A stretch of DNA of 63,334 bases, filler included, from Deltaproteobacteria bacterium (GTDB taxonomy: Bacteria > Myxococcota > JACRCW01): the NCBI GenBank assembly GCA_016218805.1. It is 4 parts of 4 records of this genome, joined end to end, with 100 filler letters (N's around TTAATTAATTAA, not from the genome) between each part and the next. Parts side by side here need not be neighbours in the genome. Positions count along the whole stretch, not along the records: positions 20,989 to 42,838 come from JACRCW010000144.1; 3 more parts are not named here. The stretch is one strand, 5' to 3'. Numbering within the stretch: the stretch's first letter is position 1; every line of letters starts with the position of its first letter. The position numbers and the translations under genes were made by a program. The notes beneath the pieces are model-generated. The model had not been told where the DNA came from. It saw only the letters and a program-made list of their open reading frames with translations, and made no database searches. This document shows, one piece after another, positions 1-63,334 of the stretch.

Positions 1-2039
1 ACGTGGAAGCGCGCCACCGGGCTCCACGCGCTGTTCCCGTTGGTGGAACGGGCGCGGACGCGCCAGCTGTACACGCCCGCCTCCAGGGTCGCCGCCACCG
101 TCGCCACCACGGGCGAGGTCGCGGCCTGCGGCACGGCCAACGCCACCAGCGGCGCGCCCGCCACGTCACCCAGGTACACCTCCACGTCGTACGTGATGTC
201 CGCGCCCGCCGCGTCCGTCACGCGCGAAAACGTCAGCGCCACGGCCGCTCCCGGCACGGTGACGTCACCCACGGGCGAGATGGCATTGGGCACCGGCGGT
301 GCCGCCACCGCCTCCGGGGCGGATGCCAACAGCCGCATGGATCCCCAGACGGTGGCGCCCACGCTGACCGTGCGCGTCTCGGTGGCTGGCTCGTAGCCGT
401 CCTTGGTCGCCGTGGCGGTGACGTCGCCGGGCCCCAGTTCAAAGATGAACACGCCGTTGGCGCCGGTGGTGTACGCCTGGCCGCCGGAGAGGCGTACCAC
501 CGCGCCCTCCACGGGGTTCTCGCCCAGGTTGGCGCCGGCGTAGATGACTCCGCGGAACGTGCCGGTCTGCGCGGGGGGCGGCGCCGGCGTGAGCCCCAAA
601 GACGCCCAATTGTCCGCACCGGACGTGGCGGCGGCGGCGTCGCGTTCAGCGGCCACGTACCCCGACGCTTCCGCCTTGACCTGGTAGGTGCCGGTGGTGG
701 TGATGTTGAACGCCCAGAAACCCGTGGACGACGACGTGGTGCTCCCCACCTGCGAGCCATTGCGCAGCAGCTTCACCGTGGCACCGGCAATGCGCGCGCT
801 GGTGCCCGCCGCCGCGTTGAAGACCACACCCACCACGCGCGTGGCCGCCGTGGTGGTGCCGCCGCCGCTGGTACCGCCGGAGGACGTGGAACCACCGCGG
901 ATGAGGCTCAGGTAGTAATCCCAGCGCCAGCCGCGGCCACCGTTGCCGGGGTCCGTGTGGTGACCCGCACCGCCGCAGTTGGTGGCGGTGGTGGAGCACG
1001 GCGCCCCGTTTCCCGACGAGGGAACCTGGTAGTGGCCGATGATGTGGGTCCGGTCCAGCGGCACCGCGTAGCGGTTGGCAAGCCACTTCACCAGGTCCGC
1101 GCTCTTCCGGTACATCACGTCGGTGAACCAGCGGGACGGGTCGGAGACGTAGCCTTCGTGCTCAATGCCCACGGAGCGCGCGTTGAAGCCGCTGTTGCCC
1201 GCGTGCCACGCCTTGTTGGCCAGCTTCACCATCTGCGTGATCTGCCCGTCGGAAGAACGGATGCAGTAGTGCGCGGAGGCCTGGGACGCGGTGTTGGCCA
1301 GCCAGCTGATGGAGCCGGAGTAGCTGCCCTCCGTGTCGTGGATGACAATGGTGTCCACGTCCGCGCCGTTGCGCGAGCTGTAGTTGGGAGAGGCGACATA
1401 GCGCGCGCTGTAGGGGTCATCCGGCGTCACGCCCTGCATCACCACCGTGCGCGGCGTAACCGGAACGTGGCCGCGGCCTTCAATGATCACCGTGCGGCCC
1501 GCCTGGTCCGCTTCGGTGGCGCCCTCAGACAGCAGCTTGGCAACCAACTGCTGGTAGTCAAACCGCAGGCCGTCATCCTGCAGCTCGCGCGCATCCGCCA
1601 GGACCTCCAACCAGGGGACGGCGCTGGAGCCCGCCGTCAGCCGCCCTTCCAGCCAGCCGCGCGCGTCCGCCGCCGTGCGCGCCAGGTACGCCGCGCCGCG
1701 GATGTTGGCCGCGGCGTCCGTCCGCACCGCGTCCACCGGTATGCCCAGCAGCGCCGCCGCACGTACCAGTTGTGCCTCGGACAGGCCCATCACGCCAAAC
1801 GCGCTGTTGCCGTGGTCGTCCCCGTCACGCATCACGTCCGTGAAGCGCGTCTCCATCCAGCTCCACGCCGCCAGCACGTCCGCCGGAAGGTCCGCCTCAG
1901 CGGCAGACGCCTTGAAGTGATCCACCAGCGGGCTGTCACCGGCCAGGTGCGGGTTCACCGCCTCACGGGGCCCCTGCGCACAGGCGGCCGCGGCCAGCAG
2001 CAACAATGTCGACGAGAATGGCAGGTGAGTCCGGGACAT
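1..2039 (-). CDS. N-acetylmuramoyl-L-alanine amidase (Amidase_2) lipoprotein with N-terminal SLT-like region and C-terminal beta-sandwich domains; 3' end runs off the window
   Basis: Missing from the ORF track because there is no stop in the window. Manual translation from ATG at 2039 (GGAG RBS) gives MSRTHLPFSSTLLLLAAAAC (lipobox), the amidase motifs IVIHDTEGSY, ASAHY, KAWHAGN, SVGIEHEG and HTDPG, and ends in ARSTNGNSAWSPVARFH (FN3-like). Confidence 0.85.
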   Translation of the reverse strand, partial: MSRTHLPFSSTLLLLAAAACAQGPREAVNPHLAGDSPLVDHFKASAAEADLPADVLAAWSWMETRFTDVMRDGDDHGNSAFGVMGLSEAQLVRAAALLGIPVDAVRTDAAANIRGAAYLARTAADARGWLEGRLTAGSSAVPWLEVLADARELQDDGLRFDYQQLVAKLLSEGATEADQAGRTVIIEGRGHVPVTPRTVVMQGVTPDDPYSARYVASPNYSSRNGADVDTIVIHDTEGSYSGSISWLANTASQASAHYCIRSSDGQITQMVKLANKAWHAGNSGFNARSVGIEHEGYVSDPSRWFTDVMYRKSADLVKWLANRYAVPLDRTHIIGHYQVPSSGNGAPCSTTATNCGGAGHHTDPGNGGRGWRWDYYLSLIRGGSTSSGGTSGGGTTTAATRVVGVVFNAAAGTSARIAGATVKLLRNGSQVGSTTSSSTGFWAFNITTTGTYQVKAEASGYVAAERDAAAATSGADNWASLGLTPAPPPAQTGTFRGVIYAGANLGENPVEGAVVRLSGGQAYTTGANGVFIFELGPGDVTATATKDGYEPATETRTVSVGATVWGSMRLLASAPEAVAAPPVPNAISPVGDVTVPGAAVALTFSRVTDAAGADITYDVEVYLGDVAGAPLVALAVPQAATSPVVATVAATLEAGVYSWRVRARSTNGNSAWSPVARFH

Positions 2040-2178
2040 CTTGCACTCCGCGTGAAAAGAGACGCGGAGTGTTTCGCACGCGTGCATCCCGTTGGGGATA
2101 CGTCAGCGCGCGTCCTAGGACGGGTGGCGGGACCGGCCAGGCGGATGACCTAGGACAGCGGGCGGACCCTGCCGCGGT

Positions 2179-2358
2179 TCAGAACGCGGCGTAGCGGGAC
2201 AGACCGTGCGCTCCGGCCACCGCCAGCGCGCGGGGGGCCGCCTTGCGGCGCCGCGGGCCAAAGTCCCGCAGGTACGCGCCCAGCGCCGTCCCCAGCAGGA
2301 GGGCGGCGCTGCCAAGCAGCAGGAAGGCTCCAGTCATCAGGTGCAGGTGCGCGTTCAT
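2179..2358 (-). CDS. Small (59 aa) single-TM hypothetical protein
   Basis: GGAG RBS before the ATG at 2358; MNAHLHLMTGAFLLLGSAALLLGTALGAYLRD is a hydrophobic helix followed by a basic tail. Confidence 0.45.
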   Translation of the reverse strand: MNAHLHLMTGAFLLLGSAALLLGTALGAYLRDFGPRRRKAAPRALAVAGAHGLSRYAAF

Positions 2359-2562
2359 CAGTGGCTCCGTGGCGCGCCGTGGCGTCGAGAACGACCTCCG
2401 GACGCGACGCTCTGTGGTGCCGCCGTTGTACGGGCGTTTGTGCACGCCACCAAATTTTTGGCTCCACGCACCTCCGCCAGACGCCGAGCGGCGCCGCCCG
2501 GCTCCAGCCGCGGTGGACGCGCCCCCAGGATTCGTGGAAGGACACGCCGCGAGGTGAACTGC

Positions 2563-3786
2563 ATGCGTCCGCTTGATGACATTGTGGTCCTGGACCTGTC
2601 CCGCGTGCTCGCGGGCCCCTATGCCTCCATGGCCCTGGCTGACATGGGCGCGCGCATCCTGAAGATCGAAGAGCCCGGCAAGGGCGATGACACGCGCGCG
2701 TTCGGCCCGCCGTTTGCGGGGGAACCCACGCTCAACGGCCGCGGCGAAAGCACGTATTTCATGAGCGTGAACCGCGGAAAGGAGTCCATTACCGTCGACA
2801 TGAAGCACCCGCGCGGCAAGGAACTCATCCGCCGCCTGGCCATGAAGGCGGACGTGGTGCTGGAGAACTTCCGCCCCGGGGTGCTCATCAAATTGGGCCT
2901 GGGCCCGGATGACCTGCGCTCCCTCAACCCGCGCCTCATCTGCTGCTCCATCAGCGGCTACGGAACCGCAGGCCTCCCGGAGTACTCCTCCAAGCCGGGG
3001 TATGACCCCGTGGCACAGGGGCTGGGCGGACTGGCCTCCGTCACCGGCGCCAAAGACGGCGAACCCTTCAAGGCCGGCTTCAGCATTGCCGACGTCACCG
3101 CGGGCATGCTCGCCGTGCAGGGGATCCTGCTGGCGCTGTACGCGCGTACCCGCACCGGCCGCGGACAGACCGTGGACATCAGCCTGCTGGACGGGCAGGT
3201 CTCCCTCATGGCGTACCACTCCACGTCCACCGGATTCACGCAGAAGGCGCCCACCCGGCATGGCAATGGACACCCCAACATCGTCCCGTTCGGCACATTC
3301 AAGGCCGCGGATGGTTACCTCACCATCGGCGTCGCCAATGACGGGCTGTTCAAGACGTTCGCCACCCTCTGCGGCAAGCCGCAATGGCTGGATGATGCGC
3401 GCTTCCAGACCAACGCCGCCCGCGTGGAGAACCGCGTTGCCATGGAAGAGGAGGTCGCGCCCATCGTCGTCACGCGCACCGTGGAAGCGTGGGTCAAGCT
3501 GCTGGACGGCGCGGGCATCCCCGCCGGCCCCGTGCTGAACGTGTGGCAGGCCATGAACCACCCGCAGGTGCGCGCGCGTGGGATGGTGGTTGAAACCCAG
3601 CACCCCACCGCCGGCACCATCCGCATGACCGGCGTCCCCGTGAAACTCTCCGGCACCCCCGGCGAACCCCGCGGACGCCCTCCCCTGCTGGGCGAACATA
3701 CCGAGTCCGCGCTGCGGGATGTCCTGGGGTTGAATGGGAGCGAGTTTGACGAGCTGAAGAAGTCCGGCGCACTGGGAAACCGCTGA
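2563..3786 (+). CDS. CoA transferase, CaiB/BaiF (family III)
   Basis: MRPLDDIVVLDLSRVLAGP, NRGKESI, ADVVLENFRPG, GYD and PPLLGEHT motifs; GAGG RBS. Confidence 0.93.
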   Translation: MRPLDDIVVLDLSRVLAGPYASMALADMGARILKIEEPGKGDDTRAFGPPFAGEPTLNGRGESTYFMSVNRGKESITVDMKHPRGKELIRRLAMKADVVLENFRPGVLIKLGLGPDDLRSLNPRLICCSISGYGTAGLPEYSSKPGYDPVAQGLGGLASVTGAKDGEPFKAGFSIADVTAGMLAVQGILLALYARTRTGRGQTVDISLLDGQVSLMAYHSTSTGFTQKAPTRHGNGHPNIVPFGTFKAADGYLTIGVANDGLFKTFATLCGKPQWLDDARFQTNAARVENRVAMEEEVAPIVVTRTVEAWVKLLDGAGIPAGPVLNVWQAMNHPQVRARGMVVETQHPTAGTIRMTGVPVKLSGTPGEPRGRPPLLGEHTESALRDVLGLNGSEFDELKKSGALGNR

Positions 3787-3802
3787 CGAACCCCCCACCC
3801 AG

Positions 3803-3826
3803 CCTCCCCCGGCAAACGGGGGGAGG
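3803..3826. terminator. GC-rich hairpin between convergent genes (possible terminator)
   Basis: CCTCCCCCG-GCAAA-CGGGGGGAGG directly after the CoA transferase stop; no clear U-tract. Confidence 0.35.
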
Positions 3827-3838
3827 AGGCTTGGCGTG

Positions 3839-4588
3839 CTAGCGGCGCTTGCGCGCAAATGCCGTCCCGGAGAAGACGTCCTCGTCCACGGACGGCTCGT
3901 CCAGGTCGCTGGTGTGCTCCTCCAGCGAACCCACCTTGCCCTCCAACAACGACTCCTCCTCCAGGTCCGCAAACGTCGCCGGTCCCCCCGTGTCCTCCTC
4001 CGGGACCGTCACCATGTTCACCTCGTCAAAGTCCGCCTCGTTCAACAGCGGCAATGACGAACCATCTCCCTGGTTGGGCAGTGGCTCCCCCGCGTCCTCC
4101 GTGAACAGTGACGTCGACAACGTGGGCGCGCCCGCGTCCGGCATCACCATCCACGGCGTCTCCTCCGACAGCGACCCCGGTGGCGGCGGCGGCACCAGTT
4201 GCTCCAGCGGCGGCCGCACCATCCGCGGATCCGTCGCCGCTTCCGCCAGCGCGCGCGGCACCACCACCTCCTTCTTGGGCTGCGGCGGCAACTTCTTCAG
4301 CAACTCCTTCTGCCGGTTCTCCGCCAGCGTGCTCTTCACCCGCCCCACCGTGGGACGCGCCGGCGCGCCGGGAGCCGCCACGGCCTCCCCCTCTTCCTCC
4401 TCTTTGCCCTTGTGCTGCCGCTGGCGGCGCTTCTCCTCGCGCTCGCTCACCGTCTCCAGCGCCTGCGAAAACTTCTGCCCCCCCGCCTTGCTCTCCGCCT
4501 GGGGCTTCTGCTGCTCACCAAACGTCAGTGACGCCTTCACCGCGGTGCGATTGCGGATGACCGTCACCGGGCTACCTCCAAAGGCCAT
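3839..4588 (-). CDS. Hypothetical low-complexity protein (basic N-terminal half, acidic C-terminal half)
   Basis: Co-oriented ORF downstream of leuS; probable start MAFGGSP at 4588; no family recognised. Confidence 0.6.
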   Translation of the reverse strand: MAFGGSPVTVIRNRTAVKASLTFGEQQKPQAESKAGGQKFSQALETVSEREEKRRQRQHKGKEEEEGEAVAAPGAPARPTVGRVKSTLAENRQKELLKKLPPQPKKEVVVPRALAEAATDPRMVRPPLEQLVPPPPPGSLSEETPWMVMPDAGAPTLSTSLFTEDAGEPLPNQGDGSSLPLLNEADFDEVNMVTVPEEDTGGPATFADLEEESLLEGKVGSLEEHTSDLDEPSVDEDVFSGTAFARKRR

Positions 4589-4645
4589 TTTCGCACGCCG
4601 CAGGCCACGGTTGCGAAGCCTCCGGCGCACCGCGCCGCCGCCGTC

Positions 4646-7165
4646 TCACTTCACAATGAAATTCAATATCTTGCCCGCCCGGTAGACCACCTTCACCAGC
4701 TGCTTCCCCTCCAGATTTCTCGCCACGCCGCTCACCTTGCGCGCCTCCGCCACCGCGGTCGCCTCGTCCGCGTCGCGGCGCAGCGTCACCTCACCGCGCA
4801 CCTTGCCCAACACCTGCACGCCAATGGTGACCGTGTCGTCCGTCGCCAGCGCCTCGTCGTATTTCGGCCAGGGCGCGTAAGTAATCCCATCACCCTTCCC
4901 CAACCCCTTGCCCCATGCCTCCTCGGCAAAGTGCGGCGCAAACGGCGCAATGAGCTGGGCCAGCGGTTCCAGGCACTTCCGGCTCGTCGTGGCCAGCTGC
5001 AGGAAGTCACGCACCACCACGTGCAGCATGCTGATCGCGGTGTTGAGACTGAGCGTGTCAATGTCGCGCCCCACCTTCTTGATCGCCTTGTGGATGATGC
5101 GCAGTTCCTCCTCGGTGGGCTCCTTGTCGGTCACACGCGGGCGGTCCTCGTCGTCAAAGAACACGCGCCAGGCACGCCGCAGCCAGTTGTACTGCCCCTC
5201 CATGCCGGCGGTCTGCCACGGCTTGTCTGACTCCAACGGACCCATGAAGCAGATGTACACGCGCAACGCGTCCGCTCCGTACAGCTTGATGACGTCGTCC
5301 GGGTTGACCACGTTGCCGTACCGTTTGGACATCTTACCCGTTTCAATGCTCAACTCTACGTCGGTGCCCTTCTTGAACGCCTTGCCGTCCCGCTCCTCCA
5401 CCTCCGCCAGCGGGACAATGCGCTTGTCCGGCGTGCGGTAGATGAGCCCCTGGATCATCCCCTGGTGCACCAGCTTCTGGAACGGTTCCTCGTCACGGAC
5501 CAGGCCTTCATCCTTGAGCACCTTCTGCCACATGCGCGAATACAACAGGTGCCCCACGCGGTGCTCCGCACCACCCACGTAGAGGTCCACCGGCATCCAG
5601 TAGTCGCTCTTGGCGCGCGCACAGAGTTCCTGGTCGTTGTGCGGATCGCAGTAGCGCAGGAAGTACCACGACGACCCCGCGCTGCCCGGCATGGTGTCCG
5701 TTTCGCGCTTGAGTTTGCGGCCGGTCTTCTTGTCGTCCACGTTGACCCAGTCGGTCAGCGCCGCCAGCGGTGACTGTCCCGTCCCCAGTGGCTTGTAGTG
5801 CTCCGTCGGGGGCAGCGTGAGGGGCAGCTCGTCCAGCTCCAACGTGCGCACCACCTTGCCCTGGTCATCCTTCAGGACGGGGATGGGCTCGCCCCAGTAG
5901 CGCTGCCGCGCAAAGACCCAGTCGCGGAACTTGTACGTGACCTCGCGCTTGCCCAGCTTCTCCTGCTCCAGCCAGTCAATCACCTTCGCCTTGGCAAACC
6001 CGTCCGCCGTCGCCGTGCCGTTGAACGGGCCGGAGTTCACCATGGCGCCCTCGCCCGCATGCGCGGCCTGGGTGACGTCGCCACCGGTGATGACATCCAC
6101 AATGGGCAGGTGGAACTCCTTCGCGAATTCCCAGTCCCGCTCGTCGTGGCCGGGCACCGCCATGATCGCGCCGGTGCCGTACCCGTAGATGACGTAGTCG
6201 GCGATCCAGATGGGAATGGGCTTGCCGGTGGCGGGATTGAGCGCGCGCGCGCCGGTGTCCACGCCGGTCTTCTGCTTGCTGGCCTGGCGGTCTTTCTCAC
6301 TCTTGCCCGACGCGGCCTTGGCATACGCCTCCACCGCGGTTTTCTGCGCGGCGGTGGTGATGCGCGCCACCGCCGGGTGCTCCGGCGCCACCACCAGGAA
6401 CGTGGCGCCCCACAGCGTGTCCGGCCGCGTGGTGAATACCTCCAGATCTTCGCTCGTCCCGTCGACACGGAAGTGGATGCGCGCACCTTCGGACCGGCCA
6501 ATCCAGTCACGCTGGTGCATGCGCGTGGCGTCCGGCCAGTCAATGGTGTCCAGCCCCGCCAGCAGGCGCTCCGCGTACGCGGTGATGCGCAACATCCATT
6601 GGCGCATCTGCAGGCGCGTGACGGGGTGGCCGCCGCGCTCGCTCTTGCCGTCAATGACCTCGTCGTTGGCCAGCACCGTCCCCAGCGCCGCGCACCAGTT
6701 CACAAACGCGTCCGCCTGGTAGGCCAGCCCGCGCTTGTGCAGCAGCGTGAAGATGTACTGCGTCCACTTGTAGTAGCCCGGATCGCACGTCGACACTTCG
6801 CGCGTCCAGTCATAGCTGTACCCCAGGCGCTTGAGCTGGCGGCGGAACGTGTCCAGCGCTTCGGTGGTGGACTTCTGCGGCGGCACGCCCTCATCAATGG
6901 CCTTCTGCTCCGCGGGCAGGCCAAAGCTGTCATAGCCCATGGGGTGCAGCACGTTGAAACCCAGCGCGCGGCGATAGCGACACACCACGTCCGACGCGGT
7001 GTAGCCGGCCGGGTGGCCGACGTGCAGGCCCTTCCCCGACGGGTAGGGGAACATGTCCAGGGCGTAGAACTTCTTCTTCGCCGGGTCTTCCTTCGCAACA
7101 AAGGTGCCCTTGTCGTCCCACCACTGCTGCCAGTGCTGTTCAATGCGCTGCGGATCGTAGGCCAT
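4646..7165 (-). CDS. leuS: Leucine--tRNA ligase
   Basis: MFPYPSGKGLHVGH (HIGH), FTTRPDT editing domain, YGTGAIMAVPGHDERD, KMSKR (KMSKS); start MAYDPQRIE. Confidence 0.97.
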   Translation of the reverse strand: MAYDPQRIEQHWQQWWDDKGTFVAKEDPAKKKFYALDMFPYPSGKGLHVGHPAGYTASDVVCRYRRALGFNVLHPMGYDSFGLPAEQKAIDEGVPPQKSTTEALDTFRRQLKRLGYSYDWTREVSTCDPGYYKWTQYIFTLLHKRGLAYQADAFVNWCAALGTVLANDEVIDGKSERGGHPVTRLQMRQWMLRITAYAERLLAGLDTIDWPDATRMHQRDWIGRSEGARIHFRVDGTSEDLEVFTTRPDTLWGATFLVVAPEHPAVARITTAAQKTAVEAYAKAASGKSEKDRQASKQKTGVDTGARALNPATGKPIPIWIADYVIYGYGTGAIMAVPGHDERDWEFAKEFHLPIVDVITGGDVTQAAHAGEGAMVNSGPFNGTATADGFAKAKVIDWLEQEKLGKREVTYKFRDWVFARQRYWGEPIPVLKDDQGKVVRTLELDELPLTLPPTEHYKPLGTGQSPLAALTDWVNVDDKKTGRKLKRETDTMPGSAGSSWYFLRYCDPHNDQELCARAKSDYWMPVDLYVGGAEHRVGHLLYSRMWQKVLKDEGLVRDEEPFQKLVHQGMIQGLIYRTPDKRIVPLAEVEERDGKAFKKGTDVELSIETGKMSKRYGNVVNPDDVIKLYGADALRVYICFMGPLESDKPWQTAGMEGQYNWLRRAWRVFFDDEDRPRVTDKEPTEEELRIIHKAIKKVGRDIDTLSLNTAISMLHVVVRDFLQLATTSRKCLEPLAQLIAPFAPHFAEEAWGKGLGKGDGITYAPWPKYDEALATDDTVTIGVQVLGKVRGEVTLRRDADEATAVAEARKVSGVARNLEGKQLVKVVYRAGKILNFIVK

Positions 7166-7280
7166 GGTCCCTTCCAGCATTCCCGGCGGCGGCCGGGGGG
7201 GCGTCTCATACAACGACGGCGGCGCACGGCGCACGTCCGCCGCGTTGTGGTACAGGAGATCCCATCCACGCGGAGACACC

Positions 7281-8096
7281 ATGCAGACTCGCACCCTCGG
7301 GCGTGACGGCCCGTCCATCGCGGAGATTGGCCAGGGCACCTGGGCCCTGGAACAGGCGGACCGCACCCAGGCCATCCGCGCGCTGCACCGCGGCATTGAG
7401 CTGGGCCTGACCCACGTGGACACGGCGGAGCTGTACGGCCGTGGCGCCGTGGAAGAGCTGCTGGGCGAAGCGCTGGAAGGCAAGCGCGACCAGGTGTTTT
7501 TGGCTTCCAAGGTGCTCCCCACCAACGCGTCCCATGCCGGCACCGTGGCGGCGTGCGAAGCATCCCTGAAGCGCCTGCGCACGGACCACCTGGACCTGTA
7601 CCTGCTCCACTGGGCCAGCGAACTCCCGATAGCCGACACGATTGCGGCCTTTGAGCAGCTCAAGCAGGAGGGGAAGATCCGTCACTGGGGTCTGAGCAAC
7701 TTTGATGCGCGGCGGTTGCGGCGGGTGGTGGAGATTGCCGGGGCGGGCAAGGTGGCCTGCAACCAGGTGGGCTACCACGTGCGCGAACGCGGCCCGGAGC
7801 GCGAAGTCATCCCGACGTGCGCGGAGCTGGGGATTGCGTTGGTGGCGTACAGCCCGCTGGGGCAGGGGAACTTTCCGGGCACGCCGTCCCCGGGCGGCCG
7901 CCTGCTGCGGGACATTGGCAAGCGTCACGGCGTGGGGCCGCACGCGGTGGCCCTACGGTTCCTGCTGCGCTTCCCCAACGTGCTGGTGATTCCCAAGGCG
8001 GCCTCGCGCGCGCACGTGGAGGAGAACGCGCGCGCGGCGGACCTGGCGCTGACGGCGGAGGACGTTGCGCAACTTGAGGAGATGTTCCTGCCCTGA
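7281..8096 (+). CDS. Aldo/keto reductase
   Basis: IGQGTW, DTAELYG, SLKRLRTDHLDLYLLHW, WGLSNF, AYSPLGQG and IPKA motifs; GGAG RBS. Confidence 0.93.
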   Translation: MQTRTLGRDGPSIAEIGQGTWALEQADRTQAIRALHRGIELGLTHVDTAELYGRGAVEELLGEALEGKRDQVFLASKVLPTNASHAGTVAACEASLKRLRTDHLDLYLLHWASELPIADTIAAFEQLKQEGKIRHWGLSNFDARRLRRVVEIAGAGKVACNQVGYHVRERGPEREVIPTCAELGIALVAYSPLGQGNFPGTPSPGGRLLRDIGKRHGVGPHAVALRFLLRFPNVLVIPKAASRAHVEENARAADLALTAEDVAQLEEMFLP

Positions 8097-8170
8097 CGGC
8101 CGCGTTGACTCGCGGATGGGCCTCCGGTACCCGGCGGGCGTTTTCCACGCCTTTCTCCGGGGAGCGCACC

Positions 8171-9175
8171 ATGGCCAGTGTCCAGGGAGATGTCGTCGGG
8201 GCAAGAAACCGCTGGAACGCCAGCCGGTATGATCCGGCCAACCGGCGCGGGCATTTTGAGAGCTATTTCCAACGGGGCAACCACCCCACGCGCCCGCTGG
8301 CTTTCTGGCTGCGCTACACCAACTTTGTCCCCGTGGGAAAACCGGAGGCCGCTGAAGGCGAGCTGTGGGCCATGTGGTTTGACGGCGAGAAAGGCACGGT
8401 GGTCCGGGAATACCGCGCTTTGCCCATGGCGCAATGTGACTTTTCCCGCGCAGGGCTTTCAGTCCGCGTGGGTGACGCCAAGCTGGACGACACGACGGTG
8501 GTGGGCAGCGTGGGGTCCATGGCGTGGGATCTCCGCTATTCCGGCAAATCACCGCCCCTGCTGCTCTACCCGGAATCCTGGTATTCGGCGCCATTCCCCA
8601 AGACCAAGATCGTGGTGGGGACACCGCACGCGCTGTACACGGGCACGGTGCGCGTGGGCGGCGAGGAGCACAGCGTGGACGCGTGGCCGGGCAGCCAGGC
8701 GCACGTGTGGGCGCCCGTGCACGCGGAGTTCTACGCGTGGGGCCAGGTGTACGGTTTTGACGATCACCCCGAGGCCGCGCTGGAGTGGGCCACCGGGAAG
8801 CTCAAGGTGGGTCCGTTCCGGCTGCCGCCGCTGACGGGCGGCGTGCTGCGGCTGGACGGGCGTGACCACGCGCTCAATTCCATTGGCGCGGCGCTGCGGG
8901 CCAAGGGCCACTTCCAGGACCACCGCTGGGAATTCTCCGCGTCCACGCCGGAGCTGGCACTGCGTGGCGTGATGTCCGCGCCGGCGGCGCACTTTGCACG
9001 GCTGGAGTACCGCAATCCGCCGGGCGGTACCAAGACGTGCCTCAACACCAAGATTGCGCGCTGCGAGTTGTGGGTGACCCGCCCGGGTCAGCCAGAGTTG
9101 CACCTGGTGTCCCCTTGCCGTGGCGCGTTTGAGCTCCTGGGTGAGGCCTCCGCGCTGGCCGCGCTGGGCTTCTGA
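8171..9175 (+). CDS. Hypothetical protein, tocopherol-cyclase/AttH-like beta fold
   Basis: HFESYF..FWLRYT, WDL and GSQAHVW pattern typical of tocopherol-cyclase-like proteins; GGAG RBS. Confidence 0.55.
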   Translation: MASVQGDVVGARNRWNASRYDPANRRGHFESYFQRGNHPTRPLAFWLRYTNFVPVGKPEAAEGELWAMWFDGEKGTVVREYRALPMAQCDFSRAGLSVRVGDAKLDDTTVVGSVGSMAWDLRYSGKSPPLLLYPESWYSAPFPKTKIVVGTPHALYTGTVRVGGEEHSVDAWPGSQAHVWAPVHAEFYAWGQVYGFDDHPEAALEWATGKLKVGPFRLPPLTGGVLRLDGRDHALNSIGAALRAKGHFQDHRWEFSASTPELALRGVMSAPAAHFARLEYRNPPGGTKTCLNTKIARCELWVTRPGQPELHLVSPCRGAFELLGEASALAALGF

Positions 9176-9198
9176 CGGCCCGCGTAAGAACATCAAAC

Positions 9199-10188
9199 CT
9201 AGTAGAAGTTCTGCGTGTTCCAGGTTCCGGCCCACGTGCCCACGCCCAGATACGAGAACCCGCACCGCATGATGTTGCAGTGGTGCGACATCGCCGGGCA
9301 GTGATCCTCGTTGGCACCGCTCATGTACAGGTTCATCTCGCAGGCCTCATCACAGCCGTACGCGCAGTTCTGCCCCATGGGGTAGTCCGCGTGGAACAGG
9401 CCGCCGCGCTCCGCACATTGCTTGCTGTGGTTGCGTGCATGCGCGGACCACTCCAGGCTGTACGCCAAGGGCCCGTGGCATTCTCCGCTGCCCTCGTCGT
9501 CATGCGTGGCGCGCGTGAAGTTGACCAGTTCAAACATGCGGCATTCCTCGGGCAGGGGCTCAAACCAGGTGTCCGCGGTGCCGTCGCCGTCCACGTCGTA
9601 GTTGATTGCACCGCCGCGGCAGACCTCCGCCGTGGGCAGGCAGTCCATGCCCGCCGTGGATGACGGCGTGAAACCGGCGTCGCACGCGCACACCGGGTTG
9701 CCGCCCACCGCGCGGCAACTGCCGTGGCCCGAGCAGGCGACACCCTCACACGGGTTGGCGTCCGAGACGCACGCGAGTCCCACTTCATGGAAGCCCGTGT
9801 TGCAGTGGCATGCCGCCGTCCCGATGAACGGCTGCACCGCGCACGTTCCGTGACCGGAGCAGGTCACGCCGTCACACGGCCCATCCGCCACGCAGGACAG
9901 CCCGTCCGCGTGAAAGCCCGCGTTGCAGGCGCAGGACGCCACACCGGCCGCGGCCGCGCACGTGCCGTATCCCGCGCAGGTCACGCCCGCGCACGGGTCC
10001 ACCGCGGTGGACGAGGAGGAAACCGCGGCGGCACCGGAGGACCCGCCCCCCGAGCCGGACCCCGCCGCCGCGCTCCCGCTGCTCCCGCCGTCGACGGGGG
10101 ATGCCGTTCCGCCCTCCACGGCGCCGCACGCGGCGGACAGGCAGACCAACATGGCGGGGACGGGGCAGGAGCGGTGCAGGCGGGCCAT
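9199..10188 (-). CDS. Lipoprotein with three EGF-like repeats and a C-terminal CAP/SCP-like domain
   Basis: LSAAC lipobox, Ser/Gly linker, three C..VxC.G.G.C...C.C..GF repeats; ELVNFTR, ARNHS, HHCNIM and LGVG..WNTQNF are CAP motifs. Confidence 0.7.
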   Translation of the reverse strand: MARLHRSCPVPAMLVCLSAACGAVEGGTASPVDGGSSGSAAAGSGSGGGSSGAAAVSSSSTAVDPCAGVTCAGYGTCAAAAGVASCACNAGFHADGLSCVADGPCDGVTCSGHGTCAVQPFIGTAACHCNTGFHEVGLACVSDANPCEGVACSGHGSCRAVGGNPVCACDAGFTPSSTAGMDCLPTAEVCRGGAINYDVDGDGTADTWFEPLPEECRMFELVNFTRATHDDEGSGECHGPLAYSLEWSAHARNHSKQCAERGGLFHADYPMGQNCAYGCDEACEMNLYMSGANEDHCPAMSHHCNIMRCGFSYLGVGTWAGTWNTQNFY

Positions 10189-10350
10189 GGGTCCATGGTG
10201 ACCCAAGTGCCGGCCGCGGCCATCGGACAGGCGACCTCCGCCGGGTGACCGCTGGCGCCCGGCGGGCAGCCACGGGTTGACCCCCCGTCGAGACGCACCC
10301 TACTCTTCGTGGGTCGTACTGCCCTCACAAGCCAGGAGCCTGTTCGCCCC

Positions 10351-10833
10351 ATGCCGCCACCGGATCGCGTTCCCATCACCGTGATGGGTCACGAGAAGCT
10401 CAAGGAAGAACTCCGCCAACTCAAGACGGTGGAGCGCAAACGCATCTCCAGCGAAATTGAAGTTGCCCGCGCCCACGGCGACCTGCGTGAGAACGCGGAG
10501 TACCACGCCGCCAAGGAGAAACAGGGTTTCATTGAAGGGCGCATCATGGAGTTGGAGGACAAGCTGTCCCGCGCGCAGGTGATTGACCCCACCAAGCTGG
10601 GCGGGGACCGCGTGGTGTTTGGCGCCACGGTGCGCTTTGCGGACGGGGACAGCGGTGAAGAGTCCACCTACCAGATCGTGGGTGACGACGAGGCGGACCT
10701 CAAGGCGGGCAAGGTGAGCATTTCTTCGCCCATTGCGCGCGCGTTCATTGGCAAGGAAAAGGGTGACGAAGTGGAGATCCGAAGCCCCAAGGGCGTGCGG
10801 ACCGTTGAGATCATCAACGTGACGTTCAAGTGA
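10351..10833 (+). CDS. greA: Transcription elongation factor GreA
   Basis: ARAHGDLRENAEYHAAKE, FGATV, SISSPIARA. Confidence 0.97.
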   Translation: MPPPDRVPITVMGHEKLKEELRQLKTVERKRISSEIEVARAHGDLRENAEYHAAKEKQGFIEGRIMELEDKLSRAQVIDPTKLGGDRVVFGATVRFADGDSGEESTYQIVGDDEADLKAGKVSISSPIARAFIGKEKGDEVEIRSPKGVRTVEIINVTFK

Positions 10834-10855
10834 CGCGCGGAGCCGCAGGATTCCC

Positions 10856-12151
10856 ATGAAGCTGTGCCCCAGCTGCGACAAGGAGTACGAGGACAGCCTG
10901 GTCAACTGTCCTGACGACGACACTCCGCTCGTCGCCGCGGGGCGCAAGAACAACCCGCGGCTGCCCGGCGTGCGCCACGTGGACTCAGACGCGCACACCG
11001 CCATGTTCACGCTGGAGCAGATGCAGCTGGACCGGGACATGCTCAACAAGGCGGCGGATGAACCGGAGGACCCTGAGGACGACAAGTTCCGCACCGCGGG
11101 CACGCCGCAGCCGGAACCGCAGGACCCGGACTCCACGCGCACCATCACGCTGGGTGAACTGGAGAAGAAGCGCGCGGAGCGCGACGCAGCACGGGCCGCC
11201 AAGGAAGCCGGGGAGGCGGAGAATCCCGACGAGAAGGTGCCGGACCAGACCATCAAGCGCGTGCGCGCCGCGGGTCCCACGCCCGAGGAGCAGGAGAAGC
11301 GCCGCAAGGTGATGATGTTTGTGCTGGTGGGACTGCTGGTGACGCTCCTGCTGGGTGGTGGCATCACCGTGTGGGCGGTGTTCCTGCGCAAGGTGTCACT
11401 GGAGATTGTGACCACGCCGCCGGGCGCCATGGTCCTGGTGGACGGGCAGGAACTGGGCAATTCGCCGCTGATGGCGCACGTGCCGCGCGGCGCGCACGCG
11501 GTGAAGGCGCGGCTGGACGGCTACCTGGAGGCCGCCGAAGTTGTGGACGTGAAAGCCGCATCCAACATTGTGCTCAACCTGCGCCGCTCCGTCCCGGACC
11601 GGCCCTCCGCACCGGCGGATGACCCGGTGCGCGCCCGCGCCGAGCAGCTGTACCTGGACGGGAAGGCGCTGCTGGACAAGAACCGGCTGGATGACGCGGA
11701 GGGGCGGTTCCGCGCCATGGCGGCCCTGGTCCCGGATGACGCGCGCCCCATGGACGCGCTGGCGGAGATTGCCCGGCGGCGCGCGGCGGCGGCCTCCGCG
11801 CAGAAGAAAGCGGGCGGACGGCCCGGTGGCGGAGGCGGCGGCGGGGGCGAAGACGGTGACGACGACGCGGACCTGCGGAAGATCAAGCCCGCGCTGCGCA
11901 AGAAGGACGCGCTCAAGTACCTGGACCAGGCGCGGACGGCGTACGACATGGGGGACATGGGCCGCGCCCGCGAACTGCTCACGCGCTGTCTGCGCTACGA
12001 CCCGTCGCAGGTCCAGTGCCACCGGGTGCTGGCGCGCGTGTACACCAAGGAGGACAACGTCCCCAAGGTGAAGTACCACCTGGAGAGGTACCTGGAACTG
12101 GGCGGCCCCGACGAGGACTTCAAGGTCCGCGACTGGATCCGCGCCCACTGA
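10856..12151 (+). CDS. Membrane protein: N-terminal Zn-ribbon, TM helix, PEGA domain, TPR repeats
   Basis: MKLCPSC..CPDD; TM VMMFVLVGLLVTLLLGGG; TTPPGAMVLVDG..GNSP (PEGA); C-terminal TPR-like helices. Confidence 0.75.
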   Translation: MKLCPSCDKEYEDSLVNCPDDDTPLVAAGRKNNPRLPGVRHVDSDAHTAMFTLEQMQLDRDMLNKAADEPEDPEDDKFRTAGTPQPEPQDPDSTRTITLGELEKKRAERDAARAAKEAGEAENPDEKVPDQTIKRVRAAGPTPEEQEKRRKVMMFVLVGLLVTLLLGGGITVWAVFLRKVSLEIVTTPPGAMVLVDGQELGNSPLMAHVPRGAHAVKARLDGYLEAAEVVDVKAASNIVLNLRRSVPDRPSAPADDPVRARAEQLYLDGKALLDKNRLDDAEGRFRAMAALVPDDARPMDALAEIARRRAAAASAQKKAGGRPGGGGGGGGEDGDDDADLRKIKPALRKKDALKYLDQARTAYDMGDMGRARELLTRCLRYDPSQVQCHRVLARVYTKEDNVPKVKYHLERYLELGGPDEDFKVRDWIRAH

Positions 12152-12167
12152 TGCAGGGGAGCATGCG

Positions 12168-12581
12168 ATGGTCGACAAAGGTTCCCGAGAGACGCGCCAG
12201 ACCACCCGCATCCCGATTGAGCTGCGCGTGGAATACAAGAAGATGAATACGTTCTTTTCGGACTACACCAAGAACATCAGCAAGGGCGGCACGTTCATCA
12301 AGACGGACAAGCCGCTCAAGGTGGGCACGGAGTTCCTCTTCAAGCTCTCCATTCCCGCACTGTCTGACCCCATTGACATCCGTGGCCAGGTGGTCTGGAC
12401 CAACACGGAGACGGTCACGCAGCGCGCGGACGTGCCGGACCGCGGCATGGGCATCAAGTTCATCTATGACGACCCGGACTCGCGGCGGAAGTTTGAGTCC
12501 ATGGTTGAGAGGCTCATGAAGGACAGCCTGGGGGACCTGGTGTTTGACAACCTCGTCGGGAAACGGGGCGAACAGCGTTAG
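12168..12581 (+). CDS. PilZ-domain protein, TIGR02266 (myxobacterial) family
   Basis: RQTTR (RxxxR), YTKNISKGGTFI, GQVVW, GMGIKF. Confidence 0.88.
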   Translation: MVDKGSRETRQTTRIPIELRVEYKKMNTFFSDYTKNISKGGTFIKTDKPLKVGTEFLFKLSIPALSDPIDIRGQVVWTNTETVTQRADVPDRGMGIKFIYDDPDSRRKFESMVERLMKDSLGDLVFDNLVGKRGEQR

Positions 12582-12592
12582 CCGCGCGCGTT

Positions 12593-13672
12593 TCAGTCCA
12601 CGCCGCCCAGGGCAAAGACCAGCACCTCGGTCACCTGGAACGGCATGAAGTTGTCGTCGGAAATGACCAGCAATGCGCGGCCACCGCCGGGCAGCGGCGG
12701 TCCCAGCGCCAGCCCCTCAAAGTTGTCCATCCGCACGCCCAGCGTTCCCAGGTCCACCAGCAGGCGCTTGGATGCAGGGCGCTGCGCGGCCAGCGGCGCC
12801 GCGTCATCCACCGCTTCCGCCGTGGAAAAGTCCGCCAGGTACAGCCGCACCAGGAACCCCAGGGTGAGCGCCCAGGACCGCTCCAGCACCAGCGCGCGCC
12901 GTCCCCCGTCCAGGCACAGCAACGACGTCACCCCGTGCACCTGGATGCCCGCCGGCACGGGTTCCGCGCGGTAGACCCGCTCGCCTGCCAATACCGGCGC
13001 ATTCCCGCCCAGGTCCCAGCGCACCACGCGCAGCGGCTGCGGCTCCGCCGGCGCGGGGAGGTCCTGCACCAGCGGCGCCTCGTTCATGGCCAGCAGCGTG
13101 CGGCCGTCTGGGCACAAGGACAGCGCCTCCAGGCCGTAGTTCTCGCGCACACCCCGGGTCTGCGCCTTCCCGTGGGTTTCCGCCGTGAAGTGCTCCGGCA
13201 GCGGCAACCACGCGCGCCACGCACCGTCGCGGCCAAACACGCCCACAAACGGTGGCACCCCGCGGGACGTGACGCCCTCGCTGCTGACCAGGACCGCGTC
13301 CGTCCCCCACAACGCCAGGCCCTCCGGGTCCAGGCCCTTGAGCGGAAACGGCTGGCCATCCGGTCCCCGCAGCACCGTCTCACCCAGCACCTGCGGAGCA
13401 CCGGGCTGCCCGTGCTGCAGCGGCACGCGCAGCCAATAGAACCGCGCGGGCGCGTGTTCGGAGGGATCATCGCTGATCACCGCGTAGTCGCCCGTCGTCG
13501 GGTCCCAGGCCCAGTCTGACAGGCCCCCGGCCAGCGGGTTGGCCACGCGGTCCAGCGTGGCGGCGCCCAGGTAGGTCACCGTCACGTCGGCAGCCGGTGG
13601 CGTGGGGCGCGCCACCGGTGCGGTGCGGCAGGACGTGGCCAACAGCAACAGGACGAACAGACGCGATGCCAT
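12593..13672 (-). CDS. Esterase-like activity of phytase family lipoprotein
   Basis: LATSC lipobox; GGLS, VISDD, DPEG, SSEG, NYGLEAL, LERS, DNFEG, ISDDNF. Confidence 0.85.
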   Translation of the reverse strand: MASRLFVLLLLATSCRTAPVARPTPPAADVTVTYLGAATLDRVANPLAGGLSDWAWDPTTGDYAVISDDPSEHAPARFYWLRVPLQHGQPGAPQVLGETVLRGPDGQPFPLKGLDPEGLALWGTDAVLVSSEGVTSRGVPPFVGVFGRDGAWRAWLPLPEHFTAETHGKAQTRGVRENYGLEALSLCPDGRTLLAMNEAPLVQDLPAPAEPQPLRVVRWDLGGNAPVLAGERVYRAEPVPAGIQVHGVTSLLCLDGGRRALVLERSWALTLGFLVRLYLADFSTAEAVDDAAPLAAQRPASKRLLVDLGTLGVRMDNFEGLALGPPLPGGGRALLVISDDNFMPFQVTEVLVFALGGVD

Positions 13673-13763
13673 GGAGTGCCCATAACGCGCGGCCGCGGAG
13701 TGCTGCACCCTGTCACGTCGGTGGCCGCGGCCCGCCTTCCCGGCCTATGGATCCACTCCATCC

Positions 13764-15020
13764 ATGAGCAGCCCACCCCCGGCGGTCCGCACCACCCCTC
13801 CCGGCGCGTTCTACGCCGTCGCCGTGCTCACCGGGATGAACCTGCTCAACTACGTGGACCGCTACGTCCCGTCGGCGGTGAAAGACTTGTTCAAGCGTGA
13901 CCTGGGCATGTCTGACGCGGACACCAGCCTCCCGCTGACGGCGTTCGTGTTCGTGTACATGATCATGAGCCCGGTGTTCGGCTCGCTGTCGGACAAGGTG
14001 CCGCGCCGCCTGGTCATCGCCGGTGGCGTGGCATTGTGGTCGCTGGCCACTGCGGCCGCGGCCGCCGCGGTGGGGTTCTGGTCGTTCCTGGGCGCGCGCG
14101 CGCTCGTGGGCGTGGGTGAGGCCGCGTACGCCACGCTGGCCCCCGCACTCATCGCGGACTTCTATCCGCCGGAACGCCGCAACCGCATCCTGACCCTGTT
14201 CTACGTCGCCATTCCCGTCGGCGCGGCGCTGGGGTTCGCCGTGGGCGGCGTGGTGGGCGAACACTTTGGCTGGCGCATGGCCTTCCTGGCCTGCGGCCTC
14301 CCGGGGTTGCTGGCCGCGGGGGCGGCGCTGGCCATCAAGGACCCGGGCCGCGGCACATTTGACGACGACAAGGACGCCACCCCGCCGGCCTGGCCCGCGG
14401 CGCTCAAGGCGCTGGCCAGCAACCGCGTCTACGTGTTCACCGTCGTGGGGTACACGCTGGTGACCTTTGCATCCGGGGCGCTGGCGGATTGGTTCCCCAC
14501 GCTGCTGTCGCGCCTGCGCGGCATGTCCGTGGATGAAGCCGGCAGCATCACGGGCACGGCCACGGTGGTGGGCGGGCTGGGGGGAACGCTGGTGGGCGGC
14601 CTGCTGGCGGACCGCGTGCGGGCGCGGACGCGCAACCCGTATCTCGCCGTCAGCGGCCTCTCCATTGTGGCGGCCACCGTGCTTGCGGCCATTGGCCTGC
14701 AGGTGGAGGGAAAGTGGGCCATTGCCGGCTTCATCCTGCTGACCCAGTTCTTCATGTGGTTCTACAACGGGCCGGTCAACTCCGTGCTGGTCAACTGCGT
14801 GCCGTCCGCGCTGCGCGCGCGCGCGTTCTCCTTCTCCATTCTGTGCATCCATTTCCTGGGTGACGCGGTGAGCCCGTTCATCGTCGGGACAATCTCCGAT
14901 CTCACCGGTTCGCTGCTGCTGGCCATCTCCGTGGTGCCCATCGCCCTGGCGGGGGGTGCGGCGGTGTGGCTGTACGCCTGGCGGACGCTCCCGGATGACC
15001 GCGCCCCGGTGGCGTCATGA
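13764..15020 (+). CDS. MFS transporter, Spinster family
   Basis: NLLNYVDR, ARALVGVGEA, IPVGAALG, HFLGDAVSP; multiple TM segments. Confidence 0.88.
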   Translation: MSSPPPAVRTTPPGAFYAVAVLTGMNLLNYVDRYVPSAVKDLFKRDLGMSDADTSLPLTAFVFVYMIMSPVFGSLSDKVPRRLVIAGGVALWSLATAAAAAAVGFWSFLGARALVGVGEAAYATLAPALIADFYPPERRNRILTLFYVAIPVGAALGFAVGGVVGEHFGWRMAFLACGLPGLLAAGAALAIKDPGRGTFDDDKDATPPAWPAALKALASNRVYVFTVVGYTLVTFASGALADWFPTLLSRLRGMSVDEAGSITGTATVVGGLGGTLVGGLLADRVRARTRNPYLAVSGLSIVAATVLAAIGLQVEGKWAIAGFILLTQFFMWFYNGPVNSVLVNCVPSALRARAFSFSILCIHFLGDAVSPFIVGTISDLTGSLLLAISVVPIALAGGAAVWLYAWRTLPDDRAPVAS

Positions 15021-16327
15021 GCGCGCTGGTCCGCGTCCTGTTCCTGGGACTGGTGCGGCTGTTCTACCGGGTGATTGCGGTCAGCGGTCGCGCGCGAATC
15101 CCCGCGGAGGGCCCGGTTCTCGTCGTGGCCAACCATCCCAACGGTCTGATGGACCCGTTGGTGCTGTGCGCCGCGTTGCACCGCCCCGTTGGGTTCCTGG
15201 CCAAGAGCACGCTGTTTGGCAACCCGTTTGGCCGCGTGGCCATGAACGCATTCAACGCCATTCCCGTGTTCCGCCAGAAGGACGGTGCGGATACCAGGAA
15301 GAATGAAGAGACCTTTGACCTGTGCCGCGCGCTGCTGGCACGCCAGGGCTGGCTGGCCATGTTCCCCGAAGGCGTCAGCCACTCCGACCCGGCGTTGAAG
15401 CCGCTGAAGACGGGCGCCGCGCGCATTGCGCTCACCGCGGAGGCCGCCAACGGCTGGGCGTTGGGACTTCGCATCCTGCCGGTGGGACTGCTGTTTGACG
15501 AGAAGGAGACCTTCCGCAGCCGCGTGGCGGTAAGCGTGGGGGAACCGTTTGCCGTGGCTGAGCACCGCGCCGGGTACGCGCAGGACGAGTGGCCCGAAGT
15601 GGAGCGCCTCACCGCGCGCATGGGCGAAGCGCTGGCGCGTGTGACGCTGGAGGCCGGCAGCGTGGAGTTGTGGAAGGGGTTTGTGGCCGTGGCCAGCTGG
15701 ACGCGCGCGGATGCCGCGCGGGACCTTGCAGCGGCGGAAGCCCGGGCGCGCGCCCTGTCGGCGGCCTACCGCGGCCTGCAGGAGCGCGCCCCCGCTGAAG
15801 CGGACCGCGTGGTGGACGCGGCACGCCGGTTTGTGCGCATGCTGGACGCGGTGGGCGTGCGCGACCCGTGGAGTCTTGATGACGCCCAGGCGCCCGGCCC
15901 CGCGGCCGTGGTGCGCGCGGCGTTTCCACTGCTCACGCTGTGGCCGCTGGCGTTGCTGGGGGCGCTGCTCGGCTGGCTGCCGTACCGCCTGGTGCGCCCG
16001 CTCTCCATCCGCGTGACCCGCGGCGAAACGGACATCATCTCCACGGTGAAGCTCATTGCCGGCGTGGTGATCATGACCGGTGCCTACGTGGCGGAGGCGG
16101 TGGCACTGGGGCTGTGGACCGGCTGGCTGCCCGGCGTGGCGGCGCTCGTCGTCGGACCGTTGAGCGGGTTTGTCGCCGTGCGTTTTGAGGAGCGCGTGGC
16201 GCTGCGCCGCGAGCTGCTGCGCGCGTCCTGGTTGCGCGTCACGCGCTCCGGCCTCGTCGACGCGATCAACACCCAGCGGCGCGAACTCGCGGCGTTGATT
16301 GAAGCGCGCCTGGCCACCCCGCCGTGA
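15017..16327 (+). CDS. Lysophospholipid/glycerol-3-phosphate acyltransferase (PlsC family) with C-terminal TM region
   Basis: ANHPNGLMD (HxxxxD), FLAK, FPEG, KTGAAR; ATGA overlap with the MFS gene. Confidence 0.88.
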   Translation: MSALVRVLFLGLVRLFYRVIAVSGRARIPAEGPVLVVANHPNGLMDPLVLCAALHRPVGFLAKSTLFGNPFGRVAMNAFNAIPVFRQKDGADTRKNEETFDLCRALLARQGWLAMFPEGVSHSDPALKPLKTGAARIALTAEAANGWALGLRILPVGLLFDEKETFRSRVAVSVGEPFAVAEHRAGYAQDEWPEVERLTARMGEALARVTLEAGSVELWKGFVAVASWTRADAARDLAAAEARARALSAAYRGLQERAPAEADRVVDAARRFVRMLDAVGVRDPWSLDDAQAPGPAAVVRAAFPLLTLWPLALLGALLGWLPYRLVRPLSIRVTRGETDIISTVKLIAGVVIMTGAYVAEAVALGLWTGWLPGVAALVVGPLSGFVAVRFEERVALRRELLRASWLRVTRSGLVDAINTQRRELAALIEARLATPP

Positions 16328-17313
16328 GATGCGCGGCCGGGTGCGTGCTGGCCGGTGTCGTCGCCGGCGGATGTGTGGCGGTGCGCTATGTGCCGCAGGC
16401 AGTACGCGGGCAGGCGCAACTGCTGCTCACCGGCCGGGAGGTGGCCGCAGTGGTGGCGGACCCGCAGACCGACCCGAACACGCGCGCGCTGCTGTCCCAC
16501 GTCGGTGCGGTCAAGCGGTTCGCGCGCGCGCAGGGACTCACGCCCACGTCGTCGTATGAACGCTTTGTGGACGTGGGACGGACCGCCGTGGTCTGGGTGG
16601 TGAGCGCCGCGCCGCCGCTGTCCCTGGAGCCGGTGCGCTGGGATGTGCCCGTCCTGGGCCCGTTCCCATACCTGGGCTGGTTCTCCCAGGAGGATGCGGC
16701 CTGGCACGCCCGCCGTCTGCGCGCTCAAGGGCTTGACGTCGACGTGCGCCCGGCGAGTGCGTATTCCACCCTGGGGTGGACCCGCGACCCAGTGCTGTCC
16801 ACCATGCTGGGCCGCGGCCCGGACGCCGCGGGCCAACTGGCGGACGTGCTGCTGCATGAATCCGTGCATGCCACGCTGCACGTCCCCGGGGACACCGCGT
16901 TCAACGAAGGACTCGCATCATTCCTCGCAGAACAGTTGACCCCGCGTTTCCTGGCGGAGCAATTCGGCGCGGAGTCCGCGGAGGCGCGCGCGTGGGCGGA
17001 CACGGTGTCGTCGTCGGAGCGGCGCGCGGCGCGGATGCACCAGGCCGCGCGGGCGCTGCAGGCGCTGTACGCCTCCCCGCTCCCGGTGCATGACAAGCTC
17101 GCGCGCAAGTGGCGCGCCATCGCGCTGCTGCGCGAGGAACTGGGGACGGCGCGGTGGCTCAACAATGCGTCGCTGGCGCAGTTCCTGGTTTATGAGTCCG
17201 CGTCCGGCGCGTTTGCCGCGCTGTTGGCGCGCTGTGACGGTGATACGCGCCGCTTCCTGGCGTGGATGGCGGCGGAACGCACGCTGGCGGTGCGGCGCTC
17301 GGCCTGCCCGTGA
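16324..17313 (+). CDS. Putative zinc aminopeptidase (DUF2265-like)
   Basis: PYLGWF, AYSTLGW..DP, HESVH, FNEGLA, LNNA; GTGA overlap. Confidence 0.82.
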   Translation: MRCAAGCVLAGVVAGGCVAVRYVPQAVRGQAQLLLTGREVAAVVADPQTDPNTRALLSHVGAVKRFARAQGLTPTSSYERFVDVGRTAVVWVVSAAPPLSLEPVRWDVPVLGPFPYLGWFSQEDAAWHARRLRAQGLDVDVRPASAYSTLGWTRDPVLSTMLGRGPDAAGQLADVLLHESVHATLHVPGDTAFNEGLASFLAEQLTPRFLAEQFGAESAEARAWADTVSSSERRAARMHQAARALQALYASPLPVHDKLARKWRAIALLREELGTARWLNNASLAQFLVYESASGAFAALLARCDGDTRRFLAWMAAERTLAVRRSACP

Positions 17314-17323
17314 TGGCGCGCGC

Positions 17324-18184
17324 TCACGGCAACACGGCCAGCACCACGCCCACGCCCAGCACAACCACGCCAATGATCCCCAGCAAGTCACCCGCACCCG
17401 CAATGGGAAACCCCGCCCAGCGCGCCGGCGTGGTGTTGAGCGCGGAGCCCGGCAGCACCAGCCGGCTCAGCACAAAGAACCCCACGCTGGCGGCGCCGGC
17501 CAGAACACCCAGGACCAGCACCACGCCGCCCAGGCCCGCCACGCCCAGCCCGGCAATGCGGCGCGGCATGGACGATCCGCCGCCGTCCTCCTTGTTGGAC
17601 GCAGCCGCCCCATTGGCCTGCGCGCTGCCACCCGCCTGCCCGCCGGCCTGCCCGGCCGCGGGTTGGGCGGCGCCGGCCGCCGCCGGTGTCTTGGCGAGGT
17701 CCGGCCGCGCCGGGACCGGCGCGCCGCCGGGAATGCCCTTGGTCAGCGTCCCGGCAAGATAGGGGACCAAGATGATGAACTGGTCCAGGCTGGTGACCTC
17801 ATCCGAGACGCGGCCCACCAATTTGGCCTGGTGCATGTCCACCATGCTCAGATTGATGACGTACAGGCTCCCCAGGTCACCCACGGTGCCGGAGACCAGG
17901 TAGTCCACGCCCAAAGCCGCACCCAGTTCGGCCAGGCAGCTGTTGTCCGAACACGCCAGCAACTGCTTCTGCTGTTCAAAGCTGACCACGTTCTGCAATT
18001 CGGCGGTGCCCACGACGCTGAGGTCCGGCCGCTTGGCAATCTCCGCGGTGATGCGGTCCGTCAGCAGTTGTGCGGTCTTGGCGTCCACCTTGTTCCCACC
18101 GGGTTGCAGCGGCAGCACCGCCACCTTGCTGGTCGCGGCAAAGGCGATAGACGGCAGGAGGAGAAACGCGGCGAAACAACGCAT
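17324..18184 (-). CDS. Secreted/membrane protein with CsgG/TolB-N-like domain
   Basis: Signal peptide, KVAVLPL, CSDNSCLAELGAALGVDYLVSG, C-terminal hydrophobic segments. Confidence 0.65.
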   Translation of the reverse strand: MRCFAAFLLLPSIAFAATSKVAVLPLQPGGNKVDAKTAQLLTDRITAEIAKRPDLSVVGTAELQNVVSFEQQKQLLACSDNSCLAELGAALGVDYLVSGTVGDLGSLYVINLSMVDMHQAKLVGRVSDEVTSLDQFIILVPYLAGTLTKGIPGGAPVPARPDLAKTPAAAGAAQPAAGQAGGQAGGSAQANGAAASNKEDGGGSSMPRRIAGLGVAGLGGVVLVLGVLAGAASVGFFVLSRLVLPGSALNTTPARWAGFPIAGAGDLLGIIGVVVLGVGVVLAVLP

Positions 18185-19842
18185 CAGTGCACCTCAAAGC
18201 AGTTGACGGTGTCGTGGTGAGCCGCAGGGTCGGACACCAGCTGGCACACCAGCGCGCGGTCGCTCTGGAACCACCCCACTGCAACCGGCTCCGTCCACGG
18301 CAGCAGCAGTGGCTCGTCAACGTTCAGCGTCGCCGCGCCGTGGATGCGGAACAACGCGCTTCCGCCCGCAAAACTGAACAGCGCAAACGCCACGTGTTCG
18401 CCGGCCACGTCCGCGAACGGCGTGGCCTTCCATGCGAACGGACCGGTGGCGGGGAGGCAATTGCCGCCAACGTGGAGCTCGCCCTGCACGGTGCCGGGGT
18501 TGGCAATGATGACCGGCTTGAAACTCCCCGCGCTGCAGTTCCACTCCGCGGTTGCCATCAGCACCGGCGTCCCGGTGGCCGGCTCCAGGATCAACTCCAT
18601 GGGACGGTTCCATCCCACGCCTGCCGCCGGAGGGGCCAGGTTTCCCCAGGCCACGCTGCTGAGCGCCACGGGGGCGCCGGCACTGGTGTCCTGGTACCAC
18701 CACTGCATGCCGTGGTTGACCACCATGACCTCGTTGGCCGGCAACTTGTGGGCGCCGGCAATGGCAAACCCGGCCAACCCGGCCCCAGCTGAATCGGGCA
18801 ACCCGGGGCCCGTAGCCGGACCGGTGACGCCTTCGACGACAACCGCGACGCCCCGGTCAGTGGCGACGCCGTTGTCCATCACCACGGCCACCCGCGTGGG
18901 AGCGTTCCGCAGGTCTCCGGTCACCACGGCAAACGCGCTGGGGGCTCTTCCCCCCGTCCCCAGCGTGAGGTCATCGGGGCTCGTGTCATGCAATTCCTGT
19001 TGTGTGGATGTGACGGCGTACTCCAACCCCCGCCCGAACTGCAGCGGCGTCCCGAACGGCTCCACGGCCCGCAGCATCCGCGTGGTGCTCACGGACCTTG
19101 GCGGCCCCGCGGTGGCGGTCCAGCCGTCCAGGCGCGGTGACGGCGTGGTCAGGCAGTTGAACTGCGCGGCGGCGTAGTCGCCGTCAAACTCCACCCCCGC
19201 GCTGCAGAACCGCGCCGGGACCTCAGTGGACTTGAACAACCCAAACAGCGAGAAATACCCGGCGGCCGTGGCTGGCGGCCCCAGGAACGCCGTCACCGAA
19301 CGCTCGGTGCGGTCGTTGGTTTCCCATGGAATGTCAGCGGTAGCGGCGGCAATGTCATTCCGCGTCACACAGCGCCCCCAACAGGCCGCCCCGGCCCCGC
19401 ACGTCCCCGGGGAACACGGCGGGGGACCCGAGGAGGACAGCGCAGCGCCGCTGGACCCGCCACTGGAAGACGAGGAGGAACTGGAAGACGCCCCGCCGGA
19501 GGACCCACCGCTGCTGGACGACGACGACGAACTGGAAGACGCCCCGCCGGAGGACCCACCGGTGGATGACGCGCCCAATGACGTGCCGGCCGCACCGCTG
19601 GTGGCCGCCGCCGAACTGCCCTCCCCGGACGTGGCTCCACCGCTGCTGCTGGACGACGACGAACTGGACGATCCTGAGGACGAGCTCCCGCCCCCGGTGG
19701 ACCCGCTGCTGCTGGAGCCGCCGGCCTCGTCACCGCAATCCGCGGCGCGGCACCCCACCTCCGCACCCGTCTGGATCAGCAGGAAACAGCCCGTGGCACC
19801 GGAGACCATCCCCATCACAACGGCGTTACGAAGCATGCGCAT
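18184..19842 (-). CDS. Hypothetical lipoprotein with long Ser/Gly low-complexity linker
   Basis: GATGC lipobox-like motif, repeated GGSSGGASSSSS, beta-rich C-terminus; TGATG overlap with the next gene. Confidence 0.6.
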   Translation of the reverse strand: MRMLRNAVVMGMVSGATGCFLLIQTGAEVGCRAADCGDEAGGSSSSGSTGGGSSSSGSSSSSSSSSSGGATSGEGSSAAATSGAAGTSLGASSTGGSSGGASSSSSSSSSSGGSSGGASSSSSSSSSGGSSGAALSSSGPPPCSPGTCGAGAACWGRCVTRNDIAAATADIPWETNDRTERSVTAFLGPPATAAGYFSLFGLFKSTEVPARFCSAGVEFDGDYAAAQFNCLTTPSPRLDGWTATAGPPRSVSTTRMLRAVEPFGTPLQFGRGLEYAVTSTQQELHDTSPDDLTLGTGGRAPSAFAVVTGDLRNAPTRVAVVMDNGVATDRGVAVVVEGVTGPATGPGLPDSAGAGLAGFAIAGAHKLPANEVMVVNHGMQWWYQDTSAGAPVALSSVAWGNLAPPAAGVGWNRPMELILEPATGTPVLMATAEWNCSAGSFKPVIIANPGTVQGELHVGGNCLPATGPFAWKATPFADVAGEHVAFALFSFAGGSALFRIHGAATLNVDEPLLLPWTEPVAVGWFQSDRALVCQLVSDPAAHHDTVNCFEVH

Positions 19843-20015
19843 GCGCCCGTTCCTAGCAGGTCTGCGCCCTGCCCGGCCACCGCACCCGGCCCCAACGCGG
19901 CGTCGGGACGCCGCCGCCCCAAAGCACCCGCGGCGCGCCCCCCGGAACCCCCTCCGGGAAGCACGCCGCGTGTACCGGGATGCGTGTCACCGCCCCCCGT
20001 GAGCGTTCAGCAGGC

Positions 20016-20888
<873 letters not shown>

Positions 20889-20988
20889 NNNNNNNNNNNN
20901 NNNNNNNNNNNNNNNNNNNNNNNNNNNNNNNNTTAATTAATTAANNNNNNNNNNNNNNNNNNNNNNNNNNNNNNNNNNNNNNNNNNNN
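20889..20988. other. Artificial contig linker
   Basis: N run + TTAATTAATTAA (stops in all six frames) + N run. Confidence 0.98.
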
Positions 20989-21196
20989 CGTCGCTGCGCT
21001 CCGTCGTCGAGGGCCGCCCCCCAAGGGGGGCGGCGTAGATGGGCTTGCCTGCGGCAAGCCCGCGACGCGTCGTGGAGCGGGCCTCCGCTGCTCCGCGCCT
21101 CTCAGGATCGAGTCCGCCTCGCTTCAAACAGGTGCGAACCGGCAACCGTGGGGCCGGCGTCCCCGCCGGCCGCCGACCCATCCCTCCTCCTGGGAC

Positions 21197-21790
21197 TCAC
21201 TCCCCCGGGCCGCGCAGCACGCTGACCGCGGAGGGGGACAGTTCGGTCCCGCGCAGCACCTCAAACTCCGTCCCGCGCTGCAGCGTCCACAGGTAGTGGC
21301 CGTCCGGCCCTTCAAACAGGTGCACGGTCCATGAGGCGCCACCCGGCGGCCGGGCCTCCACGCGCCGCTGCCGCCGCCACACCAGCCCCTCCAGCACAAA
21401 CTGCTCCGGCGGCGGCCACGCCAGCCCGGCGTCCGCCACCACCAGGCAGTACGTGGCCAGGGGGCCCGGGTCTTCGGAGACCACCACCGCGCCGCCCGCC
21501 GGAGCCAGCAGCCGCGCCACCAGCAGCGTGCGGCCCTCCACCGCCAGGCGGGTGACCTGTTCGGTGACCAGCTCCTCCTCCAGGTGCAGCACCACGTCAC
21601 CGGGGCGCAGCGAAAGCAGCTGGCCAAACACGTCCCCCTCCGCGTCATCCGGCCCCGGCGCGGGGGAACCCGTGCCGCTGCGCCGCCCCGGCAGTGCGCC
21701 AGCGGTCCCCGGCACCGTGCGCAGCTGCGCCAGCGCCAGCCCCATGCCAAACGCGCCCGCCGCCGTCATGCACACCAGGACCCAGAACAT
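21197..21790 (-). CDS. Hypothetical membrane-anchored protein (DUF4178-like)
   Basis: Hydrophobic N-terminus MFWVLVCMTAAGAFGMGLAL; LRPGDVV; C-terminal GTELSPSAVSVL. Confidence 0.5.
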   Translation of the reverse strand: MFWVLVCMTAAGAFGMGLALAQLRTVPGTAGALPGRRSGTGSPAPGPDDAEGDVFGQLLSLRPGDVVLHLEEELVTEQVTRLAVEGRTLLVARLLAPAGGAVVVSEDPGPLATYCLVVADAGLAWPPPEQFVLEGLVWRRQRRVEARPPGGASWTVHLFEGPDGHYLWTLQRGTEFEVLRGTELSPSAVSVLRGPGE

Positions 21791-21838
21791 TCCCACCACG
21801 CGCGCGGAGCGTGTTACACAGCCCGCCCTTCCGAGGCC

Positions 21839-22336
21839 ATGATGACCCACCCCACCCGCCGTTGTCTTCTCCCCCTGGTCATCGCCGTGTGCACGGGGGC
21901 GTGCGCCCACCAGGCGCTCATTGAGAGCGACCCTCCCGGTGCCGAGGTGTACGTCAACGGCGAGAAGATCGGCCTGACGCCCGTGGAGATTGAAGACGCG
22001 CCCGGCTGGAACCGCGACTACGAGATCACGCTGCGCAAGGACGGTTATGAGGCCAAGCAGGTCACCCTCACGCAGGACCAGTGGCACGTCCCGGGCCTGG
22101 TGGGCGCGGGTTGCTGCGGCGCGGCCGCCTGCGGCCTGCCCGCCATCTACTTCCTGCCCCGGTCCCGCACGCTGCTGGACCACTACAACTGGGCCCTCAA
22201 GCGCAAGGACCCGCTGCCGCCGCTGAGCCCGCCCCCCGCGGAGCCGCCGCCCGCGGTGCCGCCGTCTGACCCCGCACCGGCGCCCGCACCGGCTGCGCCC
22301 GGGGGCCTGACGCCCACCACCGGATTCAAGTATTGA
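21839..22336 (+). CDS. PEGA-domain lipoprotein
   Basis: TGAC lipobox; [27 protein letters not shown]. Confidence 0.8.
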
Positions 22337-22371
22337 CTGACCCGCCGCCCGGGAGGCGGACTGAGGAGCCC

Positions 22372-23283
<912 letters not shown>

Positions 23284-23326
23284 CGTCACCGGGTCGCCCA
23301 CCTTCCCTGCGCCCCGGTCGCCCGCC

Positions 23327-24643
23327 TCAACCGCCCGCCTGCAACCACAGCGCGCGCGCCGCGTCCGCCATGGCGGCGGCGGTGGGGCGCCGCGCCGGGT
23401 CTTCGCGCACGGCGGCGCGCACCAGGGCGCCCGCGCGCCGGTGCCACGCGCGGCTGTCACGCGTCAGCGGGCCCGGGTCCGGGGACGGGGTGCCCACCAG
23501 GCATTCGCGCAGCAGGACGCCCCAGGCAAACACATCCGCCCGCGCATCCCCCGCCCCCAGCGACGTCAACTCCGGCGCCATGTACGGCGGCGTGCCGGCC
23601 ACCTGGCCCATCAGCGCCGCCCCGGCCGCGCCAAAGTCCGCCAGCAACGGCCGTCCCAGCTCATCCAGAAGCACGTTGGAGGGCTTGAGGTCCAGGTGCA
23701 CCCCCCCCGCCGCGTGCACCGCGGCCAGCGTCTCCGCCAGGCGCGCGCAGGCTTGCATCGCTTCGGCATCAGGCAGCGGGCCGCAACTGAGCCGCGCGCG
23801 CAGTGATCCGCCCGCCACAAACGGCATCACCATCAGGTCACGCTCCGGCGTCACGTCCAGCACGCCCACCACGCCGGGACCCGCGTGGCGCGCGGCGGTG
23901 AGCGCCTCCTGGCGGATGCGTTCCGCCCGCAGCGCGGGGTCTCCGCGCGGGTGGAACACCTTGAGCGCCACGGTGCGCCCGGTGGCTTTTTCACGCGCGC
24001 GGAACAGCGTGGCGGCGCCACCGCGCCCCACCTCTTCCACCACCACGTAGCGGTCCCCCGCCGCGGTCTCGCCCCACAGGCGGCTGATGGACTGCCAGGC
24101 CTCCGGCGGCAGGCCGGCGTCACCCTCCAGGCGGGCCCGCGTGCGCCGCGCCTTCTCCCGGGACACCGCGTCCGCGGGGCGGCGGGCCAGCGCGCGCTCG
24201 TAGTGGCGGCGCGCCTGGGCCAGCTCGCCCTCATCCTCCGCCAGCTGGCCCAGATCCAGGTGCGCGCGGTGTGCATGCGCGGCCTCACGCGCCAGCAGCT
24301 CCAGCAGGCCGCGCGCCGGTTCGCGCTCACCGCGCGCCAGCAGCACTTCCACCAGCAGCACGCGCAGCTCATGGCTGCCGCCCTCCGCCAGCGCCTCAGA
24401 CAACAGCGTGCGCGCATGGCCGGTTTCCCCCAGTGACACCAGCTGACGCGCGTCCTGGAGCGCGAACTGCCGCGCGTACGCCCGCGCCCCCTCGCCGCGC
24501 AGCTGCGCGCGCGCGCGGGACAACAACGCGTCGGCCGGCGTGGCAGGCGGGGTGTCGTCGCGCGGCAGGGACTGCGGCGGCGGCGCCGCGGGGGCGGGCA
24601 CCGCGTCCCTCGTCGGGCCCCACAGCCGGCGCCACAGCGACAT
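23327..24643 (-). CDS. Ser/Thr protein kinase with N-terminal TPR region
   Basis: GRGGAA, VALK, HLDLKPSN, DFG, GTPPYMAPE, DVFAWG. Confidence 0.85.
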   Translation of the reverse strand: MSLWRRLWGPTRDAVPAPAAPPPQSLPRDDTPPATPADALLSRARAQLRGEGARAYARQFALQDARQLVSLGETGHARTLLSEALAEGGSHELRVLLVEVLLARGEREPARGLLELLAREAAHAHRAHLDLGQLAEDEGELAQARRHYERALARRPADAVSREKARRTRARLEGDAGLPPEAWQSISRLWGETAAGDRYVVVEEVGRGGAATLFRAREKATGRTVALKVFHPRGDPALRAERIRQEALTAARHAGPGVVGVLDVTPERDLMVMPFVAGGSLRARLSCGPLPDAEAMQACARLAETLAAVHAAGGVHLDLKPSNVLLDELGRPLLADFGAAGAALMGQVAGTPPYMAPELTSLGAGDARADVFAWGVLLRECLVGTPSPDPGPLTRDSRAWHRRAGALVRAAVREDPARRPTAAAMADAARALWLQAGG

Positions 24644-24827
24644 GCGCGGCAGGCTAGGCGCGCCCGGCAGGGGCAACAACCCGCGCGGGTCTCGTCGATC
24701 TCCGCCGGCGCAGAGGTTTGACACCCCCATCCATGGTGTCTAGCTTGCGCGCGCCCTTCGAGGGGTGGTCGTCGGCGTGCGCGCCCCCGCCCCCCCGGAT
24801 GACGGCGGAAGGCGGTATTTCCGAGAG

Positions 24828-26504
24828 ATGTCTTCGCTTCCCGAGCCCCGTCCACCGGGGCTGGATGGCGGTCCTGGCGGCCAGGATTCGCGGCGGTTTG
24901 TGGTGGTGCTGGCCCTCTCCATGGGGCTGATGGTGGTGATGCAGTCATTTGCACCGCCGCCCAAGAAGAAGGCACCGCCTGCGGACAAACCCGCCGTGAC
25001 CGCCCCGGTGGCACCCGCCGCCGCGGCCGCGCCGGGAGAGGCGGCGCCCGCCACGCCGGAGGATGCGCCCGCCCCCGAGCACGTGCTGGAGCTGGGCGGG
25101 AAGGTGGTGCGGCTGGGGGTGAGCACGCACGGCGGGCGGGTGGTGCGCGCGGAGTTGGACGGCTTCAAGGAGAGCCGCGGCGCGGACGCGGTGCCGGCCA
25201 AGGCGCGCCGGCACGTGGACGTGGCGGGGGACCGCGGCGCGCTGGCGCTGGCCTTTGACGGGCTGGCGGCGGGTGCCAGCTACCGCGCGGTGGAGGCGGA
25301 CGGCCGGCACGCGGTGCTGGAGCGGGACGGCGGCGGCTGGCATGTGACGCGGAAGTTCGCCGTGATGGAGGATGAACACGGGCTGCGCACGGACACCGTG
25401 GTGCGCAACACCGGCGCGGCGGCGCGGTCCTTCACGCCCGCCCTGGAGTTCACCGCCAGGATCCACCCGTCGGAGCATTCGGGCGGCGGGTTTCTGTCCG
25501 CCGGCGTGCCTACGGACCAGACCGGGTTTCTGTGCCAGACGGCGGAGACGCTGCACCGCGAGATTGCCGTCAGCCTCAAGGAGCCCAAGGCCATGGCGGG
25601 CAGCGTGAAGTGGGCCGGCATTGACCGGCAGTACTTCATTGCGGCGGCGGCGTTCCGGGACAACCCGCCCTCAGACTGCCGTGCGGAGGTCAAGGGTGAC
25701 CAGGCGCAGCTGCGCATCAGCTGGCCCGCCGTGGAGCTGGGGCCGGGGGCGGAGTGGAAGGCGGGCGCGGACGCGTACTTTGGCCCCAAGCACGAATCCC
25801 TGCTCACCAAGGTCAACCCCGTGCTGGGTGACGCCATTGACTACGGCTGGTTTGGCGCGCTGGTGCGGCTGCTCCTCAAGCTGCTGCTGTGGTTCTACGA
25901 GCTCATCCCCAACTACGGCATTGCCATCATGCTGCTGACCCTCAGCGTGAAACTGGCCACGCTGCCGCTGACGCAGCGGACCTTTGTCAGCCAGCAGCGC
26001 ATGAAGTCCCTGGCGCCCAAGATCAAGGAGCTGCAGGCCAAGTACGCGCATGACCGCGCCATGCAGGGGCAGAAGATGATGGACCTGTACAAGCAGGAGA
26101 ACGCCAGCCCGTTTGACGGCTGCTTCCCCATGCTGGTGCAGATGCCCATCTGGATTGCGCTGTACCGGACGCTGTACACAGCCGTGGAGCTCTACCAGCA
26201 GCCGTTCATCTCCGGCTGGATGGATGACCTCACGCAGAAGGACCCGTTCTACATCACGCCGGTGGCGCTGGGGGCCGTCATGCTGGTGCAGGCGTGGCTG
26301 ACGCCGGTGCCGCCGGACCAGCCGCAGATGAAGTACATGCAGTACGGCATGCCCGTCTTCTTCACGACGATCATGCTGGCCCTGCCGGCGGGCCTGACGG
26401 TGTACATGCTCACCAACACCGTCTTGACCATCCTGCAGCAGCTTTATATCAAGCGGCGGTTCGGAACCCCGGACACGCCGGCCCCTGCGACGGGAAGCGC
26501 CTGA
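24828..26504 (+). CDS. yidC: Membrane protein insertase YidC
   Basis: IDYGWFG, NYGIAI, PKIKELQAKY, GCFPMLVQMPIW, DLTQKDP, PAGL. Confidence 0.95.
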   Translation: MSSLPEPRPPGLDGGPGGQDSRRFVVVLALSMGLMVVMQSFAPPPKKKAPPADKPAVTAPVAPAAAAAPGEAAPATPEDAPAPEHVLELGGKVVRLGVSTHGGRVVRAELDGFKESRGADAVPAKARRHVDVAGDRGALALAFDGLAAGASYRAVEADGRHAVLERDGGGWHVTRKFAVMEDEHGLRTDTVVRNTGAAARSFTPALEFTARIHPSEHSGGGFLSAGVPTDQTGFLCQTAETLHREIAVSLKEPKAMAGSVKWAGIDRQYFIAAAAFRDNPPSDCRAEVKGDQAQLRISWPAVELGPGAEWKAGADAYFGPKHESLLTKVNPVLGDAIDYGWFGALVRLLLKLLLWFYELIPNYGIAIMLLTLSVKLATLPLTQRTFVSQQRMKSLAPKIKELQAKYAHDRAMQGQKMMDLYKQENASPFDGCFPMLVQMPIWIALYRTLYTAVELYQQPFISGWMDDLTQKDPFYITPVALGAVMLVQAWLTPVPPDQPQMKYMQYGMPVFFTTIMLALPAGLTVYMLTNTVLTILQQLYIKRRFGTPDTPAPATGSA

Positions 26505-26589
26505 GGCGCCCCACGGGCAGAAGCGCAGCACGCACGCGGCAGCACCGTTGGCCGCGCCCAAGCGAAGGATTCCCTGGAGGAAGGCCACC

Positions 26590-27966
26590 ATGGTGTACAC
26601 CGGCCAGCCGCGCCACCGCCGCGGTCACTCGAACGACGACAGCATTGGCAACCGCAAGCGTCCGCAGGATGTGGAGCGCAACCTCCCGGAGGACATAGGC
26701 AACCGCCGCGTCCCCGGCGAAGACGACGACGGGGATTCTCCGGATGACCTGGGCAACCGCCTGGGCGGTCCCGCGCCGTGGAGCCGCACGTTCCTGCGCG
26801 GCAAGGGCGGCCGGCGGGGCAAGCGCTCGCCCGTGTACAAGGACATGGAGGCCATCTACGCGCAGCAGGGCGAAGGCGTGCCGCGCATGTTCCGCCCGGG
26901 CTTCCGCGCCACGCCCAACGGCGAGCTGGCGGCATTGGCCGCGGACGGGTCCCTCAAGCCGCTGGGCATGTCCGCGCACACCGGCGAGCGCGTGGGTGGC
27001 GGCGGCGGCGGGCCGGACCGCGGGGAGCGCGGCGAGGGCGGCCCGGAGCTGGCCGGCGGCCCCGACGAGGGCATGATGGACGGCGAGGGACGCCGCAAGC
27101 GCCGCCGCCGCCGCAAGCGCCGGGGCGAGGGCTACGGCGGCGGGCCGGAGGTGCAGGGTCAGGCGGGGGCGCAGCACGCGGGTCCCCCGCAGGGTCAGCC
27201 GCCGCAGGGCGGGGGCCACGCCGGCGGGCACGGTGGCGGCCATGGCGGCGGGTTTGAGGAGGATGACGACGGTTTCCGCTACCAGCTCAAGAGCGACCCC
27301 GAGGACAAGCGCAAGGCCGCGCTGGCCGCGTCCGAGGAGATCCTCAAGCACTCCGGGCGCACCCGGGCCACCGCCACCGCGCGCGTGGTGCAGGAGACGC
27401 ACGGCCCCCGCGTGGTGGTGGAGATAGGCGACAAGGGCACGGACGGCGGGCTGTTTGCACGCGGGACGGCGGCGCTGAGCGCCATGACGTTCCTGGTCAA
27501 CAAGATCATCAACCGTTACCCGGATGACCGCATCCGCCTGGCCATTGTGGAGGCGGGCACCTGGACCCCGGCGGTGCCGGCACCGTCCGCGGCGGCGGCC
27601 GCTCCGCCCGCTCCCGCCGCGGCGGCCGCACCGGCGGTGGTGCCGCCCCCCGCCCCCGCTGCCCCGCCGCCCGCCCCGGTGGCGCCTCCCGCGCCCCCCG
27701 CGGCGGCGGTGCAGGAGGAGGAGCCGGAAGAAGAGGACGAGGAGGAGGCCTCCGGCGCGGAGGACGCGGGCGACGAGGGCGAAGAAGGCGACACCCCCGC
27801 CGGCGAGGAAGGCGGCGGGGAGGCGGAGGCACCCGCCCGCAAGTCCGCCGCCCGCCGGGCCACCGCCACCCGCACCACCACGCGCAAGCCGGCCAAGCGC
27901 GGGACCACCGAGGGGACGCCCGTCGCGCGCCGGAAGGTCAGCCCGCGCAAGACGCCCGCCAAGTGA
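26590..27966 (+). CDS. Jag/EloR(KhpB)-like RNA-binding protein with divergent KH domain and long disordered regions
   Basis: Directly downstream of yidC; VVVEIGD..GLFARGTAALSAMTFLVNKIINR resembles the Jag KH domain; no R3H motif seen. Confidence 0.6.
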   Translation: MVYTGQPRHRRGHSNDDSIGNRKRPQDVERNLPEDIGNRRVPGEDDDGDSPDDLGNRLGGPAPWSRTFLRGKGGRRGKRSPVYKDMEAIYAQQGEGVPRMFRPGFRATPNGELAALAADGSLKPLGMSAHTGERVGGGGGGPDRGERGEGGPELAGGPDEGMMDGEGRRKRRRRRKRRGEGYGGGPEVQGQAGAQHAGPPQGQPPQGGGHAGGHGGGHGGGFEEDDDGFRYQLKSDPEDKRKAALAASEEILKHSGRTRATATARVVQETHGPRVVVEIGDKGTDGGLFARGTAALSAMTFLVNKIINRYPDDRIRLAIVEAGTWTPAVPAPSAAAAAPPAPAAAAAPAVVPPPAPAAPPPAPVAPPAPPAAAVQEEEPEEEDEEEASGAEDAGDEGEEGDTPAGEEGGGEAEAPARKSAARRATATRTTTRKPAKRGTTEGTPVARRKVSPRKTPAK

Positions 27967-28078
27967 GCCGCCCCCCCGCCCGTTGACGGCGGGGGCCCGG
28001 CGGCAGGAACGTCCCCGGCCCCTGGGGAGCGACCCCCCACATCCTCGTCGGCGGGCGCCAGGGCAGCGGAGGGAGTTC

Positions 28079-28384
28079 ATGTTCAGCCGTTCAACGATGT
28101 CCGCCATGGTGGGCGGCGTGGCCCTGGGCGCCGGGATTGCCGCCGCGGTGCTGGCCCAGGCCCAGGAGGACCCCAACGTCACCCGCGTCATGGTGGCCCA
28201 GCCGGCGCCCACCCCCGGCATGCGGGCGCTGCCCCCGGATCAGCAGCACCTGCATGTGCAGGCGCTGGCCGCGGACACCTTCATCACCGTGAAGGATCAC
28301 GGGGATTCGCAGACGGTCAGCGTCTTCAAGCTGGACCCCAAGGGCATCAACCACATGACCCACAAGGCCAAGTTCTTCTTCTGA
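28079..28384 (+). CDS. Small secreted hypothetical protein
   Basis: GGGAG RBS; signal-like MVGGVALGAGIAAAVLAQA; 101 aa. Confidence 0.65.
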   Translation: MFSRSTMSAMVGGVALGAGIAAAVLAQAQEDPNVTRVMVAQPAPTPGMRALPPDQQHLHVQALAADTFITVKDHGDSQTVSVFKLDPKGINHMTHKAKFFF

Positions 28385-28452
28385 TTCAGGCAACTTGAGA
28401 CGCCCGGCCGCGCGCAGGAGCGGCGGGGGCGCCCGCGGGAAACCACCTCATT

Positions 28453-28486
28453 CTGCACGGCGGTTCAGCTTGAACCGTTGTTCAGT
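28453..28486. promoter_or_regulatory. Two tandem LexA (SOS) boxes upstream of recA
   Basis: CTGCACGGCGGTTCAGC (28453-28469) and TTGAACCGTTGTTCAGT (28470-28486) resemble the Myxococcus LexA consensus CTRHAMRYBYGTTCAGS; the second has an exact GAAC-N4-GTTC core. Confidence 0.8.
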
Positions 28487-28615
28487 GTGCTGTACAGGTG
28501 TGCCCGTGCCACGGCGGCTCCCGCGTTGGGAGCGCTTTCCGAGGGCGAGAAGGGGTTGCACAAGTCCATGCTGACGCAGGAGACCACGCCGTCCAACGGC
28601 ACCAGGATCGCACCG

Positions 28616-29710
<1,095 letters not shown>

Positions 29711-29798
29711 GGGGGACGGACGTTCGAGAGGGAGCGATCCCTCGCGATGGGTGCCGCCACGCGCCGGGATCGCAGCCCCGGCGCGCGGCGGGCCCGGT

Positions 29799-30736
29799 TC
29801 ACCCGGGGGGAGTTCCAGCAGGGCCTGCACCAGCGGGCGGACCAGGTCAGGGTCGCGCATGGCGGTGAGCCAGCGGTCCGGGAGGGCGCGGATGCCGTCC
29901 CGCAGCCCGGCGATGCCGCCCGCTACACACGCGGTGGTGTCGGTGTCATTCCCCAGCGACACGGCGGCGCGCACCGCCGCTTCATAGCCGCGCCCGCTGA
30001 CCGCCCAGCGGGCGCTGTGCAGCGTGTCCACGACGTAACCGCTGCCGCGCGGGGGTTTCTCGCCGGCTGGGAGGATGACGGTGTGCAGCTCGTGGGCAAG
30101 GGCGGGGAGGTCCGCGTACAGCCCGGTGAGCGTGCGGACCGCGTCCTCCCACGGTTCAGGGTGCTCCTGGAGGATGCGGCGGGCCCACAGGCAGTAGAGG
30201 GCGCAGCAGGCCTGGGAGCGCGGGTGGGCGTGGGTGGGCAGGGACTGGCGGTGCGCGTCCAGGGCCAGGTCACGGTCCGTTCCCCGGTGCCAGGCCGCCA
30301 GCGGCAGGACGCGCATCAGGGCCCCGTTGCCGTTGTCCCGCTCGCCGTCCAGGCCGGAGCGCGCGGCCGGCGTGCCGGACCGGAAGCGGGCCAGCGCCTG
30401 GCGCGTGGTGATTCCCACGTCAAACACCAGGCCATCCACCGCCAGGTAGCCGTGCTCCAGCCAGTTGGCCAGGCGCCGGGCCAGGTCCTCCTCGTCCAGC
30501 CGGCCGCAGTGCAACAGCGAATCCAGCAGGCACAGTGCCTGGGCGCCGTCGTCACTCCAAGTGCCGGGGGCGATGCCACCGTGCGAGCGGCGGAACCCCG
30601 TCGGCGGGACCAGGTCGATGCGCTCCACGGAGGGCAGCGCGGACGCCTGCTGGAATTCGTACGGCACACCAACCGCGTCGCCCACCAGCAAGCCCCAGAT
30701 GCCTCCCTCCAGCCGCTCCGCCGTCGACAGCGTCAT
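29799..30736 (-). CDS. ADP-ribosylglycohydrolase (DraG/ARH family); 3' end uncertain, no in-frame stop until 28448
   Basis: GLLVGDAVGVPYEF, GTWSDD, FDVG, NGNGALMR, PTHAH, GNDTDTTACVAG; GAGGG RBS. Confidence 0.88.
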
Positions 30737-30755
30737 GTGAATTCCCTCTTGGGTG

Positions 30756-30776
30756 TTGGTGTTTGTATTACACCAA
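30756..30776. promoter_or_regulatory. 21-bp palindromic operator, NrtR-like (GT-N7-AC)
   Basis: TTGGTGT-TTGTATT-ACACCAA about 20 nt upstream of the ADP-ribosylglycohydrolase start; an AT-rich patch in GC-rich DNA. Confidence 0.7.
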
Positions 30777-30849
30777 TGGGCAGGGCCGGGCAAGCGTGCG
30801 GATCGCCGTGGCGGCCGGTACGTAGGCGACCATGCTGGTGCCGGTGGTG

Positions 30850-31722
30850 ATGGAGGTATCCCGGAGGGCGTTCCTGTCCGGCCTGATGACGGGACTGGGG
30901 CAGGTGATGCTGCCGGCGCCCGGGCGGAGGCTGGAGCCAACATTGTTCCGGGTGAACGTGCCGGTGCGCGGGCTGCCGCGGACGCTGGACGGGCTGCGCA
31001 TTGGGCAGGTTTCAGACACGCACATTGGGGCGGTGCTGGGGGTGGACCACCTGCGGCGCGCGCTGGACCTGTTGCGGCGGGACCCGCCGGAGATCCTGGT
31101 GGCCACCGGGGACCTGGTGGATGACGCGGGGTTGGCGCGGCCGTGCCTGGATGAGTTGGCGTCCATCCGCGCGGGGCTGGGGCGCTTCTACATCCTGGGC
31201 AACCATGAGAACTACGCGGGCCGGGAGCGCATCATTGACGAGGCGATGCGGCACCCGCACGTGCGCCTGCTGCTGGACGCAGGTCACCTGGTCCATGAAG
31301 GCGGCATCCGGGTCCACGTGGCGGGCCTGGACTATCCGCGGGAGGAGGACACGCGGGTGGCCTTCCACGCGTCGCCGTTGCCGCACGTGGTCATCCAGCG
31401 CATCCAGCCGCGGCTCCCGGAGAGGCTGCGGGCCGCCAGCCAGGCGGCGGACGAGGGCGACTTCCGGCTGCGGCTGGTCCACCACCCGGACGCGTGGACG
31501 GCCATGGCGGGGGACGCCGCGGAGCTGACGCTGTCCGGGCACACGCACGGCGGGCAGGTGGCGCCGCTGGGGACCATGCTGGCGCACAGCGCGTTTGCGT
31601 ACGTGCTGGGGATGTATGAACGGCCCGGCCAGCACCTGTACGTGAACGGCGGCACGGGCCACTGGCTGCCGCTGCGCTCCGTGCCCGCCGAGGTCACGTT
31701 GTTGACGCTGCGACGGGTGTGA
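30850..31722 (+). CDS. Calcineurin-like metallophosphoesterase (YkuE/YaeI-like), possible Tat signal
   Basis: SRRAFL; SDTH, TGDLVD, GNHE, HHP, GHTHGGQ. Confidence 0.88.
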   Translation: MEVSRRAFLSGLMTGLGQVMLPAPGRRLEPTLFRVNVPVRGLPRTLDGLRIGQVSDTHIGAVLGVDHLRRALDLLRRDPPEILVATGDLVDDAGLARPCLDELASIRAGLGRFYILGNHENYAGRERIIDEAMRHPHVRLLLDAGHLVHEGGIRVHVAGLDYPREEDTRVAFHASPLPHVVIQRIQPRLPERLRAASQAADEGDFRLRLVHHPDAWTAMAGDAAELTLSGHTHGGQVAPLGTMLAHSAFAYVLGMYERPGQHLYVNGGTGHWLPLRSVPAEVTLLTLRRV

Positions 31723-31743
31723 CCGCTTCCAAGGAGGAAGAAA

Positions 31744-32301
31744 TCAGCAGCCGGTGCCGACGGGGCGGTCCCCACCGCCACCGCTGGGGCGCGACGGGGA
31801 CGCGCAACCGGTGGAAACGGGCCGCGAGGGCGTGGACGGCCGCGAGGGCGCGGGGGACGCGCAACCGGTGGAAACGGGCCGCGAAGGCGTGGACGGCCGT
31901 GAGGGCGCGGGGGACGCGCAACCGGTGGAAACGGGCCGCGAAGGCGCCGGCGAGGAACACCCGGTGGACACCGAGCCACCGTCGTCGGTGGGCTTCTTGG
32001 CCGCCACGTTCAGCAGGCGCGCGGCCAGCGGGGACAGGCGCTTGCGTTCCTCGGTATCCAGCTTGCCGTCGCGGTCCTTGTCCGCGCGCGTGACCTCGGT
32101 GCCAATCTGCTTGAGGGCCTGCTTGAGGCGCGGCACGCTGACCGACGAGGTGCAGCCGGTCTGCAGCGTCTTGGCCAGCTCCTTGAGCCCCTGCTGCTTG
32201 ATGGCGCCGACGTCGACGGAGCCCTTGGGGCCCACCTGCTTCTCAATGCGCTCCAGGGCGCGTTCCACGGGTAACATGCGGGCTTGGGCATTGATCTTCA
32301 T
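31744..32301 (-). CDS. Putative radical-SAM substrate/RiPP precursor with six TGC motifs and an EF-hand-like loop
   Basis: 185 aa (189 if started at ATG 32313, which overlaps the rSAM stop as TGATG); Cys only at QTGC, STGC x4 and the terminal GTGC; DKDRDGKLDTEE. Confidence 0.75.
   Translation of the reverse strand: MKINAQARMLPVERALERIEKQVGPKGSVDVGAIKQQGLKELAKTLQTGCTSSVSVPRLKQALKQIGTEVTRADKDRDGKLDTEERKRLSPLAARLLNVAAKKPTDDGGSVSTGCSSPAPSRPVSTGCASPAPSRPSTPSRPVSTGCASPAPSRPSTPSRPVSTGCASPSRPSGGGGDRPVGTGC
31797..31970. repeat. 57-nt coding tandem repeat (19 aa STGCASPAPSRPSTPSRPV)
   Basis: GCAACCGGTGGAAACGGGCCGCGA recurs at 31804, 31861 and 31918. Confidence 0.92.
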
Positions 32302-32312
32302 GATTCCCCTCA

Positions 32313-33635
32313 TCAGGTGACCACGCGCAGGTGGGGTCTTGTCGACGGTGCCGGCGGGGTCATCCCCGGGCGCGGGGAATAATGGCACCAACCGTCCGGG
32401 TCCGAAAGGCCGCCGCCGACGTGCAGGGCGCGGACGCGGCAGCCGCCACGGCACGTTTCGTAATGGAGGCAGGTGGCGCAGTAGGGGCCGGGGGCGGCCG
32501 CGCGCAGGTCCAGGAACGTGCTGCCGCCCGCCCACAGTTGGGCGAGTGACGACGTCCGCACGTTCCCCGCGATGAAGCTGCCCGGCAGGTTGAGGCACGG
32601 GGTGACGTCCCCCGTGGGGGCAATGCCCAGCACCACGCGGGAGGCCACGCAGCCGAACCCGTCGAAACCGGGGATGCCCTGCTCATGCGGGTGGGGCGCG
32701 TCCAGCGCCAGGCCCAGCGCTTCGGCGCGTGGGCGGGCGGCGTCCACCGCGCGGGCGAACGTGTCGCGGTCACAGGTGAGGCTGTCGTCATGGCGGGCTT
32801 CGCCGGCGGGGTAGGCGGGGCGCAGCAGCAGCACGCGCGCGCCGACGCGGTGGGCCAGCTCCACCAGGCCCGGGGTGGTGGCGGCGTTGTGCGGGGTGAT
32901 GGTGACGTTGAGGTTGAACCCCGGTGGGTAGGCGGTGCGCAGGCGCTCCATGCCGCGCAGCGTGCTGGCAAACGTGCCTTCACCGCGGATGGCGTCGTTG
33001 GTGGCGGGATCCGGACCGTCCAGGCTCACGGCCAGCCCGGCCGGCGGGCAGCGCGCCAGCTCGGACAGCGCCTCGTCACGCAGCAGCGACGCGTTGGTGT
33101 GCACGTAGGCGTCCACCCCCAGCCCATGCGCGTGCCGGACCATGGCGGCGAGGTCCCGGCGGAGGAACGGCTCACCGCCACCCAGCACCAGCTTCATGCA
33201 CCCGGCCGCCGCCAGCTGCCCGGTGAGCGCGCGGATCTCGTCGAGCGTGAGTTCGCCCGGCGCGCGCCGGCCCGAGGAGGAATAGCAGTGCGCGCAGGAG
33301 TAGTTGCACGCCAGCGTCACACCCAGGTGCGCCACCAGCGGCGCGCCGAACGCCCCGGGGACCTCCGGTGGCTCCACCACGCGCCCGGCGAACACCCCGT
33401 CGTCGTCGAGCGCGCCCAGCTCGCGCAGGGTCCGGGCGGTGTCGGTGGCCGTGTCACCGTCGGTGCGGTCGGCGAGCAGCGCCACGGCGGAGTCCGCGCC
33501 GATATCCTGGGCCGCGGTGAGCAGGAACGCCTCGGCGGCGGTGCGGCGCGTGTAGGCGTGCGCGGCGCGGTCATACAGCAGGGGCGGGCCCTGGGCCTCC
33601 ACGCGCAGCGTGAAGGGAAAGGGTGGGGCGCTCAC
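32313..33635 (-). CDS. Radical SAM/SPASM-domain protein with RRE/PqqD-like N-terminus
   Basis: CNYSCAHC (CxxxCxxC), LGGGEPF, VSLDG; 7-Cys SPASM C-x17-C...CATCLHYETCRGGC-x17-C; GTG start overlaps the alr stop (GTGA). Confidence 0.9.
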   Translation of the reverse strand: MSAPPFPFTLRVEAQGPPLLYDRAAHAYTRRTAAEAFLLTAAQDIGADSAVALLADRTDGDTATDTARTLRELGALDDDGVFAGRVVEPPEVPGAFGAPLVAHLGVTLACNYSCAHCYSSSGRRAPGELTLDEIRALTGQLAAAGCMKLVLGGGEPFLRRDLAAMVRHAHGLGVDAYVHTNASLLRDEALSELARCPPAGLAVSLDGPDPATNDAIRGEGTFASTLRGMERLRTAYPPGFNLNVTITPHNAATTPGLVELAHRVGARVLLLRPAYPAGEARHDDSLTCDRDTFARAVDAARPRAEALGLALDAPHPHEQGIPGFDGFGCVASRVVLGIAPTGDVTPCLNLPGSFIAGNVRTSSLAQLWAGGSTFLDLRAAAPGPYCATCLHYETCRGGCRVRALHVGGGLSDPDGWCHYSPRPGMTPPAPSTRPHLRVVT

Positions 33636-34801
33636 GCGCGGGACTCGGGGCCGTTGAGGGTGCTGGTGGCCACCACGCGGCCGCCGCGCAGGTACAGGCG
33701 GGGCACGCGCTCGCGGACCCCGGCCAGGATCTCCCAGGAGATGCTGTCCGCCCACGTGGCCAGGTCATCCGCGTCAATGCGGTCACTGCCCTGCTCACCG
33801 AGCAGGACCACCTCGTCGCCCGCGGAGACGCCCTCAATGTGCGTGACGTCCACCATGCACATGTCCATGGCCACGCGGCCGGCGATGGGCGCGCGTTCGC
33901 CGCGGATGAGCACCTGCGCGCGGCCCGACAGGCGCCGCATCAGCCCGTCCGCGTAGCCGGCCATCACCAGCGCCACGGTGGCGGGCAGCTCCGCGCGCCA
34001 GGTGCGCCCGTAACCCACCGTGGCGCCCGGCGGCAGCGCGCTCACACGCACCACGCGGCTCTTGAGGGAGAGCACACGCTGGAGCGGCACGTCCACGCCG
34101 CAGCGCGGGGCGGGGTGGTAGCCGTACAGACCCAGGCCCGTGCGCACCAGTTCCAAACGCATTTCCGGGTTGTCCAGCACGCTGGCGGTGGCCGCGCAGT
34201 GGCGCAGCGGGATCCACGGCAGGCGCGTGTGCGCGTCCACCAGGCGCTGGAACTGCTGGCGCGTGAAGGTCTTGTCGCCCTCCTCGGCCGCGGCAAAGTG
34301 CGTGAACAGTCCTTCAATGACGATGCGCGGCAGCGCGCGCATGCGCTCCGCGGCCGGTACCAACGTGTCCGGCACCAGGCCGTGGCGGTTGAGCCCCGTC
34401 TCCACCTCCAGGTGCACCGGCTGGTCCACGTTGGCGCGCGCCGCCTCCCGGCTCAGGGCGTCCGCCAGCGCCGGGTCATGCACGCTGGGCGTCAGGGCAT
34501 GCGCCACCACGTCACGCGCCTGGGCTTCCGGCGTGAAGCCCAGCACCAGGATGGGCGCGCGGAGGCCCGCGCGGCGCAGCTGGATGCCCTCGTCCACGCA
34601 GATGACCGCCAGCCGTTCCGCGCCCGCCTGCACCGCCGCGCGCGCCACCTCCACCGCACCGTGGCCGTACGCGTTGGCCTTCACCACCGCGCACAGCCGC
34701 GCGGGCGCGGCGCGTTCGCGCAGCACCGTCACGTTGTGCGCCAGCGCGTCAAGGTCAATCTCCGCCCACACCGGGCGGCCCTGCCATGGGGGGGAGGACA
34801 T
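33632..34801 (-). CDS. alr: Alanine racemase
   Basis: AVVKANAYGHG (PLP lysine), ETGLNRHG, FTHFA, VGYGRTW, GYADG, GRVAMD. Confidence 0.93.
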   Translation of the reverse strand: MSSPPWQGRPVWAEIDLDALAHNVTVLRERAAPARLCAVVKANAYGHGAVEVARAAVQAGAERLAVICVDEGIQLRRAGLRAPILVLGFTPEAQARDVVAHALTPSVHDPALADALSREAARANVDQPVHLEVETGLNRHGLVPDTLVPAAERMRALPRIVIEGLFTHFAAAEEGDKTFTRQQFQRLVDAHTRLPWIPLRHCAATASVLDNPEMRLELVRTGLGLYGYHPAPRCGVDVPLQRVLSLKSRVVRVSALPPGATVGYGRTWRAELPATVALVMAGYADGLMRRLSGRAQVLIRGERAPIAGRVAMDMCMVDVTHIEGVSAGDEVVLLGEQGSDRIDADDLATWADSISWEILAGVRERVPRLYLRGGRVVATSTLNGPESRA

Positions 34802-34918
34802 GGACGGGGAACAATAGGCCACCGCACGCACAGGCGACACGCGCCGCGGGGGGCTTGCACGCGCCCGCGCGGCGGGAGGACAAAGCGCGCGCCCGGGACC
34901 GGGCGTGGGAGGTGCATC

Positions 34919-35935
34919 ATGCGGGGTGCGGTTCGCGTGGGTGTCGTCGGGTTGGTGCTGTGCGCAGGTGGCGGCGCGTGGGCAGCCAAGAAGGCGGCGC
35001 CGTGCAAGCCCAAGGACTCTTTCCAGGTTGCCGGCGGCGGCATCCGCGCCATGGCGCTGAGCGCCGACGGCAAGGTGATGGTCACCGCCAACAAGGACGG
35101 CACCATCCGCGTCATGGACGCCAAGGGGAAGGCCCAGAAGGTCCTAAAGGGTCACACCGCGGAGGCCACCTCCGTGGCCATCAGCCCTGACGGGCGCGTG
35201 GCGGCCAGCGGGAGTGAAGACAAGAAGGTCATGCTGTGGGACCTGGCAAAGGCCAAGCAGCGCGCGGTGATCAGTTCGCACGAGAACACCGTGAGCGGCG
35301 TGGCGTTCGCGCCCGACGGGAAGACCGTCTACAGCGTGTCATTGGACCGCAAGCTGGGCGCGTGGAACCCGGAGGACGGCGCCAAGGTGGGCCTGTGGGG
35401 TGGCCAGGGTTGCCTGCTCAACGGCGTGGCCATCAGCCGCAGCACCTACCCCGACGGGTCCGGCATGGCCGGCACCGCGTGCAACGATGGCCTGGCGCGC
35501 CTGTGGAACCTGCGCACGGGCAAGGCGGTCACCGCGCTGGAGGGCCACGAAGGCGAGGTGCAGGCCGTTGCGTTTGCCCCCAAGGCGACCGAGGGCGACC
35601 ACGAGATGATCAGCGGCGACAACGACGGGAAGGTCATTGTGTGGGACGTCACCAGCAAGAAGGGGCGGCTGGTGCTGGATGCGGGGTGGAACAGCGCGGT
35701 GAGCTTCTCGCCGGACAACAAGCTCATTGTGGCGGCGGGCAATGACATGGCCGCGCACGGGATGTTCAAGCTGTGGGAGTCTGACCAGGGGAAGCTGCTC
35801 AACGAGCAGTTCCCGCACGAAGGGAACATCACCGGCGTCGCCTTCAGCCCCGACGCAAAGCTGCTGTACACCGCCGGCATGGACGAGGCGGTCAAGACCT
35901 GGGACGTGGAGCAACTCAAGAAGGGCTGCAACTGA
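34919..35935 (+). CDS. Secreted WD40-repeat beta-propeller protein
   Basis: Signal peptide followed by about seven GH...SPDG...WD repeats; GGAGG RBS. Confidence 0.88.
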   Translation: MRGAVRVGVVGLVLCAGGGAWAAKKAAPCKPKDSFQVAGGGIRAMALSADGKVMVTANKDGTIRVMDAKGKAQKVLKGHTAEATSVAISPDGRVAASGSEDKKVMLWDLAKAKQRAVISSHENTVSGVAFAPDGKTVYSVSLDRKLGAWNPEDGAKVGLWGGQGCLLNGVAISRSTYPDGSGMAGTACNDGLARLWNLRTGKAVTALEGHEGEVQAVAFAPKATEGDHEMISGDNDGKVIVWDVTSKKGRLVLDAGWNSAVSFSPDNKLIVAAGNDMAAHGMFKLWESDQGKLLNEQFPHEGNITGVAFSPDAKLLYTAGMDEAVKTWDVEQLKKGCN

Positions 35936-36075
35936 GACCACAAGCGGGGCGTCGGCGGACACCGGCACGGCCAGGCGATGGATGCCGGAACAGGCGCGGG
36001 GAGGGGGCCGCCCGTGGGATGCCCGCCACCGCGGAACGCTGACCCCGGGGCGACATGGGTGTGTGGTGCTGGAAT

Positions 36076-36093
36076 CGTAATGTGAACATTACG
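36076..36093. promoter_or_regulatory. Perfect inverted repeat, candidate operator upstream of the pfa cluster
   Basis: CGTAATGT-GA-ACATTACG in a 500-nt intergenic region. Confidence 0.55.
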
Positions 36094-36436
36094 GTGCGGC
36101 GGCGGCCACCGCCGCGTTCCCCCCGGACGCCCCCTCCAAGCTCTACCCGGCCTCACCCGGCGCAGCCGCTCCGGGTAGGCGCTGCCTCCCAAGCGCCTCC
36201 CCAGGGGACCGTGATCCCAAACCCGGTCCCCGGGAAGCGTGCGCAGCCGCCTGCGCACCGTGACACTGAACGAAAGGGCAGTTTCTGCCGGACGGGAGCG
36301 GCCCGGTGGGACGGGGTGCGTAAGGCCGTTCGCACCGGCGGGCCGGCCGACGACAGCGCGGTGACCGGCGGGTTTGCATGCCGCGCGGCGATTTTGTATC
36401 CGCACGCGCCCCTGATCGCGGGGGAGGAGGCGTCCG

Positions 36437-37138
36437 ATGACGCAGGTCCGACTGTACCGTCTCAACAGCATCCCGGAGGTCACGCCGTGGCCCGGCCGGT
36501 GGATGCTGAGCGCCCAAGAAGTGGCCCGCTCCAACCGTTGGCTCAACCCCGCACGCCGCAACGAGTTCCTGTGGGGCCGCGCCCTGATGCGCTACGTGAT
36601 GGCCCAGCACGGGGTTCCCCGCACCGCGCTGAAGTTTGCCCCGGGTGGCAAGCCGTTTCTGGAGGCCGGTGGTGACCTGAACCTGTCCCACGGCGCCGGC
36701 CAGGTCCTGGTGGGCTACTGCCCTGAAGGGTGGCTGGGCGTGGACGTGGAGACCCACGCGCCGCGCGACACGACGCTGATGGAGCGCTTCTTCCACGGCC
36801 ACGAACGCGACTGGATGGGGCAGGACACCGCGCGCCTGCACCGCCTGTGGACGGTGAAGGAGAGCGCGCTCAAGGCGCTGGGCACCGGCGTGTCCGGCAA
36901 CCCCGCGCGTGTGTGGTTTGACCCGGCGGGCGGCGGCATCACCGTGATGGACGCGCCGGTGCCGCAGGCCTGTGATGCCTGGTGGATGGAGGGCGACGGC
37001 TGGACCGCGGCCGCCGTCCACGTGCGGGTGAGCGCGCACGCCCCGCGCGCGCAATGGGAACAGTGCCACCTCACTGCGTCCGACGTGCTGGGTTGGATGG
37101 AGCGCTCGGGCCGGACGGAGGCGAGGGTTCAGGCATGA
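36437..37138 (+). CDS. 4'-phosphopantetheinyl transferase (Sfp type, PfaE-like)
   Basis: GKP, NLSH, GVDVE, WTVKESALKA; GGAGG RBS. Confidence 0.9.
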   Translation: MTQVRLYRLNSIPEVTPWPGRWMLSAQEVARSNRWLNPARRNEFLWGRALMRYVMAQHGVPRTALKFAPGGKPFLEAGGDLNLSHGAGQVLVGYCPEGWLGVDVETHAPRDTTLMERFFHGHERDWMGQDTARLHRLWTVKESALKALGTGVSGNPARVWFDPAGGGITVMDAPVPQACDAWWMEGDGWTAAAVHVRVSAHAPRAQWEQCHLTASDVLGWMERSGRTEARVQA

Positions 37139-38778
37139 CGACGATGGCGGTGGATGGCGCGGCCACGACGACGGGGCGCCGCGCGCTGGGGCGTTGGACC
37201 GGGGATGCGGCGGCGCTGCAGTTCGGCCCGCAGGGACTGGTGAACGCGCTGCAGGCGGTGGACCAGGTGGCGTACTTTGTGGACGCCGGCGGCGAGGTGG
37301 CCGCGGCGCTCTCCGGTGAAGCGCACGTGGGCCGGACCACCGGCGGCGGGCACGCGCTGCTGGGCGTGGTGCCGCCCGTCTCTCCGCAGGCGCTGGGTGA
37401 CCCCGCGTTCCTGCACGTCCATGCGCTTGCCTACCCGTACATGACCGGCGCCATGGCCAACGGCATTGCCAGCGCGGACCTGGTCATTGCTGCGGGGAAG
37501 AACGGCCTGCTGGGCAGCTACGGCGCCGCCGGCCAGCCGCTGGACCGGGTGGAACAGGACGTGGGCCGCATCCAGGCCGCGCTGCCGGGCCTGCCCTACG
37601 CGGTGAACCTCATCCACAGCCCCAATGAGCCTGGCATTGAACAGCGCACCATGGAGCTGTTCATCCGCATGGGCGTGACGACGGTGGAAGCCAGCGCCTA
37701 CCTGGGCCTCACACCCATGATCGTGCAGTACCGGCTCACCGGGCTCACGCGCGGTGCGGACGGGTTTGTCGTGGCCCGGCACCGGGTCATTGCCAAGATC
37801 AGCCGCTCGGAAACCGCGCGGCAGTTCATGGCGCCCGCACCCGAGGCGATGGTGCAGGCGCTGCTCCGGGACGGGAAGATCACCGCCGCGGAGGCGGAGC
37901 TGGCCCGGGACATTGCCGTGGCGGACGACGTGATTGTGGAGGCGGACAGCGGCGGGCACACGGACAACCGCCCGCTGGTGGTGCTGCTGCCCATCATCCT
38001 GCACCTGCGTGACACGCTGGGAACGCGCGGGACCCACGGCTACCCGGTGCGCGTGGGCGCGGCGGGCGGCATCAGCACGCCGGCCTCCGTGGCCAGCGCG
38101 TTCCAGATGGGGGCCGCGTTTGTGGTCACCGGCAGCGTGAACCAGGCGGCCGTGGAAAGCGGTACCAGCGCGCGCGCGCGCCAGATGCTGTGCCAGGCGG
38201 ACATGGCGGACGTGACCATGGCGCCGGCCGCGGACATGTTTGAGATGGGCGTGAAGCTGCAGGTGCTCAAGAAGGGCACCATGTTCGCCATGCGCGCGCA
38301 GAAGCTCCATGACCTGTACCGCGCGCATGATTCGCTGGACGCGATTCCCGCCGACGAGTTGAAGCGGCTGGAGACGCAGGTGTTCAAGCGCAGCGCCGCC
38401 GAGGTGTGGGCGGACACGCAGCGCTACTGGCAGAAGATGGACCCCAAGCAGGTGGACCGTGCGCTGGCCAATCCCAAGCACAAGATGGCGCTGTGCTTCC
38501 GCTGGTACCTGGGGCTGGGCAGCCGCTGGGCCATTGGTGGCGACGACACGCGCGCCATGGACTACCAGGTGTGGTGCGGCCCCGCGATGGGCGCGTTCAA
38601 TGACTGGGTGAAAGGCACGGTGCTGGACCCGCCGGAGGCGCGCCGCACCGTGCAGATTGCCCGCAACCTGCTGGACGGCGCGGCGGCCATCACGCGCGCG
38701 CACGTGGCGCGTTCGCAGGGTGTGCCGGTTCCTGAAGAAGCTTTCCAATTCATTCCCCGCGCCTATCCCGTTGCCTGA
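37135..38778 (+). CDS. pfaD: PUFA synthase enoyl reductase (PfaD/Pfa1)
   Basis: GAMANGIAS, NLIHSP, VEASAY, EADSGGHTD, GAAGGI, APAADMFEMG, FRWY, QVWCGPAMGAFN; ATGA overlap. Confidence 0.93.
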   Translation: MTTMAVDGAATTTGRRALGRWTGDAAALQFGPQGLVNALQAVDQVAYFVDAGGEVAAALSGEAHVGRTTGGGHALLGVVPPVSPQALGDPAFLHVHALAYPYMTGAMANGIASADLVIAAGKNGLLGSYGAAGQPLDRVEQDVGRIQAALPGLPYAVNLIHSPNEPGIEQRTMELFIRMGVTTVEASAYLGLTPMIVQYRLTGLTRGADGFVVARHRVIAKISRSETARQFMAPAPEAMVQALLRDGKITAAEAELARDIAVADDVIVEADSGGHTDNRPLVVLLPIILHLRDTLGTRGTHGYPVRVGAAGGISTPASVASAFQMGAAFVVTGSVNQAAVESGTSARARQMLCQADMADVTMAPAADMFEMGVKLQVLKKGTMFAMRAQKLHDLYRAHDSLDAIPADELKRLETQVFKRSAAEVWADTQRYWQKMDPKQVDRALANPKHKMALCFRWYLGLGSRWAIGGDDTRAMDYQVWCGPAMGAFNDWVKGTVLDPPEARRTVQIARNLLDGAAAITRAHVARSQGVPVPEEAFQFIPRAYPVA

Positions 38779-38791
38779 GGAAACCCGCTTC

Positions 38792-41700
38792 ATGACAACC
38801 AGCTCCGCGAAGTCCTCCCAGGGTGGTACCGCACCGCAGGAAATGTTTGACGCCAACGAGCCCATTGCCATCATTGGCATGGCGGCGCTGTTCCCCAAGG
38901 CGGCGGACCTGGGGCAGTACTGGCGCAACATTGTGAACAAGGAGGATTGCATCAGCGAAGTGCCCGCCACCCACTGGAGCATTGACGACTATTACGACCC
39001 GGACCCCAAGGCGCCGGACAAGACGTACTGCAAGCGGGGCGGGTTCATCCCCGACGTGAAGTTTGACCCCGCGGCGTTTGGCATCCCGCCGCACGTGGTC
39101 AAGGCCACGGACACCGGCCAGTTGCTGGGGCTGCACGTGGCCGCGGCGGCTCTCAAGGACGCGCGCCTGGAAGAAAAGAAGGAATTTGACCGGGACATGT
39201 GCAACGTGATCCTGGGGGTTGGCGGCGGGCAGGAGCAGGGCCGGACGCTGGACAACCGCATCCGCACGCCGGTGTGGCGCCGCACCATGATTGAACAGGG
39301 TGTGGACCCCGCGGTGGCGGACAGCCTGTGCAAGGCGATTGCGGCGCAATTCCCGCAATGGGAGGAGAACAGCTTCCCCGGCCTGCTGGGCAATGTGGTC
39401 AGCGGGCGCATTGCCAACCGCCTCAACCTGGGGGGCACCAACCTCACCGTGGACGCGGCGTGCGCCTCCGGACTGGCCGCCGCGCACACCGCGGTGGCGG
39501 AGCTGCGCGGGCGGCTGGCCAACATCAGCCTCACGGGCGCCGTGGACGCGGACAATGACGTGTTCATGTTCATGTGCTTCTCCAAGACGCCCGCGTTCAG
39601 CGCCTCCAATGAAGCGCGGCCGTTTGACGCCAAGGGCGACGGCATCCTGATTGCCGAGGGCGTGGGCATGTGCGTGCTCAAGCGCCTGGCGGACGCCGAA
39701 CGCGACGGCGACCGCATCTACGCGGTCATCCGCTCCATCGGGACCAGCTCGGACGGGCGCTACAAGTCCATCTACGCGCCCAACCCGGACGGGCAATCCA
39801 AGGCGTTGCACCGCGCGTACACCATGGCGGGTTTTTCGCCGGAGACCGTGGAGCTGGTGGAGGCGCACGGCACCGGGACCAAGGCCGGGGATTTTGCGGA
39901 ATTCTCCGGGCTCAACCGCGCGTTCCGGCAGTACAAGGCGGAAGGCCAGTGGTGCGCGCTGGGCAGCGTCAAGAGCCAGATTGGCCACAGCAAGGGCGTG
40001 GCGGGGATTGCCGGGCTCATCAAGGCGGTGATGGCGGTGCATGAGAAGGTGCTGCCGCCCACCATCAAGGTGACCGAGCCCAACCCGAAGATGGAGATTG
40101 AAAAGACGCCATTCTACCTCAACACCGAGGCGCGGCCGTGGTTCCGTCCCACCGGCAGCCACCCGCGGCGCGCGGGGGTGTCCGCGTTTGGTTTTGGCGG
40201 CACCAACTTCCACTGCGTGTTGGAGGAGTACGTCCAGCCCGCGGGCCAGGAGCCCGCGCTCACCGTGCCCGCGCCCACCGCGCTGTTTGTGCTGGGCGGG
40301 CAGACGGGAACGGACGTGGTCCGCCTGGCGGATGCGCTGGAGGCGGTGCTGCACAAGGACCCGGACGCGTTCCGCCGCGAGGCGCACCGTACGCAGAAGA
40401 CCTCCGTGCGCGGTGAGAAGGCGATTCTCTCCGTTGTGGCGTCGTCCGTGGCGGACCTGTCCGAGAAGCTGGCGCTGGCCCGGCGCCACATTGCCGCCAG
40501 CCCCGAGCAGATCTTCACCCAGGCCGGCGGCGTGTTCTACGGCTGGCGCGTGGACGGGAACGTGGCCCCCAAGGTGGCCGTGCTGTTCCCGGGCCAGGGC
40601 AGCCAGTACGTCAACATGGGCATGCAGTGGGCGCTGCGGTACCCGGAGGTACGCCGCGCGTTTGAAGACGCGGACCGCCTGATGCTGGAGGCGGGCGAAA
40701 CACCGCTCAGCCAGGTGGCGTTCCCGCACCCCACCTTCACCCGGGATTCCGGTGACACCGATGACAAGCGGCTCACCGAGACGCGGTGGGCCCAGCCCGC
40801 GCTGGGCGCGCTGTCCATGGGCCTGTATGACGTGCTGAAGAAACTCGGACTTTCGGCGGATTTCTTTGGTGGGCACAGCTACGGCGAATTGGCCGCATTG
40901 TGGGCGGCGGGCGTGCTGGGGAAGGATGATTTCCTTGCCTTGTCCCGCGCGCGCGGCACGCTGATGGGCCAGGCCGCCAGTGCGCTGGAGCGCTCCGGCA
41001 TGAGTTCCGCGCAGGGTCCCGTGGCCACCATGCAGCACGTGCTCCCGTCACTGAGCCGCGACGTGATTGTGGCGAACATCAACAGCCCGGAACAGTGCGT
41101 CATTGCCGGGCCGGTGGCGGAATTGCAGCGCATCCAGGGCTCCCTGGAAACGCAGGGATTCCTTGTGTCACCGCTCAACGTGTCCGCCGCGTTCCACAGC
41201 CCGTTTGTGGCGGCCGCCAAGGACCCGTTCTCCGCGGCGTTGCGCAAGGCGAGCTTTGGCCACGCGCGCAAACCCGTGTTTTCCAACGTGACGGCCAAGC
41301 CGTACCCGGCCAACGGCGCCGGACGCGACGTGCTGGCGGACCAGTTGGTCAAACCGGTGAACTTCCTGGGCCTGGTGCAGGAGATGTATGACTCCGGCGC
41401 GCGCGTGTTCCTGGAGGTGGGCGCCAAGGGAGTGCTGTCCGGCCTGGTGTCCCGCATCCTGGGCGACAAGCCGCACGCCGCCGTGGCCATGGACGCCTCC
41501 GCGGGCAAGACGCACGGGGACACGGCCATGCAGCTTGCCGTGGCGCAGTTGGTGTCACGCGGTGTGCACCTGGACCTCAACTACCTGGTTGACCGCGACC
41601 CGACCACGGAGCTCAAGCCGCGCGAACCCAACACCGCGACGACCATCACCATTCGCGGCCCGAACCCCAAGGCCAACCCGCCGCCCGCGCCCAAGAACCC

Positions 41701-42838
41701 ACCGCGGATTGGCCTGGTTACCACGACGGGCAGCGCCACGGTGTCCGCACCCGCACCGGCGGTTGCGCCCCCTCCCACGCCCACCGTGTCCGCGGCGCCG
41801 CGGCCCACGCCGCCGCCCCCACCACCGCCGCCCCGCGCGGCGGCCCCGGCCCCAACCACCATCATTCCTTCCATCATCCCCGCGCCGGCCACGGAACGCA
41901 TCACGTCCGTCCCGACGCCCACCGTGCAGGTCATCTCTCCCATGACAAACCCCACCAATCCCCCCAATCCCGCGCTGCTGATGTCCACGCAGGCCGCGCT
42001 TGCCGCGTTCCAGGCGCACCAGCAGCAGATGGCCATGGTGCACCATGAATTCCTGCGCGCGAGCCAGGAGGCGATGCGCACGTTCACCACGCTGTTTGAA
42101 GCGCACGCGCGCCAGATGGCGGGCGCGGGGGTCCCGCAGCTCCCGCCGCCGGCGATGACCACGCCGCCCCCGACGCTGCAGCCCATCACCGTCTACCCCT
42201 CCGTGTACACCCAGGCCGCGCCGGTGGCGGCGCCCCCGCCTCCCGTTGCGCCCGTGGTCACCGCGGCGCCTCCTCCTCCCCCGCGCGTGGTGGCGCCGGC
42301 GCCGGTTTCCATGCCGCCGCCCGCGCCCGTCGTGGCGGCCCGTCCCACACCGCCGCCCCCGCCCGCCCCTCGCCCCGCGGCTGCTGCAGCGGGTCCCGCG
42401 CAGGCGGAGCTTTCCAACGCGCTGCTCTCCGTGGTCAGTGAAAAGACCGGCTATCCGCAGGACATGCTGAAGCTGGACATGGACATGGAAGCGGATTTGG
42501 GAATTGACAGCATCAAGCGCGTGGAGATCCTGGGCGCCATGCAGGCAAAGTTCCCCAACGCGCCCAAGGTGGAGACGGAGAAACTGGGCGAATTGCACAC
42601 GCTGCAGCAGATCCTTGAATACCTGGCCCGCGGTGCCGCGGCGCCGGTGGCCGCCCGTCCCGCGGCTCCGGTGGCCGCCCCCGCCGCGGCGCCGGGCATT
42701 TCCACGTCAGAGATGACGCAGGGACTGCTGGCGGTGGTGAGCGAAAAGACCGGCTATCCCGTGGACATGCTGAAGCTGGAAATGGACATGGAGGCGGACC
42801 TGGGGATTGACAGCATCAAGCGCGTGGAAATCCTGGGC
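38792..42838 (+). CDS. pfaA: PUFA synthase/iterative type I PKS (PfaA/Pfa2-like): KS-MAT-tandem ACP; truncated at contig end
   Basis: KS DAACAS, EAHGTGT, KSQIGH; AT FPGQG, GHSYG, SAAFHS; two ACPs EKTGYP..LGIDSIKRVEIL. Confidence 0.9.
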
Positions 42839-42938
42839 NNNNNNNNNNNNNNNNNNNNNNNNNNNNNNNNNNNNNNNNNNNNTTAATTAATTAANNNNNN
42901 NNNNNNNNNNNNNNNNNNNNNNNNNNNNNNNNNNNNNN
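42839..42938. other. Artificial contig linker
   Basis: N/TTAATTAATTAA/N. Confidence 0.98.
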
Positions 42939-43170
42939 CGCAGCAGCCCCACGCACCCGTCCGCCCGCCGCGCATGCGACCGCGCCCACGCCCACGGGCC
43001 ACCTCTCCGCCGCCCACGGGTGTGATGCGGGATGGGATGGTTGTAGAACGGGAGACAGGGGCCCATGTCTCGCGGCACCTGCCAAGACGGCCCGTCAGAC
43101 GACGTCGGCCCCGCGTTGCGTTCCGGCTGGTCGCCATGGAACGGAGGCCACAACCATGGGCGATCACACC

Positions 43171-43382
43171 CACGCGCAGGATGGCCTGTCCGGGTGGCGG
43201 CCACCACGCCCAGCGTAGGGTGGACGGCCAGGGTCCGCAGGCCCGGCACCTGGGCAAGGGTGTGCAGCACGCCGTCATGCGTGACCTGGCGCGGTGAGCC
43301 GCTCCGCACCGGCGGCGGCCCCGCCGCGCGCCAGGCGCTCGGCCACGCGCGTGAAGCCCGAGATGTCCGCCAACATCACCGC
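43171..43382 (-). pseudogene. Chimeric remnant: class III nucleotide-cyclase fragment joined to a frameshifted copy of the 3' end of the 44269-46713 gene
   Basis: 43291-43382 reads AVMLADISGFTRVAERLARGGAAAGAERLT; 43171-43292 nearly repeats 44290-44410 with one extra G. Confidence 0.7.
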
Positions 43383-43502
43383 GGGCGGTGGTGTACGACA
43401 TGGACGGCGTGCGGGTGGGCGGCGCGGTGGCGCCGCTGGGGCTGTTGCACTGCACGTTCACGTGCCCGAGCCGCCCGAGGAACTGGCAGGCCCCAATGCA
43501 CT

Positions 43503-44105
43503 TCACTCCTCGGGCAGGCGCGCCAACTCGCCCCACAACGCGTCCAGGTCCACCACCAGACCCTTGCACCCCGGGACCTCCAGACGTCCCTCGGTGGCGG
43601 CGGCGGCGCGGGCATACCGTCCTGCTGCGTCGCGCTCAAACACCTCGAACGAACCAAGCGCGGGGTCGAGAATCCAGTACCAGCGCACGCCGAACGCCGC
43701 GTACTCGCTCATCTTCTCCACGCGGTCCCGTCGCTCATCCCGCGGTGTGGAGGTGACCACCTCGACGAGCACATCCGGCGGATTCCGGATGGGTCCCCGG
43801 CGCGGTGGGGGCGCGCTTCCGGGCAGGAACATCACCACGTCTGCCTTGCGGCCCGTTTGCGCCGCGACGAGGAGCTTTGCCTCCGACCCGATCACGAACC
43901 CCTTGCCGGACAACCACGTGCGCAGCACCGCCATCAGCCAGGAGATCGCCAACTCGTGGAGCACGTCTGGCACTTCCTCCTCCTCCAGCCGCCCGCGCGC
44001 CCATTCCCCCGACGTGTCTTCCGGCATCGAGAGCCACGCCGATTCGGACAACTCGGGACCTGGGTCGCCCGAAGGTGTCGTGCGCAGCGCGGGCCAAGCG
44101 TTCAT
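43503..44105 (-). CDS. Uma2 family endonuclease (DUF820)
   Basis: PDVLHE, RKADV, PDVLVEVV, DRVEKMSEYAAFGVRWYWILDP. Confidence 0.88.
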   Translation of the reverse strand: MNAWPALRTTPSGDPGPELSESAWLSMPEDTSGEWARGRLEEEEVPDVLHELAISWLMAVLRTWLSGKGFVIGSEAKLLVAAQTGRKADVVMFLPGSAPPPRRGPIRNPPDVLVEVVTSTPRDERRDRVEKMSEYAAFGVRWYWILDPALGSFEVFERDAAGRYARAAAATEGRLEVPGCKGLVVDLDALWGELARLPEE

Positions 44106-44268
44106 CTCGCCACGGTAACATGTCGCTTTGGAGGGCACCAAAGTGGGCGAGCGCGCCCGGCATCCTCCCGTTCACCTGGTTCATCAGCGTTTCGCGCGCC
44201 ACCACGCCGAGCCGCGCGGTGGTGCCGGCCAACGCATGGCCGCCGCTCCCGTCGGGCAGCCACCAGGC

Positions 44269-46713
44269 TCACGGCGTGGGGCTGGGCAGCACGCGCAGGA
44301 TGGCCTGTCCGGTGGCGGCCACCACGCCCAGCGTGGGGTGGACGGCCAGGGTCCGCAGGCCAGGGACCTGGGCAATGGTGTGCAACACGCCGTCACGGGT
44401 GACCTGACGCACCAGGCCGTTGCCGGTGTCCGCAAAGTACACGTTGCAGTCGGAATCCATTCCCAGCCCCGTGGGCGTGTCAATCAGCGCGCCCACGGCG
44501 GGGACCCCCGCGGAGGACCCGCCGCTGCGGCCGCGGGAACCCGCCACCGTGCGGTAGGCACTCATGCACAGCGTGGTGATGTCTGCCGGCAGGTTGATGC
44601 CCGCGCGCACCACGTCGTGCTCCATCTCCGAGGCCATCAGCACGGCCACCGTGTTGCCGTCCAGGCACGCGGTGGGGACAAAGGCGGCGTGGGACCAGCC
44701 GTAGCTGGTTCCCGCGTCCGGGACGCCGCCATCGGCAAGCTCCGCACACGCGCTGAACGTGATGATGTTGGACCCGCTGCCGCCGCAGTCGTTCCCCTCA
44801 TCCACCGCGTGCAGCCGGCGGACGGTCCGGTCCGGCATGACCGTGATCACCGTCCCCAGGAAGTCAAAGAACATCTGCGGCACGGCGGGGAACACGATGT
44901 TGGCGCCCACGCACGAGAAGCACGCGCCGTCCCGCCACACTTCCTGGTTGGACGTCTCGCAACAGTCAGCAATGCTGTATGCCGCGCTCCCCACGTAGTT
45001 GAAGAACTGCAGCCGGGTCTGCCCGCCGGCGGTGGTCTCCGGCAGCAGCGCGCGGAACAGCCGGCCGGTGGCGTCCGTCCGGTAGGTCAGCGTGGTGTTC
45101 AGCAGCATGATGCCGCGGAAGCGCTCGTAGGAGGCGGGCAGGCCCTTGCCGGACGGGAGGGTCCAGTTGCTGGCGGGGTTGGGGCAGGACCGCACCGGCG
45201 CGGGGTCGTCGCCGGGGAACATGCGGCGGACCTGCAGGGAGCGCAGATTCACGGCGTACACGCCGGTGGCGTCCACCACAATGAACTCGTCCGCCACGGA
45301 CGAAGTCCCGTTGGCGGTGAGGTGCCGCAGCGCAATGTCCTGCACGTCCGTGAGGACCTGGCAGCGCGCGTCACCCGTGGCGGGCCACACCGTGGGCGGG
45401 TAGCCCATGTAGTCCCAGCCGCCATCCGCGGGGTCCACCGGCGTGCCACCGTCCGGGCTGCCCGCCGGGCAGTTGGCACCGGCGCCCATCACCGGGACCG
45501 CCACAAACGTGCGCAACCGGCAGGTCTGGCTGCAGTTGCTGATGCCGTTGTTCACGCCGTCATCGCACTGTTCGGTGCTCCCGGTGCCGCGGGTGTGCGT
45601 GTAGCCGTCACCGCAGCGTGCGCGGCGGCAGGCCACGCAGTCGTCGGAGAGGTCCGTGTTGCCGTCGTCACACTCCTCCAGCAGTGACGCGGACCGCACG
45701 CCGTCACCACAGCGGGGCAACCGGCAGGTGCGCGTGCAGGCTTCGTCGTCGTTGCCGGGCCCCAGGTCGCACTGCTCGCCGTGGCCCACGTCCACAAAAC
45801 CGTCTCCGCACGTGGAGTCCACACACGCCAGCACACCGCCGTCCTGGAGCTGCTGGCAGACCTGGCGCACCGGGTCGGTCTGGGCGGAGCAGACGTTGCC
45901 CTCCGCGAGGTTGTAGTGGACCGGCCCTTCGGCCGGCTGGCAGACGTCCACGGTGCAGGGGTTGTTGTCGCTGGGGTTCACGGGGGCGCCGGCCACGCAG
46001 TGGCCCTCCGCGCACACGCGCGTCTGGCAGCGGTCCCCCAACGCCACGCAGTCCCCGCTCACCTCGCAGGGGTCTCCGCGCTGGCAGCCGCGGATGACGT
46101 CGCAGTATTCGTCCGAACCGCAGCGGTCATGGTGGAAGGTGACCACGCAGCCCTCCACGCCTTCCTCACAGCGGCTGTCCGCGCAGGCCACCAGGCTGGC
46201 GCACGGGTCCGTGATCTTCACGCACATGCCCTCCTGACAGGCGCGCGTCCCGGCGCACCGACCGCGCAGGTCACACTCCACGTCCTGGCGGCAGGGCTTC
46301 TCCAGCGTGATTCCCAGTGACGCGCCTTGCTGCGGGATGAGTTCCACCGCTCCCGCGCCGCGCCCCACCACCACCCCGTCCTGGGCCAGCGCCTCCACGC
46401 GCACGCGCAGCGTCCCGGACGCCCCCCGCGCGATGATGGTGTACTGGCTGGGGAGGTCCAGCGGTGCGCTCTGCGGCGGGTCTGGCAGGTAGCGGGTGGA
46501 CTCGCGGTCACCTGCGCTGGCCAGGGATACCAGCCGCCAGGCGCCGCCGGGCGGCACCACACCGGGTTGGACCGTGACCATCACGTGCGTGGCGGTGGTC
46601 CCCGGCGGGCCGACGTACAGGTCCTGCGGAGACGGTGGCGCGCTTGGGCACCCGACCGACACCGTGCCGGCGGCAAGCACCCATCCCAGCCACGCCCCAC
46701 GACGGAACCTCAT
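44269..46713 (-). CDS. Large Cys-rich lipoprotein with myxococcal CGDG (DUF4215-like) repeats and a C-terminal NHL-like blade
   Basis: VSVGC lipobox; DNNPCTVDVC; CGDG..EQCD/ECDDGN repeats; PTGLGMDSDCNVYFADTGN. Confidence 0.8.
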   Translation of the reverse strand: MRFRRGAWLGWVLAAGTVSVGCPSAPPSPQDLYVGPPGTTATHVMVTVQPGVVPPGGAWRLVSLASAGDRESTRYLPDPPQSAPLDLPSQYTIIARGASGTLRVRVEALAQDGVVVGRGAGAVELIPQQGASLGITLEKPCRQDVECDLRGRCAGTRACQEGMCVKITDPCASLVACADSRCEEGVEGCVVTFHHDRCGSDEYCDVIRGCQRGDPCEVSGDCVALGDRCQTRVCAEGHCVAGAPVNPSDNNPCTVDVCQPAEGPVHYNLAEGNVCSAQTDPVRQVCQQLQDGGVLACVDSTCGDGFVDVGHGEQCDLGPGNDDEACTRTCRLPRCGDGVRSASLLEECDDGNTDLSDDCVACRRARCGDGYTHTRGTGSTEQCDDGVNNGISNCSQTCRLRTFVAVPVMGAGANCPAGSPDGGTPVDPADGGWDYMGYPPTVWPATGDARCQVLTDVQDIALRHLTANGTSSVADEFIVVDATGVYAVNLRSLQVRRMFPGDDPAPVRSCPNPASNWTLPSGKGLPASYERFRGIMLLNTTLTYRTDATGRLFRALLPETTAGGQTRLQFFNYVGSAAYSIADCCETSNQEVWRDGACFSCVGANIVFPAVPQMFFDFLGTVITVMPDRTVRRLHAVDEGNDCGGSGSNIITFSACAELADGGVPDAGTSYGWSHAAFVPTACLDGNTVAVLMASEMEHDVVRAGINLPADITTLCMSAYRTVAGSRGRSGGSSAGVPAVGALIDTPTGLGMDSDCNVYFADTGNGLVRQVTRDGVLHTIAQVPGLRTLAVHPTLGVVAATGQAILRVLPSPTP

Positions 46714-47761
46714 GACCCCGAATGGTGGCGCAGGCCGCGCGCCTTGTCACCTTGCCCCGCACGCCAGGCGGCGCGCTTGGGTCGTGACGGGTGCTGCAGG
46801 GGCGCTCGCGCGGCGCGGCCCCGCAACTGGAACCGGGAGACCGATGGAAGCGCCGCGCAACGTGCGTGACCCAGGCCGCACCCAGCGCCGCCATTCGTTG
46901 GGGGGTGCGGGTCGTGTCGTGCGCCGCCGCGGGCACGGCGCGCAGCGGCAAGAAGGGAGACGGCGGGCATGGGAACGCGTCCGGCGGGGAAGCCTGCCGA
47001 GCGGTACCATGTCGGGCTGTTCGCTGTGCTCACCGTGGATGCCCGCTCCCCGGTACCTCTCCGCTTCGCTCGTCCTTCTTCCCCGTCCTTCCCGGTGACC
47101 TTCCCGGTCACCTCAATGACCGACTTCCGGACGCTGCGTCCAAAATCCGGTCATTCCTCCACCACACCCTCCGTCAATGCTGACCGGAGTGACTCCGCCG
47201 GGTCCCTCTTGGGGTCTCGCGGTCCTTCGACTTTCCCGGCCTGCCACCGCGCCTCGTTGGGTCGCCGCGTTTGAGGCGGTTCCGCGTACGGGTGTATCCG
47301 GGCCAACACCGTTGGAACACCGGGCTCTTTCGTACGCGTTGGGTAGCCCTCGGGCACCCACAAGACCCTTCGGAGGATTGGGGACAACCGTTGCTTTTCG
47401 CCTTCCCATCCGATTGAGCGCCCCTCCGTGGATGAACCGGTGGCCACGCGGTCCTTCCCCGTTTCCGGCTGACTGCACCTTCAGGCGCCCGCCTGGACAA
47501 TTGCCGCGCTGAGCAACCCCCGTGCCTGCCTGGGGCCCGGTTCCGTCATGGTGTTCCACGCCACGGTGCAGGCGGGCTCGGTCGGCGGGCGGTCGTCGGG
47601 CCGGGTCCAGGTACCCGCTGCTCGTCTCGAGTCAGACCCGCGCCGCACTGGCCGTGTATTTGTCGCGCGCCTGGGCTTTCCCAGCAGCGCTGGCCACCCC
47701 CACGGCAGGCGGTGCTACCGGCCGGCGGACGCCCAATCCGGCGTCCCGCCCGGTGCACGTG

Positions 47762-48232
47762 TCACACCGCCGCGGCGGCTGCCGTCGCCAGGGCGTCCAC
47801 GCGCTCATTCATGGGGTCTCCCGCGTGCCCGCGTACCCACTGCCAGTGCACCTGGTGCGGCGCGGCGGCGGACAGCAGCGCCTCCCACAGGTCCCGGTTC
47901 TCCACCGCCTTCTTCTGGCTGTTGCGCCACCCATTGCGCCGCCACCCGTGGCTCCACACCGTCATGCCTTTCACCACGTACTGGCTGTCCGTGTGGATGG
48001 TGATGCGGCACGGCTTCTTGAGCGCCAGCAACACCTGGATGGCCGCCGTCAGCTCCATGCGGTTGTTGGTGGTGTCCGGTTCCCCGCCGGACAGCTCCTT
48101 CTCTTTTTCCCCCCAGCGCAACACCACGCCCCAGCCGCCCGGGCCGGGGTTGCCGCGGCAGGCGCCGTCGCACCAGGCGTCCACTTGGGGGTGGGTTGCA
48201 GCATGCGGAGAGGTGGTCACGGGTTTCACCAC
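47762..48232 (-). CDS. rnhA: Ribonuclease HI
   Basis: [44 protein letters not shown]. Confidence 0.96.
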
Positions 48233-49146
48233 AGCGTGGTCAGGTAGCGGCTCTTCTGGTCCGGCCGGAGGAAGTGGCGCGGCATCTCCACCTCCAGATA
48301 CTCCCAGAAGTTCTCCGCCGTCTTGGGCACGCCCACCGCCCAGAACCAGCGCGACAGGATCTCCCGGTCAGCGCGGCGGTGCGCCTCATTGTCCCGGATG
48401 TCCCGCAGCACGCGCGCCTTGTGCTCCGGCGTGGCGGGCCAGCGCCACGGGCAGTGGAACGGGTGCATCTGCACCAGGCCGTCGCCGGGTTCGCGCTCCT
48501 GCATGCCGGCGTCCGGGATGAACGGGAAGATGCGGCATGCGTCCGGGCGGACCGCGTGGATGCCGCAGCGGCGCTCCTGGCCCACGCGCAACAAAAAGGC
48601 GCAGGACCCGTCCCAGCGGCGGCGCAGTGCCATGGAGAAGCGTTCCTCCCCAATGCGCACGCCGTGGGTGGGCACGCTGTGGTCCCATGGCACCAGGGCA
48701 ATGAACTCGCGGAATGGGATGCCCAGCGTGTGGTGGATGCGCCAGGCGTCCACGCAGTTGAGCGGGATGACGTGCCCGGTGCAGCAGTCCACGTCACAGT
48801 GGGCGCACATGTCCGCTTCACGGCCGCCCTGGTGCACCGGTGGTTCCCGGTACAGGCTGAGGGCCACCGCGGGGCGGCCCAGCACCGCCGCGCCAATGAA
48901 CGCCATGGACGCCGACGGCGGGGCCGGCACCGGCGGGCGGCCCGGCACCACGGACGGCTGCCCGGGGAGGTTGGCGGGGGGCAGCGTCCCGGTGGTGGAG
49001 GTGCGCAGCAGTTCCGCGCGCGGGTCCGCGGGGGAGGCCGGCGGCGCGGCAGCGGCAACGGGACGTGGGCGCGGCCCGCGCGCGCGCCCGCGTGGCTTGG
49101 ACCGGGATGGGGTCTTGGTGCGCCTGCGGCGTGCCGCCATGGTCAC
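48226..49146 (-). CDS. YkgJ-family cysteine-cluster (CxxCxxxCC) protein
   Basis: [29 protein letters not shown]. Confidence 0.8.
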
Positions 49147-50867
49147 TGCGTGCAGAGGTTGGGCGCGCCGTCGACGATGACGGGGTTGGTGGCGGTGCCC
49201 AGCGGGGTGAGCGTGAACTTGCTGGCGGGTGCCACCGCGTTGGGGTTGTAGTGCACGGTGCCGGCCAGCCAGAGCGACCCCTCGGTGGGCAGCACCACGG
49301 GTCCCAGGAACGGCGGCGTGGCCTGCTCGCCGTGGAACAGCACTTCCACCTTGGCCACGGCGCCCTCGTTCTGCAGGCGGTCATTACAGAAGTGCACCTG
49401 CACCAGGTAGTCACCCTCCACCGGGTTGTTGAGCGAGATGTTCTCCGGCCCGTACCCGTACGCGTCGTCAATATCCAGCCGCGGGTCATCGTCCGTGGAC
49501 GCCAGCGTGCCCCAGTCCGGCGACCGGTTGGCGTACGCGCAGTCCAGCCCCTGGCTGGTGCAGGTGGCGCCGCCCGACGGCACGCAGGACGCGCTGCAGC
49601 TGGCCTGCGCGGCGCAGGATGCAAAGTAGTCCCCCACGGCGCCACCGGGGGCCACCAGGTGGAGGTCCACGTCCGTCTTGCCGCACTGGTACTCCGGCGT
49701 GGCGGCGGAGCGGCACGCGGCGTTGGGGTCCGGCTCCCAGGTGAGGCGCAGGGCCAGGTCCCGGATGGCGCGGATGGTGGCGGTGGCCTTGCCCACGGCG
49801 CCACGCACGTCCGTCCCGGTCACCTCCACACGGTAGATGCCCACCTGGTCGATGTAGAGCTGTTTCTCGGCGGGCAGCGTGGTGTTCTCCAGGATGGACT
49901 GGCTTCCCGGCGGCCGCTCCAGCACGCGCCAGGCAAGCGTGAAGTTGTCCGCCTCCGCGTCCACCGTGCCGGACGCGTCCAGCGTGACGGTCAGGTAGAG
50001 GTCCGTGCGGTAGTCCGCCTGCCGCGTCACCTTCTCCACCACCTCAACCGCCGGGCCCAGGTTGGACACCGCGGCAATGGGCACGGTCTTGTCGGGCTCA
50101 CCGTCGGCATCCGACAGCACGTGCAGCAACCCGGTGGCCTGGCCCGTCACGGACGGGTCCATGTCCACGGTGACCAGCGCGGTGGAGCCCACCGGGATGT
50201 CCCCGGAGCCAAAGTTGTTGACGGGCGTGAGCCGGAAGCCGGGGTTGGAGGAGGGGTCCATCTGCACCGCTGTGACGTGCAGCGTGTCCAGGCCAATGTT
50301 GGCCAGTTCCAGCGTGCGGCTCTGCGGCGTGCCCTGGTTCACCAGGTCAAAGTTCACGTTGTCCGGTGTCACGCGCAGGCGCGGCGGCCCGCCAATGCCC
50401 AGCAGCGGGACCTCCAGGCGCCCCTGGTCCGGGTCATCACTCTGCACCACCAGCATGGCGTTGTGCGGCCCGCGTGTGGGCGGGTGGAACGTGACCTGGA
50501 TGCTCACCTGGGCTTCCGGGCCTTCGCCGGTGGGCACCTGGAACGGGTAGGCCGTCCCGCCGGGGAGGGACACCGTGTAGGGCGCCGTGGCGGGCTCCAC
50601 GGTGATGTTGTGCAGCGTCAGGTCCGCGGTGCCGCGGTTGACCACGCGCACCGGCAGCGAACTGTCCGCCCCCACCTGCCGCAGCTGGAAGTCCACCGGG
50701 GTGGGGAGGACCGCCACGTCGGGCTTGAGGTCGTTGAGCTCCTCATCCTGGCAGCGGCACGCGCCGAAGCCCGCCAGCACCAGCCCGGCCAACAGCCCGG
50801 TACGCCGGCGCCGCCGCCACGCGGCGTGATGGAACGCGTCCTGTTTGCTGATCATGCCTGTTGCCAT
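49143..50867 (-). CDS. Lipoprotein with tandem Ig-like (choice-of-anchor D-like), PKD-like and DUF2135/YfaP-like domains
   Basis: FGAC lipobox; two NxG..L Ig-like repeats ending in SDD(P/A)[30 protein letters not shown]; start uncertain. Confidence 0.7.
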
Positions 50868-51011
50868 GGACGTCACTGTAGGCGGGGCCCGCCAGCGGTT
50901 TCAACGCGCCTGAATGCGGGGCGGGCCGTCGGCGTGTTCGCGGATGCGCGGCGGCGCCGCGTCTGCTACGGCGCGCGTCCCCGCGCGGCGGCGGGGGAGG
51001 CGCAAGCAGGC

Positions 51012-52241
51012 ATGCTCATTGTCCAGAAGTACGGCGGCACCAGCGTGGGCACGGTGGAGCGCATCCACGCGGTGGCCCGCCGGTGCGTGCAGACCCAGCG
51101 GGAGGGGCACCAGGTTGTGGTGGTGGCCAGCGCCATGTCCGGGGAGACCAACCGGCTCATTGGGCTGGCCCGGCAGGTCAGCCCGGACCCCAACGAGCGC
51201 GAACTGGACGCCCTGGTGGCGACGGGCGAACAGCAGTCCGTGGCGCTGCTGGCCATGGCCATCCGGGACCAGGGCGCGGTGGCGCAGAGCTACACCGGCG
51301 GGCAGATCCGCCTGGTCACGGACAACGCGTTCACCAAGGCGCGCATTCGCTCCATTGATGAGGAGATGATCCGCAGCCGTCTCAGGCAGGGCGAGATCCT
51401 GGTCATTGCCGGCTTCCAGGGCGTGGACCCCGAGGGGAACGTGACCACGCTGGGCCGCGGCGGGAGTGACACCACGGCGGTGGCGGTGGCCGCGGCGCTG
51501 AAAGCGGACCGGTGTGACATCTACACCGACGTGGACGGCGTCTACACGGCCGACCCCAACGTGGTCAGCGGCGCGCGCAAGATTGACCGCATTTCCTACG
51601 AGGAGATGCTGGAGCTGGCGTCCCTGGGCGCCAAGGTGTTGCAGCTGCGCAGCGTGGAGCTGGCCCTGAAGTACAAGGTGCCACTGCGGGTGGTGAGCAG
51701 CTTTGACGGGCCCGGAGTGGACCCCCAGGGAACGCTGGTGTGCGAGGAGGACGCCATGATGGAGAAGGTGCTGGTGACGGGGGTGAGCCATTCCAAGAGC
51801 GACGCGCGCATCACCGTGCGTGCGGTGCCGGACAAGCCCGGCGTGGCGGCGCGGCTGTTTGGCGCCCTGGCGGAGGCCAACATTTCCGTGGACGTCATTG
51901 TCCAGACCGCCAGCGTGGACCACAGGACGGACCTCAGCTTCACCGTGCCGCGCTCGGACCACGCCAAGGCGCTGAAGCTCTCAGGGGAGGTGGCCACCGC
52001 GGTGGGTGCCAGCGGCGTGGAGAGTGATGAGCGCATCGGGAAGGTGTCCATTGTCGGCGCGGGCATGCGCAGCCACGCGGGCGTGGCGGCACAGATGTTT
52101 GACCTGCTGGCGCGCGAGGGCGTGAACATCCAGATGATCAGCACCAGTGAAATCAAGGTCAGCTGCGTCATTGACGAGAAGTACACGGAGCTGGCCGTCC
52201 GCGCGCTGCACGACGGGTTTGGCCTGGGCAAGGCGGCGTGA
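51012..52241 (+). CDS. lysC: Aspartate kinase
   Basis: [34 protein letters not shown], two ACT domains. Confidence 0.96.
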
Positions 52242-52675
52242 CACCGGTGGACGCCCGCCGCGGGCGGCTGCGCGCGCTTTGGGCGCTGGCCGGTGCGCTG
52301 TGGATTGCCGCGGTCCTGCGTGCGCTCCCCCCGGCGGCGCCACCGTCCGTGCCCGCGCCGCCCTGCCCCGCTCCCGGCGGCACGCGCGCGGATGCGCAGG
52401 CCACGGTGGTGGCAAGGTGTGATGGCGCTCTGCCAGAGGCCGGCGGCGCAACGCGCTTGCTGCTGGGCGTGCCCCTGGACGTCAACCGCGCCACGGACCG
52501 GGACCTGGCGGCGCTGCCGGGCATTGGCCCGCGGCTGGCCCGCCGCATTGTGGAACACCGGATGGAACACGGGCCCTTTGCCAGCGTGGATGCGCTCCGG
52601 GACGTGCGCGGCATCGGCCCGCACCTGCTGGCGCGCGTGCGCGGGCTGGTCACCGCCGCGCCGCCCGGCGGCTGA
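52238..52675 (+). CDS. ComEA-like helix-hairpin-helix DNA-binding protein
   Basis: [35 protein letters not shown] overlap with lysC. Confidence 0.85.
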
Positions 52676-53034
52676 CGACGGGCGCAGCGGGCGGCTTCTG
52701 GGTCAGCAGTGACGTCCTTCTGCACACTAGACCTAAAAGAAGCGCGTGGGGTACGGGAATGCTTCTTGCTTGCGGAACATAGGGCGAGTTACTTCCAGCG
52801 CGGACACACGGATCCCATGCGCGCGATCAGCGCGCTGAGCGATTTGGTCGTCAATTCGAAAAGTCTCGTTTCCGGGGTTCAGGGTGGAGTTGAGGGGGCG
52901 CAGGCGCGAGGCCGGGAATCCCGTGCCGGCGCGCGCCTGCCACGGTCAAACAGCGTCGAGGAAGCGGAACAGGATCCGCTCCCACGGGTTCCAGGCCAGC
53001 AACCGGTAGATGATGCGACGGCCCGCGATGATGA

Positions 53035-53134
53035 NNNNNNNNNNNNNNNNNNNNNNNNNNNNNNNNNNNNNNNNNNNNTTAATTAATTAANNNNNNNNNN
53101 NNNNNNNNNNNNNNNNNNNNNNNNNNNNNNNNNN
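53035..53134. other. Artificial contig linker
   Basis: N/TTAATTAATTAA/N. Confidence 0.98.
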
Positions 53135-53471
53135 CGGCGCCCCCACCGCCGCGCCGCGCCCTGTGGCCCCGGCCGCCGTCACGGGTGTGGGACCGCGCCC
53201 CGCCGGCGCGCCCACCGCCGCACCGCGGCCACCGCCGGCCGCGCCCCCGCCGGGTGACCTCTCTGATGACTACATCCGCCGCATTGAGAAGACGCTGTCT
53301 GAGACGCGCAAGAAGATTGGGGACAGCACGCAGACCAGCTTTGACACCCTGAAGTCTCAGCTGTCCAAGCAGGTGCCGACGATCAAGCAGCAGCACGGGG
53401 CCAAGAGCGTGGAGTTCCAGGTGGTGGTGAAGGACGGCAAGGCGGTACTCAAGGCCGTTCCCAAGAAGTGA
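53135..53471 (+). CDS. MXAN_5187 C-terminal domain-like protein, 5'-truncated
   Basis: LSKQVPTIKQQHGAKSVEFQVVVKDGKAVLKAVPK after a Pro/Ala linker. Confidence 0.75.
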
Positions 53472-53564
53472 CCGTGCCGTGGGGGGCGTCCGTCGTGAAA
53501 CCGGTGTCCGGTGCGCGCGGCCGTGGCATGGTGCTCCGCCCCGGCGGTGGGTGACGGAGGCGCG

Positions 53565-54800
53565 GTGAAGACCTGTCCAAGTTGCGGCTACCAGTCCGAG
53601 ACGGGCACGCACTGCCCGTCCGACGGGACGCTGCTGCAGGGACCGCCCACGCCGGACCGCCTTGTGGGGACCACGCTGCGCGGCCGCTACAAGCTGGACC
53701 AGAAGCTGGCCACCGGCGGCATGGGGTCGGTGTACCGGGCCACCAACGTGGCCACCGGTGCCACGGTGGCGGTCAAGGTCCTCCTGGACGCGCTGAGCGA
53801 ATCCGACGAGCACGTGGCCCGGTTCCGCCAGGAGGCAGAGCTGCTGTCGCGCATCCTGCATCCCAACGTGGTCACGCTGCTGGACTACGGCGCCGAGGGC
53901 GGCACGTCCTTCATGGTGATGGAGTTCCTCTCCGGCTCGTCGCTGGAGGAGGTGGTGCCGCAGGGCGGGCTGGAGCCGGACCAGGCGCTGGCCATCCTGG
54001 AGGAGATCTGTGCGGGGGTGGGGGCGGCGCACGCGGCGGGCCTGGTGCACCGGGACCTCAAGCCGGAGAACATCATCATGGCGCACCAGCCGGACGGGCG
54101 CTCCGTGGTGAAGGTGATTGACTTTGGGCTGGCGCGGCCACTGCAGGAAGCGGAGGCGCTGGAGCTCACCGTCACCGGCCGCGTGGTGGGCAGCGCGGGT
54201 TACGTGGCACCGGAGCACATCACGGGCGGGCGGGCCTTCAACTCCGCGTCGGACATCTACGCGCTGGGGGCGGTGCTGTACTTCCTGCTGACCGGCCGCC
54301 GCCCTTATGACGGAGACAACATCCCCGCCATCATGACGGCGCAGTTGCGCGGGCAGCTGCCGCCGCTGGACCTGCCGGCGGGGTCACGCGGGGCGCTGCT
54401 GGAGGGCGTGGTGAAGCGCGCCATGAACCGTGACCCGTCGCTGCGCTACCCGTCCACGGGGCACCTGCTCAGCGCCGCGCGGTTTGTGCTCAAGGACGCG
54501 GGCCAGCTGGGGCGCAGCCGGACCAACCTCAACACCGTGTCGCTGTCCAACCTCACCATCCAGCTGCAGGCCGCGCCCACGCGCCGCGGCCCGGCGCCGC
54601 GCGTGCGTCCGGTCACCCCGCGCAATGTGGTGCTGCTCGTCGCGGGGGGGGTGGCGGCGCTGGTGTCCCTGGGCGGGGTGGCCTGGGTCCTGACGCAGCG
54701 CGCGGAGCGCCGCGCAGCCCCCGCCGCGGTGGATGTGGCGCCGTCCGCTCCGGCGCCCCCGGCCAAGTCCCCCGGCAAGCCGCCCCGACGCCGCCGGTGA
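53565..54800 (+). CDS. Membrane Ser/Thr protein kinase with N-terminal Zn-ribbon
   Basis: GGAGG RBS and GTG start; CPSC..CPSDG; GGMGSVY, VAVK, HRDLKPEN, DFGLA, YVAPE; C-terminal TM. Confidence 0.92.
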   Translation: MKTCPSCGYQSETGTHCPSDGTLLQGPPTPDRLVGTTLRGRYKLDQKLATGGMGSVYRATNVATGATVAVKVLLDALSESDEHVARFRQEAELLSRILHPNVVTLLDYGAEGGTSFMVMEFLSGSSLEEVVPQGGLEPDQALAILEEICAGVGAAHAAGLVHRDLKPENIIMAHQPDGRSVVKVIDFGLARPLQEAEALELTVTGRVVGSAGYVAPEHITGGRAFNSASDIYALGAVLYFLLTGRRPYDGDNIPAIMTAQLRGQLPPLDLPAGSRGALLEGVVKRAMNRDPSLRYPSTGHLLSAARFVLKDAGQLGRSRTNLNTVSLSNLTIQLQAAPTRRGPAPRVRPVTPRNVVLLVAGGVAALVSLGGVAWVLTQRAERRAAPAAVDVAPSAPAPPAKSPGKPPRRRR

Positions 54801-54858
54801 GGCCGCGCGCGCTTGCGGCTCACCGCACCGCGCGCACAGCGGGACCTCAGGCCACCCG

Positions 54859-55400
54859 TCACTGGACCTTGAAGATCAGCGTGTCGCTGTCCCTGGCCAC
54901 GCGGCCGGATGACGTGGACCCCTGTATGGACACCTTCAGGACGTTGCGCGCCGGTGTTCCCGGAATTGCCACCGGGACGGCCTCCACGCACGAGGCGCAG
55001 GGATGGAATTGAGAGGTAATGCTGACGCCATTGAACTCCGCCGCGAACGTGGCGGGCTGCGTGGTGGCGCCGTAGAGAATGACCAGATTGAACGTGATGG
55101 AGCCGGCCGACGCCGGGAGGACCGTCTCGCGTTGGCCGGGATTGAGGTACCGCAGGAACGGGTTGACCTCCGCGGGACTCTGCCCGCCGCCAACAAAGGC
55201 GGTGCCCGGACGCTACCGCGAAGGCCGTGGGCGGTGGAAGGGTCTCGGAAGCGTTGGCCGCGGGTACGGGCGCCGGGGATCGCGAAGTCTTCTCGCGAGC
55301 GAAGGTTGCGACGTGGAACGTCGCAAGGCCGTGATCTCCTTGAAGCAGCGGGACGTATGGAGTTCGTTGAGAAGTCGCACGCACCGTTCCGCGATGAACT
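54859..55400 (-). pseudogene. Frameshifted remnant of a secreted protein's C-terminal beta-domain
   Basis: Not in the ORF track. 55200 to 54859 reads AFVGGGQSPAEVNPFLRYLNPGQRETVLP..ILYGATTQPATFAAEFNG..NVLKVSIQG..RDSDTLIFKVQ*; it is closed upstream by TAG at 55213-55215 with no start codon. Confidence 0.6.
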
Positions 55401-55800
55401 CAAGGGCGACCGGGAAGTCCCAGCGAGTGCCGAACACGAGGGAGGTCAGCGATGACTCGAGAGCGGGAAGAGCGGTTACTTGAAGCAGCGGGCCCGGCCA
55501 CCTCTCAAGCGCGCGTGGTCGAGCGAAGTGAGCAAGCTCAAGGCCATCGTGGTCCGAGGAGGGCGGGGCTTGTCGGAGCATGTAGTCGCATTGTTGTGGT
55601 CTCCGTCTCGCCGGGGGCTTGACTGGGGCAGCGGCCATTCGTCACGCTTCCTCACGCGATTGGAGGTCGTAGGCGCAACTGGGGCGGGCCATGAAACCTT
55701 CCGTTGGCATCCGGATACGAGTATCCCGTGGACGTCACGCACGCGCGTCTTCAACGCTGTCGCGCACGCGTCGCGTAGGACGGGTGATCAGGGGGACGGC

Positions 55801-56994
55801 ATGACGAAGGAAACCAAGGCGGCCTTGGGGGTTGCCCGGCGGGCATTTGCCTTGTTTCAATCCGAGGATGTGGACCTGTTTGCAGCGTTCGGCAAGGAGG
55901 ACGCCGCCGAGAGCTACGAAAGGGGGGCCTAGCCGTTGTGGCGCTACCCTGAGCTCGCCGGGCACGGAATCCACGCGACTTCCGAGCGAAGGGCGTCACT
56001 GGGTGTGTACGTGACGCACCCGTTGACCGGCAGGAACAAGAGCGCGAGGGAGGTGCCTGCCGCCGGGGTTTGGGTCGATCTCACCGCGGTCGTGCCGAAT
56101 CGTCGCAAGGAGAAGGACTTCCAGGCTACGGCGGAGTTCCGGTCGATGCTCAACGCCATGTCCCTCGGCCCGGAAGATGACGTGGTGGAGTGGCCCCGGT
56201 TGGAGGGGGAAGACCACGGCTTGGAGCCACGCATCCTCGTCTACCGTGACGACGCGATGGCCACGATAGACGATCGGTTCGTGTCCATCACGATGGGCAT
56301 GCGCGTCCCCGCCTCAGAGCTCTCCCGCGCGGAGTGGTGCGCCCAGCGCGTCTTTGACGCGCTCCGCGCCAGGTTCACCCGGTTCGCAGAGCTTGTTCAC
56401 CTGGCAAGGGGCTTCCTCGCCGTGGACGCCCGCCCGGTCACTCTGCCCGAGGTGATGGGGTGGTGCGGAGAATACGTCGTCTTCCGGAACAACTCATCCT
56501 GGAGATGGGTCGGCGAGTATGCGCCCTACGACTTCCGTCGAGAAGACGGCTGCCACGTGGAAGTGAAGGCGGGTGATGGTCGGCTGCCTGACTGGGCCTG
56601 GTTCTCCGTCGCCGAGATTCGCGAGGCCGTTGGGCAGCCGAGATACGAGCTTGTCGGCGTGTCCGTACCAGGCGAAGTGTCGAGGAGGATGGTGGACATC
56701 ATCAAGCTCGCCAAGAATGACAAGACCGCCGGGATGCCGAAGACACGCTCCAGGACACGTTCCCACCGTCCGCCGCACGAGGACGTCGTACGCCTCATGG
56801 CGCAGTTCGGCAGGAGCGCTGCCGCGCTGGAACGACCCCACGTCGAAGAACTCGAATCCCTCTTGGACGAGCTCAGGCCTGCACACCATCGGAGCTACGA
56901 CAACCCGTTCGCGACTGGGGCGTACCTGCACGACCTCCGCCCTGTCGCCAAGCTGGCAGTCTCAGGACGCATCAAGGTGAGTCTCACGACGTAA
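55801..56994 (+). pseudogene. DUF3883-like PD-(D/E)xK nuclease-domain gene interrupted by an in-frame TAG at codon 44
   Basis: ATG 55801 and the 55936-56994 ORF share a frame, separated by TAG at 55930-55932; motif PYDF..HVEVK..FSVAE. Confidence 0.55.
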
Positions 56995-57200
56995 CTCCCG
57001 TCGGAGGAGCGGAGCGCCCAAACCAAGGTGCCTCCCGTCAGTCAAGGTTGGGTACGACGGGGTGGAGCGTGCCTTGGGGGGGGGATTGGCAAGACTCAAA
57101 CCGAGCCCGGTTGACAGCTCCTCACACCCCACGCTTGCGCACAGCGCGACGTTTCGGGGCAGGGTCCGAAACAACCCTCACAAGGAACAAGGAGAACTTC

Positions 57201-57935
57201 ATGGCGGAGATGCTTCCCAAGACGGCGTCCGGGAAGGCGCATGAACGGTTCGGCGTGAACACGGTGGCAACCATGCGTGCCCATGAGCAGCACAACCCGC
57301 GGTTGACGGAGCCGCAGCGCACGGCGCTGGCGGCTGAACGTGAGCGCCTGGGCGTGCCACTGCGCAAGCTGTCCGAGGCCAATGTCCCCTATGGCGCGTG
57401 GCTGGACAGCGCCCTGCTGGAGGTGCGGGCGGAGCAGCGGGTGGGCGACTTTCTGTGCGACGAGAGCCAGCGTGACGCCGTGGCCCTTGCCCGCCGCTAC
57501 CCCAAGGCGGTGGCGTCCCTCCCCGGCGGGCAGGCGGCACTGTGGACGGAGAAACAGCCGGCGCGGACCCTGCGCCTGGGGCGGGAGGCCACCGTGGACT
57601 CCACCCAGCACACGGCCCGGCAGTTGCGCCTGCTGGACCCGCAAGCCGTCCCGGGCGCGCCAGAGGTGGCCGGCACCATGGACAAGTCCGCGGGGGTCCT
57701 GCTCGGCTTCAACGAGAAGGCGGACCGGATTGCCGCGGGGCCTGTGCCGCTCAAGTTTGCCGTGGACAAGGCCATTGTGGAGTTTCGCGGCGAGTTGGAG
57801 TTGATGAAGGCGCGCCTGACGCTGGCGGGACTGTCTGGTCCGTTCATTGACAGCCTGTTCCCGGAGCTGAGCAAGGGCGGCAGTGACACCGAGGACAGCG
57901 AGGAGCCGGGCGAGACGCCGGTGGGTCCCCAGTAG
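57201..57935 (+). CDS. Hypothetical helical protein (244 aa)
   Basis: AAGGAG RBS; MAEMLPKTASGKAHERFG...IDSLFPEL; no family recognised. Confidence 0.7.
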   Translation: MAEMLPKTASGKAHERFGVNTVATMRAHEQHNPRLTEPQRTALAAERERLGVPLRKLSEANVPYGAWLDSALLEVRAEQRVGDFLCDESQRDAVALARRYPKAVASLPGGQAALWTEKQPARTLRLGREATVDSTQHTARQLRLLDPQAVPGAPEVAGTMDKSAGVLLGFNEKADRIAAGPVPLKFAVDKAIVEFRGELELMKARLTLAGLSGPFIDSLFPELSKGGSDTEDSEEPGETPVGPQ

Positions 57936-58046
57936 CACCCTCCAGCAGCCCCCCATCAGCCGCCCCGGGCTGCGCTTGGAGTTCGGTCGGTCGGCGCAAA
58001 GAGCCTGCATCGGTTTGACCCGGCCCAGGACAGGAGAACCACCACG

Positions 58047-58820
58047 ATGAAGACTCATCACAACCAGTACTTGCTACAGAAACCGGAAAGCAGGAGGCGC
58101 CTGTTGCTGATTGCGACGTTTGGCTTCGTCGCGACCGCCGGGGCGGCCGCGTCCGGTGCCTTCCCCGCTGATGACGCCGGCTCGGTGGCCGCGGACATGC
58201 GGGACGCCCCACGACGGGAAGAACAGGCCAGGCGGATTGAGCGGACCGCCCACGCAGTTCCGGCCGCCCCAGTTGCAGGTCTCGATGAGGCGCCGCCCCT
58301 TCCGAGCGCAGAAGCCCGCCGTGACGCATTGCAGCGGCAGTTGGAGCGGCGCGTCGCCCGGTTCGTTCCGCGCAGCGACGGGGACCGGCATCCCAAGTAC
58401 GGCGACAGCATGGGCGACGAGATCGCATGGTTTTATGACCACCCCCGCACGACACATGTGGTCTACGGCACCGTTGTGGGGGCAGAAGGCGTCCATCTCG
58501 GTGGCCCCCACATCTACACGCGCTGCACGGTGCGGGTGATGGAGTCCTTCAAGGGGGCTGCGGCTCCAGGAGACAGCGTGGTGGTCTTCACCGTCGGTGG
58601 CGCGGTCGCTGGCGTGGGGGAACTGGCGGTGAGTCACGTGCGCACGTGCGTTCTTGGGACGCGGGGGATCTTCACCGTGTGGGGCACCAGCGGCGCTGGG
58701 ATTGCCGTGGGCTCTGACGACGACCACCCGACCCTTGTGGACCGTGACGGGGTGGAGCAGGCGGACGCGTCCATTTGGCTCGACTTCTTCCGCGGCCTGA
58801 TGATTGGGAGGCCCGAATGA
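58047..58820 (+). CDS. Secreted protein with TIMP/NTR-like OB-fold (protease prodomain-like)
   Basis: AGGAG RBS, signal region; VVYGTV..IYTRCTVRVMESFKG..VFTVGGAV pattern. Confidence 0.55.
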   Translation: MKTHHNQYLLQKPESRRRLLLIATFGFVATAGAAASGAFPADDAGSVAADMRDAPRREEQARRIERTAHAVPAAPVAGLDEAPPLPSAEARRDALQRQLERRVARFVPRSDGDRHPKYGDSMGDEIAWFYDHPRTTHVVYGTVVGAEGVHLGGPHIYTRCTVRVMESFKGAAAPGDSVVVFTVGGAVAGVGELAVSHVRTCVLGTRGIFTVWGTSGAGIAVGSDDDHPTLVDRDGVEQADASIWLDFFRGLMIGRPE

Positions 58821-60664
58821 GAAACGTCCTCCGCGCGTTTGTGTTGTTGAGTGTCGCCTCCGCCCCGCTGGCGGCCGAGGCGCAGGGCTGGGGCTACAAG
58901 TTCAATGAGGTGTACCTCCTCACCAACCAGACCCATACCTTCTTTCTTGCCAACGACCTGCACACGGCGCTGGACTGGGCGCCTCTGCACGACCCCACGT
59001 TCCAAGACTTCCTCGACCTGACCGAGCGCAGCGCGCAGACTTGGAACGCATGGGCACGAGCCCCGATCGCCATCACGATCTCCCGCAATTCTGTGCCCAA
59101 CCAGACCCAGTCATGCCCGTGGGCGCCGTGGTTGGATCCCCCGGGTTTCTGCGTCGCCTTCGACGAGTCTCCCACACGGATCAACGCCGTCTACCACCGT
59201 GACCGTCCCGCCTGGGCATCGGGTGCGGGCACCCGGATGTGGACCAACTGCTTCAAGCCGGTCATTGGGGAGCCTGACTGCGACATCACGATCTTCACGG
59301 ACACCAACATCACGTGGAACAGCTCCGCTGGGCCCGTCAGCCATGTGGGTACGTTTCTGGAATGGGGCAGCGCGGACTACTCCGACCAAGGCGGCGTGGA
59401 GCGCATGTTCGCGCACGAGTTGGGGCACGCACTTGGACTGGCCCATCCGAACGGGTGCGTCAGCGGCAGCCCCGGCCCGCTGATGTGTGGCGGTATGCGA
59501 GCAGAGGGCTGGGATTTCCCAAGCGTGGATGACATTGACGGCGTCAGGACGAGGCACAACGCCACCGTGACGCGGGGCGTGGGCCTCCTCCTCGGGTCGG
59601 TGGACGCCGTCGGGCACGTGACGCTGGGGACAACCGGCGTGCCCAACGCGTCCATGGATTCCATTGCACGGCCGCGGATCGCCTGCCGCAACAGCACTTC
59701 CTTCCCCGATTGCGTGGTCACCACCGTCAGCAATCAGAACTGCGGTGGTGTCTCCAGCGATTGCATCCGGTTGACCGCGCTGGCGGACTATTCGGAGGCC
59801 GGGGGCGCCAGCCCAGCGTTTCTTGGGACCCTGCAGGCGACCGTGCCACGGTCGTCGCGGCACGACGTGGATGTTGCGGTCAGTCCGACCAACCAAGTCG
59901 CGTTGGTGACTTGGATGGACGCTGCGGACAGGATGGTGCGTTGGACCACATGGGACCTCGACACAGGCGTCGTGCGCACGCCCACCTCGCTGGGGGTTGA
60001 AACGCGCATTCCGCCCAGAGTGACGTGGCACAACCTGCTGTCGCGCTTCGTTCTTGTCTTCGCGAACCCACGTCGGGACCTGATGGTCGCGGTCTCAACC
60101 ACCGGTGGCGCTGCGGGCTTCTCGACCCCACAGCGATTGGCCCCCACTGACCCGGCCAGGTTCGCCTATGGCAGTCTGGACGTGCAGTGCCCGGAGCATC
60201 AGGGAACGGACGGATACTGTCGCTTGGTCCACGCCGACAATGGACCCTATTCGTCGGGGACCATCCTGGCCCAGAACCGCAACCTCCTGGTGACCTCCGG
60301 GAGATTCTCGGTAACGTCGTACGGAACGGTTGCGTCGAGCGCTTGGGAAACGTCAAACCGCCATGCAGAGATCATCGGGTCCATCGCTGACTACGGCGCG
60401 AACCCTCCGAGCGGCGGGTGGGCCGGCCCAGGGTGGTTGATGCTCACGTCACGCCGCTCCGTGATCACAGACCTGAATACCGGCCTCATTTTCAGCGGCA
60501 ACGTCGCCCATACATTCACCGGCGCCCCTGAAGTAGACGTGCAGGTCTTCGACATTCCGGTCGCCAGTGGGCCCAAGAGCATGTGGGGCGGGCTATCATG
60601 CAGCTACGTACGCTGGACGCGGAAGTTTGCGTGCGTGCAGCACAACGGGGGCCAGCCATGGTGA
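58817..60664 (+). CDS. Secreted metzincin (matrixin-like) zinc metalloprotease
   Basis: Signal peptide; HELGHALGLAH, Met-turn PLMC, DDIDGV; ATGA overlap. Confidence 0.82.
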   Translation: MRNVLRAFVLLSVASAPLAAEAQGWGYKFNEVYLLTNQTHTFFLANDLHTALDWAPLHDPTFQDFLDLTERSAQTWNAWARAPIAITISRNSVPNQTQSCPWAPWLDPPGFCVAFDESPTRINAVYHRDRPAWASGAGTRMWTNCFKPVIGEPDCDITIFTDTNITWNSSAGPVSHVGTFLEWGSADYSDQGGVERMFAHELGHALGLAHPNGCVSGSPGPLMCGGMRAEGWDFPSVDDIDGVRTRHNATVTRGVGLLLGSVDAVGHVTLGTTGVPNASMDSIARPRIACRNSTSFPDCVVTTVSNQNCGGVSSDCIRLTALADYSEAGGASPAFLGTLQATVPRSSRHDVDVAVSPTNQVALVTWMDAADRMVRWTTWDLDTGVVRTPTSLGVETRIPPRVTWHNLLSRFVLVFANPRRDLMVAVSTTGGAAGFSTPQRLAPTDPARFAYGSLDVQCPEHQGTDGYCRLVHADNGPYSSGTILAQNRNLLVTSGRFSVTSYGTVASSAWETSNRHAEIIGSIADYGANPPSGGWAGPGWLMLTSRRSVITDLNTGLIFSGNVAHTFTGAPEVDVQVFDIPVASGPKSMWGGLSCSYVRWTRKFACVQHNGGQPW

Positions 60665-61548
60665 GTGGGTTGCGTCTTCTCTTCCTGGGTATGCTCGTTG
60701 TCGGCCTCGCCGCGTTCTCCTGCATGAGCAACGGCGGCTCCAGCTACGATGACCCTGAACGCGTCATTCCGCGGATGGCGCCGCTGTGCACGGACTACTG
60801 GCTGGATCGCGCCCAGGTCCTTGCGCGCATCCTGCTGGACACCGAGGTGGAACCGTGCCCCGAGGGAGAGGGCTGCCCATCCGACGATACGGGTGGCCGC
60901 ATGAGGTACCGAGTGGTGGAGGCCTGGGCCGGAGTCCAGGCCACACAAGGCGTGCTGCTCACTCCTGACTCATCGTGGACGCAACTGCAGGTCGTTTTCG
61001 GGCCGGGACCGCTTGAAGCCGTGATGGTGGCAACACGGGAGCCGCCCGGCACAGACGACTACCGCATCTGCGGGTTTGCCCCCGAGGATGAACTGGTGTG
61101 GGTTCGCGCCACGCGCTGCGACCGCCCCTGGGATGCGGGTTCCCAACCGCGGCCAATCTACGGCGACCTGATGATCCTTCACCAGGAGAGCGGCATGGCT
61201 GTTTCCATCGTCGGAGTTGCGGCCGCTCGTGGGAGACACCTCATCACCCCAGAGATGACGGAGCATGACCCAAACGTCCTGGAGCGCATGGCCGCCGACG
61301 AATGGATCCGAAAACCCTACTTCGCACCCATTGCGGATGTGCTTGCCGCCGCAGAGGCGTCCGCCAAGCGCGCTCCAGAGAGGCAGCTCTACTCCACGTA
61401 CGAGGACATCAGCGACCCTCTTCCGGGACGCGGCGGAATGAAGTGCCTGCGGCGGCCCGACACGCCACCGCAGAACGATGCCGGTCTTGACGGCGGTGAT
61501 GGCGGCGACGCAGGCGATCTGGATGGCGGTGACGACGCCGGCTCTTGA
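60658..61548 (+). CDS. Hypothetical lipoprotein
   Basis: MVSGLRLLFLGMLVVGLAAFSC lipobox; C-terminal DAG/DGG repeats; overlaps the protease stop. Confidence 0.65.
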   Translation: MVSGLRLLFLGMLVVGLAAFSCMSNGGSSYDDPERVIPRMAPLCTDYWLDRAQVLARILLDTEVEPCPEGEGCPSDDTGGRMRYRVVEAWAGVQATQGVLLTPDSSWTQLQVVFGPGPLEAVMVATREPPGTDDYRICGFAPEDELVWVRATRCDRPWDAGSQPRPIYGDLMILHQESGMAVSIVGVAAARGRHLITPEMTEHDPNVLERMAADEWIRKPYFAPIADVLAAAEASAKRAPERQLYSTYEDISDPLPGRGGMKCLRRPDTPPQNDAGLDGGDGGDAGDLDGGDDAGS

Positions 61549-61619
61549 GCGGAGATTGCAGGCACACCGTGGTGCGTTCGGTGGAGGATCACTGCCTCGC
61601 GCTCTCGCAGAGCGCGACG

Positions 61620-61786
61620 AAGGAGAACTTCATGGCAGAGATGCTTCCCAAGACGGCATCTGGGCGGGCGCATCAGCGGTTCGGTGTCATTGACAGCCTG
61701 TTCCCGGAACTGAGCTAGGGCGGCAGTGACACCGAGGACAGCGAGGAGCCGGGCGAGACGCCGGTGGGTCCCCAGTAGCACCCTCC
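61620..61786 (+). pseudogene. Internally deleted duplicate of the 57201-57935 gene
   Basis: The RBS and first ~19 codons are fused to the last ~29 codons; AAG>TAG nonsense change; the 3' end is otherwise nearly identical through CAGTAGCACCCTCC. Confidence 0.85.
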
Positions 61787-61824
61787 CGGGCCAACCCGGC
61801 TGAGCACCGGCACCCGGCCGAGCC

Positions 61825-62036
61825 CCCCCGCGACCCACCCCGCCGCGGCGTTGGGGTGGCCCACGGCGCCCCGCGACCCACCCCGCCGCGGCGTTGGGGT
61901 GCCCCACGGCGCCCCGCGACCCACCCCGCCGCGGCGTTGGGGTGCCCTGCGGCGCCCCGCGACCCACCCGGCCGCGGCGTTGGGGTGCCCCACCGCCCGC
62001 CGCGGCCCACCCCGCCGCGGCGTGAGGGGTGGCCCA
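61825..62036. repeat. Five tandem copies of a 43-bp palindromic unit
   Basis: CGCG(A/G)CCCACCC(C/G)GCCGCGGCGT.. starts at 61829, 61872, 61915, 61958 and 62001. Confidence 0.92.
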
Positions 62037-62134
62037 GCGCCCGCCGCAGCCCGGAGGACCCATGGCCCCCATGCGGCCTCGCTTGCATCAGCCCCGTGGG
62101 CGGTGGCCAGATGCGCGCTCCCTTGGAGGTCCCC

Positions 62135-63334
62135 ATGGCCCGGCCCGATCCCCACTCGTACGCGGATGACATGCACCCGGGTACGCGCCACATCGACCTG
62201 GTGCTTGACGTGGACTTTGCCGCCCGGCGCCTGGCCGGCACGGCCACGCTGCACCTGGATGATACGCGCGGCGGCCCGCTGCACCTGGACACGCGCGCGC
62301 TGGAGATCCTGTCCGCCACCGACGGCAACGGCGCCCCCGTTCCCTTCTCCCTGGACCCGCCGGACGCCGTCCTGGGTGCGCGCCTCAAGCTGGACCTGCC
62401 CGCCGGGATGAACCGCGTCACGCTGCGCTACCGCACCAGCCCGGACGCCAGCGCCCTGCAGTGGCTGGACCCCGCGCAGACGGCGGGCGGCAAGCACCCC
62501 TACCTGTTCAGCCAATGCCAGAGCATCCACGCGCGCTCCATGGTCCCCTGCCAGGACAGCCCGCGGTTGCGCGTGACCTACAAGGCGGAGCTCAACGTCC
62601 CCGCGCCGCTTGTCGCCGTGATGGCCGCCGCGCCGCGCGGCACGCGGCCGCTGCCGGACGGGCGCACCGCGTACCTGTTTGAGATGCCGCAGCCCATTCC
62701 CAGCTACCTGTTTGCGCTGGCGGTGGGTGAGCTGCAGGGACGGGATTTGTCCCCGCGGTCACGCGTGTACGCGGAGCCCGCGCTGCTGGACACCGCGGCG
62801 CATGAATTTGGCGGCGTGGAGGCCATGATCACCGCGGCGGAGAAGATGTTTGGTCCCTACCCGTGGGAGCGGTTTGACATGCTGGTCATGCCGCCCAGCT
62901 TCCCGTTCGGCGGGATGGAGAACCCGCGGCTCACCTTCCTCACGCCCACGCTGCTGGCCGGGGACCGCTCGCTGGTCAACGTGGTCATCCATGAGCTGGC
63001 GCATTCCTGGACGGGGAACCTGGTCACCAACGCCACGCTGGAGCACTTCTGGCTCAATGAGGGTTTCACCGTCTACGCGGAGCGCCGCATCCTGGAGGCC
63101 ATGGAGGGCGCGGAGGCGGTGGCCATGCACGCGGCCATTGGCCTGAGCGGGCTCAAAGAGGACATGGCGCGGCTGGAGGGCCGGTTCACGCGGCTGCAGA
63201 CGCACCTGGAGGGCGTGGACCCGGATGAGGTGTACTCGCAGGTCCCCTACGAAAAGGGCTGCCTGCTGCTGCAGCGGATTGAAGTGGCCACGGGGCGCGA
63301 GGCGTTTGACCGCTTCCTGCGCACGTACATCTCC
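62135..63334 (+). CDS. M1 family aminopeptidase (leukotriene A4 hydrolase-like); runs off the window
   Basis: Not in the ORF track. GGAGG RBS; MARPDPHSY, FSQCQSIHARS, PPSFPFGGMENP, HELAHSWTGN, WLNEG, PYEKG. Confidence 0.93.
   Translation, partial: MARPDPHSYADDMHPGTRHIDLVLDVDFAARRLAGTATLHLDDTRGGPLHLDTRALEILSATDGNGAPVPFSLDPPDAVLGARLKLDLPAGMNRVTLRYRTSPDASALQWLDPAQTAGGKHPYLFSQCQSIHARSMVPCQDSPRLRVTYKAELNVPAPLVAVMAAAPRGTRPLPDGRTAYLFEMPQPIPSYLFALAVGELQGRDLSPRSRVYAEPALLDTAAHEFGGVEAMITAAEKMFGPYPWERFDMLVMPPSFPFGGMENPRLTFLTPTLLAGDRSLVNVVIHELAHSWTGNLVTNATLEHFWLNEGFTVYAERRILEAMEGAEAVAMHAAIGLSGLKEDMARLEGRFTRLQTHLEGVDPDEVYSQVPYEKGCLLLQRIEVATGREAFDRFLRTYIS

Follow-up and report, generated by a model that had tools for sequence, protein, structure and literature searches.

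A putative two-gene protein-modification cassette of Myxococcota pairing an RRE-type radical SAM/SPASM enzyme with a multi-core TGC protein

Related radical SAM systems

Several described radical SAM systems come close to the locus analyzed here. The accessible text of the respective reports assigns a seven-Cys SPASM arrangement to the thioether formers CteB (PMC6231123) and CrpC (PMC13692751). The latter, from Methanococcus voltae, offers a precedent for thioethers made on a protein: an RRE and seven-Cys SPASM enzyme adjoins a multi-Cys protein substrate, CrpA, which is recognized at the level of a domain and yields a modified protein. According to the available parts of other reports, SbtM forms a thio(seleno)oxazole with the loss of four hydrogens (PMC11002830), thiooxazole peptides bind metals, spliceases such as PlpX and RhaX require XYG and can use a substrate helix in a leader-independent manner (PMC11414181), TvgB and TigE modify repeated Val/Ile motifs, and cyclopropyl synthases are defined by a GYW motif (PMC10878394).

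The locus can be likened to CrpC/CrpA on each of these points by architecture. However, the Cys of CrpA lies ahead of its acceptor, whereas all conservation here is upstream of Cys, and the accessible part of that report mentions no Tyr counterpart. Among solved structures, the sactisynthase SkfB matches best by sequence (E 5e-35, RRE included), and CteB may, judging by sequence, have a predicted open site on auxiliary cluster I in common with the enzyme; identity to SkfB and CteB is nevertheless only ~17-21% in Foldseek, and the locus lacks their leader/core layout, protease and exporter, its cores flanking a central helix. MftC (mycofactocin; TIGR03962) is the best-scoring NCBIfam family (177.5 bits, cut-off 265) with a similar SPASM start, but the present enzyme differs by its fused RRE-type domain, other barrel residues, the absence of an eighth SPASM Cys, a separate branch in the tree and a multi-core partner. 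SbtM/SbtA (TIGR04082) has a comparable repeated S-G-C/U-G core and a radical SAM/SPASM enzyme acting on Cys, but that enzyme is distant, the one fetched SbtM carries eight SPASM Cys, and SbtA-type precursors have a TGA codon and a hydrophobic leader. Splicease likeness is confined to X-Tyr-Gly sites in a sister clade, the seven-Cys SPASM of splicease-like enzymes and helix-based recognition; the family is not nested among them and the query core is Cys, not Tyr. TvgB/TigE have short repeated cores with conserved Val/Ile, unlike our family in that GYW occurs in 0/84 of its sequences and no transporter accompanies it. Outside the tables of the 2022 radical SAM RiPP atlases and of Scott et al. 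2022 (Chem), which may already list the Tyr or Cys clade, the literature search returned no description of the cassette.

Gene layout, enzyme and putative substrate

The window is the whole analyzed stretch of 63,334 nucleotides (filler included), and the features of the locus are collected in Table 1. As the preliminary description had noted, three minus-strand genes have overlapping stop and start codons. The alr/enzyme junction is a GTGA overlap, and the TGATG overlap with the enzyme stop involves the first ATG of the small gene, at 32313 (189 aa product). A second ATG at 32301, preceded by a ribosome-binding-like GAGGGG stretch, gives 185 aa and corresponds to the database gene call. No sigma-70 promoter-like site was found at the locus, and terminator-like sites were at chance level only. 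Two 57-nt repeats in the small gene differ by two bases; since no listed contig piece bridges this region, the exact TGC copy number rests on the present assembly. A strain variant of the gene has 12 changed codons, nine of them synonymous. Synonymous changes cannot exclude an opposite-strand ORF (31754-32320), whose third codon positions coincide with those of the small gene; it was discarded because the minus strand has a conserved stop after Cys and a start coupled to the enzyme's stop.

Table 1. Coordinates of the features at the locus (positions in the window)
Feature	Coordinates	Strand	Basis or conservation
Alanine racemase gene alr	33632..34801	-	Pfam Ala_racemase N and C
RRE-type / radical SAM / SPASM enzyme gene, 440 aa, GTG start	32313..33635	-	Pfam Radical_SAM E 8e-23, SPASM E 1e-7
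Predicted RRE-type domain, residues ~7-75	33411..33617	-	AF2 topology: three strands, then three helices
CxxxCxxC, Cys110/114/117	33285..33308	-	Invariant: 51/51 Cys-clade, 10/10 Tyr-clade plus sister enzymes
SPASM, seven Cys 329, 347, 386, 389, 395, 399, 417	32385..32651	-	Seven Cys invariant in 61/61
Putative substrate gene, 185 aa, six TGC cores, C-terminal Cys	31744..32301	-	Gene call and homologues
Folded helical domain, residues 1-100	32002..32301	-	AF2 pLDDT ~90 (1-100) vs ~50 (tail)
Core 1 LQTGC (Cys50), in loop of folded domain	32152..32166	-	Cys invariant in 13/13 domain-bearing substrates
EF-hand-like 12-residue loop DKDRDGKLDTEE (74-85)	32047..32082	-	Pfam EF-hand E 0.03, fails cut-off
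Helix LSPLAARLLNVAA (89-101), last helix of domain	31999..32037	-	Kept mid-chain in 10/12 domain-less substrates
Core 2 VSTGC (Cys115)	31957..31971	-	
Core 3 VSTGC (Cys128)	31918..31932	-	
Core 4 VSTGC (Cys147)	31861..31875	-	
Core 5 VSTGC (Cys166)	31804..31818	-	
Core 6 VGTGC, C-terminal Cys185	31747..31761	-	

Judged from sequence and structural model, the enzyme is an RRE-bearing radical SAM/SPASM maturase, with CxxxCxxC, SPASM, an RRE-type domain and a co-encoded putative substrate. Its AF2 model (mean pLDDT 88) retrieved SuiB, SkfB, CteB and PqqE as top Foldseek matches, SuiB ranking first. The CxxxCxxC motif and complete seven-Cys SPASM domain noticed earlier were recovered, and the proposal that the ~75-aa N-terminal extension of strands then helices is an RRE-type domain is supported by the predicted topology and by the family profile, which aligns at the N-termini with SkfB from position 7 and with SuiB from position 5. 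The eighth Cys of MftC (position 336) is present in 0/61 family members versus 6/6 MftC-like outgroup rows. Cys288 occurs in every Cys-clade enzyme (51/51) and in 3/10 enzymes of the Tyr and sister clades; the predicted open site of auxiliary cluster I could be occupied by this Cys or by a ligand other than Cys. GFGC occurs in all 84 family sequences.

The family is compact and without a name (65 clusters at at least 47% identity), and reaches no NCBIfam cut-off. Three sister enzymes score 179-194 bits against MftC. AhbD (139) and NirJ2 (129) lie far under their cut-off of 500 and no haem-gene context is shared, there being no common third gene, so that the cofactor-biosynthesis assignment raised as a possible refutation in the preliminary description finds no backing. 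For the splicease family TIGR03913 the query scores 86 bits and the three sister enzymes 100-113 (cut-off 592), and TIGR04103 is likewise missed by far. Neither SbtM (TIGR04082) nor the ACGX system (TIGR04340) ranks among the 25 best of the 67 families for the query, the three sister enzymes scoring 74-85 (cut-off 350) and 63-66 bits (cut-off 400), respectively.

The six Cys of the 185-aa protein (positions 50, 115, 128, 147, 166 and 185; spacing 65/13/19/19/19) all stand in TGC, in agreement with the first reading of the sequence. This context is shared by 81/101 Cys in 25 homologous substrates, whereas genome-wide only 0.62% of the Cys in gene-like reading frames (46,838 in total) have it, and the clustering is therefore not due to chance. 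The strict motif [VIT]-x-[TS]-[GS]-C covers 90/101 substrate Cys (background 0.41%) and [ST]-G-C covers 91/101; the cores contain no TGA codon. Ahead of Cys, position -4 is V/I/T in 96, -2 is T/S in 97 and -1 is G/S in 99 of the 101 cores, and the C-terminal residue is Cys in 23/25 substrates. Position +1 is often a stop, Gly being the commonest residue there (51/78 non-terminal cores). Conservation upstream of Cys and this frequent stop suggest that the chemistry needs no downstream residue.

A feature missed by the preliminary description is the folded domain with its EF-hand-like loop in the first 100 residues. Loop residues D74, D78 and E85 are invariant in 13/13 domain-bearing substrates (loop pattern in 23/24), and the loop is probably a Ca2+ site. 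The helix at 89-101, with cores on both sides, is a candidate enzyme-recognition element; in each of the 10 domain-less substrates that keep it, the shuffle p is at most 0.033. A fold search with the domain against 48,161 chains gave no match at Z of at least 5, with weak EF-hand/lanmodulin rows only; Atlas structure matches reached at most 0.80 and serve as leads only. No signal peptide was detected in the substrates (highest 11-residue hydropathy 1.13 over 24 N-termini), and a lipobox reading of the Cys was rejected as there is no hydrophobic helix.

Co-occurrence and the Tyr-Gly sister clade

The enzyme and the small protein very probably form a dedicated pair, that is, a two-gene protein-modification cassette of Myxococcota. 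At 20 of 23 family loci the adjacent gene encodes a protein with 2-6 [VIT]-x-[TS]-[GS]-C cores, the last residue of which is Cys in nearly all cases. This answers positively the question put earlier of whether homologues keep a TGC-repeat neighbour with varying copy number. The 4-base stop/start overlap recurs in 10/19 loci where the substrate gene is downstream. In the reciprocal search, the domain-bearing substrate occurred in 5/401 genomes of the phylum, each time beside the enzyme. A control set of 199 distant loci contained four pattern matches, none with the terminal motif. No orphan substrate was found in this genome besides the adjacent gene, and none of 35 loci on viral contigs was close.

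The preliminary description had coupled alr to the pair. This adjacency is local, alr being found at 0/23 family loci, 20 of them with more than 1.2 kb upstream, and we rejected it as a component; the contextual argument for epimerisation is thereby removed. No conserved third gene was seen among 225 genes called with a crude gene caller in the window and the 23 loci (1-17 kb), and the family loci share no protease, exporter or transporter. The classical RiPP layout of N-terminal leader, protease and exporter was thus not observed. Repeated cores, as first proposed, are a constant of the homologues; with no conserved protease or transporter and no signal peptide, a modified protein fits better than the released peptides also envisaged, and the cassette would join the few known RiPP-type enzymes working on folded proteins. 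With just two genes, no evident helper and a core of five residues used at internal, loop and terminal positions, this minimal cassette should have a chemistry readable in a single co-expression experiment, and the VSTGC-type core could serve as a portable protein tag.

New here is a Tyr-Gly sister clade, formed by the remaining 3 of the 23 loci, with a Cys-free convergent neighbour and co-varying pocket positions. In six partner proteins, 12 of 13 YG dipeptides fall within [VI]-x-x-[GSA]-Tyr-Gly, and at least one residue always follows; the core is never terminal (12/12) and -4 is V/I in all 12. Since Cys cores, too, most often have Gly at +1, this YG may be inherited. The Tyr-clade enzymes have smaller residues at three barrel positions and one SPASM-strand position (V101A, K148Q, N241A and R333H/Q), which on sequence grounds is a larger pocket. 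A common origin of the Cys-type domain and the Tyr-partner scaffold was rejected (hhalign probability 0.2-0.6%; 16/60 column-shuffled controls as high), the recognition helix was undetectable in these partners, where a look-alike helix was without significance, and a search for further Tyr-clade loci yielded no new ones. With a natural Cys/Tyr pair and few co-varying active-site positions, the choice of SPASM enzymes between C-S, C-C, heterocycle and spliced backbone becomes testable.

Candidate chemistries of the cores

We consider a short Cys thioether ring the likeliest single chemistry, while holding this view tentatively. The enzyme would dock on its substrate, probably through the RRE-type domain and the conserved LSxxxxxLL helix, and process the [VIT]-x-[TS]-G-C units one after another, the one in the folded domain and the terminal one included. 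A 5'-deoxyadenosyl radical would abstract a hydrogen upstream of Cys, either from the -2 Thr/Ser or from the beta-branched -4 residue. With the Cys thiol bound at the open iron site of auxiliary cluster I, a small thioether ring would then close (-2 Da per core); in the sister clade the same carbon radical would couple to the Tyr ring instead. The product would probably be a multiply modified protein. The seven-Cys SPASM without MftC's eighth Cys, as in CteB and CrpC, and the SkfB match argue for the thioether. Against it, the seven-Cys, C-x17-C pattern is non-diagnostic, being common to most of 10 splicease-like enzymes, Foldseek's first rank is the C-C-forming SuiB, and the invariant Cys288 of the Cys clade is unaccounted for; the recognition model is weakened by the two of 12 domain-less substrates that lack the helix and by the Tyr-clade partners. 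Moreover, the Tyr-clade cores carry the splicease signature and the S-G-(TGA)-G-G precursor cores at one SbtM locus resemble S/T-G-C-G here, which brings in rival chemistries that the preliminary description had not considered. In an SbtM-like reaction, hydrogen abstraction at Cys C-beta, closure by the preceding Gly carbonyl and a second oxidation would give a 5-thiooxazole per core (-4 Da, free thiol) and hence a multivalent soft-metal binder, with analogous benzylic chemistry to an aryl-oxazol(in)e in the Tyr clade. This is unlikely but far from negligible: the fetched SbtM locus reads ESG(TGA)GG and KSG(TGA)GG, matching [ST]-G-C-G, the small -1 residue is near-invariant and +1 dispensable, a C-beta cation or radical would be stabilized by both Cys and Tyr, and MftC attacks Tyr C-beta. 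The low TIGR04082 scores, the separate branch, the eight SPASM Cys of the fetched SbtM and the hydrophobic leader absent from our substrates speak against it.

Backbone splicing, by which the Tyr clade would excise tyramine at X-Tyr-Gly (-135 Da) and the Cys clade carry out a counterpart without precedent at Gly-Cys that leaves ketoamides and a terminal alpha-keto acid, appears quite improbable. The YG context, the shared seven-Cys pattern and the larger Tyr-clade pocket favour it. However, TIGR03913 scores are low, the family does not fall within the clade formed by 10 splicease-like enzymes (which also score under the cut-off, the later-type characterized spliceases being absent from the tree), the neighbours of these enzymes read P/V-x-Y-G-V/I, another context, and YG may be inherited. 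The query substrate contains no Tyr and so no X-Tyr-Gly site, and we know of no case of Cys splicing. In a broader and distinctly unlikely reading, Cys and Tyr would have replaced one another as the reaction-centre residue on a single radical SAM scaffold. The Tyr branch would splice or cyclise at X-Tyr-Gly, and the Cys branch would perform a matching backbone chemistry at Gly-Cys, possibly the same unreported cysteine splicing, on a leaderless protein recognized by its central helix. Cys or Tyr might instead be a recognition mark only, for epimerisation with Cys288 as hydrogen donor or cyclopropanation of the -4 Val/Ile. The beta-branched -4 residue of both core types recalls the motifs of TvgB and TigE, and a Cys serves as donor in radical SAM epimerases, which prefer Val/Ile, but GYW is missing, Cys288 is lacking in 7/10 Tyr and sister enzymes, alr is not conserved and the invariant, usually terminal Cys is left unexplained, which makes this a slim prospect. 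An MftC-like oxidative decarboxylation confined to the C-terminal Cys is scarcely credible: despite the top MftC score and the Cys-terminated substrates, internal cores are identical with no conserved protease to expose them, Tyr partners have no terminal Tyr, and barrel strands and the eighth Cys are unlike MftC. Finally, it is very improbable that the small protein is a co-regulated metal- or Ca-binding partner rather than a substrate. Its EF-hand-like loop and Cys-rich tail would suit such a role, and the substrate role is proposed on genomic evidence; against this stand the RRE-type domain of the enzyme, the strict two-way co-occurrence, a motif conserved over unrelated scaffolds and a Cys/Tyr swap that tracks the enzyme tree.

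Co-occurrence of the enzyme with Cys-core proteins

The system formed by the RRE/radical SAM/SPASM enzyme and its repetitive neighbour is real and conserved. Among 23 family loci compared, two of which are 98.7% alike, an adjacent same-strand gene with two to six cores of the form [VIT]-x-[TS]-[GS]-C was present in 20 (19 downstream, one upstream), so that the check proposed in the preliminary description, whether homologues are accompanied by TGC repeats in varying copy number, is passed. Ten of the 19 downstream genes start in a four-base overlap with the enzyme's stop. The strict Cys pattern recovered 19 of the 20 Cys-substrate loci and matched 4 of 199 distant radical SAM control loci (some short or duplicated), none with the motif at the end. 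Conversely, a search of 401 genomes of the phylum for the domain-bearing substrate turned it up in 5, always adjoining the enzyme. The enzyme itself was found in 14 of these 401, 13 of them representing DNA already counted, and the named close loci come from Myxococcota, 'Deltaproteobacteria' or, once, 'Pseudomonadota' MAGs.

In the window, the three minus-strand genes with overlapping stop and start codons were confirmed, as were the six Cys of the small gene, each in TGC (positions 50, 115, 128, 147, 166 and 185 of the 185-aa form). Throughout the genome, the TGC and [VIT]-x-[TS]-[GS]-C contexts account for 0.62% and 0.41%, respectively, of 46,838 Cys in gene-like frames, and the enzyme and small genes occur once each. 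A strain variant of the small gene from a public run carries 12 changed codons, 9 of them synonymous. The alanine racemase gene alr, which overlaps the enzyme gene in the window, is carried by none of the 23 family loci. No third gene is widely common to these loci, and thus no conserved protease or exporter was found; none of the substrates has a hydrophobic N-terminus. The downstream flank genes of the cassette do not cluster with genes of other family loci.

Small genes 3' of the substrate in L091, L094 and L096 encode a basic then Ala-rich start followed by repeated VNSP/VNS units. The ferritin-like gene after them (Rubrerythrin E 0.07, below cut-off, in one of two scanned) possibly forms with them a separate system of peptide and di-iron enzyme.

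Coordinates of the features in the window and in the compared loci (L handles)
Sequence	Positions	Strand	Feature
Window	20989-42838		Contig carrying the cassette
Window	28478-31722		recA, ADP-ribosylglycohydrolase and metallophosphoesterase genes, downstream flank
Window	31744-32301	minus	Small gene, 185 aa from ATG at 32301; 189 aa from ATG overlapping the enzyme's stop
Window	32313-33635	minus	Enzyme gene, 440 aa
Window	32772-32774	minus	Enzyme Cys288
Window	36437-42838		Polyunsaturated-fatty-acid-type cluster truncated at contig edge: phosphopantetheinyl transferase and PfaD-like gene (Pfam), then PfaA-like synthase start (read from sequence)
L091	9635-10769		Second small gene (88-101 aa) with ferritin-like gene
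L094	9603-11459		As L091
L096	5682-7664		As L091
L095	10259-10840		Helical gene (about 140-200 aa) directly upstream of Tyr partner
L100	10573-11163		As L095
L015	6839-7249		Similar to L095
L018	224-2654		Sister-group radical SAM/SPASM enzyme P0078, fused N-terminal trypsin-like domain (Pfam)
L297	2690-3301		Splicease-like enzyme locus, neighbour gene with (QPMYGV) repeats
L303	2117-3696		Splicease-like enzyme locus, array of five short paralogues as neighbours, bearing YG

Anatomy of the substrates

The substrates used for motif counts number 25, with 101 Cys in all: the query, 20 that come from loci and four database proteins without DNA context. Position -4 is V/I/T in 96, -2 is T/S in 97 and -1 is G/S in 99, while the Cys is followed by G (51), the chain end (23), S (14) or A (11). 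The chain ends in Cys in 23 of the 25, the exceptions being one cut by its contig and one ending GCG.

Residues 1-100 are predicted to fold (pLDDT about 90), with core 1 in a loop of the domain and an unfolded tail. The domain contains a 12-residue EF-hand-like loop (Pfam E 0.03, under cut-off) with D74, D78 and E85 invariant in 13/13. Of the 12 substrates in which the domain is absent, 10 retain its last helix (LSxxxxxLL/LE; shuffle p ≤0.033 each) in the middle of the chain, preceded by two cores and followed by two or three; it was not found in those of L016 and L093. This helix may be a recognition element, by analogy with binary spliceases, which rely on a helix of the substrate for recognition (PMC11414181); alternatively, recognition might occur via a common N-terminal M-x-[IV] strand. 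Among remote domain homologues the core widens to the ends SCYA, SCAF and SCMS and is in some cases lost. The helical domain lacks the loop core in database proteins P0145, P0168 and P0235 and occurs in tandem in P0145 and P0151; it may therefore be a wider scaffold recruited as carrier.

The enzyme family and its Cys and Tyr clades

The enzyme matches Radical_SAM and SPASM in Pfam and no NCBIfam family at cut-off among the best 25 of 67, the top score being MftC (177.5 vs cut-off 265), followed by AhbD (139), NirJ2 (129), GeoRSP (126) and PqqE (101). Among the best 120 of 340 protein matches, the family comprises 65 clusters including the query (at least 47% identity, 298-993 bits); scores then fall to 198 bits, and the remoter matches listed are mostly named MftC. 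The AF2 model (pLDDT 88) starts with three strands then three helices and matches SuiB, SkfB, CteB and PqqE. Since the family profile aligns from position 7 with SkfB (E 5e-35) and from position 5 with SuiB, the RRE proposed for the N-terminal extension is supported. All seven SPASM Cys are invariant in 61/61 family sequences, which lack the eighth of MftC.

A midpoint-rooted FastTree of the catalytic core (57 sequences, deep nodes weak) unites the family in a single clade (1.0), whose sister group (0.98) consists of unnamed enzymes; MftC, one SbtM and 10 splicease-like enzymes fall elsewhere. The gene of one sister-group enzyme, P0078, is preceded by a 114-aa gene resembling trypsin co-occurring domains.

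L015, L095 and L100, the loci that lack a Cys substrate, form one clade (0.999) in a tree of 94 sequences rooted on six MftC-like rows. Each carries a convergently oriented gene that encodes 304-449 aa and no Cys, all of one family, to which a database search added three members; for two of these the longest contig has the same length as for Tyr-clade enzymes (17,708 and 6,435). Their cores include VNTGYG, INTGYG, VRASYG and VSNSYG, and [VI]-x-x-[GSA]-Y-G holds 12 of the 13 YG dipeptides in the six proteins; the strict Tyr pattern occurs in 2/3 Tyr-clade loci and 0/199 control loci. Homology of this scaffold to the Cys-type domain was not demonstrable. The Tyr partner is quite probably the substrate, as judged from the DNA of three loci only, where its gene lies on the opposite strand.

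Sixteen enzyme positions are fixed differently in the Cys vs Tyr clade. Toward the latter, side chains become smaller at V101A, K148Q, N241A and R333H/Q and larger at others including L151F and A199T. Positions 101, 148 and 241 would face the barrel interior if the strand alternation from SkfB's SAM-binding residues holds. Cys288 is invariant in 51/51 Cys-clade enzymes and present in 3/10 Tyr and sister enzymes. A third branch (P0059, P0065, P0073) has K148 as in the Cys clade and A101, A241 and H333 as in the Tyr clade. The helical gene upstream of the Tyr partner (no Pfam match in the one scanned) could encode a chaperone or third Tyr-clade component. Comparison establishes the domain content, the co-occurrence in both directions, and the motif with its swap between the clades.

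Candidate chemistry

We infer that the enzyme binds the substrate, and all chemical steps are likewise inferred. The core stops at Cys, and therefore the reaction must draw on Cys and upstream residues. Our lead, held tentatively at somewhat below even chances, is a thioether ring that would join Cys to residue -2 or -4. Family enzymes share the seven-Cys SPASM pattern with CteB and CrpC, which have an open site according to PMC6231123 and PMC13692751, the latter describing CrpC as cross-linking a protein. The pattern is not diagnostic, since splicease-like enzymes also have it; splicing-like chemistry, which would suit the sister clade with its strictly Tyr-Gly sites, seems improbable. An SbtM-like thiooxazole is unlikely, if still to be reckoned with: the small residue at -1 fits, but SbtM is distant from the family enzymes. 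One SbtM locus has S-G-(TGA)-G-G cores, in which we take TGA to be selenocysteine. These cores also fit a thiooxazole as described in PMC11002830. We give slim chances to epimerisation or cyclopropanation and slimmer ones to the small protein not being a substrate, with terminal decarboxylation the most far-fetched.

No description of the motif or family was found in the literature searched, which covered few subscription papers, and published cluster tables could include these; STGC, RTGC, TGCG, Myxococc and Archangium are absent from two supplements of PMC9062424. The system is apparently an unnamed RRE-SPASM protein modification variant with a natural Cys/Tyr pair, and our guess at its biological role would be that of a cross-linked protein or multivalent metal binder within the cell.

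Follow-up and report, generated by a model that had tools for sequence, protein, structure and literature searches.

Few radical SAM enzymes are known to modify whole proteins. QhpD is a radical SAM-SPASM enzyme that crosslinks Cys residues, through Cys-to-Asp/Glu links, inside the small protein QhpC, which remains a subunit. Anaerobic sulfatase maturases act on sulfatase substrates with a CxPxR motif and have a fully ligated auxiliary cluster I (AuxI), and in the mycofactocin enzyme MftC, which acts on the C-terminal residue of MftA, an extra Cys is a cluster ligand. Canonical 12-residue EF-hand loops within a helix-loop-helix occur in calmodulin and lanmodulin, with Pro at loop position 2 in lanmodulin. 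In the CrpA/CrpC system of Methanococcus voltae, a protein that has an N-terminal domain and repeats of a Cys motif is encoded next to an RRE-radical SAM-SPASM enzyme whose SPASM Cys follow a 3+4 pattern; CrpC puts thioethers on a protein, and the product is described as a modified protein rather than a peptide (PMC13692751). CrpA itself is Cys-rich, with C-X-X-Q/D motifs in which the acceptors come after the Cys (PMC13692751). The known substrates of the sactisynthases SkfB, StsB, GggB, QmpB, and KgrC and of the ranthisynthase CteB, in contrast, are short exported peptides, among whose sactionine rings sizes of two to four residues are known from enteropeptin, suisactin, and streptosactin (PMC13361665); StsB is also MftC-like in its full sequence (PMC10288494). 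Double-glycine leaders such as Nif11 and proteusin/NHLP combine a long N-terminal region, a GG, and a Cys-bearing tail, and the PCAT peptidases need hydrophobic residues at positions -4, -7, and -12 (PMC10885120).

The genes described here lie in a stretch of 63,334 nucleotides, the whole of which was analysed and is called the window. It joins separate contigs, since one contig accounts for positions 20989-42838 only, and runs of N stand at 20889-20988, 42839-42938, and 53035-53134. The two genes, whose features are collected in Table 1, likely form a pair of an RRE-radical SAM-SPASM enzyme and a protein substrate, of a known kind and an unnamed family. By its sequence features the substrate ORF is a real gene: it starts 11 nt past the stop of the radical SAM gene, just behind a ribosome-site-like GAGGGG stretch, and its GC3 is 0.92 over codons 1-105 and 0.84 over codons 106-185. 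Upstream of the pair, an alanine racemase gene (33632-34801, minus strand) overlaps the start codon of the enzyme gene, and a convergent metallophosphoesterase gene lies downstream; with these neighbours, the statement in the initial annotation that the operon holds no peptidase or exporter is borne out. The racemase was rejected as a component of the system, as it is present in this one of 26 loci and in none of the 25 others. The substrate has no evident signal peptide, as had also been said, a hydropathy scan (no signal-peptide predictor) giving no hydrophobic N-terminal stretch and a best 11-residue value of 0.34. Unlike that of QhpC and QhpD, the locus is without amine dehydrogenase genes, protease, or transporter, and the Cys motif is without an acidic acceptor.

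Table 1. Positions of the substrate gene, the enzyme gene, and their parts along the window
Feature	Position	Strand	Remarks
Substrate gene, 185 aa	31744..32301	-	EF-hand domain and Ser/Pro/Gly-rich tail; six [S/T]GC motifs, the last at the C-terminus
Predicted folded helical domain, residues 1-101	31999..32301	-	AlphaFold2; unnamed family, 75 distinct members gathered
Internal loop motif LQTGC, residues 46-50	32152..32166	-	Cys50 near-invariant, between helices 2 and 3
EF-hand loop DKDRDGKLDTEE, residues 74-85	32047..32082	-	D74 in 71/75, E85 in 74/75, strict pattern in 51/75 gathered
Last helix LSPLAARLLNVA, residues 89-100	32002..32037	-	Candidate enzyme-recognition helix (inferred)
Gly108-Gly109	31975..31980	-	Present, not conserved; cleavage site unsupported
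Predicted disordered tail, residues 110-185	31747..31974	-	Five V[S/G]TGC motifs; AlphaFold2 and sequence
Radical SAM-SPASM enzyme, 440 aa	32313..33635	-	CxxxCxxC at 110-117; SPASM Cys 329, 347, 386, 389, 395, 399, 417
N-terminal RRE-like module, residues 8-73	33417..33614	-	Predicted: three strands, then three helices

The N-terminal domain of the substrate had been described as helical and basic over its first ~105 residues, and a structure prediction for residues 1-105 had been proposed. AlphaFold2, run on a 13-row alignment, predicts a folded helical domain over residues 1-101 (pLDDT 89-95 per block of ten) followed by a disordered tail, and residues 1-105 hold 22 Lys/Arg against 12 Asp/Glu. 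The EF-hand-like loop reported earlier proves to have the canonical ligands D74, D76, D78, D82, and E85, with Gly at position 6 (G79) and a hydrophobic residue at position 8 (L81). It is flanked by predicted helices 56-73 and 83-87, random shuffling of residues 1-105 produced a strict EF pattern 18 times in 200,000, and the profile of the domain family matches calmodulin and lanmodulin loops with E ~1e-6. No Pfam family reached its cut-off with the substrate (the EF-hand family PF13202 scored 14.3 bits against 25.9), NCBIfam gave no match, neither collection gave a Nif11 or NHLP match, and neither had a family name for any substrate tested. Fold searches with the substrate model returned no significant match (best Z 4.9, best Foldseek E 0.021) and the ESM Atlas gave only EF-hand leads below 0.9; the likeness of the domain to lanmodulin is weak (Foldseek E 0.021, rmsd 5.7; Z 4.8). 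In contrast to calmodulin and lanmodulin, the domain has one intact loop, no significant whole-fold match, and a Cys loop of its own, and it is without the Pro of lanmodulin at loop position 2. A search of titles and abstract openings, mostly outside subscription journals, found no paper on the substrate family, members of which may be listed in the supplements of PMC10288494 and PMC13692751. PMC8692599 was set aside as a candidate, the EF-hand being named there in a reference only.

The relatives of the substrate were reached via the enzyme, a single-sequence search with residues 1-110 having returned only the self-match among 31 candidates. In a domain-family profile search the best 150 of 3,039 matches were taken; with earlier profile matches and two translations this made 157 proteins screened, of which 74 covered the domain, and the addition of two members by hand and removal of one multi-EF protein of 1,135 aa left the 75 gathered. 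A hydrophobic N-terminal stretch is seen in one of the 75 and a start resembling M-x-I/V-x-K-P in 42, and Cys content is ~1% across the family. About two-thirds of the members (P0078-P0185, ~300 aa) have a conserved, unannotated region of 150 aa between the EF domain and the C-terminal Cys. Two EF-domain substrates (L183:5600-6268, minus strand; L184:5837-6502, plus strand) have an extra N-terminal helical region of 75 aa and are transcribed away from the enzyme. One may conjecture that an EF-hand without a signal peptide suits modification in the low-Ca2+ cytoplasm, with folding after a non-Sec release.

The enzyme scores above the Pfam cut-offs for PF04055 and PF13186 and below the cut-off of each of its best 25 NCBIfam families. 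Its top NCBIfam score is to MftC (TIGR03962; 177.5 bits against a cut-off of 265), followed among those compared by StsB (119.8 against 625), by TIGR04103 and TIGR03913 (80 and 86 against 725 and 592), which we take to be splicease-like families, and by SkfB (69.6 against 300); TIGR04463, the family to compare for CrpC, is not among the best 25. The fold of the enzyme model matches SuiB, SkfB, CteB, and PqqE, with Foldseek matches near full-length to SuiB and CteB and E values of 7e-19 to SkfB and 4e-17 to CteB. The predicted N-terminal module would be an RRE judging by these fold matches and by the order of its predicted elements, from which the label derives. A homologue search at E 1e-60 or better listed 65 proteins, namely the enzyme itself and 64 relatives of 47-65% identity, and the named ones are mostly Myxococcota or Deltaproteobacteria; by sequence, the enzyme is a member of an unnamed Myxococcota clade. 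All 61 full-length members of this clade have the seven SPASM Cys. Three of these (C329, C347, C399) would form a three-Cys AuxI, the cluster occupancy being inferred, and no Cys stands between the first two in 61 of 61; the extra Cys that five of five MftC-like sequences have seven residues past the first AuxI Cys is found in none of the 61. The residues in catalytic proximity, as defined in PMC10288494, read Y-G-H-S-L-N at all six positions in 15 of 15 loci, with the five counted positions kept in 59 of 61 members. They agree at two of six positions each with StsB (Y-T-I-S-K-L in PMC10288494) and SkfB (Y-T-F-S-Q-L) and at one with CteB (F-F-T-S-H-Q). A complex prediction of enzyme residues 1-425 and substrate residues 1-132 with SAM and three clusters gave 0.13 and 0.01 against a mark of 0.32.

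The enzyme can be compared with several described classes. It is like CrpC in the features named above; unlike in CrpA, the Cys of the substrate ends the motif and often the protein, Cys makes up ~1% of the residues, and the EF-hand N-terminal domain has its own site. With MftC, its best-scoring family, the enzyme shares a G-GGEP motif, seven SPASM Cys, and, as proposed here, action at a C-terminal residue, yet it falls below the cut-off, belongs to a separate clade, has a fused RRE-like module and other proximity residues, and does not have the extra Cys, and no MftA-like peptide ending in CGVY stands beside it; a control locus (L097) scores 592.9 bits to TIGR03962 and has such a CGVY-ending peptide. 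With the sactisynthases and CteB it has in common the fold and the three-Cys AuxI, and a small ring such as the one proposed has precedent in known sactionines, but the family scores are below cut-off and the proximity residues agree poorly with those of StsB, SkfB, and CteB. Spliceotide formation by a tyramine splicease does not fit as a class, as the substrate has no Tyr, splicease-family scores are low, and an XYG site is confined to the protein encoded beside the enzyme at two loci of a subclade. The anaerobic sulfatase maturase likewise does not fit, the substrate having no CxPxR and AuxI only three Cys; formylglycine chemistry as such, apart from that class, may still apply.

Evidence for pairing comes from the genomes surveyed. 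A GTDB scan yielded 14 close loci among 79 listed, which together with the window give 15 loci of the enzyme clade. A TGC-motif gene directly adjoins the enzyme in 13 of them, five times with the EF domain, where the protein ends in a Cys motif and in one case lies upstream of the enzyme, and eight times without it; across 26 loci, no gene except enzyme and substrate recurs in more than three. Searched with the domain profile, 401 genomes gave 20 matches, or 19 full-domain ones once a partial match was set aside. The loop Cys is present in 17 of the 19, and 16 of these 17 adjoin a related enzyme by HMM; the neighbour of the seventeenth is an ORF cut off where the contig ends, which by eye looks like the start of the enzyme but did not score. 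These counts are small numbers from related genomes, and because 13 of the 17 matches were first found via the enzyme, only four are independent. The search for paralogues proposed in the initial annotation found no paralogue of the domain in its own genome and did find homologues elsewhere, including two that are Cys-less. These two, one of them a weak match (31 bits), have no related enzyme within 19 kb and 10.7 kb, the radical SAM genes near them being unrelated (40 and 47 bits against 175 or more). At another locus (L177), a related enzyme has no recognisable substrate within 9.2 kb. On this evidence, the enzyme very probably acts on the 185-aa protein.

A quick tree (67 rows), on which all branching statements made here are based, sorts more distant enzymes of ~30% identity into two additional groups with good support; it does not fix the order in which these groups and MftC branch. 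Eleven of the 12 rows of the first group stand beside larger EF-domain proteins, while the nine rows of the second stand beside a gene of ~200 aa with CEVPAGCGG (16 of 17 matches, the seventeenth a fragment). The second lineage (L236:872-3767, plus strand; L228-L243; L249-L265) occurs in Myxococcota, complete genomes included, is without the AuxII Cys, has no NCBIfam name above cut-off, and sits between the CEVPAGCGG gene and a gene for an FGE-sulfatase domain. A metagenome scan gave 80 loci, all of them outside the close clade and with identities of 25-46%; of 11 checked, five have an MftA-like peptide.

The target sites share a common form. Cys residues of the substrate stand at positions 50, 115, 128, 147, 166, and 185, the last being C-terminal. 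The single QTGC that had been noted as isolated is present at residues 47-50 but is more than an isolated motif, as it is the most conserved site of the family, with its Cys in 73 of the 75 gathered proteins. This loop Cys and the C-terminal Cys share the motif V-x-[S/T/G]-[G/S]-C, with Gly or Ser immediately before the Cys in 52 and 16 of 73 loop motifs and in 40 and 17 of 65 C-terminal motifs. Gly follows the Cys in 45 of the 73 loop motifs. The 65 proteins with a Cys within the last three residues leave ten, some of which may be fragments, and both proteins without the loop Cys also are without the terminal one (2/75). Just two motifs are present in 44 of the 75, mostly with ~200 or more residues between them. 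The tail of the window's protein, in contrast, looks multiplied: a 57-nt tandem array (31787-31946) of 2.8 copies with 96% match takes in three of its five motifs, and the two complete units differ from each other at two third-codon positions. With one to five tail Cys among 12 close relatives, these near-identical units agree with the recent expansion proposed at the outset. A point against in-place modification is that access to Cys50, which belongs to a short loop predicted with confidence, may be difficult when the domain is folded.

What the enzyme would hold on to may be the last helix of the domain. A counterpart of LSPLAARLLNVA occurs mid-protein, with Cys motifs on both sides, in seven of the eight substrates that lack the EF domain; its score is reached by 0-7 of 400 shuffles in these seven, and the eighth fails (285 of 400). 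The helix is thus a candidate for binding the enzyme. The eight EF-less substrates are of 75-121 aa, one of them cut by a contig end, are rich in Lys, Ser, and Thr, and have three to five TGC motifs. Seven of their loci group in one fork nested inside the clade, the eighth standing apart, which is consistent with loss of the EF domain. Downstream of the short substrate (L022:7635-8769, plus strand; L019:7603-7908 and 8590-9459, plus strand; L028) lie a small Pro-rich protein with repeated VNSP/MNSP and a 289-aa protein that has ExxH-type motifs and looks like a diiron enzyme, without a Pfam or NCBIfam match; the gene of the 289-aa protein is present in three loci, and the two are possibly a second peptide-modifying pair.

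Taken together, the reading that we favour, and which as a whole has about an even chance of being right, is that each V-x-[S/T]-G-C motif is modified in place, likely to a small thioether ring, on a protein that stays whole with its EF-hand. The helix that follows the EF loop would serve as the docking site of the enzyme, and the iron left open in the three-Cys AuxI would be bound by a motif Cys; the 5'-deoxyadenosyl radical would then abstract a hydrogen one to three residues upstream and a C-S bond would form, at a cost of 2 Da per site (-2 Da). Sites of the reaction would be Cys50 in the loop, the motifs of the tail, and the terminal Cys, with the EF-hand domain as a Ca2+-stabilised scaffold that displays the loop site. 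The thioether chemistry, taken by itself, could go either way. It is favoured for the Cys-centred motif, the three-Cys AuxI without the extra Cys of MftC, the CrpA/CrpC precedent, and the small sactionine rings already known; counting against it, the proximity residues fit neither sactisynthases nor CteB well, the best family score is to an enzyme that makes no thioether, two enzymes of the same clade adjoin a Tyr-motif protein, and no acceptor position is invariant. A local reaction is favoured over Cys-Cys pairing or a loop-to-terminus staple, because two complete genes with the loop Cys only (L178 and L186) still stand beside the enzyme.

The chief rival keeps the same pair and the whole protein and replaces ring formation by MftC- or anSME-like abstraction of a beta-carbon hydrogen and oxidation at the motif residue, which we regard as somewhat unlikely. 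With the same low likelihood, its products would be a quinone methide from Tyr and, from Cys, a thioaldehyde that would go on to formylglycine or an enethiol, the carboxyl group being lost where the Cys is C-terminal. MftC being the top family match, such chemistry has a model in MftC, which proceeds via a Tyr quinone methide, and in Cys decarboxylases, which proceed via a thioaldehyde (PMC11350588), and the motif lies within the last three residues in most gathered proteins. The second distant lineage, between its EVPAGCGG gene and the FGE-sulfatase-domain gene, points the same way. So does a Tyr-motif neighbour: two clade enzymes without a TGC neighbour lie tail to tail with an unannotated gene (L026:7360-8274 and L025:7329-8576, both minus strand) whose products are 55% identical over 260 aa and carry VNTGYG, INTGYG, and VRDGYG or VSNSYG in the register of the Cys motif (VNTGYG, INTGYG, and VSNSYG aligning with VSTGCG). 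Of 401 genomes, two have this neighbour, and they are exactly the ones with that enzyme subclade, whose members share the proximity residues Y-G-H-S-L-N. With Tyr in the same register beside two close enzymes, MftC-like oxidation is therefore a serious rival, and if the neighbour is a substrate, a beta-carbon reaction explains both residues better. The Tyr case, however, consists of two loci and a putative substrate, the enzyme differs from MftC in the extra Cys and at four of six proximity positions (L-G-S-S-P/A-F in MftC), internal sites cannot decarboxylate, and the quick tree does not resolve a link to MftC. Matches of the neighbour to the EF domain are too weak to be credible (3.3 and 1.6 bits), and a search without a positive control found no short TGC substrates in the two genomes. 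A broader proposal, which we consider doubtful, would have MftC-related enzymes across the Myxococcota edit folded proteins at an exposed small-small-X turn by an undescribed reaction of Cys or Tyr, whether beta-carbon oxidation or backbone rearrangement; if true, the product would be a Ca2+-binding scaffold armed with reactive groups at the loop tip and the C-terminus, guided by an internal helix serving both sides.

Other chemistry at the backbone, either a splicease-like excision to a ketoamide or an epimerisation, is quite improbable. The Tyr-type neighbour does carry XYG, the splicease motif (PMC11414181). Gly often follows the loop Cys, and spliceases are helix-activated and can act on proteins; nonetheless, the enzyme's 80 and 86 bits to the splicease-like families compare with ~300 bits for the enzyme of YG peptides in a relative, no Gly follows the C-terminal Cys, and we know of no excision reaction at Cys. 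That the Cys stay free, binding metal or forming disulfides while the enzyme acts elsewhere or on some sites, is very improbable: the common two-Cys layout could form one disulfide and the domain has its weak likeness to lanmodulin, but the tail Cys, spaced 13-19 residues apart, have neither CxxC nor His or acidic partners, presence of the loop Cys goes together with presence of the enzyme, one-Cys members exist, and disulfide formation would not call for a shared motif ahead of both Cys. The initial annotation had offered two readings, a Ca2+-binding leader cut at GG by a protease encoded elsewhere or an intact protein with a multiply crosslinked, metal-binding tail; of the latter, the intact modified protein fits best and nothing found supports the metal-binding tail. 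The former, extended to cutting at GG or elsewhere with release of modified cores, is improbable. DDGG does stand, as reported, at residues 106-109 directly before the first SVSTGC, the tail resembles a multi-core precursor in its repeats and its predicted disorder, and the EF-less substrates look peptide-like. Including this protein, though, GG lies nine or fewer residues before the first tail Cys in only four of 12 close relatives (slightly farther in a fifth) and is missing there in eight; it occurs in Gly/Ser-rich linkers, and its columns are unconserved across the 75 gathered members. The residues at -4, -7, and -12 are D106, K103, and N98, none of them hydrophobic as PCAT peptidases need. 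The proposed genome-wide search for a C39 peptidase-ABC transporter gave no C39 match in the 92%-complete genome (control positive in 7 of 14); C39 domains are present in three of five other carrier genomes, with no match in the other two, and the 26 loci have no protease or transporter in common. There is, moreover, no cleavage motif between the repeats, the commonest layout sets two motifs far apart, and the domain has a conserved site of its own. Homologues thus divide what had been expected to be conserved together, the EF-hand residues being kept and the GG not.

The lack of GG conservation among relatives makes it likely that the protein stays whole, and cleavage at GG probably does not take place. 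A GG after a long N-terminal domain hence need not mark a leader, and here the supposed leader itself carries a target, since QTGC is the most conserved site and shares its motif with the C-terminal Cys; nor is the N-terminal domain a plain leader, given that it holds this motif and that eight of 15 clade loci have substrates without the domain. For in-place modification of the motifs, the two genes offer a minimal test case: the motif is short and portable, an internal helix is a candidate for recognition by the enzyme, and natural controls exist in Cys-less homologues without enzyme, in EF-less, one-site, and six-site substrates, and in a possible Tyr variant. The motif could yield a tag for site-specific protein modification.

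Several other genes were noticed. In a relative, an unrelated radical SAM enzyme (L185:3631-5430, plus strand) scores ~300 bits to TIGR04103 and TIGR03913, under cut-off, and is followed by three spliceotide-like peptides of 55-64 aa with a common leader and YG repeats. The one full FHIPEP gene of the genome (L247:1429-3552, minus strand) lies among flagellar-looking genes, flhB- and flhF-like as read from sequence. Within the window, a gene like those for ADP-ribosylglycohydrolases (29747-30742, minus strand; 142.6 bits to Tri1, under cut-off) is convergent with a gene read as recA-like at 28568-29710. Positions 36437-42838 (plus strand) hold a PfaD-family gene and a PfaA-type synthase gene above NCBIfam cut-offs, with an apparent phosphopantetheinyl transferase gene upstream of the PfaD-family gene, and this region, as its genes read, is a polyunsaturated fatty acid synthase cluster truncated where the contig stops.
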